From Oscillospiraceae bacterium (GTDB lineage Bacteria; Bacillota; Clostridia; UBA1212; UBA1255), in assembly GCA_015069185.1 (NCBI GenBank), contig SVJB01000006.1:4974-68973 (forward strand): a DNA stretch of 64,000 nt, written 5' to 3'. Position numbers and translations under genes: made by a program. A model generated the notes under the pieces. That model did not search any database. It was given only the letters and a program-made list of their open reading frames with translations, and was not told the DNA's origin. How positions within the stretch are numbered: position 1 is the first letter of the stretch; each line of letters opens with the position of its first letter. Positions 1-64,000 of this stretch are shown piece after piece.

Positions 1-1237
1 CAAATTTCTCACTGTACTTAACGCCTGCTTGCTCTAACATAGCCTCTGCATTTACATAGTTGATACGTGTAGCGCATACCGGCTCCAGGAGTCCTTTTAT
101 AACTGATAATGTGTAGATTCCGCATGCTGCTTTGTCTTCTGCAATATCTCCATAATATGTAATCTCAAGCTTCTCAAGAGTAGGATTCTCAGTCTGATAA
201 TAAATACAACCAAGAGCCTCAGCCAATTTGATAAACGGTTTCATTTCATTGAAATCCTTACCTGCAACAGAAGGCATATTAACTGCCTGTACTACTTGTC
301 CTTCTAAAGCCATTCCTACAAGCTTAGTAACAACCATGCCTACATTGTAGTTAGCTTCTTTCGTAGATGCACCAAGGTGAGGAGTTACGATACAGTTAGG
401 TAAAGTAAGGAGCTTATTCTGATAGTTCTGCTCGCCGGGGGCTTTGTTGTAGTTAGGCTCTGGATTGAGTACATCAAGTGCACAAGCTGCAACCTTGCCT
501 GACACAAGAGCATCATACAAAGCATCCTCATTTACAAGGCCACCACGTGCTGCATTAACAATGCGGACGCCATCTTTACATTTAGCAAGCTCTGCTGCAT
601 TAATAATATTAACTGTCTCACTGTTCTTAGGAGTATGTATTGTAATAAGATCTGCATCTTTGAGGAGGTCGTCAAGAGTATGGCATCTTCTAACGCCAAG
701 ACGGTCAAATTTGTCATCACTCACATATGGATCATATGCAATTACTTTCATATTAGAACCTTTGAGTTTATTAGCAACAATAGAACCTATGCGACCAAGA
801 CCAATGATACCGGCGGTCTTTCCATCAAGTTCACTACCAATGAATTTACCTCTTCTGAAGTCATCATTCTTACCTGCGGTAACAGCTTGAACAATGTTTC
901 GGAAGATAGCGTATGCATGCCCTACAGCCAGCTCAGCAGCGGCCATACTGTTACTCTCAGGTGTATTAACTACAATGATACCTTTATCTGTAGCTGTTTG
1001 CAGATCAATATTGTCAACACCATTACCGGCTCTGCCTACAACTTTAAGTTTGCTACCCTTATCCATTAGCTGTTTGTTGACTTGTGTGACACTTCTTACA
1101 ATAATAGCATCATAGTCTTGTATAATATCAAGTAATTCCTCTGCAGATATACCAAAACGCACATCGACTTCAAATCCGTCGTTCTGTAACTGCTCAATAC
1201 CTTCTTTTGCAATGCTCTCTGTAACAATTATTTTCAT
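1..1237 (-). CDS. serA: D-3-phosphoglycerate dehydrogenase (3' end runs off the left edge)
   Basis: Manual translation from ATG 1237: MKIIVTESIAKEG...VVGRAGNGVDNID...GIIGLGRIGS...IVNAARGGLVNE...TPHLGASTKEA. Not in the ORF track because it is truncated. Confidence 0.93.
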   Translation of the reverse strand, partial: MKIIVTESIAKEGIEQLQNDGFEVDVRFGISAEELLDIIQDYDAIIVRSVTQVNKQLMDKGSKLKVVGRAGNGVDNIDLQTATDKGIIVVNTPESNSMAAAELAVGHAYAIFRNIVQAVTAGKNDDFRRGKFIGSELDGKTAGIIGLGRIGSIVANKLKGSNMKVIAYDPYVSDDKFDRLGVRRCHTLDDLLKDADLITIHTPKNSETVNIINAAELAKCKDGVRIVNAARGGLVNEDALYDALVSGKVAACALDVLNPEPNYNKAPGEQNYQNKLLTLPNCIVTPHLGASTKEANYNVGMVVTKLVGMALEGQVVQAVNMPSVAGKDFNEMKPFIKLAEALGCIYYQTENPTLEKLEITYYGDIAEDKAACGIYTLSVIKGLLEPVCATRINYVNAEAMLEQAGVKYSEKF

Positions 1238-1297
1238 CTCAAATAATTCCTTTCTCCTAAATATAATAATGCAATTAACCTAAATAATCCGATTACT

Positions 1298-2014
1298 TCA
1301 TTTACGGCTATTTCTTGTCAGTACTAATATTCGTAACAAGTTCGCCACTGATACGGCCAAAGCTGCCACATATGTCATAGCCGCAGCAGATAGTACTTTC
1401 TTAACCCCTTTGAGTTCTTCTTCTGACATTGTATTACTATCCCTCAGAATAGTTACTGCTCTGGAAGATGCGTTAAACTCCACCGGTAATGTTATCAGTT
1501 GAAATATAGCTCCAAAGCTAAAAAACACAACGCCTAATGTTGTCAGGTATGGAATACTGAGCACTATACCAAGTATAATCACTATCCATGAAATGCTTGT
1601 GCCTATATTAGCCACAGGAACAAATGCACTACGCAGCTTATATGGGGCGTAACTACAATAATGCTGCACTGCATGGCCTGCCTCATGACAAGCAACGCCC
1701 AACGCGGATATTGATGTACCATTATAAACATCACGTGACAGCCTTATCACACCTGCCTTTGGATCATAATGATCTGAGAGTTCGCCGTTGATACACTCAA
1801 CACGTACCTCTACAATACCATTCTCTCTCAAAACACGTTCACACATCTGTGCCCCGGTCACATTTGATCTGCAATGTACATTAGAATACTTACGAAAAGT
1901 TGACTTCATAACAGCAGACACTATCAATGACACAATAACCACCGGTAGTACAATGAGAATATACGTTGTATATGACTCATACCAATATGGAACATACATC
2001 AAAAAATTACTCAC
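1298..2014 (-). CDS. YugP-family membrane zinc metallopeptidase
   Basis: LSDHYDP, ACHEAGHAVQH (HExxH), LITLPVEFNASSRA and AAAMTYVAA motifs; hydrophobic segments. Confidence 0.9.
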   Translation of the reverse strand: MSNFLMYVPYWYESYTTYILIVLPVVIVSLIVSAVMKSTFRKYSNVHCRSNVTGAQMCERVLRENGIVEVRVECINGELSDHYDPKAGVIRLSRDVYNGTSISALGVACHEAGHAVQHYCSYAPYKLRSAFVPVANIGTSISWIVIILGIVLSIPYLTTLGVVFFSFGAIFQLITLPVEFNASSRAVTILRDSNTMSEEELKGVKKVLSAAAMTYVAALAVSVANLLRILVLTRNSRK

Positions 2015-2050
2015 AGGTCACTTCTCTCCTAAATTCAAGTAATCCAAAAT

Positions 2051-2101
2051 ATTATACCATAGTTTTACCCATTGACAAGAAAAGAATTCATAGGTTATTA
2101 T
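2051..2101. promoter_or_regulatory. Divergent sigmaA-type promoters with overlapping -35 elements
   Basis: Minus strand: TTGTCA-N16-TATAAT with TG extension (2078-2051). Plus strand: TTGACA(2072)-N18-TATTAT(2096). Confidence 0.45.
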
Positions 2102-2156
2102 AACCAATACACATGCAGTTACCTTCTAAAATTATATTTCTATACTTGAGGAATCG

Positions 2157-4328
2157 GTGTTTTATATGATAAATAAAAACATGAAAAAATTATATCTGAT
2201 ATTATTTTTTCTTTTATTGGCCATGGTATGTGTTTATCTGTCCGGTTGTAGTTATGACGGCATCGTTGACCCCATTGTTAGCGATGATCCAGTCCCACCA
2301 TACTCAGTTCCTACAGTATCACCGAAAAATTCTCAAATGCCCTCTCCTACTCAAGAGATTACAGAGCCTCCGATATTGCTCACACCGGGCGACAATGCAG
2401 CCTCTGCAACATCAACCCCAATCCCAACACCAACGCCGGGAACTGATAACACAACACTGACATTGTCACATAATCCGGGCTTTTATACACAGGCCTTCTC
2501 GCTTAAATTCAACTACGATAATTCATATAAAGTGTTCTATACAACAAATGGCGAAGAGCCTACAACAAAATCTTCAAAATATACTTCCGACGGTGTTAAG
2601 CTCTCTGCTACAACTGCCACCACAGGCAGCAGTGATAATATTAATGTAATCAAAGTTTCCCTTTTCACCACCTCCGGTGAGAAAATAGGAGACACAATCA
2701 CAGCAACTTACATAATAAATGGCAGCTACAATTCCTTCACTGACAGGTATGCCAGCCTTGCAGTAATATCTATTTCATGCGACAATGATGCACTTTATAA
2801 TCCTCAGACAGGTATTTTTTACCACGATGTAAACAAAGGAATATACGAACAGAATTATATGCAACGAGGTCGCAAGTGGGAGCGGGAATGTCATGTAGAG
2901 ATGTTTGAGACAGGTGGCGATCTTGCCTTCTCGGTTGATGCAGGGCTCCGTATTTTTGGTGGTACATCCAGAGGTTTACCGCAAAAATCTCTCAGACTGA
3001 TAGCCAGAAAAGAATATGATAAAGATAATGGAAAATTCAAACATACTATTTTCCCTGAACGTAAAGATACTTATGGAAAAGTTATTGATGAATACGATTC
3101 ATTTATTCTGCGTTCCGGTGGCAACGATAGTTTATTCGGTAGTTCTTTAAGAAATACATTTTTCAGAGATGATCTGACAGGGATACTGGCTGCAGGAATT
3201 GATAATGTAGCCTCTATGTATTCACGTACAGTAGCCGTATATATAAACGGGACATATTGGGGCTTTTATAATTTAAGAGATGATACAGACACAGATTTTA
3301 TATGTGAAAAATACAATGTCCCGGCAGATGATATCGGCATAGTAACATATGGGCATGAGAACGGCAACTGGTTCCATGATGTAGATTCCGGTCCGGAATC
3401 CGTGCTCAATGATTACCACAATATGATATCTACTATTTGTTCTCTTGATATGACAATTGACAGTAATTATAATATAGCATGCAATATTCTCGATATAGAT
3501 AATTTCATAAAATACATGCTCATTAATATGTATATTAACAACAGAGACTGGCCACAAAACAATGTACGTGCATGGAAATATGTAGGAACAAACAGTCAGG
3601 AAGGCACATATTCAGACGGCAAATGGCGTTTCATTGTAAAAGACACGGATTATGCTTGGGGTATATATGAACTCATCGGTCAGACAGAAAATGTAACTGC
3701 AACAGAGACAGCACATAATCACACTGTTGTTAGCGGTGGTGGCGGTGAGCTATCGGCATTACTTGCCAGTCTGCTCAAAAATCAATCATTCAGGCAAGCG
3801 TTTGTGAACATGGCTTGTGATATAGCAAATAAATATTTCTCACCTGAAACTATAACACCTATCCTTGATTCATTTATTAAATCAATAGAACAAGAATACT
3901 ATTTTATGGCAACACAGACATGGTATGGATCCTCTATATCACAGGCCGATTATAATACATGGAAAAGCCAAAACATGCAGACATTATACACATATGCCAA
4001 TGATCGTCCTCAGGTTTTTCTGGAGTTCATCAGAACTGCTATAATGAGAGGAGAGAGTATAATACGTCTTGAAATAGAGGTTGTCAATCCGGAGTTTGGT
4101 TCTGTTACAGTTAATTCTATTAAGCTACCTCAGAGCACAACATATTACAGAAGCAAATATTTCAAAACAAACGGTATTCCGCTTATAATAGAAGCAATGC
4201 CCGGTTATGGATATACGGTAGAATTAATTAACGGCCATGGAACTTTTGAAAATAATGAAGTATTTGTAAAGAATAGCATTGGAGTCAAAGTCATCATCAC
4301 TTTCAGCCAATTGCCACTTGACAATTAA
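2157..4328 (+). CDS. CotH kinase-family lipoprotein with Pro/Thr linker and chitobiase/Fn3-like domain
   Basis: Lipobox LSGC; PTPTP linker; FYTTNGEEPT; RGRKWERECHVE, GGTSRGLPQKSLRL, VYINGTYWGFYNLR, NRDWPQNN and KWRFIVKDTDY motifs. Confidence 0.85.
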   Translation: MFYMINKNMKKLYLILFFLLLAMVCVYLSGCSYDGIVDPIVSDDPVPPYSVPTVSPKNSQMPSPTQEITEPPILLTPGDNAASATSTPIPTPTPGTDNTTLTLSHNPGFYTQAFSLKFNYDNSYKVFYTTNGEEPTTKSSKYTSDGVKLSATTATTGSSDNINVIKVSLFTTSGEKIGDTITATYIINGSYNSFTDRYASLAVISISCDNDALYNPQTGIFYHDVNKGIYEQNYMQRGRKWERECHVEMFETGGDLAFSVDAGLRIFGGTSRGLPQKSLRLIARKEYDKDNGKFKHTIFPERKDTYGKVIDEYDSFILRSGGNDSLFGSSLRNTFFRDDLTGILAAGIDNVASMYSRTVAVYINGTYWGFYNLRDDTDTDFICEKYNVPADDIGIVTYGHENGNWFHDVDSGPESVLNDYHNMISTICSLDMTIDSNYNIACNILDIDNFIKYMLINMYINNRDWPQNNVRAWKYVGTNSQEGTYSDGKWRFIVKDTDYAWGIYELIGQTENVTATETAHNHTVVSGGGGELSALLASLLKNQSFRQAFVNMACDIANKYFSPETITPILDSFIKSIEQEYYFMATQTWYGSSISQADYNTWKSQNMQTLYTYANDRPQVFLEFIRTAIMRGESIIRLEIEVVNPEFGSVTVNSIKLPQSTTYYRSKYFKTNGIPLIIEAMPGYGYTVELINGHGTFENNEVFVKNSIGVKVIITFSQLPLDN

Positions 4329-4393
4329 TGCAAAAAAATGTATCTTAGTGTGAGCGATATGTATTAATCTTTGAAAGGGGTTATATTGCGTAT

Positions 4394-4948
4394 ATGAAAA
4401 AACTGGTTTTATATACTACAGTTGACGGCAATACAGAAGCTGTTGCAAAGAAAATAGCAGAAGAGATCGGTGCTGACACAGCTGGTCTCGTTAGATGTAA
4501 GAAAGTAAAGGCTTTTGGCTTCTTTAACAATCTCAAACTTCGTTTTGAAGTTTTATTCAAAAGAAAGCCCGACATATTCCCTTTTAAGTGGGACCCAAGA
4601 GATTATGATGTAATTTTCATTGGTACACCCGTTTGGTATGATTCATACAATCCTGTTTATAACACACTTTTCAATGTTATTAAGGTATACGACAGAAAAG
4701 TTGCTCTCTTCTCTACAGGTATGAAGGAAGACTCAACTGCTTTGTCAAAGTTAATAAAAGACTGGCTGACAGACTCAGTTGTTCTTGATACAAAGCATTG
4801 TATCGAGCCTATCTTCCAGGAAGATGATGCTGAGTGCGATCGTATACTTGCCGATATGGGTACATGGGCTCAGGGTATTTGCGAGACTGCTGAGAAGATG
4901 ATCGAGCAGGAAGAGTTCGAGAGAAGAAAGACTATTTACAAATATTAA
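4394..4948 (+). CDS. Flavodoxin-family protein
   Basis: LYTTVDGNTEAVA FMN-phosphate loop; YDVIFIGTPVW. Confidence 0.8.
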   Translation: MKKLVLYTTVDGNTEAVAKKIAEEIGADTAGLVRCKKVKAFGFFNNLKLRFEVLFKRKPDIFPFKWDPRDYDVIFIGTPVWYDSYNPVYNTLFNVIKVYDRKVALFSTGMKEDSTALSKLIKDWLTDSVVLDTKHCIEPIFQEDDAECDRILADMGTWAQGICETAEKMIEQEEFERRKTIYKY

Positions 4949-4953
4949 TACAT

Positions 4954-5793
4954 ATGTCTGTGATTACTTTAGGTATAGCTTCGGAAGAAGTAAAATATGT
5001 TCGGAATTTATTAGCTAACAAATCACAGGGATCGTCAGATGACGGTTCCTGTGGTTTTGCTTTTGCATGCGAGGGATTATGGGCAGCTGACAAACTTATC
5101 CAGCGAGGTCTTGAAGTCACACATTTCTTTATTAATAACGAAATTGATTATCAAAGCAATGATGTATGCCGTCGCATGATGGCATATGCTAATAAAACAT
5201 ATGGAATATCTAAGAAAGCATGTCAGAAAATCAGCGAACGAGATGGCAGCGACGATTATTTTATTGTAGCCAAACTGCCTCGCCTTACCCTTGACGATAT
5301 AAAATTAACAGATAATATGGTTATCTCGATTCTTGATGGTCTGGAGCAGCCCGGAAATATAGGAGCCATACTCAGAACAATTGATTGTGCCGGTGGCAGT
5401 GCATGCATCACCACTCACCGCCGCGTAAAGCCTACCCATAGTCGTTTGATACGTTCATCTCTTGGCGCAGCATTTATGATGCCACATATTGATGCTGACT
5501 ATGATATGCTAACCAAGTGGCTTATTAAAAATGGTTTCAAGGTTATCCTGACAGATTTAACTGCTAAAATTCCATATTACGAGGCAGATTATTCAGGACG
5601 TATTGCAATCGTATCCGGCAATGAATATACAGGTATCAGCGCAAGTTGGCGAGACCTGCCAAATGCTGTTCCGATTATAATCCCCATGATGGGCTCTTGC
5701 GAGTCACTAAATGTAGGTTTTGCCACAACGCTTGTTGCCTACGAGGCAGGGCTCAGGCAAAAGCTTGGCAAAGACACTTTACAGCACACTTGA
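4954..5793 (+). CDS. TrmH/SpoU-family RNA 2'-O-methyltransferase
   Basis: LDGLEQPGNIGAILRT, GNEYTGIS and IPMMGSCESLNV SPOUT motifs. Confidence 0.9.
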   Translation: MSVITLGIASEEVKYVRNLLANKSQGSSDDGSCGFAFACEGLWAADKLIQRGLEVTHFFINNEIDYQSNDVCRRMMAYANKTYGISKKACQKISERDGSDDYFIVAKLPRLTLDDIKLTDNMVISILDGLEQPGNIGAILRTIDCAGGSACITTHRRVKPTHSRLIRSSLGAAFMMPHIDADYDMLTKWLIKNGFKVILTDLTAKIPYYEADYSGRIAIVSGNEYTGISASWRDLPNAVPIIIPMMGSCESLNVGFATTLVAYEAGLRQKLGKDTLQHT

Positions 5794-6816
5794 TCACAGA
5801 GATCTGACAACGGCTTCCATGCCGTTTTTTTCATTTTTTATTTCTTCCAATTTTTGCAAACAACTTTTCTCGCACCAAGTTCTGCGGCTATTATAATATT
5901 TATTAACAATCCGCCATAATTTCTGAGGATATTCCAGCGTGATTTTCAAAATATTTATATCTGCCTGCGTCAAATCTCTTTGCTTTACATAACTATTAAT
6001 AATTGAGTGAGCAGTAGCTGCAGACCATTTATCCTTACGCATCTTTCTTTTAATAATATTTGCAAGATCCAGTACAGGTAGGTCGATAGAGCAGTTATCA
6101 AAGTTAACTATATATGGTCTGTCGCCGAATAATACATTATGAGCTGTAAATTCCTTGTGGCATATTGCGCCTTTGAGACTGTAAAAAGTTACCAATTCAT
6201 TGTATCCTGATTCTGTTAGACTTTGTTGAAGTGATGCCGCCTTCTCACAGTAATAATCTGCGATAGCAACATATTCATAGTCAAATTTACCATTTCTACG
6301 ACTGGCCAGCTTCTTGTACCTTTCCAACTCCGCCGTTCGGTGAGCATATAACTCGGGAAGTTTTCCCAAATCTTTCCTTATATATCTGCCAATCTCTGCT
6401 ATTCGTTCATCTCCATCATCTGTTTGATTCAGGTCATTCATAATGCGCAGTGCTTTCTGACCGGTAAAGCCCTCACCACTCTTATGCATCTGCGCCAGTA
6501 ATCCTGCACACTGACGTACATCCTGCAAATTCTCCAAAGATCCCTCTCGTCCTGTATTATTGTGAAAAATATAATACATCCTATCTTCAAATATAAACGG
6601 TTTGGTATTCAATGGATAGGTAATATTTCGAAAACGGTTATTTGACATATGTATCAGCGCAGCATATGTAAATAAACTACGTCCACCTGAATTATCCTGT
6701 CGTCTCAATCTATATGTAGTACCATTTCTGATAGTAATTAAAAAATCTTCTTGTATATAATTTATGGAATCAATTTTTTCGTGAAAATATTCTTCTATAG
6801 CCGTTTGCAAATCCAT
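5794..6816 (-). CDS. CotS-family spore coat protein (kinase-like fold)
   Basis: LAQMHKSGEGF, ICHKEFTAHNVL, VNFDNC, DLANIIKRKMRK and YPQKLWRIVNKYY, typical of clostridial CotS/YutH. Confidence 0.8.
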   Translation of the reverse strand: MDLQTAIEEYFHEKIDSINYIQEDFLITIRNGTTYRLRRQDNSGGRSLFTYAALIHMSNNRFRNITYPLNTKPFIFEDRMYYIFHNNTGREGSLENLQDVRQCAGLLAQMHKSGEGFTGQKALRIMNDLNQTDDGDERIAEIGRYIRKDLGKLPELYAHRTAELERYKKLASRRNGKFDYEYVAIADYYCEKAASLQQSLTESGYNELVTFYSLKGAICHKEFTAHNVLFGDRPYIVNFDNCSIDLPVLDLANIIKRKMRKDKWSAATAHSIINSYVKQRDLTQADINILKITLEYPQKLWRIVNKYYNSRRTWCEKSCLQKLEEIKNEKNGMEAVVRSL

Positions 6817-6846
6817 AAAGAGCTCCCTTCTTTTATCATGATATAA

Positions 6847-6876
6847 AAGTATATGAAGAGCTCATGCTACTTATGA
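6847..6876 (-). promoter_or_regulatory. Possible mother-cell sigmaE-type promoter for the cotS-like gene
   Basis: Minus strand TCATAA-N15-CATATACT resembles the sigmaE consensus ATA-N16/18-CATAxAxT. Confidence 0.35.
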
Positions 6877-6879
6877 AAA

Positions 6880-7860
6880 TTATTCTTTCTTTTCCTGAAT
6901 TTTCCAGACTTTGCCAATCACCTGATAAATAGGAATTTGACCAACCACGCGGCTATCTTTACTTACATTCCTATTATCTCCCATGCAGTAGATCATCCCT
7001 TCCTCTACCACAAAGGAAGTCTCCGGGTAATTCAACACATTTTGAGTCTTTATATAGTCTTCCTCTACCAATTCACCATTACGGTAGAATTTATTATCTT
7101 TGAATTCAATATGATCACCGGCCACGCCTACAACTCTCTTGATCCAGCATGTATCCGCATCAGACTCCTCCGGATCAGTAAACAAATCTGTAATGGCATT
7201 TTGCTTCATAACTTGCCCTACCATATAGAAGAATCCTGGTTCCTCCTCCAGCTCTATATCTATAACCACAATATCACCAAACTCAGGTTCACCAAACATA
7301 TAGGATAACTTGGTAGTATATACTACATCATTTTCATGGAGTGTAGGCTCCATTGATGAGCCATATACAATATTCTTGCGATGAACGTATATATTGAAAA
7401 ATACAACAGCAAAGAATACTGTTATAAATATCACGGTGAAAATGCCCGCATCAATAAAGAGCTTCTTTACCTTACTTTTTTTTTTGAATTCAAGAGGAGT
7501 TATAATAATATCATCATCCTGTAGTGCAGGATGGATTGTCTCACTTTCATCTTCCGTTAATTTCTCTTGTACATAGGATTTTATATGCAAATCTGTATCG
7601 TCCTCAGTCATTGTAGACCTTGATCCATAAGGCGCTCTGAGAAATTGTGGTATCTCAACATCAGGAATTACAATATCATCAGCCTTGACAGTAGGCTGAA
7701 CCTTCTCAACGATATATCCCTTAGCAATCGCTGTGAAATATGCGGTCTCAAATATTTGTTCTGACTGAGACTCTGCCCTACGACGTATCTGCATATGCAC
7801 AATCTCAAAATCGTTTTCTGTATTCGGTTTTGTATTTTGCTGCAGATCCAACCTTTTCAC
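6880..7860 (-). CDS. lepB: Signal peptidase I with long N-terminal extension
   Basis: Single TM segment, then GSSMEPTL (Ser), WIKRVVG (Lys) and GDNRNVSKDSR. Confidence 0.88.
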   Translation of the reverse strand: MKRLDLQQNTKPNTENDFEIVHMQIRRRAESQSEQIFETAYFTAIAKGYIVEKVQPTVKADDIVIPDVEIPQFLRAPYGSRSTMTEDDTDLHIKSYVQEKLTEDESETIHPALQDDDIIITPLEFKKKSKVKKLFIDAGIFTVIFITVFFAVVFFNIYVHRKNIVYGSSMEPTLHENDVVYTTKLSYMFGEPEFGDIVVIDIELEEEPGFFYMVGQVMKQNAITDLFTDPEESDADTCWIKRVVGVAGDHIEFKDNKFYRNGELVEEDYIKTQNVLNYPETSFVVEEGMIYCMGDNRNVSKDSRVVGQIPIYQVIGKVWKIQEKKE

Positions 7861-7973
7861 CCGAATCCTGATAATTTGTATACAATGTAATTATAAGACA
7901 ATTAGCGGTGTTGTCAAGAAAATCACATTGTGTTAATATACGCAAGAGCATAAATTCAATGAGGTTATGTGTA

Positions 7974-8552
7974 ATGAGTAAGGCAAAGAAAATACTAAAG
8001 CTTTTTATTGCTTTTTTGAAAATCGGCGGTTTTACCTTTGGTGGAGGCTACGCCATGATACCGCTGATACAAAAGGAAACTGTTGAGAAACAAGGCTGGA
8101 TTACAGATGATGATATCCTTGAGATCCTTGCCATCGCTGAATCTACACCCGGCCCCATCGCTATTAATTCTGCTACATTTATTGGATACAAAGTAGCAGG
8201 AGTGTTAGGGTCCGCCGCAGCTACATTTGGTGTTATACTTCCTTCTTTTGTGATAATCAGTCTGATTGCCAGAGTATTAACTGAATTTCAGGACATCAAG
8301 GCAGTTCAATATGCTTTCTGGGGCATACGCGCCGGTGTTATAGGATTAATTATTAAATCTGTATATACAATGTTTAAAAAATGCAAAAAGAGTATAATAG
8401 CGTATATTGCTATGTTACTTGCTTTCTGTATTGTTGCATTTACAAATATCAATGTGTTGTTTGTAATTGTAGGTTGCGCGGTTATAGGTCTTGTTTATTC
8501 GCTGACGATCGGCAAGAAAACAGAGAATGAGATAGCGAAGGGAAAGGAGTAG
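7974..8552 (+). CDS. Short-chain chromate transporter, subunit 1
   Basis: FTFGGGYAM and ESTPGP motifs; ATG 7974 follows GAGG RBS. Confidence 0.9.
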   Translation: MSKAKKILKLFIAFLKIGGFTFGGGYAMIPLIQKETVEKQGWITDDDILEILAIAESTPGPIAINSATFIGYKVAGVLGSAAATFGVILPSFVIISLIARVLTEFQDIKAVQYAFWGIRAGVIGLIIKSVYTMFKKCKKSIIAYIAMLLAFCIVAFTNINVLFVIVGCAVIGLVYSLTIGKKTENEIAKGKE

Positions 8553-8558
8553 AGGTAA

Positions 8559-9149
8559 ATGTTGTTTATTGAACTTTTATGGACATTTTTCAAAATAGGC
8601 CTTTTCACTTTCGGCGGCGGATATGCTATGCTCCCGCTCATTCAGGAAGAGGTGCTTGCGCATGGTTGGATGACTGAGCAACAGCTTATTGATTTTGTAG
8701 CCGTGAGCGAGAGTACCCCCGGGCCTTTTGCCATCAACATTGCCACATATATCGGCACTGAGACAGGCACCGCGTCAGGTGGCTTCTGGGGCGGCTTGCT
8801 TGGTGCTGCATGTGCTACATTGGGTGTGGTGCTCCCCTCTTTTGTAATTATTCTGATTATAGCTAAATGTTTTGAGAAATTTAAGAAGAATAAGATAGTA
8901 GCAGGTTGCATGACAGGTCTCAAGCCTGCAGTTATCGGTCTTATTGGGGCAGCGGCTCTGTCAATGGCACAGACAGTATTCTTCCCGGGAGGATATAGCC
9001 TTGACGTGTTTAAAACTATTCCTTTTTATATTTCACTGGCACTCACTGCGATTATGGCCTTTCTTTCTATCAAGAAAGTACACCCGATTCTTGTTATTTG
9101 CGCTTCCGCGGTGGTAGGTATTATAGTTGGCTATAGCCTAGGACTTTGA
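8559..9149 (+). CDS. Short-chain chromate transporter, subunit 2
   Basis: FTFGGGYAM and ESTPGP motifs; tandem paralogue pair typical of SCHR transporters. Confidence 0.9.
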   Translation: MLFIELLWTFFKIGLFTFGGGYAMLPLIQEEVLAHGWMTEQQLIDFVAVSESTPGPFAINIATYIGTETGTASGGFWGGLLGAACATLGVVLPSFVIILIIAKCFEKFKKNKIVAGCMTGLKPAVIGLIGAAALSMAQTVFFPGGYSLDVFKTIPFYISLALTAIMAFLSIKKVHPILVICASAVVGIIVGYSLGL

Positions 9150-9204
9150 TTTTTATGCCACATTATGGTATTCTTTATTTATATTACAAAGGTAAGGTGA
9201 TTTT

Positions 9205-9975
9205 ATGATTCTGACAATTGATGTTGGTAACAGTAATATAGTGTTAGGTGTATTTGAGAACGATAATATTAAGTTTATTGCTCGCATGTCTACAACACAA
9301 AATGTAACCTCGGATGAGATTGCGGCAAATCTTCACGCCGTACTCAATGTGCATAATACAAACTTTGATGCAATTCACGGAGCGATTATTTCCTCCGTTG
9401 TGCCGCAGATAACAACTGCTCTGGCAAACGCGGTGAAAATGATTACAGGTGTTTCGGCTCTTATTGTAGGACCTGGTATGAAAACAGGCATTAATATTAA
9501 AATCGATAATCCTGCTCAGCTTGGTAGTGACCTTTTAGTAGATAGTGTAGCTGCCTCAGCCTTATATCCAAAGCCAGTTATTGTTGCAGATATGGGAACA
9601 GCTACCACACTTACTGTTATAGATGCTAACAATTGTATATTAGGCGGTGCTATTTGTCCCGGAGTGCGTACTTCTTTGAATGCGCTAATTGAGAAAACAG
9701 CTCAACTCCCTCAAATTAATCTGGAGTCACCTAAGAAAGTTATTGGTTCTAACACAGTTGACTGTATCCGCTCCGGTGTTATCTTTGGTAATGCTTGTAT
9801 GCTCGACGGTATGATAGACCGTATCGAAGCGCAGCTAGGCAGAGAGTGTTTTGTTGTCGCTACCGGCGGATTATCTGAAGAAATATGCAAACAGACGAAA
9901 CATAATATAGAACATAATCCTACATTGCTTCTGCAAGGACTGTATATATTGTATAAGAAAAATGCTGCGAATTAA
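9205..9975 (+). CDS. coaX: Type III pantothenate kinase
   Basis: IDVGNSNI, SSVVP, LGSDL, DMGTATT, GGAICPG and VATGG motifs. Confidence 0.95.
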   Translation: MILTIDVGNSNIVLGVFENDNIKFIARMSTTQNVTSDEIAANLHAVLNVHNTNFDAIHGAIISSVVPQITTALANAVKMITGVSALIVGPGMKTGINIKIDNPAQLGSDLLVDSVAASALYPKPVIVADMGTATTLTVIDANNCILGGAICPGVRTSLNALIEKTAQLPQINLESPKKVIGSNTVDCIRSGVIFGNACMLDGMIDRIEAQLGRECFVVATGGLSEEICKQTKHNIEHNPTLLLQGLYILYKKNAAN

Positions 9976-9994
9976 GACAATTCGCAGCATTTTT
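9958..9994. terminator. Bidirectional intrinsic terminator
   Basis: AAAAATGCTGCGAATT-aagac-AATTCGCAGCATTTTT between convergent coaX and the toxin gene. Confidence 0.85.
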
Positions 9995-9999
9995 TATTG

Positions 10000-10266
10000 T
10001 CAATCATAAACCTCACGACAATGACCTATCTTTAATACAAATATTAAAATCTTATCATCGTGAATATTTGCCAAAATACGATAATCTCCTACTCTGTAAC
10101 GCCATTCATCTTGTCTGTTTCCTCTTAATGATTTGCCGTGCACTCTTGGATCAGAACAGTTAACTAGATTTTTCTCAATCCAACTTAATATAAGTTTTCT
10201 GGTTTGAGTATCCATTTTTTTCAAATCTTTAAATGCCCCTTTGGAATATTCAACAGAATAGGTCAT
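10000..10266 (-). CDS. RelE/StbE-family type II toxin
   Basis: 88 aa basic protein with PRVHGKSLRG, WRYRVGDYRI and IGHCREVY. Confidence 0.9.
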   Translation of the reverse strand: MTYSVEYSKGAFKDLKKMDTQTRKLILSWIEKNLVNCSDPRVHGKSLRGNRQDEWRYRVGDYRILANIHDDKILIFVLKIGHCREVYD

Positions 10267-10490
10267 ACTTCATCCTCTGCTAAAATACGCATAATCTCTT
10301 TATGTGAGAAAGTAACAGGATCTTTTTTATATTCTTCCATCGCAATATCGTAAGCTTTAAGATCGTGTTCATCTTCTATACGTTCTAAAACAGTATTTCT
10401 GATAAATTCAGAAACAGTCATTCCGTACATAGATGCATATGACTTAATAAGTTGCGTATCATTATCGTTGAATCTTAAAGAAATAGCCAT
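10263..10490 (-). CDS. RelB-like (DUF6290-type) antitoxin
   Basis: MAISLRF...SEFIRNTVLERIEDEHDL, RHH-like and acidic; 4-bp overlap with the toxin. ATG 10490 follows AGGAGG; the track start at 10544 is the promoter -35. Confidence 0.85.
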   Translation of the reverse strand: MAISLRFNDNDTQLIKSYASMYGMTVSEFIRNTVLERIEDEHDLKAYDIAMEEYKKDPVTFSHKEIMRILAEDEV

Positions 10491-10508
10491 TATTACTGCC
10501 TCCTTTTC

Positions 10509-10544
10509 GTAATACAATGTATGACACTTTAACACTTTTGTCAA
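10509..10544 (-). promoter_or_regulatory. Toxin-antitoxin promoter with palindromic operator
   Basis: TTGACA-N17-TACATT; near-palindrome GTAATACA-A-TGTATGAC (10509-10525) covers the -10. Confidence 0.65.
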
Positions 10545-10658
10545 TACTCTTTATCAAATTTATTTCAGCAAATAGTATTTCCAATTTTATTATAATAGAT
10601 AATTACAAATGTTGCTATGACGATTTTTTGTATACATCATATTTTGACTAAACCATAT

Positions 10659-13142
10659 TTATTTTATCTTTCTCCTACTTTTCAAGATAACAAATACCGT
10701 AGCTGCTGCTATAACAACTACTCCGACTGCTATTATCACTATGACATACCAACTAATACCTGCCTTCTCACCAAAATCCGGTATTTCCTCTGACGTAAAC
10801 TGGAATACGAAGCGTCCTCCTGGTACTGCTGTGCCGTCTGTATATACGTCCATTATATCGCCTGTAGATAAGTTATTATCGCACCATTTGAAGTTAAAAG
10901 TAACTCTATCTGTCATACCAAGCATACTCCTAGGCACAGCAACCTGCATTATGTTACCTTGCACTGTGTATGACACCTTACCTACCTCTTCCCAGTTCCA
11001 GTCACCTGTACTTCTCTCTAATACCATTTCGCTTGCAGTAGGATTGTTACGGTTAAGTATATATTCAAATTCCTCCCAATCCTTTGAATCACTTGTAGCC
11101 ACCTGGGTATCTAGAAGCAGTCGCATCCAGTTAGTGTCTGTGTACGGAGACAGTGCATTTACAGTCTCTACGTAGAAATACACATTATCCTTATCGTATG
11201 ATACCTTTGTTGTTTTAATATCATTTCTGGTACCTTCGTTAGTGTATGTATAACCTACATATCCGGCTGTATTTCTTTCGTATGTGTTGTTTGTGTAATA
11301 ATTGTATGAAATAATATTGCTATCCTGCCATTGGTCGGCTCCTTGCGTAATATCAATAGTCTTTGCAGTTGTCTGACTATCAGGTTTGGATGCTCCCTTA
11401 AATCGTCTGATATTGCTCACAAGTTGGTAATAATAGTGATCCTTGAGTATACCCTTTGACGGCTCAATATCTCTTGAATTAGCATCGTCATATTGATCTG
11501 GAAAAGCATTGTGTACTCCACACCATTCTTCAAACCTTCCCATTACCCACTCATTCCATCCTGTTACAAATATTATCTCAGGATCTACACTTATTGCATA
11601 ATCCCATTGTTCCTGGAAGTTTAATCCATACAAAAGGGAGTTTTCGATACTTTTATCTACTTTGATTTTTTCACCACGATATGCATAGGAATATGAATAT
11701 CCACGTTGCATTGTAAAGCTCCTGCCCATATTGTGGTCCCCATTCATGGCGCTGAGTTCCATTTTCTCATAATCAGCATTCTGAGCTACACCTACTGTTG
11801 TCATCTCTACGCTGCCATCATCATTCTTGTATAGCGCTTGAGGATATACATGGAGCCAACCCCAACTGTCATCTGTCATGTCTTCTCTAAAATATGATGG
11901 CATACCTGCCCGGAAAGTAAAGTAATTCAACAATTGATATTGATACGGATCTGACTCTTCCAGCCCACTGCTATGTGCCATTATAAGAGGCTTACCTTCC
12001 CAATAGAACCATAAATCCTGATAGAGATTCTTGCTGTACAGATTTTCATATAATCCTGCTAATGAGGTTAATGTGTTGCCGGAATATGCAAACTGTAGCA
12101 TGAAGGCAACCTGTGGCGTCTTAACGCCCTGCTCTCGCGCCTCAGACCATGTTTCCAGCAGTGTCATATATCCATCTTCCCATAAGAAACTACCATTAGT
12201 GCAATCGAACAAAACAAAATCCACACCTGCATTTGCAAGCATCTCTGCATGTTTACGAAGCACATATTTATCTGTTCTGGCATAGAAGCCAAACAGAGGT
12301 TCATTCCAGAAATTCATGCCTACATAATTATTCCATAAGGTATGATGGAAATCCTTCTTAAGTTCAGGATGCTGCTCCATTAATTGGGTAATATTTATTG
12401 GTCTGTCATATCTGTGACGAGTATCATGCCATGTCCAGTAGAACATACCAACAATTTTATCCTTCTGTGGTCCTGTTTGACTATATCCGTCTACGGTCCT
12501 ACCAAGGTCATCTATAGCTGCAAATTTCGTAGGATCCACGCCCATAATGGCAATATTACTATCTGCAGCGATTTGGGACTCCGGCGGAGCGTAATCCACA
12601 GGAAAATCCGTCATTTCGGAGGTTAATTCAAAGCCTCCATTAGTATCACTAAGTACGATTTGTCCTTTTATAGAACCCAGATAAAATTTATCATTATAGC
12701 AATTCTTAGCGCCTACTACATTGCCCTTGTACTGATACACTGTAAAGCTACCACTCTTTACATATAAATCATAAAAATACTCACCTGCATCCAAGGGCTT
12801 ATCAAACTCTAATGAAATAAGTTGGTCTGCCTCCCAAAGGTCTATTTCTTTACTTGCAATTGGAGTACCACGTCTGGAGGTGATACTATTCTTATCCCAT
12901 TTATACAAAGTAGCAACAATAACACTCTTGCCTCTATTGCTTTTCGCTGCATTTATGCCCACGCTTGTAAATGAGCCAGATACTTTGAACTGGAGCTGTG
13001 CCCTGCCACCTTCAGCAATATTAACTGTCTCAACTTCACTTTCTCTATATGTATTCAGTGTTTTAGATTCTGCATTTACGTTTACAGAAAATAATGTTAA
13101 CACACAAATAGTAGCTAAAATAAAACAAAGGCTCCTTTTCAA
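10659..13142 (-). CDS. Secreted, C-terminally membrane-anchored putative glycoside hydrolase (GH71/99-like TIM barrel), paralogue 1, with an extra N-terminal module
   Basis: Signal peptide; GMFYWTWH, WNEPLFGFY, RKHAEMLANAGVD, WEGKPL, VTGWNEW and SRDIEP; C-terminal TM plus RRKIK. Confidence 0.6.
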   Translation of the reverse strand: MKRSLCFILATICVLTLFSVNVNAESKTLNTYRESEVETVNIAEGGRAQLQFKVSGSFTSVGINAAKSNRGKSVIVATLYKWDKNSITSRRGTPIASKEIDLWEADQLISLEFDKPLDAGEYFYDLYVKSGSFTVYQYKGNVVGAKNCYNDKFYLGSIKGQIVLSDTNGGFELTSEMTDFPVDYAPPESQIAADSNIAIMGVDPTKFAAIDDLGRTVDGYSQTGPQKDKIVGMFYWTWHDTRHRYDRPINITQLMEQHPELKKDFHHTLWNNYVGMNFWNEPLFGFYARTDKYVLRKHAEMLANAGVDFVLFDCTNGSFLWEDGYMTLLETWSEAREQGVKTPQVAFMLQFAYSGNTLTSLAGLYENLYSKNLYQDLWFYWEGKPLIMAHSSGLEESDPYQYQLLNYFTFRAGMPSYFREDMTDDSWGWLHVYPQALYKNDDGSVEMTTVGVAQNADYEKMELSAMNGDHNMGRSFTMQRGYSYSYAYRGEKIKVDKSIENSLLYGLNFQEQWDYAISVDPEIIFVTGWNEWVMGRFEEWCGVHNAFPDQYDDANSRDIEPSKGILKDHYYYQLVSNIRRFKGASKPDSQTTAKTIDITQGADQWQDSNIISYNYYTNNTYERNTAGYVGYTYTNEGTRNDIKTTKVSYDKDNVYFYVETVNALSPYTDTNWMRLLLDTQVATSDSKDWEEFEYILNRNNPTASEMVLERSTGDWNWEEVGKVSYTVQGNIMQVAVPRSMLGMTDRVTFNFKWCDNNLSTGDIMDVYTDGTAVPGGRFVFQFTSEEIPDFGEKAGISWYVIVIIAVGVVVIAAATVFVILKSRRKIK

Positions 13143-13289
13143 TACATTCTCCTCCTTATAGTATCATTTCTTCTCCGTTTCAAATATATCACACTGCGTT
13201 TGCCTACTACATAATCACACAGAGCAAACACTTTGTCAATAAATTTTGTTAAACTATATCTCTGAAAATTTTTGCAATTTACATAATTC

Positions 13290-13328
13290 AAAAAAGCCGG
13301 CTGAAATCGCTCAGCCGGCTTTTTTTTC
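13290..13328. terminator. Intrinsic terminator after the S-component gene
   Basis: AAAAAAGCCGGCTGA-aatcgc-TCAGCCGGCTTTTTT. Confidence 0.85.
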
Positions 13329-13342
13329 ACATAACAAAATAA

Positions 13343-13972
13343 TTATTTTCTTATTCTCTTCTCTACTTGTGCCAGCGCCATCAAAATAGCGAATGAAAGT
13401 ACTGAGCAGATAACAATCTCAAGCACACTGTTGATACTAAGAGCCGGTAAGACTACAGCCTTTACTACATCCAGCTCTACTTCGCCTACTGTAACAGGAG
13501 TATTTCCGAAAAACAGCGCCAAGAAGCTTAAGAAAAACAATGTATTAAGTAAAGGTGCTGAGATTCCTGCTGCTGCATATGAGATAACTCTCGGTTTCTT
13601 TGCCTTGATATTACATAATTTATATATTGCTGCTGCGCCAAGCCCACAAAGAAGTCGGGATACTACACAAATGACGAAGGTAGCAAATGGTTTTAGTGAA
13701 AAAAGTGCTGTACCAAAAGCATCCATGCCAAAACATTGAGCAAAACTGGTTATACCGAAAAGAAGACCTACAACTCCGCCTCCTAAATATCCAAGCTTGG
13801 ATGCAGATATTGCAACCGGTATACTCAGAAGAGTGATTGATAAGAAACCAATCTTAAGATATCCTATCGGTGTAAAGGACATCACAAGTGTCAATGCCAC
13901 AAGTACGGCCAACAGTGCCATCTTATAAGTGCGGTCATTTGCGGCACGTCCTGCCGCGTTGTTATTTTTCAT
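13343..13972 (-). CDS. ECF transporter S component, PanT-like (probably pantothenate)
   Basis: MSFTPIGYLKIG, ITLLSIPVAI, GLLFGITSF and LLNTLFFL; about six TM segments; ATG 13972 after AGGAGG; coaX nearby. Confidence 0.8.
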   Translation of the reverse strand: MKNNNAAGRAANDRTYKMALLAVLVALTLVMSFTPIGYLKIGFLSITLLSIPVAISASKLGYLGGGVVGLLFGITSFAQCFGMDAFGTALFSLKPFATFVICVVSRLLCGLGAAAIYKLCNIKAKKPRVISYAAAGISAPLLNTLFFLSFLALFFGNTPVTVGEVELDVVKAVVLPALSINSVLEIVICSVLSFAILMALAQVEKRIRK

Positions 13973-13986
13973 ATTAAATTCCTCCT

Positions 13987-14057
13987 GCTGCTGTTCAAAT
14001 ATAGTTATGCTGATACAGCGCAATGTAGATAGTATCACCCACCAAGCCGAAAGTCAA
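13987..14057 (-). promoter_or_regulatory. SigmaA promoter plus bulged leader hairpin abutting the RBS
   Basis: TTGACT-N17-TACTAT with TG extension (14057-14029); leader GC GCUGU A UCAG C AUA [ACUA] UAU UUGA ACAGC A GC directly before AGGAGG. Confidence 0.6.
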
Positions 14058-14087
14058 GTTAGCGATATTACAGAGTTTCTTATATTT

Positions 14088-16130
14088 TTATGTTTGAGGT
14101 GCTGTTACCTTTTTCTTGCGTACTATTATAAAAATTATAACGGCTACAACACAGATAACCAATAACACACCGCCTGCGTACAAATACCAAGGCAGAGAAT
14201 TTGTACTATCCGAGTTATCAGAATACTCAACTGTCGTAAATGAAAACATAAAACGGCCGCCGGGAGCTACATCTCCATATTGATAGAAATCCAAAATATC
14301 TCCGCTGTCCTCTGTACTACCGTCTGCAATTGTATTATCTGCCCACTTAAAGTTAAAATTAAGCGCAGCATCGTCTATATCAAGTGCAATGGCACTTCTT
14401 GGCACAGCAAGCTGCAATCTGTTACCGCTGACACTGAACTGTGCCTTGCCGCATTCTGACCATTGCCAGCCACCGCTGCTCTTCTCAATTATAGCCTTAT
14501 TATCATCATGAGACACGCGGTTGATTATATATTCAAAGCCTTCCCAATTATCTGTCACGCCTGTATAGTCAACATCAATCAATAGCCTCATCCATGCCGG
14601 ATCATCAGGTGATGTAATATCATCTACAGTCTCAACCATAAAATAGATATACTCATCATCATATGCAACCTTAGATGTTGTGATATCGTTACGCATGGTA
14701 TTATTCACATAAACGAGATCACCCCAGCCGTTGCTATTACGGTCACGTGTGCTACCTGTATAATGATTGTATTCAAGTAATACATCAGCCCACATATCCT
14801 GATTGCTGAAAATATCTATAGTTTTGTTAACATTTTTTTCTTGTGTACCGCTTTGAGGTTTGTCAACACCCTTAAATTTACGTATATTATCTACCAACTG
14901 ATAATAATAGTGGTCCTTCAAATCCCCTTTGGAGGGTTCAATGTCTCGGCTGTATTCATCAGTATATTGATCTACAATTGTCACAGAAGGCGTAGGCTTA
15001 CCAACCCAATTATATTGCATTCTACCTGCCACCCATTCATTCCAACCGGTAACAAATATAAAGTCGGGATCCACCTCAAGCGCATAATCCCATTGCTGTT
15101 GAAAATTAAGTCCGTACAGCTTAGAGTCCTCTATACTGCTGTCAACAGTAATTATTTCATTTTTATACTTGTATTGATACGAATACAAGCCTTCCGTATA
15201 TGATCTGCCATGTACGCCGCCTCTGGGATCATTCATACTGGTAAGACCAAATTCATTGGCATTTTGCGCAGTACCAACAGTCATTTGTTCTACAGAACCG
15301 TCTTCTCTCACACCGTATTTTCCCTGAGGATATACAGAGAGCCAACCCCATTGTCCTTCTTTTATGCTGTTTTGCTCTGTGAAATACGATGCTTGAGGTC
15401 TGCGGAATGTAAAAAATTCACTTATCTCGTATTCTATTTTCTTAGAAGTATCCAGTGATTCCGGATACGCCATGATCAAGGGCTTCCCCTCCCACATGAA
15501 CCATAAGTCTCTATATCTATCCTTGTAATATATGTCGCGGTATAAATTTTTGATCATTGCTCTGGTATTATCACACGCAGCAAAGTTAAGCATAAAAGCA
15601 ATTTGAGGTGTGTCTACACCCTCTTTTCTAGCTTCATCAAAGACCTTAAGGAGAGTCTCATAGCCGTCTTCCCACGTAAACACACCGTTAGTGCAGTCAA
15701 AAACAATCACATCAACACCTGCATCAGCCAAGAGTTCTGCATGTTTCCTTACAACATATGCAGCGGTAGTGGTATAATATCCAAATAGCGGTTCGTTCCA
15801 GAAATACGGAGTAGCATCTGCAGTATTCTCCCATGCCGGATGATTCCAATCATATGCCATATCCGGATATTGTTCCAGGAGCTGTGTCATATTACGCGGC
15901 TTATTAAAAGCACTCTTATAATGCCATGGCCAATAAAAAATACCCACGAATTTATTTTCTCTTGTAGCACCTACTTCAGAATAAGTACTGACAGTCCGTC
16001 CAAGACCGTCAACAGCTGCCCACGAGCCCGGATTAATAGAAACACTTGCAGACGAATCTGCAAGTGCCTCCATTGGAATAAAACTAAATAGAATTGTTGT
16101 AATTAATAAACAGCAAAACAATCTTTTCAT
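14088..16130 (-). CDS. Secreted membrane-anchored GH71/99-like protein, paralogue 2
   Basis: Same motifs (GIFYWPWH, WNEPLFGYY, RKHAELLADAGVD, VTGWNEW, SRDIEPSKG); C-terminal TM plus RKKK. Confidence 0.6.
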   Translation of the reverse strand: MKRLFCCLLITTILFSFIPMEALADSSASVSINPGSWAAVDGLGRTVSTYSEVGATRENKFVGIFYWPWHYKSAFNKPRNMTQLLEQYPDMAYDWNHPAWENTADATPYFWNEPLFGYYTTTAAYVVRKHAELLADAGVDVIVFDCTNGVFTWEDGYETLLKVFDEARKEGVDTPQIAFMLNFAACDNTRAMIKNLYRDIYYKDRYRDLWFMWEGKPLIMAYPESLDTSKKIEYEISEFFTFRRPQASYFTEQNSIKEGQWGWLSVYPQGKYGVREDGSVEQMTVGTAQNANEFGLTSMNDPRGGVHGRSYTEGLYSYQYKYKNEIITVDSSIEDSKLYGLNFQQQWDYALEVDPDFIFVTGWNEWVAGRMQYNWVGKPTPSVTIVDQYTDEYSRDIEPSKGDLKDHYYYQLVDNIRKFKGVDKPQSGTQEKNVNKTIDIFSNQDMWADVLLEYNHYTGSTRDRNSNGWGDLVYVNNTMRNDITTSKVAYDDEYIYFMVETVDDITSPDDPAWMRLLIDVDYTGVTDNWEGFEYIINRVSHDDNKAIIEKSSGGWQWSECGKAQFSVSGNRLQLAVPRSAIALDIDDAALNFNFKWADNTIADGSTEDSGDILDFYQYGDVAPGGRFMFSFTTVEYSDNSDSTNSLPWYLYAGGVLLVICVVAVIIFIIVRKKKVTAPQT

Positions 16131-16131
16131 A

Positions 16132-17793
16132 TTAGTTTGCCTTTCTCTTAATTATTAATGCGCAACCCATAAGCAACATAACCTGCGCAATCGCACTTGA
16201 TGAACCACAGCCGTTCTTTTCATTCTTTGACGGAGCCGTTGTAGGAGCAGTTGTTGCTGCATCTGTATTCTGAGGTTCGCTGGTAGGAGCCTTGGTAGAC
16301 GGAGCCGCAGTAACATCCTCTACAACACCATCCGGATCTCCTCCCACAATTGTAACACAATCAACAAAGAGACCATAATCTGTTTCAAAACCGTTTTCAA
16401 AAACAATTATTGAATCATCCTCGGACATTTCTGACTTCCAAAGCAGAGGGAATCCTGTACTCAACTGATTACCGTCAACATCTACACCTGTTGTAGCTTC
16501 TGTCACAACAACAAGATAATGGCCGCAACCTAAGTCCTCAGGGAAATCAATTATGCAGTTTGCGTTATCTATATGATCCTCAACCGTCACATAGTAGACA
16601 GGATCCTGGAAGATACTCTCATCATAATCACCATACCATTTGTACACAAAGACTGTAAAAGATGTCTCATACGCACCATTTGTAGCCATGGATTTCAAAA
16701 TAATTGAATCAAGAGAATTACCTGACTCAACAGTAAATTTGAAACCATACGCTACCTCTGCTGTGTATAACGGAAGAACACCTGTTCTGTCGAATGAAGT
16801 ATTATACATGCTAATTACTTTTTTCTGAGTAGCCGGAGCTGTCGGTGCTGCTGTTGCAGTAGAGCTCGGGGTTTTGTTTGGATCTATCGTAGGCGTAGGT
16901 GTAGGTGTCGCATTTGAAGTAGGATCCTTGAACATAATCTGGTCAATATTGAATGCTGCATTAGATGAACCCAGAGCGATATTAGCATCCGCAGTAATCC
17001 ATGCTTCTTCCGTTCTGTCCATTTCTGTTCCCTTTGCATCATAGATAACTGCCTTAGTATAGTGACCGTCTACAAGATTACTGTATTCTACATATATAGA
17101 CAACTCATCATTTACATATAAGGAAAGCCTGCCGTTAGAGTCTGTCACTCTAATCTTGCCCCATGCCGCATTTGAGAAAGCACCGTATATACCGTTAACC
17201 TCATAATATTCCTGATGGTATATACTTGAATATCCCTTATCATCTCTTGTAATTATATATAATGTAACAAAATCTTCTCCATAATTTGAAAATGAAATAC
17301 CAATACCACTGTCACCTACAATAGGACCCATGCTACTATCGTGATCAGGAGCTATTTCGTAAACATTGTGAACCGGTGTACCGTCTGCTTCTCTGTCAGC
17401 TCTGATAACCATACCTGCAAATCTCTGAGTGCCCAAATCGCAGTTTGCCAGCATTGAGAATTCCCAATCGCCCTGCCACTGATCTAAGCATACAAGACTA
17501 CTCATGCCTGTCATTCTCAGGAATCCTCCATTGGAATAAGCATTGGCATATAATGTATAAGGAGTGCCTCTATTTACATATATAGGTTCCCAGTGTTCTC
17601 TGATAATATTTCCGTCACTGCTATCGCCTGTTATAAATTGGGATGATCCTGTATTATGATTAGCTGTGTAGTAAGCGTTATCCCAATCGCATCCCCAATT
17701 ATGTCTCACACTGTCTAGTGTAGCAGCCGAGATTGGGAGAATCGATGAAATTATAAAAACCGCAACGAGAATAAATATAATTCTTTTCTTCAT
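16132..17793 (-). CDS. Secreted protein: ConA/LamG-like domain, linker, 'YKW' module, linker, Cys-containing C-terminal anchor
   Basis: Signal peptide; GPIVGDSGIGISFS shared with 22546-23976; PTPTP linkers; tail NGCGSSSAIAQVMLLMGCALIIKRKAN. Confidence 0.6.
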   Translation of the reverse strand: MKKRIIFILVAVFIISSILPISAATLDSVRHNWGCDWDNAYYTANHNTGSSQFITGDSSDGNIIREHWEPIYVNRGTPYTLYANAYSNGGFLRMTGMSSLVCLDQWQGDWEFSMLANCDLGTQRFAGMVIRADREADGTPVHNVYEIAPDHDSSMGPIVGDSGIGISFSNYGEDFVTLYIITRDDKGYSSIYHQEYYEVNGIYGAFSNAAWGKIRVTDSNGRLSLYVNDELSIYVEYSNLVDGHYTKAVIYDAKGTEMDRTEEAWITADANIALGSSNAAFNIDQIMFKDPTSNATPTPTPTIDPNKTPSSTATAAPTAPATQKKVISMYNTSFDRTGVLPLYTAEVAYGFKFTVESGNSLDSIILKSMATNGAYETSFTVFVYKWYGDYDESIFQDPVYYVTVEDHIDNANCIIDFPEDLGCGHYLVVVTEATTGVDVDGNQLSTGFPLLWKSEMSEDDSIIVFENGFETDYGLFVDCVTIVGGDPDGVVEDVTAAPSTKAPTSEPQNTDAATTAPTTAPSKNEKNGCGSSSAIAQVMLLMGCALIIKRKAN

Positions 17794-17837
17794 ATTAACC
17801 TCCAAATTACTTGACTTGTTTTGTATTTTATGTTTAG

Positions 17838-17875
17838 ATTATAAAGTATAAATGTGTACTAAATATATACTTTTT
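17838..17875 (-). promoter_or_regulatory. Promoter with conserved 15-bp box at the -35 position (copy 1)
   Basis: AAAAAGTATATATTT-N17-TATAAT; identical box at 24040-24054. Confidence 0.6.
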
Positions 17876-17911
17876 AAGACACATAATTTATAAATTAGGT
17901 CGGGTGATTTA

Positions 17912-18736
17912 ATGAACATACAGTCAAAAAATTTACATTCAGTACTCTCTGTGGACCGTCTGTACACTGCTTTTATACTTGATTTTGATTCTAATTTCTA
18001 TTTCACAGGAGAATCTCATGACTTCTGGGAAATAGACTGTATACTAACAGGCAGCATCGGCTTTACATCCGGAACAAAGCTGTACGAATGCAGTGATTAT
18101 GAATTAGTCATTCACCAACCCGATGTATTTCATACCTCATGGGCCTTGAAGGAAAACATAACAAAGATACTGACAATTACATTTAACGCTGAGGGCGATG
18201 AATATTTTGTCCCAAAAGGCAAATTTATACTAAACTCTCACGAGAGGAAAATTATCGACTTATTAGTTTCTGAAATCTCATCAACATTCAACAACCAGCT
18301 TACCATATATTCTCAATGCGACAAAGAATCAGAGCAGATTATTAAATGCCTTATGGAGACTCTGCTCCTGTCTCTTAACCGCCGCAGCGATCAGGCCGAG
18401 GTCGCTAAAAGCCGCAATGCGTCACGCTTCTCTGACATCGCCAAATATATGAAGGATCACGTATGTCAACCATTGGTTTTGGATGAGATTTGCAAGGAAT
18501 GTCACATAGGAAAGACTGCCCTCAAGGAGCTCTTTAAGCACTATACAGGAACAAGTGTCATAAAATATTATAACTATTTACGCATCAGGCACGCAATAAA
18601 GCTTATGTACAGCGGTATGAGTATGGAAGAAATTTCCTGTGAAATGAATTTTTCTTCGCAAAATTATTTTTCTACATTTTTCAAAAGAGAAACAGGCTAC
18701 TCCCCTATAAATTATAAGAACCATAAAATAAAATAA
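17912..18736 (+). CDS. AraC-family transcriptional regulator
   Basis: N-terminal cupin (GESHDFWEID, HQPDVFH); C-terminal double HTH (FSSQNYFSTFFKRETGYSP). Confidence 0.93.
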   Translation: MNIQSKNLHSVLSVDRLYTAFILDFDSNFYFTGESHDFWEIDCILTGSIGFTSGTKLYECSDYELVIHQPDVFHTSWALKENITKILTITFNAEGDEYFVPKGKFILNSHERKIIDLLVSEISSTFNNQLTIYSQCDKESEQIIKCLMETLLLSLNRRSDQAEVAKSRNASRFSDIAKYMKDHVCQPLVLDEICKECHIGKTALKELFKHYTGTSVIKYYNYLRIRHAIKLMYSGMSMEEISCEMNFSSQNYFSTFFKRETGYSPINYKNHKIK

Positions 18737-18770
18737 GCGCAGTACATTAAAGCACTGCGCTTATTTTTTT
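18730..18770. terminator. Bidirectional intrinsic terminator
   Basis: AAAATAAGCGCAGT...ACTGCGCTTATTTT between convergent genes. Confidence 0.8.
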
Positions 18771-18776
18771 CCCTGG

Positions 18777-20390
18777 TCAAAGGATCTCGATTATATGTTT
18801 CTTTGCACCAAATAATGGTACAAGGTTAAGAACTTCGCCATTAACTGTCTTAGACAGTACTCTAACCTTCTTGCCGTCTACAATTACATATTCTCCGCTA
18901 TTTGCAATTGAGAGCAGCATATCAGCTTGGCAGTCAGCAGTAATAATATTGCCGCTGACCTCAACCTTGCTGTTTGCTCTGTCGTGCCAGAAAATAGCAA
19001 TCTTATCCGTTGTAGACAGTAGTGGGTTGTAGCCTTGCTCGTCCCAATACTTCATCGCAAACTTAAGTGCGCCTGTTGAATATGGGAAGTCCGGTCCGTC
19101 GGGCTGCAGATAGTGAGGATGGATAAAGAAATCAATTATCTCTCCGTATCTTACGGCATGGTCAAGATAATCCTTGATTTTATCCTCTATCTCAACAGAG
19201 ACAAGTCTCGGTTCATAGAACGTTATCGGAATCTCTGCTGTAAGTAACATCTCGTTTCCGTGCTCTGCATCATCACAGGTAAATCTCGGGAAGGCTGAGC
19301 CAAAGGCAAAACCTCTCAGGCAGAATGCGTTAATGTCATTTAAATCTATTTCAGCAAACTTACCATTATCTGCTAAGACACCACAGGCACTTAAATAACG
19401 CATACGCTCTTGTGCAGTACCTCCCTGAACTAAACAGTGGTTAACATTTGTTATTGTCTTATATCCCAAACACTTCTCAAAAATCTCAGCCTGCTCAATC
19501 TGTCCCTCTAATGTATAAGGGAAAACAATGTAATCACTATGAAGTGCAAATTCGCATCCCAGATCATTCATTTCCTTCATTTCCTCATAGGTGAATACAA
19601 ATCCATTTTTATCGGGCATAGCATTAATATGATAAGGAAGACCTAATTCATTCATTGCTTTTGCGGCATTCATATTAATAACTGCAGCACTGTGATCGTC
19701 ATCGCCTGAGATATGTAGCATAAAGTCCGGCACAGTACCATCCTCTTTGGGCGGCATCTTGAAGAACATTGGGACATTCAATTTTCTGAATATTGTTTCT
19801 AATTCTGCTACAAGCAAGTCACTGTATGGCTCCTTAGTATCAAAATCAGCAGGAACAGGTCTTGAATCCGGAGTTCTGCCAATAAAGAAGTCAAATACTG
19901 ATTTACCCTTAGAAAATCCGTCTCCGCTATACCAAACAGAAGCTGCTAAGTCGAATCTGAAGTCCCAAACATTTTCAGCACGCTTAACTAAAGCAGGCAA
20001 CTTATTTTCTCCGTCACAAGTAGCCCACAGCAGAACCTCAGCATCCTTTGCATCATCATACACAGGCGCAAATAAAGGCAACTTATGCTCTTTTGTGAAA
20101 ATATAGCCATAAATATTAGGCTCTTTACTTGCAGTTTCAGGCTCCTTACCTACCATCGTACCGAGCAAAATAACTGCGCCCGGATTAGTTGGGATCTTGT
20201 CTATCTCTTCTGCACCGATAACGAGCACGTCATTTTCAGTTAATGAAGAAATCTCCGGTAAACTACAAGCCTTAGCATCTATTCCCATATACTTCATAAG
20301 CGCAAGAATATATGAAGGAGTATAGTTCTTACCATCTATATTAAGTTTTTGCTTTTTTTCTGAATTATAAAGATAAAATACATTCATCAT
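18777..20390 (-). CDS. Polysaccharide deacetylase/GH57-like (NodB-type barrel) protein, cytoplasmic
   Basis: HISGDDD, EFALHSD, NVNHCL, GSAFP, EIPITFYE and FFIHPH pattern; no signal peptide. Confidence 0.5.
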   Translation of the reverse strand: MMNVFYLYNSEKKQKLNIDGKNYTPSYILALMKYMGIDAKACSLPEISSLTENDVLVIGAEEIDKIPTNPGAVILLGTMVGKEPETASKEPNIYGYIFTKEHKLPLFAPVYDDAKDAEVLLWATCDGENKLPALVKRAENVWDFRFDLAASVWYSGDGFSKGKSVFDFFIGRTPDSRPVPADFDTKEPYSDLLVAELETIFRKLNVPMFFKMPPKEDGTVPDFMLHISGDDDHSAAVINMNAAKAMNELGLPYHINAMPDKNGFVFTYEEMKEMNDLGCEFALHSDYIVFPYTLEGQIEQAEIFEKCLGYKTITNVNHCLVQGGTAQERMRYLSACGVLADNGKFAEIDLNDINAFCLRGFAFGSAFPRFTCDDAEHGNEMLLTAEIPITFYEPRLVSVEIEDKIKDYLDHAVRYGEIIDFFIHPHYLQPDGPDFPYSTGALKFAMKYWDEQGYNPLLSTTDKIAIFWHDRANSKVEVSGNIITADCQADMLLSIANSGEYVIVDGKKVRVLSKTVNGEVLNLVPLFGAKKHIIEIL

Positions 20391-20414
20391 ACTTACATAA
20401 CCCTTCTATCTTTT

Positions 20415-21305
20415 TTAAATTAATGTTGTCATCTGGCATAATAAGGCAACTGCACAACATACTAAAGAAATGCCAACCTTCCAGGTAAATTTCTCCTTTT
20501 GGAAAATAATACCAATTATTAATGAGATCATTATCGACGCTGCCGTAACAATAGTAAACTGAGCAGCTGCATTCATTTTCCCTGCAAGAATCCCTGCCAT
20601 ATAGAAGCATACACCATTACAGAGTCCCATCAGAACCATAAAAGGAAGTGTCTTCTTCTTAATAACTCCAACAATGTTCTTACCCGTCTGCTTTCTGCCA
20701 AATATAATACCTGCAATAATAGCTGCAATTGCCGCAGAGAAATACATTATAGCATTAAAAGCATTTGTTGAGCTTGCACTATTATCGGTTTTTACAACGT
20801 CATTCAGTTTAATCAAGAAATTAACTAAACCGTTTGCAATACATGCTACCAAAGGAAGAAAAACAGCGCCCTTCTTGCCTGTTTTCTCATCACCCTTCAG
20901 ATTTAAAATCAGAATGACTGCCACAGAGGCAATCATTCCGATTAATTGTATTATTGCAACTTTTTCTTTTAAGAAAATGGACGAGAGTGCAACTGTTATA
21001 ATGAAGTTCAAATTCATTATGATAATCGATATAGACATTGAATTTGTCTTCATCGATTCAATTAATATTACAATAGCCGCGAAGATACAAACTCCGGCAC
21101 CTACTGCAATAGGTATCTGCTTTAATGCAATTGTGTCGCCAAACAAGCTGGCAATACCAAACACAGCTGCAAGCATCATACACCAAACAGATGGCATGAA
21201 TGAACTCATACTTCTATTGTGACTCTCTATAGCTAGTTTCTTATAAATATTTCCTGTAAAGCCCGAGGAACATACATATAAAGTAAACAATAAAACTATA
21301 ATCAT
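20415..21305 (-). CDS. DMT/EamA-superfamily transporter
   Basis: About ten TM segments in two repeats; IFLKEKV and IFQKEKF. Confidence 0.8.
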   Translation of the reverse strand: MIIVLLFTLYVCSSGFTGNIYKKLAIESHNRSMSSFMPSVWCMMLAAVFGIASLFGDTIALKQIPIAVGAGVCIFAAIVILIESMKTNSMSISIIIMNLNFIITVALSSIFLKEKVAIIQLIGMIASVAVILILNLKGDEKTGKKGAVFLPLVACIANGLVNFLIKLNDVVKTDNSASSTNAFNAIMYFSAAIAAIIAGIIFGRKQTGKNIVGVIKKKTLPFMVLMGLCNGVCFYMAGILAGKMNAAAQFTIVTAASIMISLIIGIIFQKEKFTWKVGISLVCCAVALLCQMTTLI

Positions 21306-22456
21306 TTTCTAAAGTCCGGTACTTCTAAGCGTACCCCGCCTTTCCTCGCTGATTCAACTGCCATAATAGCAGGAGCTGCTGTCTCTACAGCCTTGTATAC
21401 ATCGAGTGGCGGAGTCTTATCATTTAAGATAGCATCCATGAAGTAATAAATCGGATAGTAGTCCGCGCCGCCGTGTGAAGCATTTCTGAATACTTCATCA
21501 GCGTTAGGATCAGCGCAACCCCAATCAGGGCGATCAGACCAACCGGTGTCAGGTGTATACAGTTTGGGGAAGTCAACAGTAGAACGTGAAGACTCTACAG
21601 TACATTTTGTTCCCTTGATTGTGTACCAGTGAGCACCTGTCTCTCTCTTATATCCATATGGAGAATTAAATCCTGCTCTCAAGCTGAAAATTGTATCATT
21701 TGAGTTGTACATAAGTGCGCACTCTAAGTCGCGAACGTCAAAGCCTTCGCTGTAGTAGCTTCCCTTTCTGGTACCTACACATGATACTGATTCAATTCTA
21801 CCACCTGTAATTGAGAGAAGCGGTGATAATTCATGAGGCAAATACCAAATAGGATCCATAAATGCACGATATCTCCAAGTAGTCTCATAATCAGGATTAT
21901 TATGATAAGATGTATCGTGACCCCAGATACGGTGACCTGTCTTCTTATTTCTGAAGTAATCCCAATCCTGCTCATAGTGAAGATATTCACCCTCAGCATA
22001 GTAAATCTTACCAAAATCACCGCGCTCAGCCATCTTGCGCCATTCACTTATAAAATACCAATAACGTGTTTGCTCAGCTAATTGATATTTAACGCCGTTC
22101 TTTCTGACACCGTTTACCAATCTGTAACACTGGTCGATTGTATATGCAGCAGGAACCTCTGTCATAACATGGATACCTCTATCCATCTCACGAACAGCGT
22201 ATTCAACCTGAATATCAGGGTCACACGCTATCATGATAGCATCGTAAACAGCATCCTTAATCATTTCCTCATATGAGTGGTATGTCTTAGCATCCCAGCC
22301 CTTAAGAAGCTTAACTTTCTCAGCCGCATCCTCAACGGCACCCTCTGTAATATCACACAGAGCAACAACCTCAAGATTCGGATGTTCCAAATATGACTCA
22401 GCCAAGGAACTCCATCTGGGACCTGTTCCCAGAATCGCAAATCTTACCTTTTTCAT
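21302..22456 (-). CDS. Gfo/Idh/MocA-family NAD-dependent oxidoreductase (GH109-like features)
   Basis: ILGTGPR, HVMTEVPA, YYAEGEYLH and SHGGADY. Confidence 0.82.
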   Translation of the reverse strand: MKKVRFAILGTGPRWSSLAESYLEHPNLEVVALCDITEGAVEDAAEKVKLLKGWDAKTYHSYEEMIKDAVYDAIMIACDPDIQVEYAVREMDRGIHVMTEVPAAYTIDQCYRLVNGVRKNGVKYQLAEQTRYWYFISEWRKMAERGDFGKIYYAEGEYLHYEQDWDYFRNKKTGHRIWGHDTSYHNNPDYETTWRYRAFMDPIWYLPHELSPLLSITGGRIESVSCVGTRKGSYYSEGFDVRDLECALMYNSNDTIFSLRAGFNSPYGYKRETGAHWYTIKGTKCTVESSRSTVDFPKLYTPDTGWSDRPDWGCADPNADEVFRNASHGGADYYPIYYFMDAILNDKTPPLDVYKAVETAAPAIMAVESARKGGVRLEVPDFRK

Positions 22457-22499
22457 AATATTCTCCAATCAAATTTCTAAAATTTTTGTTTATTTTCTA

Positions 22500-22531
22500 A
22501 GTAACATTCCAAAATTAATTGGAATGTTACT
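22500..22531. terminator. Perfect intergenic stem-loop (terminator or stabiliser)
   Basis: AGTAACATTCCAA-aattaa-TTGGAATGTTACT; no U-tract in the transcribed direction. Confidence 0.55.
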
Positions 22532-22545
22532 AAAAAATCAATAAA

Positions 22546-23976
22546 TTAGTTTTCTTTTTTCTTCTTAAGTGCTACAGCTGATAATGAAGCAATCGCCAGC
22601 GAGATAAGACCAAAGTCACCTACTGATGGAATCTCAGGCTCAGCAGCCTTAGCGTTGACTGTAAGATTAATTGTATAGAAATCGATAGCTTCACCTGTGT
22701 TAGAGTAAGCAGTAAGCTTAATTACATGGTCACCTGCAGCTAATTTAGATGTATCAATAACTGCATGTTCTGCGTCAGTACCAAAACCTACTTTGTCAGC
22801 AGCTGCAAGATCCGGTCCGTTATATCCAACAGCAGCAAGCACATCTGCACGGCTTCTTGTAGGAGTTAAGCTAATACCTTCGGCGCCATCAATTGAATAT
22901 TTAATATCAAATAAACCTTTTGATGTAATTGCCCAACCAAGTACAGATACATTATCTCCCTCTGTAATAGCAAGAGCAGAATTGTCACCGGCTTCCGGCT
23001 GTACACCATTGATTTTATCCATAGACTTCAAAACAGTAAGTGGTGCTTCCGGCTCCGGAGCAGCTTCCTTTGTGAATGTAAGGTCATCAATATTTAAGTC
23101 TACATAGTACTGAACGTCAGAATCAAATGTACTTATTGTCAAGTTACCTTTTTCAGAAATAACTGCGTGATCTGTTCTTGCCTTCTCAACGCCGTTAGCA
23201 TCTTTGATAACAGCAGTCTTATAAATACCGTTAACAAGATTACTATACTCTACAGAAGCAAGTAATTTGTCGTTATACATAAATTTGCATACACCATCTT
23301 CATCAATAACCTCTAAAGATGCCCATGTTTGTATGTATAGTTCACCAAAAGCAGGATATCCTTCTATAACATAATCTGTAAACCAATAACCACCCTGAAC
23401 GGCAGCGTTAGGATCTTCAAAATTAACAACATAAATACGAATATGTTCATTGGCTGCATTTGATGAGAAGCTGATAAAAATACCACTATCGCCTACAATA
23501 GGTCCAAGATCTTTTGTGAATCCACCTAGAGGTTCATTAACAGCATGTGTTAATTTGCCATTTGCATCTCTTAATGTTCTCACACCAACGCCGGCAAAGT
23601 TAACCTGTGCATATGCAGACTCATAGAAGTTCATTTTGAACTTATAATTCTCATCCCACTGGCCTTTTGATGCCAGACTTGTGTTGTTGAGTAATCTTAA
23701 AACATAGTCTCCACCTACATAGTTAATGTAGAACGGATAATATGTATCATCGTGTCCCTTGTGTGTTACATCAAAGAATTCTGCAATTTTATTACCGCTA
23801 GCCGCGTCCTGCATCATCCAGTCAAAACCGGGCAGACCGCATACATTCTTATAATAATCATCCTCAAAATCAATAGACCAACTATTCGGTACTGTATATG
23901 TATCATTAGCAGATACTGTCCATACCATTGTTAATGACATCGCCATAACAACTACAAAAATTAAAAGTTTTTTCAT
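22546..23976 (-). CDS. Secreted ConA/LamG-like plus Ig-like surface protein with sortase-like anchor
   Basis: Signal peptide; GPIVGDSGIFISFS; GWAI...RSRADV...GF...LAAGDH Ig-like module; tail IPSVGDFG-TM-KKKKEN. Confidence 0.6.
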   Translation of the reverse strand: MKKLLIFVVVMAMSLTMVWTVSANDTYTVPNSWSIDFEDDYYKNVCGLPGFDWMMQDAASGNKIAEFFDVTHKGHDDTYYPFYINYVGGDYVLRLLNNTSLASKGQWDENYKFKMNFYESAYAQVNFAGVGVRTLRDANGKLTHAVNEPLGGFTKDLGPIVGDSGIFISFSSNAANEHIRIYVVNFEDPNAAVQGGYWFTDYVIEGYPAFGELYIQTWASLEVIDEDGVCKFMYNDKLLASVEYSNLVNGIYKTAVIKDANGVEKARTDHAVISEKGNLTISTFDSDVQYYVDLNIDDLTFTKEAAPEPEAPLTVLKSMDKINGVQPEAGDNSALAITEGDNVSVLGWAITSKGLFDIKYSIDGAEGISLTPTRSRADVLAAVGYNGPDLAAADKVGFGTDAEHAVIDTSKLAAGDHVIKLTAYSNTGEAIDFYTINLTVNAKAAEPEIPSVGDFGLISLAIASLSAVALKKKKEN

Positions 23977-24017
23977 GTTTTACCTCCTATAAATCTATAA
24001 GCGTTTATTATGTCACG

Positions 24018-24054
24018 ATTATAAAATGTAAAAGAAGTAAAATATATACTTTTT
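24018..24054 (-). promoter_or_regulatory. Promoter with conserved 15-bp box (copy 2)
   Basis: AAAAAGTATATATTT-N16-TATAAT. Confidence 0.6.
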
Positions 24055-24069
24055 CTGCCCGTTAATTTA

Positions 24070-25311
24070 TCAATTCTGTCGGATTGGTTTTCTTATAACT
24101 GTTCTGGGTTTGACATAGAATGGTAATATTGTATGAACATTCATCTTTGCATGATTGGCCCTAATGACCTTCTCGCCCTTATCATCATACATATTTTGTG
24201 CTATTATTGAATGAATTTCTTGTGACGGAGTGACAAATTCTATAATATCCCCCTCTTCAAATACACTTCTTTGAGAAATTACCACACGCCAAGCCGAGTC
24301 ATCATCTGTTGCTTCGCATTCAGACACAATACCAACAAAATCTGCATCTCGCAAATAAGAAGAACTTCCGTAAACCTGAGCGCCGCGTATGCCCTCTAAG
24401 AAGAATCCCGTGCTGTAATCACGGTGGCTAACCATATTAACCTCTTTGAGTAGCTCGTCTACTATCTCCGGCGTTAATTCTCCTCCATTCTCAACGATAT
24501 CCAATGCTATACGATATGCTCTCACTGTAAGCGCTGTATAGAATTCACTCTTCATTCTGCCCTCTATCTTAAGAGCATGCACTCCGGCCTTCACCATATC
24601 AGGTAAATATGGAAGTAAGCATAAATCCTTGGAATTAAACAAATATGTACCATATTTATCCTCCTGAATATACACTGTATCTGTATCTCCGTTAGAGCGT
24701 AAATATTCCCATCTGCATGGTTGAGCACAATCACCTCTGTTAGATGATCTACCTGTCATATAGTCGCTAAGCATGCATCTTCCTGAATATGACATGCACA
24801 TAGCACCATGGACGAAAACCTCCAATTCAATATCACGGCCTACATTAAATGCAATATTTTTAATTTCTTCAAAAGTAAGCTCTCTGGCAAGATTTACACG
24901 GGTAGCACCCATATTTTTCCAAACGCGACACGTAGCACTATTAAGATTATTTGCCTGAGTACTTACGTGAATATCTAAGTCAGGTACTTTGGCATGAATA
25001 GCGGTAAAAGCGCCCAAATCAGACACAATAACGCCGTGTACGCCTATCTCATAGAGTTTCTCAGCCTGCTGCACCATACGCTCAATATCTGTATCTCTAG
25101 GGAAAATGTTCAGTGTAACATATATTTTCTTACCATGCTCGTTGGCATATTCTACCGCACGGCGTGTCTCCTCTAACGTAAAATTATCACAATTAGAACG
25201 AAGTCCAAAGCCTGCATCAGAACCTATATACACAGCATCTGCGCCATATTCAAAAGCTGTCATCATTTTACTGTAATTACCGCCGGGAGCCAGCAGCTCA
25301 ACTCTGCCCAT
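24070..25311 (-). CDS. U32 peptidase-family protein (TrhP-like tRNA hydroxylation)
   Basis: ELLAPGG, GADAVYIG, HVSTQAN, HGAMCMSYSGRC, NRGDCAQPCRW and KIEGRMKS. Confidence 0.9.
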   Translation of the reverse strand: MGRVELLAPGGNYSKMMTAFEYGADAVYIGSDAGFGLRSNCDNFTLEETRRAVEYANEHGKKIYVTLNIFPRDTDIERMVQQAEKLYEIGVHGVIVSDLGAFTAIHAKVPDLDIHVSTQANNLNSATCRVWKNMGATRVNLARELTFEEIKNIAFNVGRDIELEVFVHGAMCMSYSGRCMLSDYMTGRSSNRGDCAQPCRWEYLRSNGDTDTVYIQEDKYGTYLFNSKDLCLLPYLPDMVKAGVHALKIEGRMKSEFYTALTVRAYRIALDIVENGGELTPEIVDELLKEVNMVSHRDYSTGFFLEGIRGAQVYGSSSYLRDADFVGIVSECEATDDDSAWRVVISQRSVFEEGDIIEFVTPSQEIHSIIAQNMYDDKGEKVIRANHAKMNVHTILPFYVKPRTVIRKPIRQN

Positions 25312-25323
25312 ATTAACCTTCCT

Positions 25324-25953
25324 TTATACCTTCTTAGAGCCAAGTATCATTCCGTCTCCCACCTCAAGGAGCACCGAAGATAACCTGGCATCATTTAAAA
25401 TTATCCTGTGAAATTCCTGCATATTTGCAATTATTGTTCTATGTTTATGTGGCGCTGTTGCAGGATCCAGCTTAGCTTTGCCATGGTATGTACAATTATC
25501 ACATAAAAGTACTCCATCTTTTTTAAGGAGTCTGAGGCAATCTTCATATATTCGAGCATACTGTCCCTTAGCCGCGTCCATAAACACCATGTCATATTGC
25601 ATACTCAGAGCCGGTAATACCTCAAGGCAATCACCACATATTACTCGTATATTAGATGAGAATCCACATTTTTCAATATTCTGTCTGGCTACGACCACCA
25701 TGTCCGGATCAATCTCAATAGTATCAATGTGAAAAGGCGTGGCAACGCCGTCTACCACATTTTCACAGCAGGCAGATGCCATACAAATAGCACTATACCC
25801 TATAGCAGTGCCAAGTTCTAAAATACGAACAGGCTTATGAATATGAAGCAATACATCAATAAGTCGCTGAGAATCAGCTCTTATAATAGGAATATATTCT
25901 GCTTCGGCATATGTTCTGAGATTGTTAAGATAATCTTTGATATCCAATTGCAT
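25324..25953 (-). CDS. O-methyltransferase (TrmR/YrrM-like)
   Basis: LELGTAIGYSA, FMDAAKGQY and GDGM; located between mltG and the U32 gene as in Bacillus yrrL-yrrM-yrrN/O. Confidence 0.88.
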   Translation of the reverse strand: MQLDIKDYLNNLRTYAEAEYIPIIRADSQRLIDVLLHIHKPVRILELGTAIGYSAICMASACCENVVDGVATPFHIDTIEIDPDMVVVARQNIEKCGFSSNIRVICGDCLEVLPALSMQYDMVFMDAAKGQYARIYEDCLRLLKKDGVLLCDNCTYHGKAKLDPATAPHKHRTIIANMQEFHRIILNDARLSSVLLEVGDGMILGSKKV

Positions 25954-25959
25954 CTACCC

Positions 25960-27234
25960 TCAACCGTATTGCTCTTTTGCCTTCAAATGTTCTGCGTAAG
26001 TATGAGAGAAGATATGTGTACCCACACCGTCTTTGGCATTATAAACAAAGTAATAATATTCATGTTCTTCCGGTATTAATGCCGCTTGTATAGATTTGAG
26101 GCCCGGATTGCATATAGGTCCGGGAACAAAACCCTCATACATATACGTGTTATAAGGATCGTCTTCTTTCTCATTCTCAAGAGTAATATTTATCAAATCG
26201 ATACCGTATAGCTTCTTATATACATATCGTACAGTAGCACATGATTCCCACTTGTGAAGATTTACATCAGGGCTATTAACACGATTAAGGAACACCCCTG
26301 CAATCTTCGCACGTTCACCATCAATCTTAGCTTCTTTCTCTACGATAGATGCCAGAATCATAATCTCATCTACAGTAAGGCCAAGAGACTGAGCAGTAGA
26401 ATAATATGAAGGCAGGAACACTTCGTTGAAACGGTTGAGGAACTTATATATTACGTCCTCTACATTTGCCTGTACGTCAAACTCATATGTGTCCGGGAAT
26501 AGATAACCATCAAGTCTATAATCGCGATTCTCTGTTTTTGCTGGTACAAACGCATATGATGATAAGTCAATATGATCTATGGCATACAGGAATTCCTTTG
26601 CATCTACCACTCCATTGCTCTCAAGACGCTCTGCAATCTGCAACGTAGTAAAGCCCTCCGGGAATGTAACCCTTACAGTCTCAGGAGTACCGGACAGAAT
26701 AACCATTATTTCATCGTACGTAAGTCCCTCACAAAGGGTGTATGTGCCGGCCTTATACAGATTATCATAGCCATTGAACTTAGATAAGAATTTATATACA
26801 AACTCGTTTTGTATCAAGCCCATCTCATATAAATCTGCTGTAATTTGCTCTGAGGTAGAGCCCTTCTCTATACGAAACTTCACAGAAGTCTCCGGATCTA
26901 TATAAATTGTTTCTATATCAATAGGACTGTTGTATTTATCAATAAGATACGTATATGAAACATAGCTAGAGAAAAATACCAGCACCAACAGGAACATCAC
27001 AAACAAAATCAAAAGCGGTATCGTGTAACGATGCTTCAGCTTACGTTTATTTCTCGCCCTGACTTTAGATATCTTGCCTCGCTTGGTACTACTGGAAGTT
27101 GTACGATCCTGAGTAACAACCTCAAACTCTTCTTCGTCAGCTTCCTGCTTTGCCTTCTTCTTGGCAATCTCTTCCTCCTTAAACTTCTGTCCGGGGCGTC
27201 TTATTCCTTTTGTTTGTTTCAGTCTTCCGTTCAA
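25960..27234 (-). CDS. mltG: Endolytic transglycosylase MltG
   Basis: TM segment; VTFPEG, LDGYLFPDTY, LASIVEKEA, PYNTY and PGPICNPG. Start placed at TTG 27234 after GGAGG (track 27255). Confidence 0.92.
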   Translation of the reverse strand: MNGRLKQTKGIRRPGQKFKEEEIAKKKAKQEADEEEFEVVTQDRTTSSSTKRGKISKVRARNKRKLKHRYTIPLLILFVMFLLVLVFFSSYVSYTYLIDKYNSPIDIETIYIDPETSVKFRIEKGSTSEQITADLYEMGLIQNEFVYKFLSKFNGYDNLYKAGTYTLCEGLTYDEIMVILSGTPETVRVTFPEGFTTLQIAERLESNGVVDAKEFLYAIDHIDLSSYAFVPAKTENRDYRLDGYLFPDTYEFDVQANVEDVIYKFLNRFNEVFLPSYYSTAQSLGLTVDEIMILASIVEKEAKIDGERAKIAGVFLNRVNSPDVNLHKWESCATVRYVYKKLYGIDLINITLENEKEDDPYNTYMYEGFVPGPICNPGLKSIQAALIPEEHEYYYFVYNAKDGVGTHIFSHTYAEHLKAKEQYG

Positions 27235-27290
27235 AACAACTGCACCTCCATGCAAAAGGCCTGTCTGGTAATATTTCCAATAATACTATG

Positions 27291-29120
27291 TTAATTAGAA
27301 GATTTGCTCCTATTCTTAGCGCGAAGTTCTGTATTGAGTATCTTCTTGCGCAGACGAATGTTTTTAGGAGTAATCTCACAAAGTTCGTCATCACCAATAA
27401 ACTCAAGAGACTGTTCTAAGCTGAAAACCACCGGAGGTGTTAATCTGAGCGCCTCATCAGAGCCTGACGCACGAATATTAGTAACATGCTTCTTCTTACA
27501 AACATTTATTACTAAATCTTCGTTACGGGCACTCTCACCTACAATCATACCCTCATAAACCTTTACTCCGGGGCCGATGAAAAGTCTGCCTCGCTCCTGG
27601 GCATTATAAAGTCCATATGTAATAGACTCTCCCTGCTCCCAAGCAACAATGGCACCGTGTGTTCTTGAATTTATATCGCCTTTGTACGGCTCATAACCGT
27701 CAAAGATATGATTCATTATACCATTTCCTCTTGTATCCGTCAAAAATTCCGAACGATATCCAATGAGTCCACGTGCCGGAATCTTAAATTCAAGTCTTGT
27801 ATATCCCTCTAAGCCCGGATGCATATCAAGCATCTCGCCTTTACGTACGCCAATTTTCTCAATAACTGTTCCTAAAAGCTCGTCGGGAGTATCGATTGTA
27901 AGTCTCTCAATGGGCTCGTACAGTACTCCATCTACTTCTTTGAAAATTACTCTTGGTCTGGATACCTGAAACTCATATCCCTGTCTGCGCATAGTCTCAA
28001 TCAAAATAGACAAATGCAATTCTCCACGTCCAGACACCTTAAATGTATCAGCGCTATCTGTCTCCTCTACGCGCATACTTACATTAGTATCCAATTCTTT
28101 GAAAAGGCGGTCACGCAGATGTCGTGACGTAACATATGTGCCTTCAGTACCTGCAAATGGACTGTTATTTACAGAAAAGTTCATGGACAAAGTAGGTTCA
28201 TCAATATTCACAAAAGGAATAGGAGTAGGATCATCCGGACTACATACAGTATCACCAATATTTATATCTGGTATTCCGGCAAGTACTATAATGTCACCTG
28301 CCACAGCCTTTTCACTATCTATTCTCTTAAGACCCTGGAATTTATATAAATATGTCACCTTTGCTGTTTTATTTAATCCCTGCTGATTACATACTACAAC
28401 ATTCTGACCACAAATAACCTCTCCACGTTCAATACGCGCCACAGCAATCTTACCAACATATGGATCTGTACTTACATTGGATACAAGCATACGGAGTGGC
28501 GCTGCAACATCAACTGAAGGTGCAGGGATCTCATCTATAATTGCTTCAAACAAAGGCTCCAGATTAATCCTCTCATCACTAAGATCACGTACTGCAAAAC
28601 CATCGCGGGAAGAGGCGTATATAACAGGAAAATCCAACTGTTCATCAGATGCACCAAGATCCATAAATAGCGCCAGAACCTCGTCAAGCACCTCTGCCGG
28701 ACGTGCTCCGTCGCGGTCGATTTTATTTATAACAACTACAGCTTTAAGATCCATCGCCAGCGCTTTAGAAAGAACAAAACGGGTCTGTGGCATAGCACCC
28801 TCAAAAGCGTCAACAAGTAGTAAAACGCCATCTACCATGCCCAGCACTCGCTCAACCTCACCACCAAAATCCGCATGTCCGGGCGTATCAACCACATTAA
28901 TAACATGCTGCTTATATTCGATAGCGGTATTCTTTGATAAAATGGTAATACCTCTTTCTCTTTCCAGATCATTTGAGTCCATTACTCGCTCAGCTACAAC
29001 CTCGTTGTCGCGGAACGTACCACTCTGTCTGAGAAGTCCATCAACCAAAGTAGTCTTGCCATGGTCAACATGGGCAATAATAGCAATATTTCTTATATCG
29101 TTTCTCTTTTCTAAACTCAT
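27291..29120 (-). CDS. typA: Translational GTPase TypA/BipA
   Basis: [39 protein letters not shown] and [11 protein letters not shown]. Confidence 0.97.
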
Positions 29121-29218
29121 TTATTTCTTAGCCTTCTTTGTATTTTTTCCAAACATAATAAAGCTGCAAGGGCGCCGATTATAACAAAACGACGCCACTT
29201 GCAGTTATAAATTAACAT

Positions 29219-30418
29219 TTACGCCTTCTGGCTTGTATAGTTATCAAAATAACCTTGAATAAATATAATAGGAGTGCCCTTGTCTCCACTACCTGATGTT
29301 AAGTCACACAGTGAACCAATAAGATCTGTAAGACGTCTTGGTGTGGTACCCTGTGATGCCATGTTACCTACAAGATTACTCTGTTTATTCTTGATGTATT
29401 CTGAGATAGCATCTTTGAGTTCCTGTCCGCTAAGTGATGCAAAATCATTATCAGCCAGATACTTAAGCTTAATCTCATTTGGTGTACCTTCTAAGCCACT
29501 TGTATATCCCGGTGAAACAACCGGATCAGCCAGCTCCCATATCTTACCAACAGGATCCTTAAAAGCACCGTCACCGTATACCATAACCTCAACAAGCTTA
29601 CCTGTTTTATCGAGAATTACTTGCTGTACAGCCTCAACAAACTCCTGACACTTTTCTGGGAATAACTTAACTGTATTTTCTGTTGCTTTATTAGAACCAA
29701 GCAAACCATATGTTCTGTTACATCCACTACCATTTACAGGATTGTTCATAATATCATCAAGACCACATACTCTATTTGCTCCATTAGCCAGGAGAATTCT
29801 CTTAGTTCTCGCTCTTGTATGAATATCACAATTTATAACATTCTTTGTATATTTAAGAATTGCTCTGCAATCATTAGCAAATATAATCTCAACCTCTGCG
29901 CCACACTCCTTAATAAGGTCGCCGTAATACTCAACATAATCAACGCCTGTAAATGGATGCTTATTATATCCAAACAATTTACGATATTCATCAAGACTAA
30001 GTACGTCTGTATATGGATTAACATCTGTAGCATCCAATTGATCTAATGTAATAAGGTGATTGCCAACTTCGTCTGAAGGATAGCTAAGCATAAGATAAAT
30101 TTTCTTAGCACCTTTTGCAATACCTCTTAAACAGATAGCAAATCTGTTTCTGCTAAGTATCGGAAAAATAACACCAATGTCTTCTCCGCCAAGCTTTGCC
30201 TTAACATCTGTAGCTATATCATCAACTGATGCGTAGTTTCCCTGCGCTCTTGCCACAACAGCCTCGGTAACACCGATAATATCTCTATTCCCGATAGTAA
30301 AATTCTCGCACTCTGCTGCCTTCATAACAGAATCAGCAACTATGCTGACAAGGTCATCTCCGCTTCTGATAATCGGAGCACGCACACCACGCGCAACTGT
30401 TCCACACATTCTTTCCAT
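29219..30418 (-). CDS. F420-0:gamma-glutamyl ligase (CofE)-like protein
   Basis: [36 protein letters not shown] and [16 protein letters not shown]. Confidence 0.75.
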
Positions 30419-30476
30419 AAACCAAATATGCTCCTTCGAAAAATATGACGTACCGCAATAAGGCTAGTACTTAGGA

Positions 30477-30505
30477 ATAATAAATGTTTACACTGTAATT
30501 GTCAA
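30477..30505 (-). promoter_or_regulatory. SigmaA promoter
   Basis: TTGACA-N17-TATTAT. Confidence 0.6.
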
Positions 30506-30552
30506 GGAATTTGTTGGTTTTTTTGTGAAAATTTACCGTCTGTACACAAATA

Positions 30553-31638
30553 TTATTTCTTCTTTCTTATGATAAGAGTAGCACCGAGAATTAACATTAT
30601 TTGAGCAATGCCGGATGCTGATCTGCAGCCTCCATCCTCTGTTTGTCTGTTCTCCGGTGCCTGTGTAGGCTCTCTGGTAGGCAGTTTATCTATAGGTATA
30701 GCCGTAGGCCTTAGAGTCGGTGTAGCTATAGGCTTATTAAAGCTATATGTCAGCACAAGATTATCAAACTTTATAGTTTTATCTGTACCTCTATTCCCAA
30801 TAGCAATACCCGAGTATTCAGCACATATACGTGCATTATCCAATGTCATGACTGCATTCCCATCAGGATCCTTTACAGTAGCCTGCTTATAGTATAACAT
30901 AGGACAATCCTTATCATCACCATCCGGATATGCAGCAGCCTCTCCGCCATACTCTATAGTACACAAAGCAACACCGTTTATCATAACAGCAATATTGCCT
31001 ACACCATCGTCTGTAAATTTATAAGTATTCATTTGTCTTGCTTTAAAGCCTTGAGGATATTTAAATTCTACTGTTTCAGAGCAAATATTAAGGCCGTCAT
31101 CAACGTATGTCTTTATACAAATACATATTTTTGTAGATGTTTCATATATCTTTATGCCTGATCCGCCTGTACCTGACGTTCCGTGTTCGCCACCGTTTTC
31201 AGCATACCAGTCCCATTCAAAGAATCCAAATTTCTGATCAATATCTGCATTTTTAGGATTCTTGATAGTATATGTATTAGGGTCAATTGCCCTTAGAAAT
31301 ATTGCACTATTATCTGTTTTACTTGACACATAGTCAACCTGGAATGAATATTCACCGGTAAGATATTCATATGCTACATTTTCACTTATATATATCTGTG
31401 AATAGCCCTTTATGTATCCTTCGCCGTTATTATTAACAGTTGCGGTACCGCCGGCAAAATTCTCCACTGTAAAAAAGTCCACAATATCCGTATTGGCAAT
31501 TTCGTCATCGCCTGGTTCAAAAGAAATCTCAAAGCTCTTTGTAATAGTTTCATACTGTATGTCTTGGGCTGATATTGTCTGTGAAAATAATGCCAGCAAC
31601 GAAACAATAACAAATATTAATATAAAAGTCTTTTTCAT
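30553..31638 (-). CDS. Secreted ConA/DUF1080-like protein with Cys-containing C-terminal anchor
   Basis: Signal peptide; YSFQVDY...DNSAIFLRA, GGSGIKIY and YKQATVKDPDG; PT linker; tail GGCRSASGIAQIMLILGATLIIRKKK. Confidence 0.6.
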   Translation of the reverse strand: MKKTFILIFVIVSLLALFSQTISAQDIQYETITKSFEISFEPGDDEIANTDIVDFFTVENFAGGTATVNNNGEGYIKGYSQIYISENVAYEYLTGEYSFQVDYVSSKTDNSAIFLRAIDPNTYTIKNPKNADIDQKFGFFEWDWYAENGGEHGTSGTGGSGIKIYETSTKICICIKTYVDDGLNICSETVEFKYPQGFKARQMNTYKFTDDGVGNIAVMINGVALCTIEYGGEAAAYPDGDDKDCPMLYYKQATVKDPDGNAVMTLDNARICAEYSGIAIGNRGTDKTIKFDNLVLTYSFNKPIATPTLRPTAIPIDKLPTREPTQAPENRQTEDGGCRSASGIAQIMLILGATLIIRKKK

Positions 31639-33599
31639 ACAGCTACCTCCGTTTTATTTGCTTTCCGTTTTCTCATTATAATCACTATCACAGTCGCGCC
31701 AACTGCCACTGCTGCTCCGGCAGAGATTAATATAATATGCATTGTATTTAATATATTCGGATCATCTGAACTAATCTGAACAAAATGTTCATTAGATATT
31801 TTTCCGTTTTCTTTTACATATCTGAAGTTAAATCGCTCATTTGGCGCGCTATCTCCCAGGTCCATAAATTCCATAACCTGACCTGTTGTGGTAGAGTTAT
31901 CTGCCCATTTAAAGTCGAAATTATCACGATCATCAAGTCTGATCAAGCTGTTATCTACGCATATCACCATTGTATCGCCTAACAAAACATAGTCAGCCTG
32001 TCCAACAGTCTCAAACTCCCAACTATTATCAACAAATCGCTCTACAGACACGCTGCCATCCTGGCGGCTACGATTTAGCACGAAATCATATCCTTCCCAA
32101 CCTGAATAATAAAACTGGTCTGCATCTATATACAGGTTCATCCAGTTAGTCCCTTCTGCTTCTATAATATTTTCTGTACAGCGCACATAAAAATACGTGT
32201 ATTGATCTGTTTTAGAGACCTTTGCCTCCTGAATATCGTTGCGACCTGTTGTGTTCACCACCTTATCACCTGTTACCAGCACATAATCTCTGTGTGTAAT
32301 GTCATTGACCATATCCGAGAAAACAGGCCCTACATTGTTAAATTCTGTCAAATCGCCGTTTATATTTACTGTAACAGAGCCGGTTCCTTGAGGAATTTCT
32401 CTCACTCCCTTGAATTTACGTATATATGATGCCATCTGATAATAATAGTTATCTCCAAACAACGATTTAATAGGCTCAATGTCACGGCTAAATTCAGCGC
32501 TAAAAGCATCAACGTAATTACTTTGAAACTGTAAGTCACCTTGTGCTATAGTGTATGAATTGGATATACGCTGACCTATTCCGGCATCCGGCCATCTACC
32601 AAATGTAAATTCATTCCAACCAGTAATCATCACAATATCAGGATCAATTTTAAGAGCATGTTCCCATTGTTCTGCAAAAGTAAGACCAAGGCCTGAAGTT
32701 TCCAGCCCATAACCAAAGTCTCTCCAACCGCTGGAGGGCTGAGCACCATCATGAAAGCTACGACCTTTAGATGAATTAGAGTGAAAACCTGCAGATACAA
32801 CCACCTGTTCTATATTACCTTCTTCATCTCTGCCCGGGACCTGGGGATATTCAGCAATCCATGGCCACTTTCCCTTACCGTCTCCTGTCCAGTCATTAAA
32901 AGCCCAAGAGTCACGCAATGTAAAGAAATCACGGTATTCAGCCGCTAGCTGGCTGTGATTACCAAGCAACAGTGGCTTTCCGTCCCAACAAAACCACAAA
33001 TCTTTATACTCATCATGTGAATAAATATTCTTCCATATAGACTTCATATGTGATGGCATATTACCCTCGTCCATACCACAGAAGAAAGCTATTTGCGGTG
33101 TAGTGCCGCCTTCTTGTCGGATCTGGGACCATACCTTGAACATTGTCAGCCATGCGTGTTCAAACAAACCTCCAAGATTTGTTGTATCAAGAAATACAAA
33201 ATCTACTCCTGCCTCAGACAGAAGCTGGGCGTGCTTACGATATATCCATTCATCAGTATTATTATAATATCCGTAATACGGTTCTGCCCACACATGGAAT
33301 CCGTTTCGCGGTACTATTTCCCATACAGCTTCAATGCCACCTTCTAAAAATGTTTTAGTTGTATCTATAACATGGGCACTTTTCGAATCCATAAACAAGA
33401 AATAGAAAATACCTACATATTTGCTTTCTCTGGGGTCACCAACATCCTCATTTGTAGGCAATTCTCTGCCCAGTGCATCTGTAGCCACCCATGTATCATA
33501 CATACAATCTCTTTCCTGTGCCATTACTACGGAAGAAACGCTTAGTATAAAAATAACTATGTATATTACTGTAAACAATCTTGTTACTATTTTTTTCAT
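31635..33599 (-). CDS. Secreted membrane-anchored GH71/99-like protein, paralogue 3
   Basis: WVATDALGR, VGIFYFL, WAEPYYGYY, RKHAQLLSEAGVD, ITGWNEF and SRDIEP; C-terminal TM plus RKRK. Confidence 0.6.
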   Translation of the reverse strand: MKKIVTRLFTVIYIVIFILSVSSVVMAQERDCMYDTWVATDALGRELPTNEDVGDPRESKYVGIFYFLFMDSKSAHVIDTTKTFLEGGIEAVWEIVPRNGFHVWAEPYYGYYNNTDEWIYRKHAQLLSEAGVDFVFLDTTNLGGLFEHAWLTMFKVWSQIRQEGGTTPQIAFFCGMDEGNMPSHMKSIWKNIYSHDEYKDLWFCWDGKPLLLGNHSQLAAEYRDFFTLRDSWAFNDWTGDGKGKWPWIAEYPQVPGRDEEGNIEQVVVSAGFHSNSSKGRSFHDGAQPSSGWRDFGYGLETSGLGLTFAEQWEHALKIDPDIVMITGWNEFTFGRWPDAGIGQRISNSYTIAQGDLQFQSNYVDAFSAEFSRDIEPIKSLFGDNYYYQMASYIRKFKGVREIPQGTGSVTVNINGDLTEFNNVGPVFSDMVNDITHRDYVLVTGDKVVNTTGRNDIQEAKVSKTDQYTYFYVRCTENIIEAEGTNWMNLYIDADQFYYSGWEGYDFVLNRSRQDGSVSVERFVDNSWEFETVGQADYVLLGDTMVICVDNSLIRLDDRDNFDFKWADNSTTTGQVMEFMDLGDSAPNERFNFRYVKENGKISNEHFVQISSDDPNILNTMHIILISAGAAVAVGATVIVIIMRKRKANKTEVAV

Positions 33600-33614
33600 T
33601 ATTTTCACCCTCCT

Positions 33615-35003
33615 TTAAGACACAGATGCAGATAACCCGTCGATGGTCATCTCTGCTTCAAGGCAGAAGTCTTTTATGTATATTTTGAAAGCTCTTTCTG
33701 AATCATTGCTCTCACCAAAATCTCTTTGCATAAGCGCACTGAAGATTGTACGAAGCCTTATATTCTTATTATAAACGTCTGCATCACCGTCCAGGACTTG
33801 TACAAAATCATCTCTTACATCGTAATCAATACCGTAAAGAACTGCCTTTGCATTATCACCTGCCAAGAGACCTTTCTTCCAGAAATCCTGTTCCCACAAA
33901 GCTTTTTTTACCGGTATACCACCATAATAGTCATTTAATATCTTTTGTCCTATATCGGATACAGAAAATAATGCAAAGGCGGCAGCAGTAGCCTTCTTTT
34001 CTGAACTCTTTAGTACACTGAACCCTTTTATAAATCCTGTATTGGCATTTCCTGTTACCTTTCCGTCATCTCCTGCCGGCAGCGGTAGCAACTTAAGCGT
34101 ACCCGCCTCTAACAGAGCCTCAGTATTCTTTCCCGGGTTTGCCCTTGTAAGTTCTAATGTTTCATTTGTAACGCCATCATGCCACGGCATACATGCATAC
34201 GTCATTGACATTGCGCAAACAGCCGTAGCACTGCCCTTTTGATCTATTTGGTAAGATCTGGCAAGACCTGAGTTATACACATCCAGCATCCTGAGCAATG
34301 CATTGTATGTCTCCCCTGTATCCATGGTGATACTCTTGCCGTTATTCCAGCCACCGCCAAACATATTACAATAATACTGCCACACATACGGCATATAATA
34401 AGGCATATAAATACCTGTATATCTGATATTGTTCGTACTGTAATACAGCTGTTCCAATGTTTCCAGAAATTCCGAATATGTCCAACCATTAATTGATGGC
34501 ACCTCTACACAGGCTTGAGCAAACAAAGATGTATCTGCATAAATTACAGTCCTGTCATAATTAAAAGGCATGTAATATATTGCATATTTTTCACCATTTT
34601 TATCAGCAAAACGACCTATATCCAATGCAGACGGTAATAGCTGCGCTTCATCTACGTCGTTTTTCTTCATATACTGTGTCAGGTCAACCAGATCGCCCGC
34701 AATATATCGGAGAACATCGTCACCACTTGCCAGAATACAATCATAACCATCAGTTTTCGCCGGTAATACATTCAAATATTCATACTGAACCTGCAGGTCG
34801 GGATTATGTAGTGTGAATGCCCTAGCGTATTCCTCCAGGCATTTTTCCTGCGCTTTCTGAGCTCCGGCCGAAGACTGATCCCTTACCACTGCTACAATTA
34901 TAGTATTCGGATCTGTTTTATTGCATCCGGATATGCTAACTGCGCAAACAACAAGCGTCAAGCATAACATCATTAATATAACAGTAATTTTCACTCTTTT
35001 CAT
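33615..35003 (-). CDS. Sugar ABC-transporter solute-binding lipoprotein (family 1-like)
   Basis: Lipobox ISGC; LVDLTQY, IYYMPFNYD and GWTYSEFLE; ATG 35003 after AGGAG. Confidence 0.75.
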   Translation of the reverse strand: MKRVKITVILMMLCLTLVVCAVSISGCNKTDPNTIIVAVVRDQSSAGAQKAQEKCLEEYARAFTLHNPDLQVQYEYLNVLPAKTDGYDCILASGDDVLRYIAGDLVDLTQYMKKNDVDEAQLLPSALDIGRFADKNGEKYAIYYMPFNYDRTVIYADTSLFAQACVEVPSINGWTYSEFLETLEQLYYSTNNIRYTGIYMPYYMPYVWQYYCNMFGGGWNNGKSITMDTGETYNALLRMLDVYNSGLARSYQIDQKGSATAVCAMSMTYACMPWHDGVTNETLELTRANPGKNTEALLEAGTLKLLPLPAGDDGKVTGNANTGFIKGFSVLKSSEKKATAAAFALFSVSDIGQKILNDYYGGIPVKKALWEQDFWKKGLLAGDNAKAVLYGIDYDVRDDFVQVLDGDADVYNKNIRLRTIFSALMQRDFGESNDSERAFKIYIKDFCLEAEMTIDGLSASVS

Positions 35004-35035
35004 ACAATCTCTCCTGTGAAAATATTTACAATAAC

Positions 35036-35071
35036 ATAAGCGCACAGATTGTTTTAAGACTGTGCGCTTAT
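35036..35071. terminator. Intergenic stem-loop or terminator
   Basis: ATAAGCGCACAG...CTGTGCGCTTAT. Confidence 0.6.
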
Positions 35072-35082
35072 AATAATTTCCA

Positions 35083-36954
35083 TTATTTACCTAACCAGAT
35101 AGCATATTCTATCAAAGCATCAACATTAATACCGCTCTCCCACGGACGGAACCTGACGCCGTCAAACCTGCTCTCAATATACCGCTCTGACCATGTACCC
35201 ACATCATCCATAAGATCAAGCACTTTGTTATATACCATTTCCTTGCCGTCCATATCGTACAGCACCAGGTTATACAGTAATAATCCATAATCGTATCCGA
35301 TATTTTTCTTGTGTGCATCATCAGAATAGACATATCCATCTTTTTTCATCTTATCCACAAGTTCCTGCAAATAGCCGGTTATTATATCTTTCCCGGGGTA
35401 CGGAGAGCTTACATATGCAGGTAACAGCAAAGCACTTGGCAAATGATACAGGTCATATTTTCTTTGCATCTTCTTACCATGGCTAATGCATTTAGGACAT
35501 AAGTATACATCTCCCTCACAGAGCTTAGTCCAGCCAAAGAAATCGCAGTCACCGATGCCCATGTTGAGGCATACTCCATATCTGTATTCAGGCTGTGCCA
35601 AGCCCTCTAATCTACGTGGGTTGTTAAGTGTGTATTTTCCGTCTATGATGAAATTATTCAGATACTCTTTTTCTACCGCATTCACAGTATTTTCCATTTT
35701 ATCCAAGTCATATTTATCACTAATATCTGATGTTTTAAGAAAATCAATAAGCGCATGACCTGATAAAATAAATAACATAGTAGCCTCTGCAGAGCCATCA
35801 TTCAACACATCTCTTGGCAGTAACCCACCGGCAATATATGTTTCATCCCCATTAAACGGCAGCATACCATTATGAATTTGGGTTTCCTGTTGCAAATAGA
35901 GCCAATACAAGAAATCAATATTTTCACGTATAACATCATAATCGCCTGTCAGCTGTGCATATTTGAAGAACTGAAGTAACAGATAACCGGTTATCTCTGT
36001 TTTATCGTTTTCGGCAAAATGGAACAGACCCTTTACCCCTACTCCCTGTGCATTTAGGATATATCCGTTATGACGGTACACATCAATGTAGAATTGAAGC
36101 ATTTTCCTTGCTTGTTTATGCAAACCAAGCTTAAGCATACACATGCATACACCGTATTGGTCACGTACATAGCCAAGGGGAAAAGGCTCCCCTGCGATTA
36201 CGCTACCCTCTGCGCCTTGCTGTGCAAGAATATTGATAACAGTGCTCTCTATAGCATAAATAAGTTCTTCTCTACGTGGCATATTTGCAGGCACCACATC
36301 CAGCGCTGTAACAGTGCCAAACACCTGAGCCCACCATTTTTTAGTTTCCTCCAGCATTTGCTCATAAGATAGTTTCATTATGTGCAATGTATTCTGATCA
36401 CATTCAGGAAAGGAAGGGCCTCCTACTATTATGATATCAGCAGTACCCTGCACTGCAATATCATATGTAAACTCCCCTACACTCTTAACCTCCGCATCAC
36501 CGCTTACTATTATGTTAAAGAACTGAGGAAAGGGAAGCGGATAATCGTTATACACCGGATTACCATTCTTTGTTTTAAATAAAATCACGGTCTTACTATC
36601 TGCATGTGATACAGTATCATAATGTAACTGCTCTTTATTTCCATTAAATGGCTGTAAACTAAGGCTGATCCTCTTAGTACTTGTTACTCTGCGCACAAGG
36701 CAAGGGGCCTCGGAATAAGCAAAGTCCGTAACAGCAGCAAATGTGTTTCCATTTTCTTCTAATTCAACTGTCCAACAAGCAACCTGTTTCTGTCTGAAGA
36801 CAGTATGGCGCGTTACAGACTCTGCCAGCATTAATTTACATTCAAATACAGATGGAGAGGAATACGGCGGTCCAAACACCTTGATCAAATCACCTTGTGC
36901 ATATACGCCCAGTATTTTTCCGTTTCCGGACATATAAATCATATCTGTATCCAT
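35083..36954 (-). CDS. Putative cytoplasmic (alpha/alpha)6-barrel glycoside hydrolase (GH15-like), unclassified
   Basis: QQGAEGSVIA, GYVRDQYG (W/YxRD), FNGDETY, GTWSERY and RPWESG. Confidence 0.55.
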   Translation of the reverse strand: MDTDMIYMSGNGKILGVYAQGDLIKVFGPPYSSPSVFECKLMLAESVTRHTVFRQKQVACWTVELEENGNTFAAVTDFAYSEAPCLVRRVTSTKRISLSLQPFNGNKEQLHYDTVSHADSKTVILFKTKNGNPVYNDYPLPFPQFFNIIVSGDAEVKSVGEFTYDIAVQGTADIIIVGGPSFPECDQNTLHIMKLSYEQMLEETKKWWAQVFGTVTALDVVPANMPRREELIYAIESTVINILAQQGAEGSVIAGEPFPLGYVRDQYGVCMCMLKLGLHKQARKMLQFYIDVYRHNGYILNAQGVGVKGLFHFAENDKTEITGYLLLQFFKYAQLTGDYDVIRENIDFLYWLYLQQETQIHNGMLPFNGDETYIAGGLLPRDVLNDGSAEATMLFILSGHALIDFLKTSDISDKYDLDKMENTVNAVEKEYLNNFIIDGKYTLNNPRRLEGLAQPEYRYGVCLNMGIGDCDFFGWTKLCEGDVYLCPKCISHGKKMQRKYDLYHLPSALLLPAYVSSPYPGKDIITGYLQELVDKMKKDGYVYSDDAHKKNIGYDYGLLLYNLVLYDMDGKEMVYNKVLDLMDDVGTWSERYIESRFDGVRFRPWESGINVDALIEYAIWLGK

Positions 36955-36973
36955 GTGTTTTCCCTCCAACTAT

Positions 36974-37801
36974 TTATGCGTTAACAAGTACCTTTTTAAA
37001 GAAATTACTTGCATATTCCATATCTTTATACGGATCTCTTCCTTCCAGATGCCAGAACTCTGCAGTAAAGCGACGTACATTCATATCAAGCAATGCCTTT
37101 GATATTTCATCAAAGTTTACTTGTCCATCACCGTACATCATATTACGAAATACGCCGGGAACAGTTTCTTTAAAATGGGCTGAGAAGATATGGCCTCGTC
37201 CTGTATATAAATCTCCCACCGGATCCTTTGTTGCGTTGCAGATATTTCCTGTATCCGGATACACACCAAGATATGGAGAATTAATCTTATTAACATATTC
37301 CATTGCCTTTTCAGTTGTGTTCATAAAATCATTTTCCATAGTCTCCAGCGCCAGTATCACGCCATATGCCGATGCCATATGAGCTGATTTTGCGAGATTC
37401 TCTGTGAAAAGCTTCTTACTTTCTTCATCTGATGTTTCATTATAATATACATCATAACCAGCAAGCTGAATAATACGAACGCCTATATCATGAGCAAAGC
37501 ATATTGCATTTTCCATTATTTCCATGCCCTTAGCACGAATCTCAGGGATATGACTACCAATTGTATACTTACGATGTCCGCTAAGACAAATCGAAGTAAC
37601 AGGCAGACGATCTGCACTAAGATGTACAAAATCACGTCTTTCCTGCTGAGTCCAGTCAAGGCGGGCTAGCTTTGCGTCCGTCTCATCCACACTCATCTCT
37701 ACATAATCAAAGCCCTTTGCACCGGCTGTTTCCAGCTTCTTCGCCCAGTCCCAATCGCTCGGCATAGCTTTTTCATATAAACCCAATAAATAATTTTTCA
37801 T
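36974..37801 (-). CDS. ulaE: L-ribulose-5-phosphate 3-epimerase (UlaE/SgbU)
   Basis: LGLYEKAMP, EMSVDETDAKLARLDW, CLSGHRKY, IQLAGYDVYY, YPDTGN, HFKETVPG and AEFW. Confidence 0.93.
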   Translation of the reverse strand: MKNYLLGLYEKAMPSDWDWAKKLETAGAKGFDYVEMSVDETDAKLARLDWTQQERRDFVHLSADRLPVTSICLSGHRKYTIGSHIPEIRAKGMEIMENAICFAHDIGVRIIQLAGYDVYYNETSDEESKKLFTENLAKSAHMASAYGVILALETMENDFMNTTEKAMEYVNKINSPYLGVYPDTGNICNATKDPVGDLYTGRGHIFSAHFKETVPGVFRNMMYGDGQVNFDEISKALLDMNVRRFTAEFWHLEGRDPYKDMEYASNFFKKVLVNA

Positions 37802-37802
37802 T

Positions 37803-40109
37803 TTATACCCTCACATATGCAAAATAGTTATTATTTACTTTGCGAATTTCCAGAATATCTCCGTTGTTCACTTTAATATCAGCTGATGCAAAAGGACCCA
37901 TTCTGATGTATTCCACATCAGCATCTGTTTTCCAGTCTGCAGTATATGATACATCCTGACAAGTTGCTGTAACTTTTCCTGCATGAACACCTTTCTGATA
38001 CTGGAATGTGATTTTACTCTTTTCACCATTTTTGTCAACAATCGGGAAATCAACAGTAGAGATTGAGCCCCATGTCAAAGGCAGACGCGGTATAAGTTTG
38101 ATGCCACGCGCAGGCATAATATCATCAATACCCAAGAGAAGTCTGGCACATTTTACAATCTCAGCCTGCTGTACTGCGTTACCCTGATCACTATTACGAT
38201 ACCAATATCTCTTAGATCCATGAACTATAACTCCCTCCGGAACGATATAATTATGATCTGTATGATGATAGCAGAACATAGCCGCAGCCTCAATACAATC
38301 TGTTAACTCTTCATATCTGTCAAGCATAATTGTTTGTTGTGTCAGATAACCCTGACCATAGCCCATTTGTCTTCCTGATTCAGGAGCGTAGAATACCTCT
38401 TTCTGAGCCATAAAAGTATTTGACATAAACTCAAATAATTCAGGGTCCTGTTTCTGCATATCATAACCAAACAGATCGCTGAAAATAAGCAAATCTACCA
38501 TTCTCTTGTACTCATATGTCCAGCAATCGTCTGTTGTATCTGTGAAAACATCACCGTATCTTGGATGATGCAGTATAAAATGACGTTTTGCACCTTCACG
38601 AAGCTCCGCAGCAAAATCCGCAATCTTTGCAGCATATTCACTTCTGCCCATATCTTCGAACATACGGCTGTAACCCAGAAGTGCATATGATGATATTATA
38701 TTTGAGAACAGGTCATAACCTCCTGTCAGCTGTGTACTTGTTTCAGACTCAGAATAAAGAATATCGCTGAAGTTAGACTCTACAGGATTATCTCTTTGCC
38801 ACAGATAGTAATCTGCGGCATCTTTAAGTTCCTTTTCATGATCAAAGAGCCACTGTTTATCAACAGCACCTTTTCTATACAGTGTGTACATACTGAGCAT
38901 AACTGCTGCATGTCCATCATTTTCCTTACCTTCGTTAAAGAGATCATTTTCATTCTGTGCAACAATATTTGCTACTCTCTTCCAATGCGGTATCTTGAAT
39001 CTTATATTGGGATAATAGAGGAGCTTATGTAGATAATCTGCTGCAACAGTAGTCCTCTTTCCATATCCAACATTTGTAAGCTCCATAAGAGTACGACCGA
39101 TATCACGTGTCCATACATGTCCGCCATACGTATCCTTGCCTTCATTGAATGTGCCAAAGCCAAGATAACATCCAAAGTTTGCTGCCAATGGTGTAGATGT
39201 ATGTGAACGTCCATCGTCGTCTACTTTTCCGTGAGCCATGTCCATAATGTTAGCACGATACACATTAGTATATACCTCTGCCATAGGAGCTCCCCCGAAG
39301 GTTATATCAGGCGCATCAAAATTCTCAATCTCAATCTTTGGATCATGCTCCGGTAGGTCATCGCGGAACTGATACAAACGTCTTGCCATTCTGTCAAGAT
39401 CTGCGTAATATGCACGACTAAGGAAGAAATCCTGATCTGCCAGTCTCCAGCTAGGGTCAATTTCTCCGCCCTTGAGCAAACCTGTAATTGCTGATATTGC
39501 TACATTTGTCTGTTTGCCCTCTTCCTTGGTAAATATGATTTCTTTTATCTTCTTAGTGTTATGAATACGATAACCGAATACCCATTTTGTACACTTTTCT
39601 GCCTCAGAGTCAGTATTTTCCATCAAGCACAGAGCCTTATCCTTCAGCGCAGCTGCATTCTTATCTGACGCAAAGGGCTCTGCATAAGGTGCCTCCCAGC
39701 AAGGCATATTTTCTCTGCCCTTGGTACCATAATATAAATTATAGTTCCATGCATTAACGCCAAAGATAACAGAAATAAGTTCCTCTGTTCTGTCTTCAAA
39801 TATAATACGTATACGAGCAAGTCTATCACCAAAGAATGTCCTTACAGTATAGTCCCATGCACATTCCTGCTGACCCCACCATTCTGATGTATAAATAGAA
39901 TCTGTTGCCATACCCAGGAAGAAAAGTACCTCACATTCCTGATTCTCAAATGGCAATACGGCCTCTTTCTGAGTATCAAGGTAAAGTGAATTCTGATGAA
40001 TCTTTTTCACCGCATCATTTTCATTTTTCATAACGTTAAATGGTATTCCGCAAACTGTTATTTCATGATTTTGCTCATTGTGTTGATATTTATAAAACAT
40101 ATTCTTCAT
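37803..40109 (-). CDS. Putative cytoplasmic (alpha/alpha)6-barrel glycoside hydrolase, unclassified
   Basis: HVWTRDIGR, ENDGH, LYSESE, GYGQGY, VPEG and LIPRLP; no signal peptide. Confidence 0.5.
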   Translation of the reverse strand: MKNMFYKYQHNEQNHEITVCGIPFNVMKNENDAVKKIHQNSLYLDTQKEAVLPFENQECEVLFFLGMATDSIYTSEWWGQQECAWDYTVRTFFGDRLARIRIIFEDRTEELISVIFGVNAWNYNLYYGTKGRENMPCWEAPYAEPFASDKNAAALKDKALCLMENTDSEAEKCTKWVFGYRIHNTKKIKEIIFTKEEGKQTNVAISAITGLLKGGEIDPSWRLADQDFFLSRAYYADLDRMARRLYQFRDDLPEHDPKIEIENFDAPDITFGGAPMAEVYTNVYRANIMDMAHGKVDDDGRSHTSTPLAANFGCYLGFGTFNEGKDTYGGHVWTRDIGRTLMELTNVGYGKRTTVAADYLHKLLYYPNIRFKIPHWKRVANIVAQNENDLFNEGKENDGHAAVMLSMYTLYRKGAVDKQWLFDHEKELKDAADYYLWQRDNPVESNFSDILYSESETSTQLTGGYDLFSNIISSYALLGYSRMFEDMGRSEYAAKIADFAAELREGAKRHFILHHPRYGDVFTDTTDDCWTYEYKRMVDLLIFSDLFGYDMQKQDPELFEFMSNTFMAQKEVFYAPESGRQMGYGQGYLTQQTIMLDRYEELTDCIEAAAMFCYHHTDHNYIVPEGVIVHGSKRYWYRNSDQGNAVQQAEIVKCARLLLGIDDIMPARGIKLIPRLPLTWGSISTVDFPIVDKNGEKSKITFQYQKGVHAGKVTATCQDVSYTADWKTDADVEYIRMGPFASADIKVNNGDILEIRKVNNNYFAYVRV

Positions 40110-40115
40110 CTCCTA

Positions 40116-43100
40116 TCATTCAATATGTGCTGCAATTGCATATATACCGCCGGCTGCATCTGTCTCACAGGGCAAAATACGCAACTCTTTCATTTCTTTA
40201 TGTTCGCCAAAATCAATCTCAAGCAGGTTGAAAACTGTATTGCAACAATCAATCGCCTTACTATCACACCACAAATATCTCTGAGGATATTGAGGAGGCT
40301 GTACATTATCGTAATCTGCCTGCTCCAAAGTCGGAAAATCAGGCGTAATACTTCTGTCTGTTCCGTTTACATATGTAGCAAATCCTGCTATAACAGGGTT
40401 GCCGTATCCCATATCAATATTGCCCGGATGATATACATCGTATCTATAAATCGGTCTGATGAAAGCATCCTTCTTCTCTGCCTCAGCCTCAACAGTAAGC
40501 AGTTTACTAAAGACATCGTGATTATCAATAAATGCACTGCACAGGATATAAATCTTTTTCATCTTCTTGCCATCTAATGGTATTGTTACAACAGGATGTT
40601 TTTCTCTGCTGAAAGGTATGAATCCATTAGGATTGAGTGGCAGCGGAACACCGTCTATCATATCGATGCTCTTGTATGTTTCCCAAAGATCCTTCATAAA
40701 ATGATCAGGTCCCTGCATCATATGACCGTGAGACGGGTGTAGTCCGATTTCTTTCCAATAAAGAAGCGGTTTGCACTCTGCGTCATTAAGAGGTAGTGAA
40801 ATCACATTAGCATTAGCTACACGCGCTTCGATTATCACATCACTGCCGGCAGGTCCTGCCAAATATGCTTTATTCTTGCCCGGTGAGAAGATGTCATTTG
40901 CCTCCGGCACTTCAAATCTAATAACTGCCTTATCTCTGGCTCCTACGGTAGCCTGTGCTGAATATGAGAACTTATTATAAATAAGATGCCATTCACCTGT
41001 AAGCTCATATGTCAGTTGGTTTCTTACCTCAATCTCCACAATATTATCTGCCTCTATAAGCTTACCACTACAACTAATCTTAGGTAATACTGTTATCGGG
41101 CATGGATACAAGAAAGTCTGGTCCTTATATCTCAGCTTCAGGTAAACCATACGTCTGGCAAAGTTGGTGATACCGAACCAACCGTATTTTTCATACTTAT
41201 CCATGAGATTTTCACGGATATTACCGGAAAGTATGCCACTTTCCCATGTGTAATCAGCCAGCACTCCGCATCTGTCATCAATACCAACTAAAGTAGCATC
41301 ACCTGATACACGTACCTGCCATTTATCTGAGCAAGCAATAGACTTCTGATATTCACATTTAATATTAATAAGATCCCAGGTACATGTAACTGTAATATCA
41401 CCATCTGTACCTAACTCAAACTCAGCGCTGCTCCATCCACAATGTTGCTCCGGTACCTTACATACAGTATTTCCATTAACAGTCGCCTTTATAAGGCCTG
41501 CAGGAGGACACATTACATTCACTTTCTTAACTGTACTGTCTGTAATCCTGATGTTAAGAGTGAAACCATTTTCAATTGCTGTGTATGCTAATTCTGCTTC
41601 AGGAAGCTTCAGGTTTGCATACGGCCAGCTATCACAAATTGCAGGACTGATCGTTGTTGTATTCTCTATCTTATCTCTCTTCAATCCAAAAATTGATTCA
41701 ATAATTCCCTGTGAAAATACTGCTGCCGATGGTGAGAAATAAGCAAATCTCTTTTCGTTTGCTGTCTCCGGCCATGCACCTCTCTGATATTCGCTGCACA
41801 CGCGTTTGGCGATAAACGCAAGAGGCTTGACAGCCTGATTCTTCATTCCAGCCAAAGCATACGCAAAAGTAGCAAAAGGCTGCATGTCAGATCCACACTG
41901 CATACCCCATGTAGGCACCCAATCATAACAGTGATCTCCAAAGTGGTTTGTCTGATATATCTCGCCCTCCGGGCCGGATAAACGATGTACTAAGTGATCT
42001 AAAGCAGATACCTTATCTGCATCATCTATCTTATTGTAAATAACAGGATAAGTAATACCATGATACGTTGTCTCAAGGCGCAACTCGCCATTGATATCCT
42101 CATACCATGCCGGTCTGCCCAAATCTTTGAGCCATACAGTATCATGCCATTTTGCAAGACAACGTGCCGCTCTCTTCTCGTAAGCAGCTGCCTCCTGCTC
42201 TTTGCCAAGAAGCTTCTTGATATATGCCATAATAGTAAGCATCTGTACACCCTCGATTCCTGTCGAAGCACCTTTACCGGGCGTACTCTCAAAGTCTTCC
42301 TGATTTCCTATCTGTGTACCCCATGCAATAACGCCGTCATCTGTGGGGTCGTATTCTGCAAATGTCTGCCATAATGCTTTTTCCATAAAGGGTTCACATT
42401 CTGCGGCAAATTCAAGGTCACCTGTCATTTTTACATAATGTTCTACTTCTCTTAAGAAGAACTGGTTGTTACCACCCCAGTCACGACGACCCGTATTGTT
42501 TGTACACATGTCCGGAATAGCACCATTTGGGAAAACATGTTCCATTTGAGATCTGAGACAACGTCTGACACGGTCATATCTGCCATTCCACTCCTCTGCA
42601 GCTGTATGTTCCATATGCCACATTGTAGGCCAGTGCTGAATAGACTCAATCCAACCAAATGGATACAGCCACGCATATTCAACATTAAGGAGCGCATGAT
42701 CAAAAGCTTCATTTAGTATAGGATCAGGAGTATTGAGCTTCCAGTTAGAAAGCAGATCATCATAATAGTCAATAACCTTCTTTTCTTCGCAAATCGGGTC
42801 TGCCTTGGAGAGTGCTACCGCACGGCACTCATCTTCAGAAAAGCCTACCGTAACATATATATCACTGCCGAATGAGCTTACTACTGCATATGTACCGTAG
42901 CCATCCTCTGTATCCGGACGCTTCTCAATAGAAACGCTATCAAAAGCACCGTGAACAGAAGTAATAACTTTTCTTTCTTTTCTGCGAACTATAACGCAAT
43001 CATCTTTTATCTCGCAATAGCCCTCCTGGCAGTCAATCTCACTGCCTTTCATATTTTCGTTTGGTGAGAAATGCATAAAAGCAATATTTCCGTTACCAAA

Positions 43101-43505
43101 TTTAAGCCAGAACCTTCTTGGACTATCACTGTGTATATGAAGTAATCCTGCACCTTCTGTTGCGATTGTATCACTTGCATACAGAAGCGGACGCCATGTT
43201 GCAGTAAATGGCTCATCTCCATTTTCAAGCTTTACCTGAGAGTGAAGTCCGCCGGGAATATTGTCTGCAATTGTTTCGGGAGTACATTCATCATATGTAA
43301 TCCATGTCGGGGATGTCTCACCAAGACCAATCACAAATTTTGCTAATAGGACGTGATCTGCTCCTCTGTGATGATTGTTGTCATACGTCATAACTGCACT
43401 GTTTGGATATGCCTGACGCATAAAAATCATACATTTCTGATAAGCAGTAGCACGCTCATCAAGATCATTTAAAGATGGTGTTATGTCACTTTCGCGTATT
43501 TTCAT
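40116..43505 (-). CDS. Large putative (alpha/alpha)6-barrel glycoside hydrolase (GH116/78/94-like architecture), unclassified
   Basis: LNTPDPILNEAF, NGAIP, YVKMTGDLEF, DPTDDG, NQEDFE, GAWPE and IFGL...ISPAI...WP. Confidence 0.55.
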   Translation of the reverse strand: MKIRESDITPSLNDLDERATAYQKCMIFMRQAYPNSAVMTYDNNHHRGADHVLLAKFVIGLGETSPTWITYDECTPETIADNIPGGLHSQVKLENGDEPFTATWRPLLYASDTIATEGAGLLHIHSDSPRRFWLKFGNGNIAFMHFSPNENMKGSEIDCQEGYCEIKDDCVIVRRKERKVITSVHGAFDSVSIEKRPDTEDGYGTYAVVSSFGSDIYVTVGFSEDECRAVALSKADPICEEKKVIDYYDDLLSNWKLNTPDPILNEAFDHALLNVEYAWLYPFGWIESIQHWPTMWHMEHTAAEEWNGRYDRVRRCLRSQMEHVFPNGAIPDMCTNNTGRRDWGGNNQFFLREVEHYVKMTGDLEFAAECEPFMEKALWQTFAEYDPTDDGVIAWGTQIGNQEDFESTPGKGASTGIEGVQMLTIMAYIKKLLGKEQEAAAYEKRAARCLAKWHDTVWLKDLGRPAWYEDINGELRLETTYHGITYPVIYNKIDDADKVSALDHLVHRLSGPEGEIYQTNHFGDHCYDWVPTWGMQCGSDMQPFATFAYALAGMKNQAVKPLAFIAKRVCSEYQRGAWPETANEKRFAYFSPSAAVFSQGIIESIFGLKRDKIENTTTISPAICDSWPYANLKLPEAELAYTAIENGFTLNIRITDSTVKKVNVMCPPAGLIKATVNGNTVCKVPEQHCGWSSAEFELGTDGDITVTCTWDLINIKCEYQKSIACSDKWQVRVSGDATLVGIDDRCGVLADYTWESGILSGNIRENLMDKYEKYGWFGITNFARRMVYLKLRYKDQTFLYPCPITVLPKISCSGKLIEADNIVEIEVRNQLTYELTGEWHLIYNKFSYSAQATVGARDKAVIRFEVPEANDIFSPGKNKAYLAGPAGSDVIIEARVANANVISLPLNDAECKPLLYWKEIGLHPSHGHMMQGPDHFMKDLWETYKSIDMIDGVPLPLNPNGFIPFSREKHPVVTIPLDGKKMKKIYILCSAFIDNHDVFSKLLTVEAEAEKKDAFIRPIYRYDVYHPGNIDMGYGNPVIAGFATYVNGTDRSITPDFPTLEQADYDNVQPPQYPQRYLWCDSKAIDCCNTVFNLLEIDFGEHKEMKELRILPCETDAAGGIYAIAAHIE

Positions 43506-43543
43506 ATCGAAAACCTCCGATTAAGTTTATAATGATGGTACAG

Positions 43544-43600
43544 ATTATATTTGCATTATATGTGTATATCAATGCACAAGATAGAAAAAAAATGGACAAA
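43544..43600 (-). promoter_or_regulatory. Promoter of the hydrolase operon with upstream activator-like box
   Basis: TTGATA-N17-TATAAT; TTTGTCCATT (43600-43591) and a second half-site CTTGTGCATT overlapping the -35. Confidence 0.65.
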
Positions 43601-43687
43601 ACCGAACAAAGCAAAAAAATTTTCCTGTTTTTTCTGTTGCCATACTAAAAAAAAGATGCTATATTAATAGCAATCGGAGGGGTATTC

Positions 43688-44452
43688 ATGAAAAAAATCA
43701 ACCAGGTAGGTTATTTATATGAAAACACATACCGCGTAAGTTTACACACTCATGATTATTGGGAGGTTGTATATTATACAAAAGGGCACGGCTTCGTTGA
43801 GATCAATAATGAGGTTATTGATTTTTGCGAGCATGATGTCTTTGTTATTCCGCCGGGAATTCCTCATTCAGACTACTCTGATACCGGTTTTCAGAACTAT
43901 AACTACACATTCACAGATGACAACTTTAATCATCTTACCTATATGAAGCTACATGATACAGAAAACAATGATGTTCTTACCATCATGGCTCAGCTTTATC
44001 ATGAGTATATAATCAAGAGAAAAAATTATCAGAATATTCTGGATGCTCTTCACGTTGTGTTATATCACTACATTCATACTCTGATTGACGAGAATGACAG
44101 CAATCGTTTTGTTACTATGGTTATAAACGAGATAATCAATAATATCTCAAATCCTTACTACAAGATACAAGACACACTAAAGAAAGTTAATTTGACTCCT
44201 GATTATTTCCGTAAGCTATTCTTTGATGAAACAGGCAAGACGCCTCTTCAGTATCTGACACATAAGCGTATTTCTTATGCAAAGGATCTACTCAGACTAC
44301 AATCTCATTCCGGTCTGTCTATTCACGAGATCTCCTGGAACGCAGGATTTTCGGATAATTACTATTTCTCAAGAGTATTCAAAAAATATACAGGCCTGAG
44401 CCCCAAAGGATGGCTCAGGCAAGAATCAGAAAAGAAAAAGACAGAAGAATAA
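43688..44452 (+). CDS. AraC-family transcriptional regulator
   Basis: LHTHDYWEVVY, IPPGIPH cupin; GFSDNYYFSRVFKKYTGLSP. Confidence 0.93.
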   Translation: MKKINQVGYLYENTYRVSLHTHDYWEVVYYTKGHGFVEINNEVIDFCEHDVFVIPPGIPHSDYSDTGFQNYNYTFTDDNFNHLTYMKLHDTENNDVLTIMAQLYHEYIIKRKNYQNILDALHVVLYHYIHTLIDENDSNRFVTMVINEIINNISNPYYKIQDTLKKVNLTPDYFRKLFFDETGKTPLQYLTHKRISYAKDLLRLQSHSGLSIHEISWNAGFSDNYYFSRVFKKYTGLSPKGWLRQESEKKKTEE

Positions 44453-44457
44453 TCTGT

Positions 44458-45150
44458 TTATTTCTGTCCGTAATACGCGTTAGGTCCGTGTTTTCTTGAA
44501 TAATGTTTATCAAGAATATACTGACCCATTTCTGCGTCTTTGTTAAGTATTAATGTTTTCAATGCCATTTCTGCTACTTTTTCCATAACAACGGCATTAT
44601 ACACACTGCCGGCAGCATCTTTGCCCCATGTAAAAGGTCCGTGATTACGTACAACAATGCCGGGTCTTTCCATAGCAGCATAGCCAAGTCCATTGATCGT
44701 CTCAATAATAACCTTGCCTGTATTTACTTCATATGCCTCTTCAATTTCCTCCTTGGTAAGAGCTCTGGTACAAGGAATATCTCCGTAGAAAGCATCTGCG
44801 TGTGTTGTGCCGAGAGCATAAATTGGCATACCTGCCTGTGCGAATGCAACTGCATTGATTGAATGTGTATGTGTGATACCACCAATTTCAGGATAAGCAT
44901 TATATAATTCCAGATGTGTAGCAGTGTCAGAGGAAGGCTTCCATTTACCCTCTACTTTATTTCCCTGCAAATCAACAACTACCATATCATCTGCCGTCAT
45001 CGTTGCGTAATCAACGCCGGACGGCTTAATAACAACTAATCCCTTCTCACGGTCAATGCCACTTACATTGCCCCATGTATATACAACAACACCTTTATCA
45101 ACAAGATCAAGGTTAGCTTCAAAAACCTGTTTCTTTAATTCTTCTAACAT
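44458..45150 (-). CDS. araD: L-ribulose-5-phosphate 4-epimerase
   Basis: [40 protein letters not shown] and [10 protein letters not shown]. Confidence 0.95.
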
Positions 45151-45188
45151 AACAAGCTCCTTTTTCAATAAAATCATTGTGCTTTGAC

Positions 45189-45327
45189 AGTTTACATGTT
45201 CCTTGTGAAAAAAGCAATAAAAAAAAACTTTTTTTTATCAGACAAATCAGTTATTATATTTAGTCGTATTTGTCCATTAAATTCTCGCTTTTTTCCATTG
45301 AGAGAGTATGGTATTATGTTGTATAAA
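45189..45327. promoter_or_regulatory. Divergent promoters for araD and the isomerase-kinase operon, each with a TTTGTC box
   Basis: Minus strand: TTTGTCTGAT (45246), then TTGCTT-N17-TAAACT. Plus strand: TTTGTCCATT (45269), TTTTTCCATT (45290), then TTGAGA-N18-TATAAA. Confidence 0.6.
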
Positions 45328-45361
45328 ATACATAAAAAATAGTGAAAAGGAAGACTGAACT

Positions 45362-46552
45362 ATGAATGACAAAACTACTATAATTCGTAAATATTTTCAG
45401 GATCAGGGTGGCATTCTCCCCTTGATACCAATATTTGTTCCCAGACGTTTCGGTGATGCCGGCAGACGTCTCCGTTTACACCCGGATGATTATTATGCAC
45501 TGGGCACTAAGAGAGGTTCTATCAAAGAACGTTGGTTCTCTTCTGTTATCGCTGCCATGAACGGCCCCGATGCTGCTCCTGATGAAGGAATGAGCTATGT
45601 TAACATGAAGGATGCCTGTGAAGAAAAGATTTCTCTTAAAGATTTCGTTGATACGCTCAAAGGCGAACTTATCGGCGAGAGCTGTTATGCACGTCACCAG
45701 ACTTGGCCTATGTACTCAAAGTTCTTTGACTATGAGGGACCGCTTTTCCACCATATGCATTTAGGCTTTGAAGAAGCCGCACGTGTTGGGAAGTTAGGCA
45801 AGCCCGAGGCATATTATTACCCACCGCAGTACAACAACTACCCAGGTAAGTTCCCTCATACATATTTTGGTTTCACATCAGATGTAACAAAAGAGGATCT
45901 TGTTGAGGCACTTAAAGATTACATGAACAGAGATCTCAGAATCACTGAGCTGTCCAAGGCCTACAGAATTGAGCTTGGCACAGGTTGGTACACTGCTCCG
46001 GGCGTACTCCACGCTCCCGGTTCTTACCTCACATACGAGCCACAGTGGAATTCCGACGTTAATGCGGTATTTGAGAATATTACAGATAATGAAATTTACG
46101 ATGATAGCTTCCTGTATGAGAACTGTCCTGAAGACAAGGTTGGCGATCCCGAATATGTTGTCAGCATGATGGATTGGGAAAAGAACGTAGATCCCAAGTA
46201 TAAGGAACACTTCTTCCGCGCACCAATTGTGCTCAGCCAGGATGAGAACCACACACAGAAGCAGGTTGTTTACGGAAATGAATATATTGCAGCCAAAGAA
46301 CTTACAGTTAACCCCGGTTGCACAGCTGTTATCACAGACGATACTGCATATGGTTGTATCATTACTCAAGGATACGGCAAGATCGACAATCATTCTTGTG
46401 CTACTGCTACAATGCTTCGTTTCGGTCAGAAGAGTGAAGATGAATTCTTTGTTTCATACGGAGCAGCAACAAAGGGTGTTACAGTAACCAACTTAAGTAG
46501 TACTGAGCCACTGGTAATGCTGAAGCACTATCCTGCTCCTGAGCAACAATAA
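45362..46552 (+). CDS. Uncharacterised cupin protein, type I phosphomannose-isomerase-like (putative sugar isomerase)
   Basis: ERW, SKFFD, HHMH, KPEAYY, PGVLHAPG and YEPQ match the PMI metal-site pattern. Confidence 0.6.
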   Translation: MNDKTTIIRKYFQDQGGILPLIPIFVPRRFGDAGRRLRLHPDDYYALGTKRGSIKERWFSSVIAAMNGPDAAPDEGMSYVNMKDACEEKISLKDFVDTLKGELIGESCYARHQTWPMYSKFFDYEGPLFHHMHLGFEEAARVGKLGKPEAYYYPPQYNNYPGKFPHTYFGFTSDVTKEDLVEALKDYMNRDLRITELSKAYRIELGTGWYTAPGVLHAPGSYLTYEPQWNSDVNAVFENITDNEIYDDSFLYENCPEDKVGDPEYVVSMMDWEKNVDPKYKEHFFRAPIVLSQDENHTQKQVVYGNEYIAAKELTVNPGCTAVITDDTAYGCIITQGYGKIDNHSCATATMLRFGQKSEDEFFVSYGAATKGVTVTNLSSTEPLVMLKHYPAPEQQ

Positions 46553-46579
46553 TCGACAAATCTCAAAGGAGTTTTCACC

Positions 46580-48049
46580 ATGGAAAAGTTTCTTATGGGT
46601 ATTGATATTGGTGGCACTAACATTAAGGCTGCAATATTTGATACAAACGGAAATGAAATAAGCAAATCAAGCCGTCAAACGCCGGTAGAGGTAAAGCAAG
46701 ACATCTATCATATGCGTGATATGGATGTTTTGTGGGATAAGATTATAGAGATTATCAAGGAATCAGTCGAGAAAGCATCTATTCTCCCACAACAGATTGC
46801 CGCTATCGGCACTACAGGACATGGCAAAGGTATGTATCTTTGGGGAAAAGATAATAAGCCCTGCTACCACGGCGTTCCGTCTACAGATCGTAGAGCTGAA
46901 GGTGTTGTTGCCAAGTGGAAAGCAGATGGTACATGTGAAGAGGCCCGCAAGCTTACTTTGCAGAATACTCTTGCTTGTCAGCCGGTTGCTTTGCTTGCAT
47001 GGCTTAAAGAGTTTGAACCTCAGGCATATTCAAATGTTCAATGGATTTTTGAGGCCAAAGACTATGTTCGCTTCATGTTGACCGGAGAGCCAATGGCAGA
47101 ATACACAGATACTTCGGGTACATGCACCATGAATCTGATAACAAAGGAATACGATGAGCGTATCATGGAAATATACGGTATCCCTGAAATGTTTTCTTGT
47201 CTACCGCCACTTCGCAAATCAAGTGATCTTTGTGGATATGTCAGTGAGAAGGCAGCCGTGCAAACAGGACTCTGCCCAGGCACACCTGTTTGTGGTGGTA
47301 TGTTTGATATTGACGCCTGTGCTATTGCAATGGATGTGTCCTCGCCAGAGCCATTATGTATTGTCACAGGAACATGGAGCATTAATATTTACCTTTCAGA
47401 AAATCGCGTTGACCCTAGGCACCCTGTTAACCATTCCCTTTTCTGTGTTCCGGGATATTACCTCATAGAAGAGAGCAGTCCTACATCTGCCGGCAATCTT
47501 GACTGGGTACTGTCAACTTTGTTTGGCCTTGATGAGCCGGATTATAAAGATATTGATAATCAAGTAGCAAATCTTGATCCGGATTCCAGCAATGTTTTCT
47601 TTCTTCCTTTTTTATATGGCAGTAACTCTGATACTGTTAGAAATGCAGTTTTTGCAGGACTTAACAGTGGTCATAGTCGCGCAGATGTACTGAGGGCTGT
47701 ATATGAGGGCGTTGTATTTTCACATAAGCAACATATAGATAAGCTTCTCGTTCACCGTAGCACTCCCCCATTTGCCAGAGTTGGTGGCGGTGGAGCTAAC
47801 TCAGATGTTTGGATGCAAATGTTCGCAGACATTTTGAATATGAATGTAGAAGTGGTCGAAGGTAAAGAGCTTGGTGCTAAGGGAGCTGCTATGGCAGCTG
47901 CAATATGTTCAGGAATGTATACAGGCTATCCCGAAGCGGCAAATAGCATGGTACGCATACGCAAGACCTTCTATCCAAACCCTGTAATGCATGAAAAATA
48001 TTTAAAGAAATACGAAACTTACAATAAACTAAGTAATGGTAATTTATAA
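46580..48049 (+). CDS. lyxK: FGGY kinase, L-xylulokinase/3-keto-L-gulonate kinase (LyxK-like)
   Basis: GIDIGGTNIK, TGHGKGMYL, STDRRA, GGMFDIDAC, GTWSIN, SPTSAGNL and FLPFLYGSN. Confidence 0.8.
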   Translation: MEKFLMGIDIGGTNIKAAIFDTNGNEISKSSRQTPVEVKQDIYHMRDMDVLWDKIIEIIKESVEKASILPQQIAAIGTTGHGKGMYLWGKDNKPCYHGVPSTDRRAEGVVAKWKADGTCEEARKLTLQNTLACQPVALLAWLKEFEPQAYSNVQWIFEAKDYVRFMLTGEPMAEYTDTSGTCTMNLITKEYDERIMEIYGIPEMFSCLPPLRKSSDLCGYVSEKAAVQTGLCPGTPVCGGMFDIDACAIAMDVSSPEPLCIVTGTWSINIYLSENRVDPRHPVNHSLFCVPGYYLIEESSPTSAGNLDWVLSTLFGLDEPDYKDIDNQVANLDPDSSNVFFLPFLYGSNSDTVRNAVFAGLNSGHSRADVLRAVYEGVVFSHKQHIDKLLVHRSTPPFARVGGGGANSDVWMQMFADILNMNVEVVEGKELGAKGAAMAAAICSGMYTGYPEAANSMVRIRKTFYPNPVMHEKYLKKYETYNKLSNGNL

Positions 48050-48081
48050 TTATCTCTTTCTAATTTGAATTGCTAAACAAT

Positions 48082-48113
48082 AAACCTCCGGTTTTATATT
48101 ATTCCGGAGGTTT
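48082..48113. terminator. Bidirectional terminator
   Basis: AAACCTCCGG...CCGGAGGTTT between convergent genes. Confidence 0.7.
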
Positions 48114-48142
48114 GCTTTATTTATCATTTTATAAGCCAAAAA

Positions 48143-49006
48143 TCAATCCCAGATTCCATCTGCTATACATCTGAAAATAGACGCTAAATGCTTCATAGCA
48201 TTAGTGTTAAGTTCTTTGGACTCTTTTGGGAATTTGAATGAGCAGCCTGTCTCACTTGACAAAATCAAATCTGTAGTCTGGTATACTTCAGAGAAAGCCT
48301 TCCAATCAGCTGTTCCTAAGAATGGCCATACATGGCTGTCTACAGTACCATGATTATCGTGCACATGAAGGGCCCTTACCCATTTCTTGCATTTATTCAG
48401 CATATCTGCAGGTGAATCTTGAGTAATAAGTGCATGTCCTGTATCCAAACATAATCCTATATTTTCATCGTTAATTTCCTCTACCAAATCATATAAAGCA
48501 GTAAGTTTTGATACTGACAAAGCGCGTGAGGGCATATTTTCAATACAAACTGTCACGTTGTTGGCCTTAGCAACAGGCAATAATGCCAATAAAAAATCCT
48601 TATTTGCCTGATATGTTTCCTGTTCAAATGCATGATCAGCTGAGTCATCCCAACCATATGGCATGATTGGATGTACAACCATTCTCTTGCATCCCATAAT
48701 ACCAGCCCCTTCAATACTTCTCTTAACTAAGGCTGTCATAAATGCTCTTTGTTCCTCAGTCTTATCGTCCGTTCTCCATGGAGCATGAGATTGTCCGATC
48801 TCCACTCCGGCCAGCTCAGCGTTTTTCTTAATAGTGAGGAAATGCTCTGTGTATTCATCATCATTCATTTTAAACAATCTGCTATTAATATCGTTAAAGC
48901 CGTTGTAGTCCACGCTGTCAAAGCCCCAATCCTTTATCTCTTGCAGATCTTTAGGATTCTGTCCCCAAACAGAATTATTTATTGTATGAATTCCTATTTT
49001 ATGCAT
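48143..49006 (-). CDS. Sugar phosphate isomerase/epimerase (xylose-isomerase-like TIM barrel)
   Basis: QSHAP, VVHP, CIENM, CLDTGH, LHVHDN, DSH and SSE metal ligands. Confidence 0.85.
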   Translation of the reverse strand: MHKIGIHTINNSVWGQNPKDLQEIKDWGFDSVDYNGFNDINSRLFKMNDDEYTEHFLTIKKNAELAGVEIGQSHAPWRTDDKTEEQRAFMTALVKRSIEGAGIMGCKRMVVHPIMPYGWDDSADHAFEQETYQANKDFLLALLPVAKANNVTVCIENMPSRALSVSKLTALYDLVEEINDENIGLCLDTGHALITQDSPADMLNKCKKWVRALHVHDNHGTVDSHVWPFLGTADWKAFSEVYQTTDLILSSETGCSFKFPKESKELNTNAMKHLASIFRCIADGIWD

Positions 49007-49153
49007 TATGTACACCTCCGATTATATTATCACTTTCTTATCTTCTTGCACTGTATTGTATATGTACTTCTAACAGTCATTATATATGTATTTGTGATAA
49101 TTACAAGAATCTGCAGTATTATATTTTTTTAGTCATTTCTATAAAAACAAAAA

Positions 49154-49175
49154 AGCGGGACTAAATAGTCCCGCT
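49154..49175 (-). terminator. Intrinsic terminator
   Basis: AGCGGGACTA/TAGTCCCGCT followed by a T-run on the minus strand. Confidence 0.75.
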
Positions 49176-49190
49176 AAAATTCAGAAATAA

Positions 49191-50513
49191 TTAATTTTCC
49201 TTTTTCTTCTTAACAACAACTGATGAAATAGCTACGAAAGCAAGAGCGATAACACCAAAGTCGCCTGTTTCAGGACCTGCAGGTGTATCAGGATTTGATG
49301 GAACCTCTACTAATGCATCACTCAGTGTTCCCCAGTAATTTGTACCTTCACCAACGAAATCAATAACAAGCTTAGGAGTATGAGCTGTATAAATCTCACC
49401 ATCTTTGTAGCAATGAACATAAGGTGATGTACCATCAATTGACCATGTGCCTACTGCCTCGTTGGGGTCAGCAGATGTGTTCTCAAGAACAAGTACATAC
49501 TCACCTGCAGCTGCAGGAGTCTCAAGGGTAAGACCGATTGTTGCATTGTCAGGATAGTCAACATGTTCGTATTGAGCAATAGCATTACCTGCAATAGAAG
49601 CTTTGTATGAACCTGCCCACTTGTATAAAGTCCATGTAAGATTGCCCTTGCCTACAGGATCCTCGGGTGAATTCCAGCTTGGGCAAGGAATGCTAAGTTT
49701 ATTAAATGCTTCGCCTGTAGCAAACTGCATTGCAAATGTTCCACCAATCAGCATCGCAGCATGTGAATCTCCTGTAAAGGCACTAACAGAAGTAATCTTC
49801 TCTGCGGGAGAAGTTTTTTCAGGATATGTGATAGTAGCTTTTGTCACTTTAAGAAATGAATGAATCGTAGAGAAACCGATTGAACCAACTACCATATCCT
49901 TACAATTCTCAGCTTCGTAAACCACACTACCGTCAAGAGTAATTGTCAATTTGTTTTCTGTATCACTTGTATAATCATACGTATATACTAAATCGAAAAC
50001 ATGTCCATTTGCCTTTTGTTCGCTTGTCAAAGTATCTGAATCTAATTCTGTGGCAACATTATCCTTAACTGCGATAACCCTTACAACACTATCAGCAGAC
50101 TCAGGCCAACGCTTCATTTTAAGGAGCAATGAATCATACCATACCTGAGCATCAACTGCGCCCTCACCTGGATACTCAAATCCATCTGTCAGATTTGTAT
50201 CTGGCTTACCATTAAGCGCAAGATACACTTCCAGAGAATCCCAACCGTTTGATTGCACATCAGCATTTGTAACATCAGCAGAAAAAGACATCTCAACTTT
50301 AAATGACTTTGTACCATCAAAAATTTGCTCAGAATAAGCAGGCTTACATGCATTTGAGGCATTATTAACGCCAAAGAATTCTTCAGTTTCCTGATACCAC
50401 CATCCATGATATATCCACTTAATATCCTCTACTGTATCAGCAGCAGATACCGGAACAGCGAACATAGCAAATACAAAAGCCATTACTAAACATATTGTAA
50501 TAATTCGTTTCAT
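49191..50513 (-). CDS. Secreted surface protein: ConA-like domain, 'YKW' module, sortase-like anchor
   Basis: Signal peptide; FAMQF...TLYKW...PDNA...AGEYVL; tail GPETGDFG-TM-KKKKEN. Confidence 0.6.
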   Translation of the reverse strand: MKRIITICLVMAFVFAMFAVPVSAADTVEDIKWIYHGWWYQETEEFFGVNNASNACKPAYSEQIFDGTKSFKVEMSFSADVTNADVQSNGWDSLEVYLALNGKPDTNLTDGFEYPGEGAVDAQVWYDSLLLKMKRWPESADSVVRVIAVKDNVATELDSDTLTSEQKANGHVFDLVYTYDYTSDTENKLTITLDGSVVYEAENCKDMVVGSIGFSTIHSFLKVTKATITYPEKTSPAEKITSVSAFTGDSHAAMLIGGTFAMQFATGEAFNKLSIPCPSWNSPEDPVGKGNLTWTLYKWAGSYKASIAGNAIAQYEHVDYPDNATIGLTLETPAAAGEYVLVLENTSADPNEAVGTWSIDGTSPYVHCYKDGEIYTAHTPKLVIDFVGEGTNYWGTLSDALVEVPSNPDTPAGPETGDFGVIALAFVAISSVVVKKKKEN

Positions 50514-50652
50514 ACTTGTTTCCTCCATTTTCAAATTTGATATTTTTATTTTATATATTTATTTTCAAATAGTCCATTGACGATCATAACCATTATAATT
50601 GATATTTTTTCACATTCTTTACTTTTTGTTAAAACATCAAAGCGAAACAAAA

Positions 50653-50679
50653 ACACACCTAATATTATATCAGGTGTGT
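50653..50679 (-). terminator. glnA terminator
   Basis: ACACACCT...AGGTGTGT followed by a T-run on the minus strand. Confidence 0.6.
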
Positions 50680-50728
50680 CTTGTTTCTGTCATATGAAAT
50701 AAACTCTTACGAGCCGGCGCGCTTAATC

Positions 50729-52153
50729 TTACAGGTTGTAATATTTCTCGAACTCTACAGGATTAGGAATTGCAGCAATCTGTGCACATTCTGCGCGTTT
50801 TCTGCTAATAAAGTTCTTAATCAGATCCTCAGGGAATACTCCACCAGCTGTCAGGTACTCGTGATCTGCCTCTAATGCATCTAATGCGTCTTCTAAGCGT
50901 GTAGGTAAGCCCTGGAGCTTGCTCTTCTCCTCATCACTGAGTGTATATAAGTTCATATCATAAGGGCCCCAACCGTTTGCATGAGGATCAATCTTATTCT
51001 TAACACCATCAAGACCTGCCATGAGAATTGCAGCATAGCAGAAATACGGGTTGCAGGTTGCATCGGGGTTACGGAGCTCGAAGCGACGCTCTGTAGGTTG
51101 CTTTGCATATGCAGGTATACGGATTACTGCACTACGGTTAGAAGTAGCATATCCCACTGTTACAGGAGCCTCAAAGCCTGGAATCAAACGTTTAAATGAG
51201 TTTGTGCTTGGGTTTGTGATAGCGCAAAGAGAATTAATATGTTTGAGGAGTCCACCGATAAAATAGTGAGCGGTCTCGCTTAAATGCGCATATCCGTTAT
51301 CATCCGCAAAAACAGGTTCTCCATCCTTAAGAAGCAGCATATGTACGTGCATACCGCTACCGGCTTCACCAAATACAGGTTTGGGCATCAAGGTCGCACT
51401 CTTTCCGTATTTTGCTGCTGTGTTGTGAATAATGTATTTAATAATCATGGAAGCATCTGCCATCTTTGACATTTGACCAAGCTTTGGCTCGATCTCAAGC
51501 TGTCCTGCAGCTCCAACCTCAGGATGATGATACTTAACCGGAATACCTGCATTCTCAATATGCATACACATCTCACTTCTGCACTCGTAGCCTGTATCGA
51601 AGGGTTTTGCAATGTGGTAAGCCTTCTGCTTAGGAATAACATTACCGCTACCCTCTACAGAGCTATTCCAGTGAGCTTGATTTGCGTCGATAGACATACC
51701 TACTGTATGAGGCTGTACTTCCCACTCAACTCTGTCGAAGAGATAGAACTCAAACTCAGGCAGAATAAGCATTGTATCAGCAATACCTGTGTCCTTCATA
51801 TACTGCTCAGCTGCAAGTACAATGTTTCTCGGATACTGTGCCAGAGGACGGTTTGCAGGATGGTCAATAATCATTGCGTTACCTGTCATTGACAATGTAG
51901 GAATAGAACAGAAAGGATCAATCATAGCAGTATCCGGATCAGGAATAAATACCATATCACTTTTCTCTACAACTGCATATCCGTAATTTGATGCGTCAAA
52001 GCCAATACCATTTATCATTGTTTCTTCTGAAAAATGCTGTGCAGGTATTGTAACATGGCGGAATTGTCCGTTAATATCAACCATTTTAAAATCCACCATT
52101 TTAATATCATTTTCCTTTATAAGGTTCATTACTTTCTCAACGCTTTTGTTCAT
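50729..52153 (-). CDS. glnA: Glutamine synthetase type I
   Basis: PEFEFYLF, HHPEVG, MPKP...GSGMHVH, SFKRLIPGFEAP, NRSAVIRIP and ELRNPD. Confidence 0.96.
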   Translation of the reverse strand: MNKSVEKVMNLIKENDIKMVDFKMVDINGQFRHVTIPAQHFSEETMINGIGFDASNYGYAVVEKSDMVFIPDPDTAMIDPFCSIPTLSMTGNAMIIDHPANRPLAQYPRNIVLAAEQYMKDTGIADTMLILPEFEFYLFDRVEWEVQPHTVGMSIDANQAHWNSSVEGSGNVIPKQKAYHIAKPFDTGYECRSEMCMHIENAGIPVKYHHPEVGAAGQLEIEPKLGQMSKMADASMIIKYIIHNTAAKYGKSATLMPKPVFGEAGSGMHVHMLLLKDGEPVFADDNGYAHLSETAHYFIGGLLKHINSLCAITNPSTNSFKRLIPGFEAPVTVGYATSNRSAVIRIPAYAKQPTERRFELRNPDATCNPYFCYAAILMAGLDGVKNKIDPHANGWGPYDMNLYTLSDEEKSKLQGLPTRLEDALDALEADHEYLTAGGVFPEDLIKNFISRKRAECAQIAAIPNPVEFEKYYNL

Positions 52154-52208
52154 GCAAATGCTCCTTTTGTGTTTAGAATTATAACAGGGTTATTGTAATC
52201 TAAAAAGA

Positions 52209-52239
52209 GTCACTTAGCAATAGTTTGTTGCTAAGTGAC
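52209..52239 (-). terminator. Terminator of the ECF-serpin operon
   Basis: GTCACTTAGCAA...TTGCTAAGTGAC followed by TCTTTTT on the minus strand. Confidence 0.75.
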
Positions 52240-52279
52240 AGTGTGGTGATTTGTATATTTTTTTATAAGCTAAACTAAC

Positions 52280-52945
52280 TCATAGTTCTCTTTCTTCAAA
52301 CTCAAGACCCTCAATAAATCTCACAAATTCAGTTTTACTGACTTTATCAATCGCCCGCACTACAACATAATGCAAATCATTAAGTAAAGCCTTGGCACGA
52401 ATTGCCCCACCCTCACCTTCTATTGTCAGAAACAGAGAAGGAAGCATTTCATTATTAGTAAATATTTCTATTGTCTTCTGGGTGTTTTGTCCCCAACCTC
52501 TGGCTCTGTAGTAGTCAAAAATATCATCATTTTGCTTATCCATCGTATAATAAGTGTTATAAACCAGCACCTGATACATATTCTCATTATACTCAAACCA
52601 AAAACAAATACCCAGATCCTCGTATTTTGCTTCCGGATACAAGATAACAGCGCTATCTCTATTCGCCTCAGTATTTGCGACTATTGTTACATATCCATCT
52701 TCCCGAAACACCTCGATCATATATTGATATGCCTCATGATATTCTTCGTAATATATACTCATATCCGGTGATTTAATAAATGAAATCGTATCTTCTAATG
52801 AATCAAAATGTATGGGTTGTGGGGGAGGCGGGAAACCCCCACATGTAATATCATGTTGGGTTGCATCTGAGTGATTATCAACAGTTTGCCCACAAGCACT
52901 TAACAAAAGAACAGATAGAAGTATTAACACCATTATTTTCTTCAT
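52280..52945 (-). CDS. Hypothetical lipoprotein
   Basis: Lipobox LSAC; third gene of the ECF operon. Confidence 0.7.
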   Translation of the reverse strand: MKKIMVLILLSVLLLSACGQTVDNHSDATQHDITCGGFPPPPQPIHFDSLEDTISFIKSPDMSIYYEEYHEAYQYMIEVFREDGYVTIVANTEANRDSAVILYPEAKYEDLGICFWFEYNENMYQVLVYNTYYTMDKQNDDIFDYYRARGWGQNTQKTIEIFTNNEMLPSLFLTIEGEGGAIRAKALLNDLHYVVVRAIDKVSKTEFVRFIEGLEFEEREL

Positions 52946-52966
52946 ATAACTTCCTCAATACCTTTC

Positions 52967-54433
52967 TCAAACCTCATACACAACACCTGTGAAAAGCGGC
53001 GCTCCCACCGCCGAAGTAATAACAAACACGAACGGGCGATTCACTTTAAATTGCATAATACAGTCTGGTTCAGGGGGCGTACCATTATAAATATTCAAAA
53101 TTGTGTATGCGGCGCCCTCACAGCCCTCTTCATCTATAGATACACGGGCAGCATGCTTTATCTCATCAACATAAGCATCCTCCAAATCATATTCCACACT
53201 CAAATGTTCAAACACCTGTGTGATTCCTAATTTCTTAAGACCTGCAATCATATCTGTTTCGGAGGATACGTCAAACTTAGGCAGTGTAATATTCACAGTA
53301 TACTCACCTTTATTACCATAATTTTCCGGTGTGAAGGCAGCTTGCAAGAACTGCGCGTCACTTATCATACTATTAACTCCAATACCCTCATCAGGAAGAA
53401 AAATATTCATAGAACAATTATTTCCAAGAGGTATCTCCACAGCACTGAACTTATCCCCATAATAATAAACGACTTCTTCTTCAGAGTTCATAAAATCACA
53501 AATCATTTTATAATTATCATTATAGAAATATCCTTTTTTTGTATTTTCTTCTGAAAATGCAGACTCCCAACCGGCCCTAAAATACAATGTAGACAATAGA
53601 GCTATCATCGTCTCCGGTGTAGTTTTTATATTCTGCCCATACATATCAAGCTTTCCATTGGTTCTTTCATATATCCACTTGCGAATTGTATTATTCATTT
53701 TATCAGAACCCATCTCACCTGCAAAAACAGAAGCAAAGTAATTTTCCGTCAGATTATTTAGCATATCCCGGTCATAATCTGTAGAGTCATCTAACCACAG
53801 AGAATTTGATAATATGCTTGTAGTCACACCATCTCTATAATAATGAGCATTCCACATTATTTTACATCGCGCGCGTAATTCCTCAATACTACCTACATTT
53901 AGCAAATTTAAGATTTCTTCTTGACCCTCTGTATCACTTATTTCTGCAAGCATTGATAATGCAATATATACATTAATCGGGGAAAAAACTGTGTTTTCCT
54001 TTGCTTCACCTAAAAAAGTGTTCATTAGCTTAACAAGATAATCATTTATATCTATTTCCGCTTGCCTATACGGCCTAGTATAACTGAGTCTATCTTCAAA
54101 CCATTCTTTATAGGCCTCGTTCCCATTCTCACTCTCACCATATGCAACAAATTTTACTCTTGCAGGAAACGAGCTGTCTGCTAATGGCATGAATGTGTTG
54201 CCAAAATCAGGTTCACAGTGGATTGGCGTATCAGTGTTACCTGGTTTGAGTGGTAACTCATCACGACCTAACTCCCCCGCAAAAATAATTACAGATACTA
54301 ACACCACAACTGCAAAACAGGCTGCTACCACAAGCCATCTTTGTACACGAGATGGCTTCTTATCGTTTTTTGCTCTTTCTATAAGATCATCACCAATCAT
54401 TCCGATTGCGTCTTGTAATTTTTCATTTTTCAT
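52967..54433 (-). CDS. Membrane-anchored serpin with N-terminal anti-sigma-like domain
   Basis: MKNEKLQDAIGMIGDDLIERAK plus TM; NTVFSPINVYIALSML, LYFRAGW, LPKFDV, IDEEGCEGAAYT hinge and FKVNRPFVFVI. Confidence 0.88.
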   Translation of the reverse strand: MKNEKLQDAIGMIGDDLIERAKNDKKPSRVQRWLVVAACFAVVVLVSVIIFAGELGRDELPLKPGNTDTPIHCEPDFGNTFMPLADSSFPARVKFVAYGESENGNEAYKEWFEDRLSYTRPYRQAEIDINDYLVKLMNTFLGEAKENTVFSPINVYIALSMLAEISDTEGQEEILNLLNVGSIEELRARCKIMWNAHYYRDGVTTSILSNSLWLDDSTDYDRDMLNNLTENYFASVFAGEMGSDKMNNTIRKWIYERTNGKLDMYGQNIKTTPETMIALLSTLYFRAGWESAFSEENTKKGYFYNDNYKMICDFMNSEEEVVYYYGDKFSAVEIPLGNNCSMNIFLPDEGIGVNSMISDAQFLQAAFTPENYGNKGEYTVNITLPKFDVSSETDMIAGLKKLGITQVFEHLSVEYDLEDAYVDEIKHAARVSIDEEGCEGAAYTILNIYNGTPPEPDCIMQFKVNRPFVFVITSAVGAPLFTGVVYEV

Positions 54434-54987
54434 AATGTAACCCCTTCCTTTTCCAAGTACTTTGCCAGTTTCTTTCTTGTTCGCAGTAGCATCATTTTCA
54501 CTCTGCTCTCACCCATATTAAATTGAGTACAGATATCAGAAATGGAGTCATAATACCAATAACGGCAAACAAAAACGTTACATTCTGTTTGTGGAAGTCC
54601 ACGTAGGAATCTGTCGATAATCTCTGATAATTCCCAAGTTTGAATAATATCAGAATTTTCATCATCACATATGTAAAATTCAGAAAGTTCTTCTGTAACA
54701 GCAAACACACTGCCACCCCTTTTAGCTGCACTCTTATCACGTACTTTCTTAAGGGATAAATTTCTGACAATCTTTGCCAGATATGCCTTAAGATAATTAG
54801 GACGTTCAGGTGGTATATTATGCCAAACACTCAGATATGTATCCTGCAAGGTCTCTTCTATATCCATATCAGAATGTAAAATATTGCCTGCAATTTTATT
54901 TAAATACGTGCCATATTTATAAGCCAGTTCATGCACTGCTAGCTCATTTCTGTTCCAAAACAGTTCTATGATATTTTTATCTTCCAT
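54430..54987 (-). CDS. ECF-type sigma-70 factor
   Basis: DIEETLQDTYLSVWHNIPP, YLAKIVRNLSL, VFVCRYWY and VKMMLLRTRKKL; 4-bp overlap with the serpin gene. Confidence 0.92.
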   Translation of the reverse strand: MEDKNIIELFWNRNELAVHELAYKYGTYLNKIAGNILHSDMDIEETLQDTYLSVWHNIPPERPNYLKAYLAKIVRNLSLKKVRDKSAAKRGGSVFAVTEELSEFYICDDENSDIIQTWELSEIIDRFLRGLPQTECNVFVCRYWYYDSISDICTQFNMGESRVKMMLLRTRKKLAKYLEKEGVTL

Positions 54988-55060
54988 TTTCTGTCTCACC
55001 TCACATCAGTTGTTACCAAGAAACATGTCCCTCTACTAAATAAGTACCTAAAATTTACTG

Positions 55061-56158
55061 TTACGTCACAACTTTTTTCTTGTTTTTCACTGTTGCAATT
55101 ATAAAAATTATTATTGGCAATATAACCAACATCACAAATGTCACATAGCCTACCAGATTAAGCATTATTTCCAGCAGTTTTTCATTAGAATCCGCAATAT
55201 ACACAGTCAGGATAAGCAACAAAACACTGACAATATATATCATATAATCAGAAAGACGCTTTTTCTCTCCAATAACACGGCAAGCAAGCTTTGTAATACA
55301 GAATAACATAATTGCCACCCGTATGAAAAGAGCAAATATTATAAACGGGCTGAAAAAGCTCTCTACACGAGACAACGAAGATCCAAGATTAATAATATAA
55401 ATTATTTCAAAAGATGGATAGGAAAAAGACTTTATTAATGGGCCAAATACTGCGATTATACGTACTACTGATGCCACAATGAAAATCGTTGCAATAATTA
55501 TACCTTTTATATATGAGCCTTTCTTTATACCGCCTCTAACGTAAGGCGCGAACATAAGCAACATAAATATTTCTGAAAAAGGAACCGCAGTAATGAATAT
55601 TAAAGAATCAACATACGATTCTACCGGCTGCACCATTACTGGCATAAAATGGTTTTTATCCATATGAGGTAAGACACAAAGCAATAATACAGCTGACATA
55701 AATAGCAAGAAAAAGCAGCCGATTGCTCCGATATATGAAAAAAAGCCGGGACCGTTCTTAGCAGCATACAAGCAAACAATTGTGAAAACCACCGCTATGA
55801 TAATCCAATTCTGATCAGGCAGCAAATTGCTTGCCACAAATTGACCTGTTTGTCTTAAATTAATAGCACATATAAGCAGAAAAAAAGCTCCATATACAAG
55901 GCCAAATATCTTACCTATAACTCCGCCGAACACATGACATAAAATGGTTACAATGTCGCCTCCGGGATACAACTTTGTAAAGCCTGCATTAAGACATCCT
56001 ATAAGGATGCCTCCTATAGCGGCTACCATCATCATGATATACGTATCTCTACCGCCCTTTTGCAAGAAATACGTAATATACAAAAGAGTTCCCTGAAGGA
56101 AAAGGGCAACAATATATTTAAATTGTTTATTTGATATCTCAGCCTCTTTTATATCCAT
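55061..56158 (-). CDS. Spore germination receptor B subunit (GerAB/GerKB family)
   Basis: About ten TM segments, ISNKQF start, SRVESF; in an operon with A and C subunits. Confidence 0.85.
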   Translation of the reverse strand: MDIKEAEISNKQFKYIVALFLQGTLLYITYFLQKGGRDTYIMMMVAAIGGILIGCLNAGFTKLYPGGDIVTILCHVFGGVIGKIFGLVYGAFFLLICAINLRQTGQFVASNLLPDQNWIIIAVVFTIVCLYAAKNGPGFFSYIGAIGCFFLLFMSAVLLLCVLPHMDKNHFMPVMVQPVESYVDSLIFITAVPFSEIFMLLMFAPYVRGGIKKGSYIKGIIIATIFIVASVVRIIAVFGPLIKSFSYPSFEIIYIINLGSSLSRVESFFSPFIIFALFIRVAIMLFCITKLACRVIGEKKRLSDYMIYIVSVLLLILTVYIADSNEKLLEIMLNLVGYVTFVMLVILPIIIFIIATVKNKKKVVT

Positions 56159-57313
56159 TTATTTTTCACTTCCAAATATTGGTTCAATTAGCGATCCAGT
56201 CCGAATAATATTAGCATTAACTTTTATTTCGAAGGCAGCATGCTTATACAAGTCTTGCCAGTTATTTTTTACCAGTTCCCAACTTTTATATTTATGTCTG
56301 AAAAGATAATCACTTACGCCAAAAATATCACATCCATTTTCAAATGATTGCTCCAGCACATGTGACAATTGTTGTTTAATCAAATCTTCACAAGCTTTAT
56401 TTATTTCTTTTAGTTCCTGGGTGTTTTGTTCATCAGGCTTTACAACCTCTCCAAGATTGCCTTTTACATCTATATCAAATGTTATAACCAGCCTTTTCTT
56501 TTTATCCCCTTCAATTTTCGCCTTTAGTTCTGTACTACTACCTAAAATATCCACATTAACATTAGGAAGCATAATCTCTCCCTTATCAATCTTGCCTATG
56601 CCCCATAGGTAGCCACGAGTCTCATCACGGTTCATAACATACATAAGTTTGCCATTGCTAAACACGCCACTGCCGGTTACTTCAAATTGAACTTTTTCTG
56701 TTTCAGGATCCTCCTGACTAATACCAATAATTGGCATAACAGATGCCTTAAAGCAGGAATTAGATTCCATAGCAAACTGTAATAGCTCTAGCTTTGCGCA
56801 AGATGACATAGCCACTTGATTTTCCAATAAAATAGTCATTTCCTGAGAAGGAATACTTCCAAGATTTGTAGCCTTATCTAAAAGTTTCCATGCATCTATT
56901 TCAGTCATAACCATCGCAATATCATAGCGAGCCTCATCATCACGGAAAAAGTAATCCATATAATCAAAAATGCCATTTTCCGCGGCACTTCTGCCAATTA
57001 CTACAATCTGATTATGCGCAACATACAGCACTCTATTTGCCTCGTTATCAGCATTATCAACCGCCTCCAGCATATTTTTTCCTGCTTGCGTTATATTAAA
57101 GAATCGTTTTCCGCCTTCAAACTCCTCTGTTTTCACAATTTGTGTTGTGAAAAGCACGTTATCCTTACTACTGTCATAATCAATTCCTACGCCCAGTACA
57201 ATAGCAAGACTATCGAACTTCCGTTTATCAGCAGTGGGTGAACACCCCGTTACAATGAAAATTACAAACGTCAGAAAAAGCGCAAGCCATCTTTTCACCG
57301 ATTTATTTACCAT
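56159..57313 (-). CDS. Spore germination receptor C subunit lipoprotein
   Basis: Lipobox VTGC; AIVLGVGID, HNQIVVIG, DYFFRD and DIFG. Confidence 0.88.
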   Translation of the reverse strand: MVNKSVKRWLALFLTFVIFIVTGCSPTADKRKFDSLAIVLGVGIDYDSSKDNVLFTTQIVKTEEFEGGKRFFNITQAGKNMLEAVDNADNEANRVLYVAHNQIVVIGRSAAENGIFDYMDYFFRDDEARYDIAMVMTEIDAWKLLDKATNLGSIPSQEMTILLENQVAMSSCAKLELLQFAMESNSCFKASVMPIIGISQEDPETEKVQFEVTGSGVFSNGKLMYVMNRDETRGYLWGIGKIDKGEIMLPNVNVDILGSSTELKAKIEGDKKKRLVITFDIDVKGNLGEVVKPDEQNTQELKEINKACEDLIKQQLSHVLEQSFENGCDIFGVSDYLFRHKYKSWELVKNNWQDLYKHAAFEIKVNANIIRTGSLIEPIFGSEK

Positions 57314-57324
57314 AACAACACCAC

Positions 57325-58884
57325 CTATTCCCCCTCAGATGGTGGCACAGGTGTATCTACGCGCACTCTATTACCATCCGACATGCCGGACGGGCGTCTT
57401 ACCATGTACCACAGCGGCATACGCAGGAAAGAATCTTTTATATCACCAGGTTCAAAGTCGGCATATGGCGATAAATAAGGAAATCCAAAAGATGTTATGG
57501 ATACAAGATGGATCAGAACAACAATAAGACCTAATATCAATCCAAAAACTCCCATGAATCCGGTTACTATCAGAAGCCCCCATCTAAGAAGAGTCCCCTG
57601 CTCATGCAAAGGGTTCACAACATACCCAGTAACAGCTGTAAAGGCCACAACAATAACAATCGGTGCGCTTATAAGCCCTGCTGATACACAAGTCTCACCC
57701 ATAACTAAAGCGCCTACAATGCTTATTGTCTGCCCCATAGATTTAGGCATATGAATACCTGCCTCCTTAAGCAGTTCAAACACGCTAAGCAATAATACCG
57801 TCTCATGAAATGAATTGAAAGGTACGCCCGACCCAGCCTTTGCCATGCTGAACAAAAGCGATGTAGGTATTAATTCCTGGTGAAAAACAGTTAGTGCTAC
57901 AAAGGCAGCAGGAGTGATTATTGTGGCCAAAAAGGCCAGATATCTTATGATTCTAACAAAAGTAGCATAAAATGGTTTTGTGTAATAATCTTCTGCATTC
58001 TGGAAGGATTCCTGGAACAAAAATGGTGCCGTCAATGCTATAGGCGAGCCGTCAACCAATATACCTACCCTGCCTTCAAGTAACTTTGCCGCAAACACAT
58101 CAGGTTTCTGAGTGTTTCCCAAAGTAGCAAATATACTAAAAGGCCGATCTTCTATATATTGTTCGATATATCCGGAATCTAAAATCGCATCCGTGTTGAT
58201 GGAAGAAAGTCTCTTGCGAACTCTGTCTATCAGCTTATTATTCGCAATGCCTTCTATATAAACAATATTAATAATAGTCTTAGTCCTTCTGCCAATTTCT
58301 GCCTTTTCAAAGGCTAGTTTATTGTCTTTAATATACCTTCTTACTAAAGCAGTGTTAGTTCTAAGATGCTCTGTAAAGCTAGCATTAGGACCTCTCATAA
58401 CAACTTCATTAGAAGGCTGCTCTACCGAGCGCTTGGGATAACCTTTACTATCAATCACAATGGCAGCACTATATCCATCAATGAATAACACACTGCCGCC
58501 CTCCATTACAGAATTAATACATTTATCCATTTCAGGAATAACCTGTGCATCGCAAGCAACTAAAGACTCCTTGACGAAATCCTCTATTTTCCCCTTTGGA
58601 TTAACAGTTTTGTGCATTAACGGTCCAATAATATCCCGATTTACGTATATGCTGGAACACATACCATCTATGAAGGCAATCATAGCACTCACTGGAGCCT
58701 TTCCTTCACTGCCAATGAGAAACATACGAATACGCAAATCTGAGCTGAGACGCAATTTTTCATGCAGTATGCGCTCATTTTCCTCCAGATCCTTACTGAT
58801 ACTATTATCTTCTTGGGGAATATTATTTATATTATGATTAATTTTTTTAGATCGAATTAATTTAGTAAAAAGCTTTCTTAGCAA
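57325..58884 (-). CDS. Spore germination receptor A subunit
   Basis: RSVEQPSNE...RGP, LLEGRVGILVDGSP, ELLKEAG and ISIVGALVMG. Confidence 0.92.
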   Translation of the reverse strand: MLRKLFTKLIRSKKINHNINNIPQEDNSISKDLEENERILHEKLRLSSDLRIRMFLIGSEGKAPVSAMIAFIDGMCSSIYVNRDIIGPLMHKTVNPKGKIEDFVKESLVACDAQVIPEMDKCINSVMEGGSVLFIDGYSAAIVIDSKGYPKRSVEQPSNEVVMRGPNASFTEHLRTNTALVRRYIKDNKLAFEKAEIGRRTKTIINIVYIEGIANNKLIDRVRKRLSSINTDAILDSGYIEQYIEDRPFSIFATLGNTQKPDVFAAKLLEGRVGILVDGSPIALTAPFLFQESFQNAEDYYTKPFYATFVRIIRYLAFLATIITPAAFVALTVFHQELIPTSLLFSMAKAGSGVPFNSFHETVLLLSVFELLKEAGIHMPKSMGQTISIVGALVMGETCVSAGLISAPIVIVVAFTAVTGYVVNPLHEQGTLLRWGLLIVTGFMGVFGLILGLIVVLIHLVSITSFGFPYLSPYADFEPGDIKDSFLRMPLWYMVRRPSGMSDGNRVRVDTPVPPSEGE

Positions 58885-58922
58885 AACAATTTCTTCCTTC
58901 TTGGTTAGTTTTGTTTTGCTGA

Positions 58923-58952
58923 TAGTATGGCTTAATTAAACTGTAAAAATTC
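58923..58952 (-). promoter_or_regulatory. Forespore sigmaG-type promoter of the ger operon
   Basis: GAATT-N18-CATACTA versus the consensus GHATR-N18-CATACTA; overlaps the end of hisH. Confidence 0.6.
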
Positions 58953-59558
58953 ACGCAAAATTTTAAGTCCTGTATCGCCACTCTTTTCCGGATGGAATTG
59001 GCAAGCCATTACATTATCTTTTTGTATAGCCGATTGAAATTTAATTCCATACTCCGTCTCAGCACTAACAATCTCTGTTTGCGGAGTATCTAAATAAAAC
59101 GAATGAACAAAATATACATAGGGATTGGTATCAGGCTGGCGGAGAGCTTTGCTTATAATTGAATCTTCTTTGCAGTCAACCAAGCTATTCCAGCCTACAT
59201 GAGGTACCTTAAGTTTTCCTATATCACTACTGCGAAAGCCACGTATTTTTCCTTTAAAAACACCCAGTCCGGGAATGCCCGGGGACTCTTCACTTTCCTC
59301 AAAGAGCAATTGAAGCCCCAGACATATTCCAAGAAACGGTATTTTTTTATCAACAATGTCATAAATAACATTGCATAATTTGCAGTGTTTCATATTATCG
59401 ATTGCATCGCCAAAGGAACCAACGCCGGGCAGAATAACACGACCGGCGCCTTTTATTTCATCAGGATCTGATGTAATGTAGTATTCCTCTCCAAGAAATT
59501 TAAGAGCATTTGCCACACTACTTATATTCCCTGCTTTGTAATCAATAATACAAGTCAT
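58932..59558 (-). CDS. hisH: Imidazole glycerol phosphate synthase glutaminase subunit
   Basis: IIDYKAGN, LPGVGSF, LGICLGLQLL, VPHVGWN, YFVHS and QFHPEKSG. Confidence 0.92.
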   Translation of the reverse strand: MTCIIDYKAGNISSVANALKFLGEEYYITSDPDEIKGAGRVILPGVGSFGDAIDNMKHCKLCNVIYDIVDKKIPFLGICLGLQLLFEESEESPGIPGLGVFKGKIRGFRSSDIGKLKVPHVGWNSLVDCKEDSIISKALRQPDTNPYVYFVHSFYLDTPQTEIVSAETEYGIKFQSAIQKDNVMACQFHPEKSGDTGLKILREFLQFN

Positions 59559-59577
59559 TTTAATTACTTTCCTTTAA

Positions 59578-60969
59578 TTAATCGTGAAAATATGGATATA
59601 CACCTGTAAAACATCCGTCACAGAATCCACAGTTAATGTCAGGTACAATTTCATTAAGTCTCTCTACAGGGAAATACACTAATGAGTCTGCACCTATCAT
59701 ATCACGAATTTCTTCTACTGTATGCTGGCATGCAAGGAGGTTCTCCTTATCCGGTACATCTGTGCCAAAGTAACATGGCCATGTAAACGGAGGTGACGAT
59801 ATTCTCATATGCACTTCCTTAGCCCCGGCTTCTTTGAGCATATCAACCAATTTGGCACATGTAGTACCGCGAACGATAGAGTCATCAACCATAACAATAC
59901 GTTTGCCCTTTACAGTATCCTTAAGTACGTTAATCTTAAGTCTTACTGCAGTGAGACGCTCTTCTTGTGTAGGTTGTATAAATGTTCTACCTACATAACG
60001 GTTTATAACAAGTCCTTTTCCGTATGGAATACCTGACTCCTGTGCATAACCAATAGCAGCATCAATACCTGAATCAGGTACACCAATAACAAGATCTGCA
60101 TCTACAGGATTAGTCTGAGCAAGAATCTTACCTGTAAGTTTTCTTGCTTCATGAACGCTCATACCTTCAATAACAGAATCGCTGCGTGCAAAATAAATGT
60201 ATTCAAAAATACACATCTTGCACTTCTTCCTATCCATACAATTGTCTGCTATAGTGCGTACACCATTCTTCTTATCAAATATTACAATCTCGCCCGGTGC
60301 TACATCTCTTACGAAATCAGCACGTATTGTATCAAAGGCACACGTTTCTGAGGCAACTACGTATGAATTCTCAATCTTACCGATAGAAAGAGGACGCATT
60401 CCCATAATATCACGACAAGCGATAAGCTTCTTGGGGCTCATAATAACGATTGAATATGAGCCTCTGAGCATTTTCATCACATTAGCAAGTGCGGTCTCTG
60501 TACGTCCTGTTTTAAGACGTTCGCGAGCCAACAGATGCATTACTATTTCAGCATCGGTTGTTGTCTGGAACACTGCTCCTGCCAATTCAAGCTCATGCTT
60601 AAGTTCAAGATAATTGGACAGACAGCCATTCATTGCGAAAGCCATCTGACCTTTTATATATCTGCTGACAAGCGGCTGAGCATTAGGAGCTCCAGTCTCA
60701 CCCTTAGGAGAGTATTTTACATGACCAATTGCCATACGACCCTTAAGTTGACTCAGCACATAATCATTAAACACCTCATGTACAAGTCCGTGATTCTTAT
60801 AGCAATCAATATGAGTATCCTGATTTACAGCAATACCACAGCTCTCCTGTCCTCTGTGTTGCATAGCAAAGAGAGCTGCGTAAGTTATTCTCGCACAGTC
60901 AAATCCGTCATTGTCAAATATACCGAAAACGCCGCATTCTTCTTGTAATTTATTATTATCTATTAACAT
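59578..60969 (-). CDS. purF: Amidophosphoribosyltransferase (variant glutaminase site)
   Basis: Propeptide then CGVFG; QHRGQE, CIFEYIYFAR, VPDSG, VDDSIVRGTT, PCYFG and FCDGCF (Fe-S). Confidence 0.92.
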   Translation of the reverse strand: MLIDNNKLQEECGVFGIFDNDGFDCARITYAALFAMQHRGQESCGIAVNQDTHIDCYKNHGLVHEVFNDYVLSQLKGRMAIGHVKYSPKGETGAPNAQPLVSRYIKGQMAFAMNGCLSNYLELKHELELAGAVFQTTTDAEIVMHLLARERLKTGRTETALANVMKMLRGSYSIVIMSPKKLIACRDIMGMRPLSIGKIENSYVVASETCAFDTIRADFVRDVAPGEIVIFDKKNGVRTIADNCMDRKKCKMCIFEYIYFARSDSVIEGMSVHEARKLTGKILAQTNPVDADLVIGVPDSGIDAAIGYAQESGIPYGKGLVINRYVGRTFIQPTQEERLTAVRLKINVLKDTVKGKRIVMVDDSIVRGTTCAKLVDMLKEAGAKEVHMRISSPPFTWPCYFGTDVPDKENLLACQHTVEEIRDMIGADSLVYFPVERLNEIVPDINCGFCDGCFTGVYPYFHD

Positions 60970-60988
60970 TAATGTTTAATCTCCAAAA

Positions 60989-62362
<1,374 letters not shown>

Positions 62363-62468
62363 TCAAGTAATAAATAAAATACTACTTTGCCAATAGATTT
62401 GTAGTATAGCATATCAAAAAAATCATCGCAATATTTTTCTTGAATTTCAGAGAAAGTATCGGAGCCAA

Positions 62469-62560
62469 TCAAAAACCACAAATTAGTTTTTGAATTTTCA
62501 CGGGCAAGATTCAAAAACCACAAATTAGTTTTTGAATTTTCACGGGCAAGATTCAAAAAC
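62469..62560. repeat. 42-bp tandem repeat (2 exact copies plus a partial) with internal palindrome
   Basis: TCAAAAACCACAAATTAGTTTTTGAATTTTCACGGGCAAGAT at 62469 and 62511; partial TCAAAAAC at 62553. Confidence 0.9.
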
Positions 62561-62647
62561 TAAATTAGATATTTTAAATTATTATTTACGTATTTATATT
62601 GTTGTGTTATTATGTACATAACATAATAATTCAGAAGGAGTTATCAA

Positions 62648-64000
62648 ATGAATAAACAAAGGATGAAACGAATGACCTTTATTTTAGTGCTTATAATGCT
62701 GTTTACAGTAATTACAGAAGCACTTCCTGCAAGAATAGTTGAGGGTAGCGCTCTTAAGACCTTTGATGGTTGGAGCACAGAAGGAGGATATTCTCTTACC
62801 AGCACATGGGTTCATGAAGGAAGCTACGCTTTGGAGCACGAAGGTATCGAATCAGATGCTATTTCTGACCCTATCTTATTGGAAGACGGGGTTACATATT
62901 TCCTGTCTGCAGCGGTACGTCAAGCAGACAGTGATACCAGAGTTACTATCAGTTTTGCAGGAAATAGCACAACCGCTACTACAAAAGGAAAATGGGAAAT
63001 TATTGGTTTCAATGTTCTCGGCAAGGGCGCTGAAGAGAGTATTAAAATAACAGCAAGCGGCAACGCTCACATTGACTCCATTACATTAAATCCGTATATA
63101 GAAGGCGAAAATATTATTGAAAACGGCAATTTTGACGATGAAGATTACGGATGGCTGAACGTCAACAAATTAGAATGTTGTATGGATGTAATCGGAGATC
63201 GCGATGAAATATGTTTGATGACTATGGGAGAACAGGTCGCGACAGCTACTCAGTACTCTTTGGAGATAGAAGCTAACACCTGGTATTTATTGTCTGCTGA
63301 TTTTTATTTAACAAACAGCACAGGAGCTCCTTGGCTATACGTGGACATGAATGATGTAAAAGGTGAATTGCAGATCAGAGGCACACTATCTGAGCAATGG
63401 CAAACAGTATCAGGCCTGTGGTATTCAGGAGACAGAACAATTACTGATATACGTATTGTTGCTGAAAACAACTGGGATCAACCCTTCAAGGATGGAGGAT
63501 TCAACGGCACAGGATATGTTGATAATATCAGTTTAAAAAAAGTCACAGTAGGTGACGACCTTGTTACGGATGAAGGTTTTGAGAACAATGGCTGGCAACT
63601 AAACAAAGGAGCATCAATACAGTCAAAATCCTGGTTTCTGTATGGTAAGAAAAGTCTGAAACTGGAGAACAATGCATCTGCCATTGCAAACGGAGGAAAA
63701 GCAATCAAAGTAGAGCCAAACAGTTATTATTATTTCAGTGCCTGGGCAATACGTCCCGGAAGCAACAAAGTAACCGGCAAGATCACAATCAAGACCCCAG
63801 ACGGAGCTAATGAATTAACCTCGATAACCGGATCCAGATATAACCAGACAATGTGGAATCCCAAAGAAGGAAGGAACGCTGCAGAGAAAGAAACAGCCAC
63901 ATGGGAACAAATCGGTGGATGGTGGTTCTCAGGAGATAATACAGAAGTAATCATATGCGCAGAGTCGACAGGTTCAGGTATTGTTTACTTTGATGATGTA
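62648..64000 (+). CDS. Secreted protein with three tandem CBM4/9-like modules (runs off the right edge)
   Basis: GAAGGAG RBS, ATG 62648, frame open to the end. MNKQRMKRMTFILVLIMLF...; HEGSYAL...HIDSITL; NIIENGNFDD...YVDNISL; LVTDEGFE...YFDDV. Confidence 0.72.
   Translation, partial: MNKQRMKRMTFILVLIMLFTVITEALPARIVEGSALKTFDGWSTEGGYSLTSTWVHEGSYALEHEGIESDAISDPILLEDGVTYFLSAAVRQADSDTRVTISFAGNSTTATTKGKWEIIGFNVLGKGAEESIKITASGNAHIDSITLNPYIEGENIIENGNFDDEDYGWLNVNKLECCMDVIGDRDEICLMTMGEQVATATQYSLEIEANTWYLLSADFYLTNSTGAPWLYVDMNDVKGELQIRGTLSEQWQTVSGLWYSGDRTITDIRIVAENNWDQPFKDGGFNGTGYVDNISLKKVTVGDDLVTDEGFENNGWQLNKGASIQSKSWFLYGKKSLKLENNASAIANGGKAIKVEPNSYYYFSAWAIRPGSNKVTGKITIKTPDGANELTSITGSRYNQTMWNPKEGRNAAEKETATWEQIGGWWFSGDNTEVIICAESTGSGIVYFDDV

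Follow-up and report, generated by a model that had tools for sequence, protein, structure and literature searches.

Cysteine-containing C-terminal tails with neighbouring Lgt-like and CPBP genes suggest a new way for single-membrane bacteria to anchor surface proteins

Secreted proteins of the window and their tails

The window analysed here is a stretch of 64,000 nucleotides from the genome of an Oscillospiraceae bacterium (G000; 2.1 Mb, in an assembly that is 85% complete). It encodes two secreted proteins, both on the reverse strand, that have a signal peptide, a Pro/Thr linker and a tail with a Gly-Cys (GC) signature. The first (secreted protein 1, 16132..17805) is 557 aa long from a TTG start and 553 aa from the start at MKKRI, and its C-terminal end reads ...NGCGSSSAIAQVMLLMGCALIIKRKAN. 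Its last 26 codons and stop codon (tail copy 1, 16132..16212, reverse strand) specify G-C-G-S-S-S, a hydrophobic helix with an invariant Gln, and then K-R-K-A-N. The second (secreted protein 2, 30553..31638; 361 aa) ends in ...GGCRSASGIAQIMLILGATLIIRKKK, and the corresponding 26 codons and stop codon (tail copy 2, 30553..30633, reverse strand) lay out G-C-R-S-A-S, the helix, and R-K-K-K. By inspection, both proteins have a signal-peptide-like N-terminus (...ISA/AT and ...ISA/QD), and no Pfam domain was found in the passenger of either. The two tails are 48% identical, while a forced alignment of the whole proteins, which are otherwise unrelated, gives 18% identity, in agreement with an earlier note on this DNA that had described the tail as better conserved than the remainder. 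The tail consensus given in that note is also close to the consensus of the wider family, GGCGSSSAIAQVMLILGAALIIKKKK, in which only the Cys and the Gln are invariant among 22 aligned tails. A profile built from these 22 tails (A1) matches secreted protein 1 with 69.5 bits (G000:C43:21114-21206) and secreted protein 2 with 66.9 bits.

Other surface proteins of the window are held in other ways. Beside secreted protein 1 lies a 680-aa surface protein (14088..16130, reverse strand) with a plain anchor of a transmembrane (TM) segment and basic residues; on contig C52 it has a paralogue, 62% identical, in which a GC tail takes the place of this anchor. As judged from this pair of sequences, the plain anchor and the GC tail are a choice of anchor within one passenger family. 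A surface protein at 22546..23976 (reverse strand) carries a sortase-type signal (...SVGDFGLISLAIASLSAVALKKKKEN) and is a paralogue of the protein 1 passenger (31% identity over 301 aa). Another, at 49191..50534 (reverse strand), has a sortase-type xETGD signal which, going by its motif, shows a separate sortase pathway at work in the same window. The earlier note had seen no identifiable processing enzyme in the window, and a check of the window for a candidate tail-processing enzyme likewise found none.

A family of tails kept by selection

For the earlier note, a motif confined to these two proteins would have counted against a sorting signal. It is not so confined, and its recurrence is far beyond chance: a six-frame scan of the whole G000 genome returned 24 ORFs with the tail, a search with the A1 profile also returned 24, and the other two genomes of the genus hold 9 and 17 copies. 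Across the 231 pairs formed from 22 tails, amino-acid identity is 77% and mean pS is 0.77, which is saturated, against a mean pN of 0.16; the conserved residues are encoded with scrambled codon usage. With synonymous sites saturated and pN low, the tail peptide has been kept by selection and is not the product of recent copying. The passengers of the 24 tails bear signal peptides and fall into 14 unrelated BLAST clusters, among which secreted proteins 1 and 2 are singletons. They are secreted carbohydrate-binding and enzyme-like proteins, with Pfam domains that include NPCBM, F5/8-type C, CBM6, BNR_4, tyrosine phosphatase, Big_3 and fn3, and their paralogues end in xTGD sortase signals, plain TM anchors or nothing. 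The tail is thus a real, lineage-restricted, tripartite C-terminal sorting signal in which a short hydrophobic helix and then a Lys/Arg cluster follow a Gly-Cys signature. It is found in many copies per genome, on unrelated passengers and always at the C-terminus, the features by which Haft (2023) delimits the Cys-type class.

The genes around the 24 tail genes of G000 encode AraC regulators, large surface proteins and transporters, and no recurrent membrane enzyme was found in these neighbourhoods. One tail gene adjoins a pilus-sortase cluster, and G000 has three sortase genes, so that the tail could be read as an unusual sortase signal by which the passenger is linked to peptidoglycan. This is very improbable, since the sortases have their own substrates, about 20 proteins with xTGD or LPETG-type signals, no such motif occurs in the GC tails, and the LPXTG model (TIGR01167) matches just 1 of 22 tails, with an E-value of 0.13. 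The description of the tail as sortase-independent in the earlier note agrees with this division of substrates.

The exact IAQ-ML form of the tail is confined to one genus. Among 1.84 billion representative proteins, A1 has only 38 matches at E<=1e-3, of which 36 lie no more than 4 residues from the C-terminus, and family members outside the genus, 22 genomes in all, have none. An A1 search of genome contigs gave only two loci, both in one metagenome-assembled genome labelled 'Clostridia bacterium', and a search for homologous proteins with the tail region gave 11 unnamed proteins. A looser form (GC, helix and basic cluster) is captured by a second profile, A3, built from 8 tails of two sister families. 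In the 46 genomes of the order, A3 has 5-27 matches in 14 (hereafter tail-rich), a single match in one and none in 31. In a class-wide sample of 401 genomes from 216 genera, multiple matches were found only in G000, G002 and G032, with one weak match in each of two genomes and none in the remaining 396; no genome sampled from outside the order has multi-copy tails. Across the tails of three families the Cys is invariant, and the sequence of the helix varies.

No C-terminal sorting model of NCBIfam or Pfam reaches its cut-off against the tails, which is in line with the earlier note, whose author knew of no named model for this variant. The MYXO-CTERM model (TIGR03901) has no match at E<=10 to the two window proteins or the 22 tails; the tails do weakly match the C-termini of two MYXO-CTERM protein families (E about 3e-3). 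The Synerg-CTERM model (TIGR04564) matches one of 22 tails (E 0.016), and a GlyGly-CTERM protein family gives a weak match to one tail (E 0.073).

A protease subfamily that accompanies the tails in most genomes

Several membrane enzymes of G000 could be considered for processing of the tail; no exosortase or archaeosortase was found among them. A housekeeping intramembrane protease might cleave it, either the single rhomboid or CPBP1, a CPBP-family protein encoded in conserved synteny beside rpsB. A rhombosortase-like logic, as for GlyGly-CTERM, comes to mind because the motif reads G-G-C-G-S-S, and it fits with the GlyGly-CTERM family match given above. Both enzymes are present in G000, and cleavage by one of them would explain tails in genomes that lack a more specific protease. 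This explanation is nevertheless unlikely, as all 41 relatives have the rhomboid, with or without tails, and 36 of the 41, every tail-less genus among them, have CPBP1, so that neither tracks the tail signal; both were rejected as tail-specific enzymes on these grounds. Nor does either reach any of the curated thresholds that define sorting enzymes: on the rhombosortase model (TIGR03902; cut-off 84) the rhomboid gets 50.1 bits, and CPBP1 scores 30.7 bits on Mrt_core (NF040914; cut-off 100) and 18.7 bits on MrtS (NF040589; cut-off 130).

A different CPBP (Rce1-like) subfamily, here called CPBP2, does accompany the tails in most genomes. Matches at E<=4e-43 come from 11 of the 14 tail-rich genomes and from none of the 32 others, a contrast that, given the kinship of these genomes, represents no more than some three or four independent lineages. 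Two of the 32 gave weak matches (1.8e-10 and 3.9e-7). CPBP2 scores 53-58 bits on PF02517 (cut-off 22.4), which places it in the CPBP family, and it keeps the motifs EExxxR, FxxxH and HxxxN/D, with E127, E128, R132, H165 and H209 invariant in nine sequences. It lies below the cut-offs of all Mrt models (for MrtJ, 26 bits against 75), with no match to Mrt_core at E<=1e-3 and none to MrtS. A predicted complex of CPBP2 (A5) with the tail (A1) scored 0.11 against a mark of 0.32, and is not evidence either way.

The earlier note had named CPBP proteases among the possible partners of the tail; relatives speak for the idea, in that this subfamily there co-occurs with the tails and adjoins tail and Lgt genes, but CPBP2 is missing from the G000 assembly. 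The best tblastn hit for CPBP2 in G000 has an E-value of 0.5, a profile search gave no match, and PF02517 finds a single CPBP, different from CPBP2. The sequences on either side of CPBP2 in G002, of the same genus, are both found in the interior of G000 contigs that do not carry the gene, which makes loss or relocation as likely as an assembly gap. The G000 assembly also lacks other genes that one would expect in it, canonical Lgt and both Lgt neighbours. Two further genomes (G041 and G042, 76% and 62% complete) have tails and no CPBP2 match; CPBP2-like genes that score 174-181 bits are present in two tail-less genomes of another family, f72, where no Lgt gene adjoins them. Within the window's own genus, CPBP2 adjoins neither an Lgt gene nor a tail gene. 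Near the one tail gene of G013, a supposed '402-aa CPBP' was a regular-expression false positive with no similarity to CPBPs.

A cassette of tail gene, Lgt paralogue and CPBP2

In eight genomes from two sister families, seven of genus g13 and one of genus g8, a tail gene, an Lgt-family gene and CPBP2 follow one another in this order on a single strand, with the Lgt and CPBP2 reading frames overlapping. The passengers of the cassette tail genes of g8 and g13 are unrelated to each other. The cassette Lgt scores 102 bits on PF01790 (cut-off 24.9) and 71-78 bits on the equivalog model TIGR00544, below its cut-off of 118.9, against 230 bits for the canonical copy of the same genera. It reads G-C-F-x-A-G-C-C-Y-G where the canonical Lgts of the same genomes read G-N-F-x-N-Q-E-A-Y-G. 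The extra Lgt paralogue of the genus of the window, Lgt-B, is also present in tail-less genomes and in a tree joins canonical Lgt, not the cassette Lgts, on long branches.

The same arrangement recurs in metagenomes. Eighty loci that encode CPBP2 relatives were kept, and an Lgt-like ORF lies directly upstream in 42 of the 52 that had at least 700 nt of upstream sequence. At least 1000 nt more was available upstream of 32 of these 42, and a gene for a protein with Cys, helix and basic tail stands there in 18 of the 32 by a scripted rule, or in 19 when locus L121, read by eye, is included. These cassette tails form at least 12 different sequence groups. One protein, P0045, of 520 aa, contains both PF01790 and PF02517; it shares 42% of its residues with the cassette Lgt and, across 193 aa, 36% with CPBP2 (E 8e-28), and with two domains and similarity to both partners it is a natural Lgt-CPBP2 fusion. 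A CPBP protein of S. aureus is reportedly linked to N-terminal lipoprotein acylation (PMC7387801), so an Lgt-CPBP pair could also serve ordinary lipoproteins. The literature accessible to us, in which subscription journals were incompletely covered, gave no report that connects C-terminal sorting in Firmicutes with a CPBP or with a paralogue of Lgt.

A proposed route to a C-terminal lipid anchor

Taken together, these data are probably best explained by a myxosortase-like pathway in a monoderm, in which lipidation of the Cys by an Lgt-like enzyme is followed by cleavage by a CPBP; the earlier note had likewise raised both reactions at the Cys as a possibility. The passenger would be exported by Sec and lose its N-terminal signal peptide, and the helix of the tail would keep it in the membrane, its basic end on the inner side. 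Next, the Lgt-family (diacylglyceryl-transferase-like) paralogue would S-lipidate the invariant Cys, which would lie at the outer face of the membrane. CPBP2, as a glutamic intramembrane protease, would cut just after the Cys and remove the helix, so that a C-terminal lipid would tether the passenger to the outside of the cytoplasmic membrane. What the sequences show is the signal, its co-occurrence with CPBP2, the conserved gene order and the fusion; the lipidation, the cleavage, the order of the two and the place where the protein ends up are inferred, as is the action of the same enzymes in G000 itself. The more specific proposal, that the divergent Lgt paralogue is the lipid transferase long sought for Cys-type C-terminal sorting and forms with the substrate and a myxosortase-like CPBP a self-contained module, at times with the two enzymes fused, that yields C-terminally diacylglyceryl-anchored proteins in single-membrane gut clostridia, is tentative, with a chance somewhat short of even.

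The tail may instead be a permanent, uncleaved membrane anchor, with its helix (invariant Gln and conserved Gly) and Cys packing on a shared membrane partner or on each other. It has everything that stop-transfer requires, many paralogues use plain TM anchors, and no CPBP2 was found in G000. However, the plain anchors of G000 are not conserved in sequence, the residue that persists across the three families is the Cys and not the helix sequence, and the tails co-occur with and adjoin a specific protease and an Lgt paralogue; a permanent anchor is on balance rather unlikely. Less likely still is a timed-release device, in which the Lgt paralogue would lipidate the Cys and a cut of the signal peptidase II type before it would release the passenger. 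The C-G-S-S that starts at the Cys does resemble the mature lipoprotein starts of G000, and an Lgt paralogue is indeed linked to the tails. Yet the linked protease belongs to the CPBP family and is not signal peptidase II, the hydrophobic residues of a lipobox are missing in front of the Cys, and the topology of the substrate is inverted, all of which make such a release improbable.

If lipidation followed by CPBP cleavage is correct, it would amount to a 'reverse lipoprotein' pathway that operates in the absence of both an outer membrane and type II secretion, and would explain how uncultured gut bacteria display many carbohydrate-binding surface proteins. What is new is a Cys-type sorting signal in a monoderm clostridial order, at 5-27 copies per genome, and, in the gene order and the Lgt-CPBP fusion, a concrete candidate for the missing Cys transferase. 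With only three genes, the set could be rebuilt in a laboratory host, and annotators would gain a new model for a sorting domain along with two new enzyme subfamilies.

Comparison with known systems

Cys-containing C-terminal sorting signals are described for diderm bacteria and archaea in two sources (10.1101/2023.06.07.544157; PMC11980579). MYXO-, JDVT-, Synerg- and CGP-CTERM have each been assigned a CPBP enzyme (Haft, 2023; 10.1101/2023.06.07.544157), cleavage of MYXO-CTERM by MrtX has been demonstrated experimentally (PMC11980579), and an 'Lgt-like acyl-transferase' is put forward in the 2025 myxosortase paper only as a hypothesis (PMC11980579). MYXO-CTERM is close to the present system: there too an invariant Cys sits in a Gly-Cys signature ahead of a TM helix and a terminal basic cluster, a genome encodes dozens of such tripartite tails on surface proteins that are unrelated to one another, and the protease is a dedicated member of the CPBP family. 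Unlike the Myxococcota that use MYXO-CTERM and MrtX, the present host is a monoderm, with no Omp85 and no secretin, including that of type II secretion, found in G000, and no cognate Mrt scores above cut-off. Here, moreover, a dedicated Lgt paralogue stands beside the protease, an arrangement that the available parts of the myxosortase papers do not report for MYXO-CTERM.

The pairs Synerg-CTERM/MrtS, JDVT-CTERM/MrtJ and CGP-CTERM/MrtA are likewise described as a Cys-containing tripartite signal with a cognate CPBP, and for JDVT-CTERM the genes of substrate and enzyme also occur as a pair (PMC11980579). In Synerg-CTERM the Cys closes a Ser/Gly cluster and abuts the helix (10.1101/2023.06.07.544157), whereas here the Cys precedes Gly-Ser-Ser-Ser. 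Three-part architecture and modular use are also shared with LPXTG/sortase, GlyGly-CTERM/rhombosortase and PGF-CTERM/archaeosortase, the last of which is described as anchoring proteins by a C-terminal lipid in cells with one membrane (10.1101/2023.06.07.544157), but in all three the signature and the enzyme family differ from those found here. With the N-terminal lipoprotein pathway, Lgt and then Lsp, the proposed route would have in common an Lgt-family enzyme, a Cys at the outer face beside a helix, and an intramembrane protease that removes the helix; it differs in that the helix is C-terminal and inverted, there is no lipobox, and the protease is a CPBP. The proposed pathway would thereby mirror N-terminal lipoprotein processing and be a monoderm counterpart of MYXO-CTERM and myxosortase.

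The two secreted proteins of the window and their tails

Both tail proteins lie on the minus strand, one of 557 amino acids (16132..17805) and one of 361 amino acids (30553..31638), and their coordinates and ends, when re-read, agreed with the earlier note. By inspection each has a signal-peptide-like start, and in each a Pro/Thr-rich linker separates the passenger from the tail, in which Gly-Cys precedes a few small residues, a hydrophobic segment and then three or four basic ones (the GC tail; exact form IAQ-ML). No Pfam domain was found in either passenger. The passengers are not related to each other (a forced alignment gives 18% identity, and each is a singleton BLAST cluster) whereas the tails are 48% identical, bearing out the claim that the tails are better conserved than the remainder. 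Between a bipA-like gene and the second tail protein, 29219-30418 (minus strand) encodes a 399-aa protein with a strong match to PF01996 (F420-0:gamma-glutamyl ligase; 194 bits).

Tail copies in the genome and selection on the peptide

The assembly that contains the window (G000; 2.1 Mb, 54 contigs, 38.5% G+C, 85% complete) holds 24 ORFs ending in a GC tail by six-frame scan, and a profile of 22 G000 tails (A1) also counted 24, so the motif is not limited to two paralogues. All 24 proteins have a signal-peptide-like N-terminus by inspection, and in one a lipobox-like F-G-C is present. An 891-aa protein outside the window (G000:C8:1630-4305), with a lipobox-like N-terminus (…F-A-F-G-C) as well as the GC tail, could bear a lipid anchor at both ends.

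Only the Cys and the Gln are invariant in the 22 aligned tails. Outside G000 the helix Gln position is polar, not strictly Gln; tandem tail genes of a 'Clostridia bacterium' MAG (L041 and L042, JAZQDE01 contigs) have His or Asn there. Codons at the conserved residues are scrambled, with GGT, GGA and GGC about equal for Gly, both TCN and AGY for Ser, and CAG 13 times and CAA 11 times for the conserved Gln. Across 231 tail pairs, mean pS is saturated at 0.77 and mean pN is 0.16. Together with the scrambled codons, these values indicate old copies kept by selection on the peptide rather than ones produced by recent duplication or gene conversion.

Distribution of the tails

A1 counted 24, 9 and 17 tails across the genus (three genomes) and none in the rest of the family (22 genomes), with weak matches in two sister families. 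Among 1.84 billion protein representatives worldwide, A1 matched 38, and in 36 the match lay at the extreme C-terminus. The weak matches have in common only "G-C, small residues, helix, basic", and a second profile built from eight of them (A3) counted 22, 9 and 19 copies in the genus, 14-27 in all eight genomes of genus g13, 5 and 6 in g15, and 14 in g8, with one match in one g3 genome and no match in the remaining 31 genomes of the order. The profile matches counted in G000 and its relatives thus extend the earlier pair to congeners and sister families. In a class sample (401 genomes, 216 genera), multiple A3 matches occurred only in G000, its congener G002 and the g13 genome G032; two genomes had single weak matches and 396 had none. 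The profile therefore does not detect ordinary anchors, and the signal is limited to this order within the 401-genome sample.

Passengers and alternative anchors

The 24 passengers fall into 14 unrelated BLAST clusters, with Pfam domains that include NPCBM, F5/8-type C, CBM6, BNR_4, tyrosine phosphatase, Big_3 and fn3. Passenger paralogues elsewhere in G000 end in an xTGD sortase-type signal, an unconserved transmembrane plus basic anchor, or no anchor; a 680-aa neighbour with a plain anchor (14088..16130, minus strand) is 62% identical to a paralogue on contig C52 with a GC tail. It is very likely that the tail is a dedicated sorting or anchoring signal.

The 680-aa protein belongs to a family of some 25 paralogues (600-830 aa) that are related to the C52 tail protein, with further window members at 10659-13142 and 31635-33608 (both minus strand). 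The three scanned window members have no Pfam domain. Several members of the family end in a conserved '...DGD.AP.GR(L/F).(Y/F)' domain, anchors within it are the GC tail, a plain anchor or none, and it is possibly an undescribed glycan-acting family.

Of the three G000 sortases, two belong to a pilus cluster that also encodes LPETG-type substrates. This cluster (G000:C31:25462-31801, outside the window) comprises an LPETG pilin, a class-C-like sortase, a second pilin-like protein and a second sortase, and the gene immediately downstream encodes a 753-aa BNR-type protein ending in a GC tail. About 20 proteins have C-terminal xTGD sortase-type signals; the window encodes two of these proteins (22546-23976 and 49191-50534, both minus strand). 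About 10 of the roughly 20 share a near-fixed helix, G-D-F-G-L/V-I-A-L-A-F-A-A-V/I-S-S-...-K-K-K-K-E, which is unusual for a sortase signal. No Omp85, secretin or exosortase was found in G000, consistent with a monoderm having a separate sortase pathway.

Search for the processing enzyme

G000 has a single CPBP (PF02517-type), CPBP1, beside a GtrA-like gene and rpsB, and a single rhomboid. Orthologues occur in 36/41 and 41/41 relatives, respectively, tail-less genomes included, so neither tracks the tails and both were rejected as tail-specific enzymes; both score below every curated sorting-enzyme cut-off. When five further tail-bearing genomes were searched with Pfam, a second CPBP of ~270 aa (CPBP2) emerged in the congeners G001 and G002. 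Within the order, CPBP2 was found at E<=4e-43 in G001, G002, G027 (g8) and all eight g13 genomes, that is, in 11 of 14 tail-rich genomes versus none of 32 others (two with weak matches). Because the genomes are related, the association has some three or four lineages behind it, together with the metagenome neighbourhoods described below. In the class sample, G002 and G032 alone scored 410-450 bits. Another family, f72, has two genomes with CPBP2-like proteins at 174-181 bits but without tails or an Lgt neighbour.

CPBP2 was not found in G000, the genome with the most exact-form tails, at its 85% completeness, nor in the tail-bearing G041 and G042 (76% and 62% complete). The genes flanking CPBP2 in G002 lie inside two different G000 contigs, each beside a toxin-antitoxin pair and without CPBP2, so the ancestral site has been rearranged. 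The assembly has real gaps, the canonical Lgt and both its neighbours being missing, and the absence of CPBP2 is thus not proven. The toxin-antitoxin-like pairs (G000:C47:27549-28236 and C34:3608-4190, outside the window) sit exactly where G000 departs from G002, a placement that points to rearrangement at mobile or addiction modules.

An Lgt paralogue between the tail gene and CPBP2

Seven g13 genomes and G027 have, in order on one strand, a tail protein, an Lgt-family protein and CPBP2, the CPBP2 frame overlapping that of the Lgt; in G045, the ninth genome, CPBP2 lies at the contig end. The cassette Lgt (260-310 aa; PF01790, 102 bits) falls under the Lgt equivalog cut-off (71-78 vs 118.9 bits), and a canonical Lgt (230-270 bits) was present elsewhere in every genome checked. 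The cassette Lgt retains the two Arg-containing motifs, whose arginines probably correspond to the catalytic residues Arg143 and Arg239 in E. coli Lgt; in this region, a phmmer alignment with 5azb is too weak to confirm the correspondence. Where canonical copies read G-R-W-G-N-F-x-N-Q-E-A-Y-G, the cassette Lgt has G-R-I-G-C-F-x-A-G-C-C-Y-G. Lgt-B, an extra paralogue of the window's genus, shares the G-C-C-Y-G motif, is present in tail-less genomes too, and did not group with the cassette Lgts in a tree. A third, very divergent Lgt-like ORF (G000:C52:20498-21115, outside the window; 275 aa, PF01790 47.9 bits) has the same motif and a very long branch.

The cassette tail proteins of g8 and g13 are unrelated to each other, and that of g13 is homologous to a G000 tail protein. 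In principle, an Lgt-CPBP pair might also act on ordinary lipoproteins, since in S. aureus a CPBP is reported to participate in N-terminal lipoprotein acylation (PMC7387801). By inspection, the signal peptides of the cassette substrates are type-I-like.

In g13 only, CPBP2 is followed by a 305-aa membrane protein without a family match and then a metallophosphoesterase (G032 L070:3918-5874; also L071-L073 and L076). The conserved 305-aa protein has a signal peptide, Pro/Thr linker, transmembrane helix and conserved cytoplasmic end, and the metallophosphoesterase is YaeI/LpxG-like. In the window's genus, CPBP2 adjoins not an Lgt gene but, downstream, an EEP-family phosphoesterase (weak PGAP2IP-like match). 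The phosphoesterase beside CPBP2 in both groups may belong to the pathway.

Scanning metagenome contigs with a CPBP2 profile left 80 loci, many of them redundant copies from the same organisms, so that counts are of loci and not independent events. After 28 loci with <700 nt upstream were set aside, an Lgt-like ORF lay directly upstream on the same strand in 42/52 and was absent from 10/52. Ten of the 42 had no further 1000 nt upstream; among the remaining 32, the upstream gene ended in Cys, helix and basic tail in 18 by rule, or 19 with L121 (by eye), and these tails form at least 12 different sequence groups. In the other 13-14 loci different genes lay upstream, FtsK-like in eight cases that include several near-identical copies. 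Looking for longer proteins related to the cassette Lgt yielded P0045 (520 aa, two member sequences, PF01790 + PF02517), the first half 42% identical to the cassette Lgt and the second 36% identical to CPBP2 over 193 aa (E 8e-28). Known as a protein sequence alone, it appears to be an Lgt-CPBP2 fusion, a gene-calling artefact being possible.

Proposed mechanism and comparison with known systems

No NCBIfam sorting-domain model matched the tails at cut-off, nor at E<0.01 as a domain model, and the earlier statement that the IAQ-ML variant has no named model stands. The best matches were to two full-length MYXO-CTERM protein families, at their C-termini (7/22 and 5/22 tails, E about 3e-3 to 6e-3); the Synerg-CTERM and LPXTG models each matched 1/22 tails (E 0.016 and 0.13). 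The signal is real and so far without a name, a new variant among Cys-type C-terminal sorting signals, in a monoderm.

For MYXO-CTERM, a two-step process has been proposed: a lipid transferase distinct from the protease first modifies the Cys, and a CPBP afterwards cuts beyond it (10.1101/2023.06.07.544157; PMC11980579; both in excerpt). Five features of the present system fit this model: the Cys at the membrane face never varies, the passengers are numerous and unrelated, there is a dedicated CPBP, an Lgt paralogue is encoded between the tail gene and the CPBP gene, and the two enzymes occur once as an apparent fusion. The tail Cys would be modified by the Lgt-like transferase, and the CPBP would then cleave the tail beyond the modified Cys. 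Judged from sequence, we lean towards such a mechanism for the order, and somewhat less so for G000 itself, until CPBP2 is found there or another enzyme replaces it. The 2023 preprint (10.1101/2023.06.07.544157) does not mention Firmicutes, Bacillota, Clostridia or monoderms, and our literature searches found nothing that ties an Lgt paralogue or a CPBP to such C-terminal sorting in Firmicutes. In that same account and PMC11980579, as excerpted, the MYXO-CTERM transferase is unknown, housekeeping Lgt being only a "leading candidate"; here, in contrast, there is genetic linkage between the protease and a dedicated Lgt paralogue.
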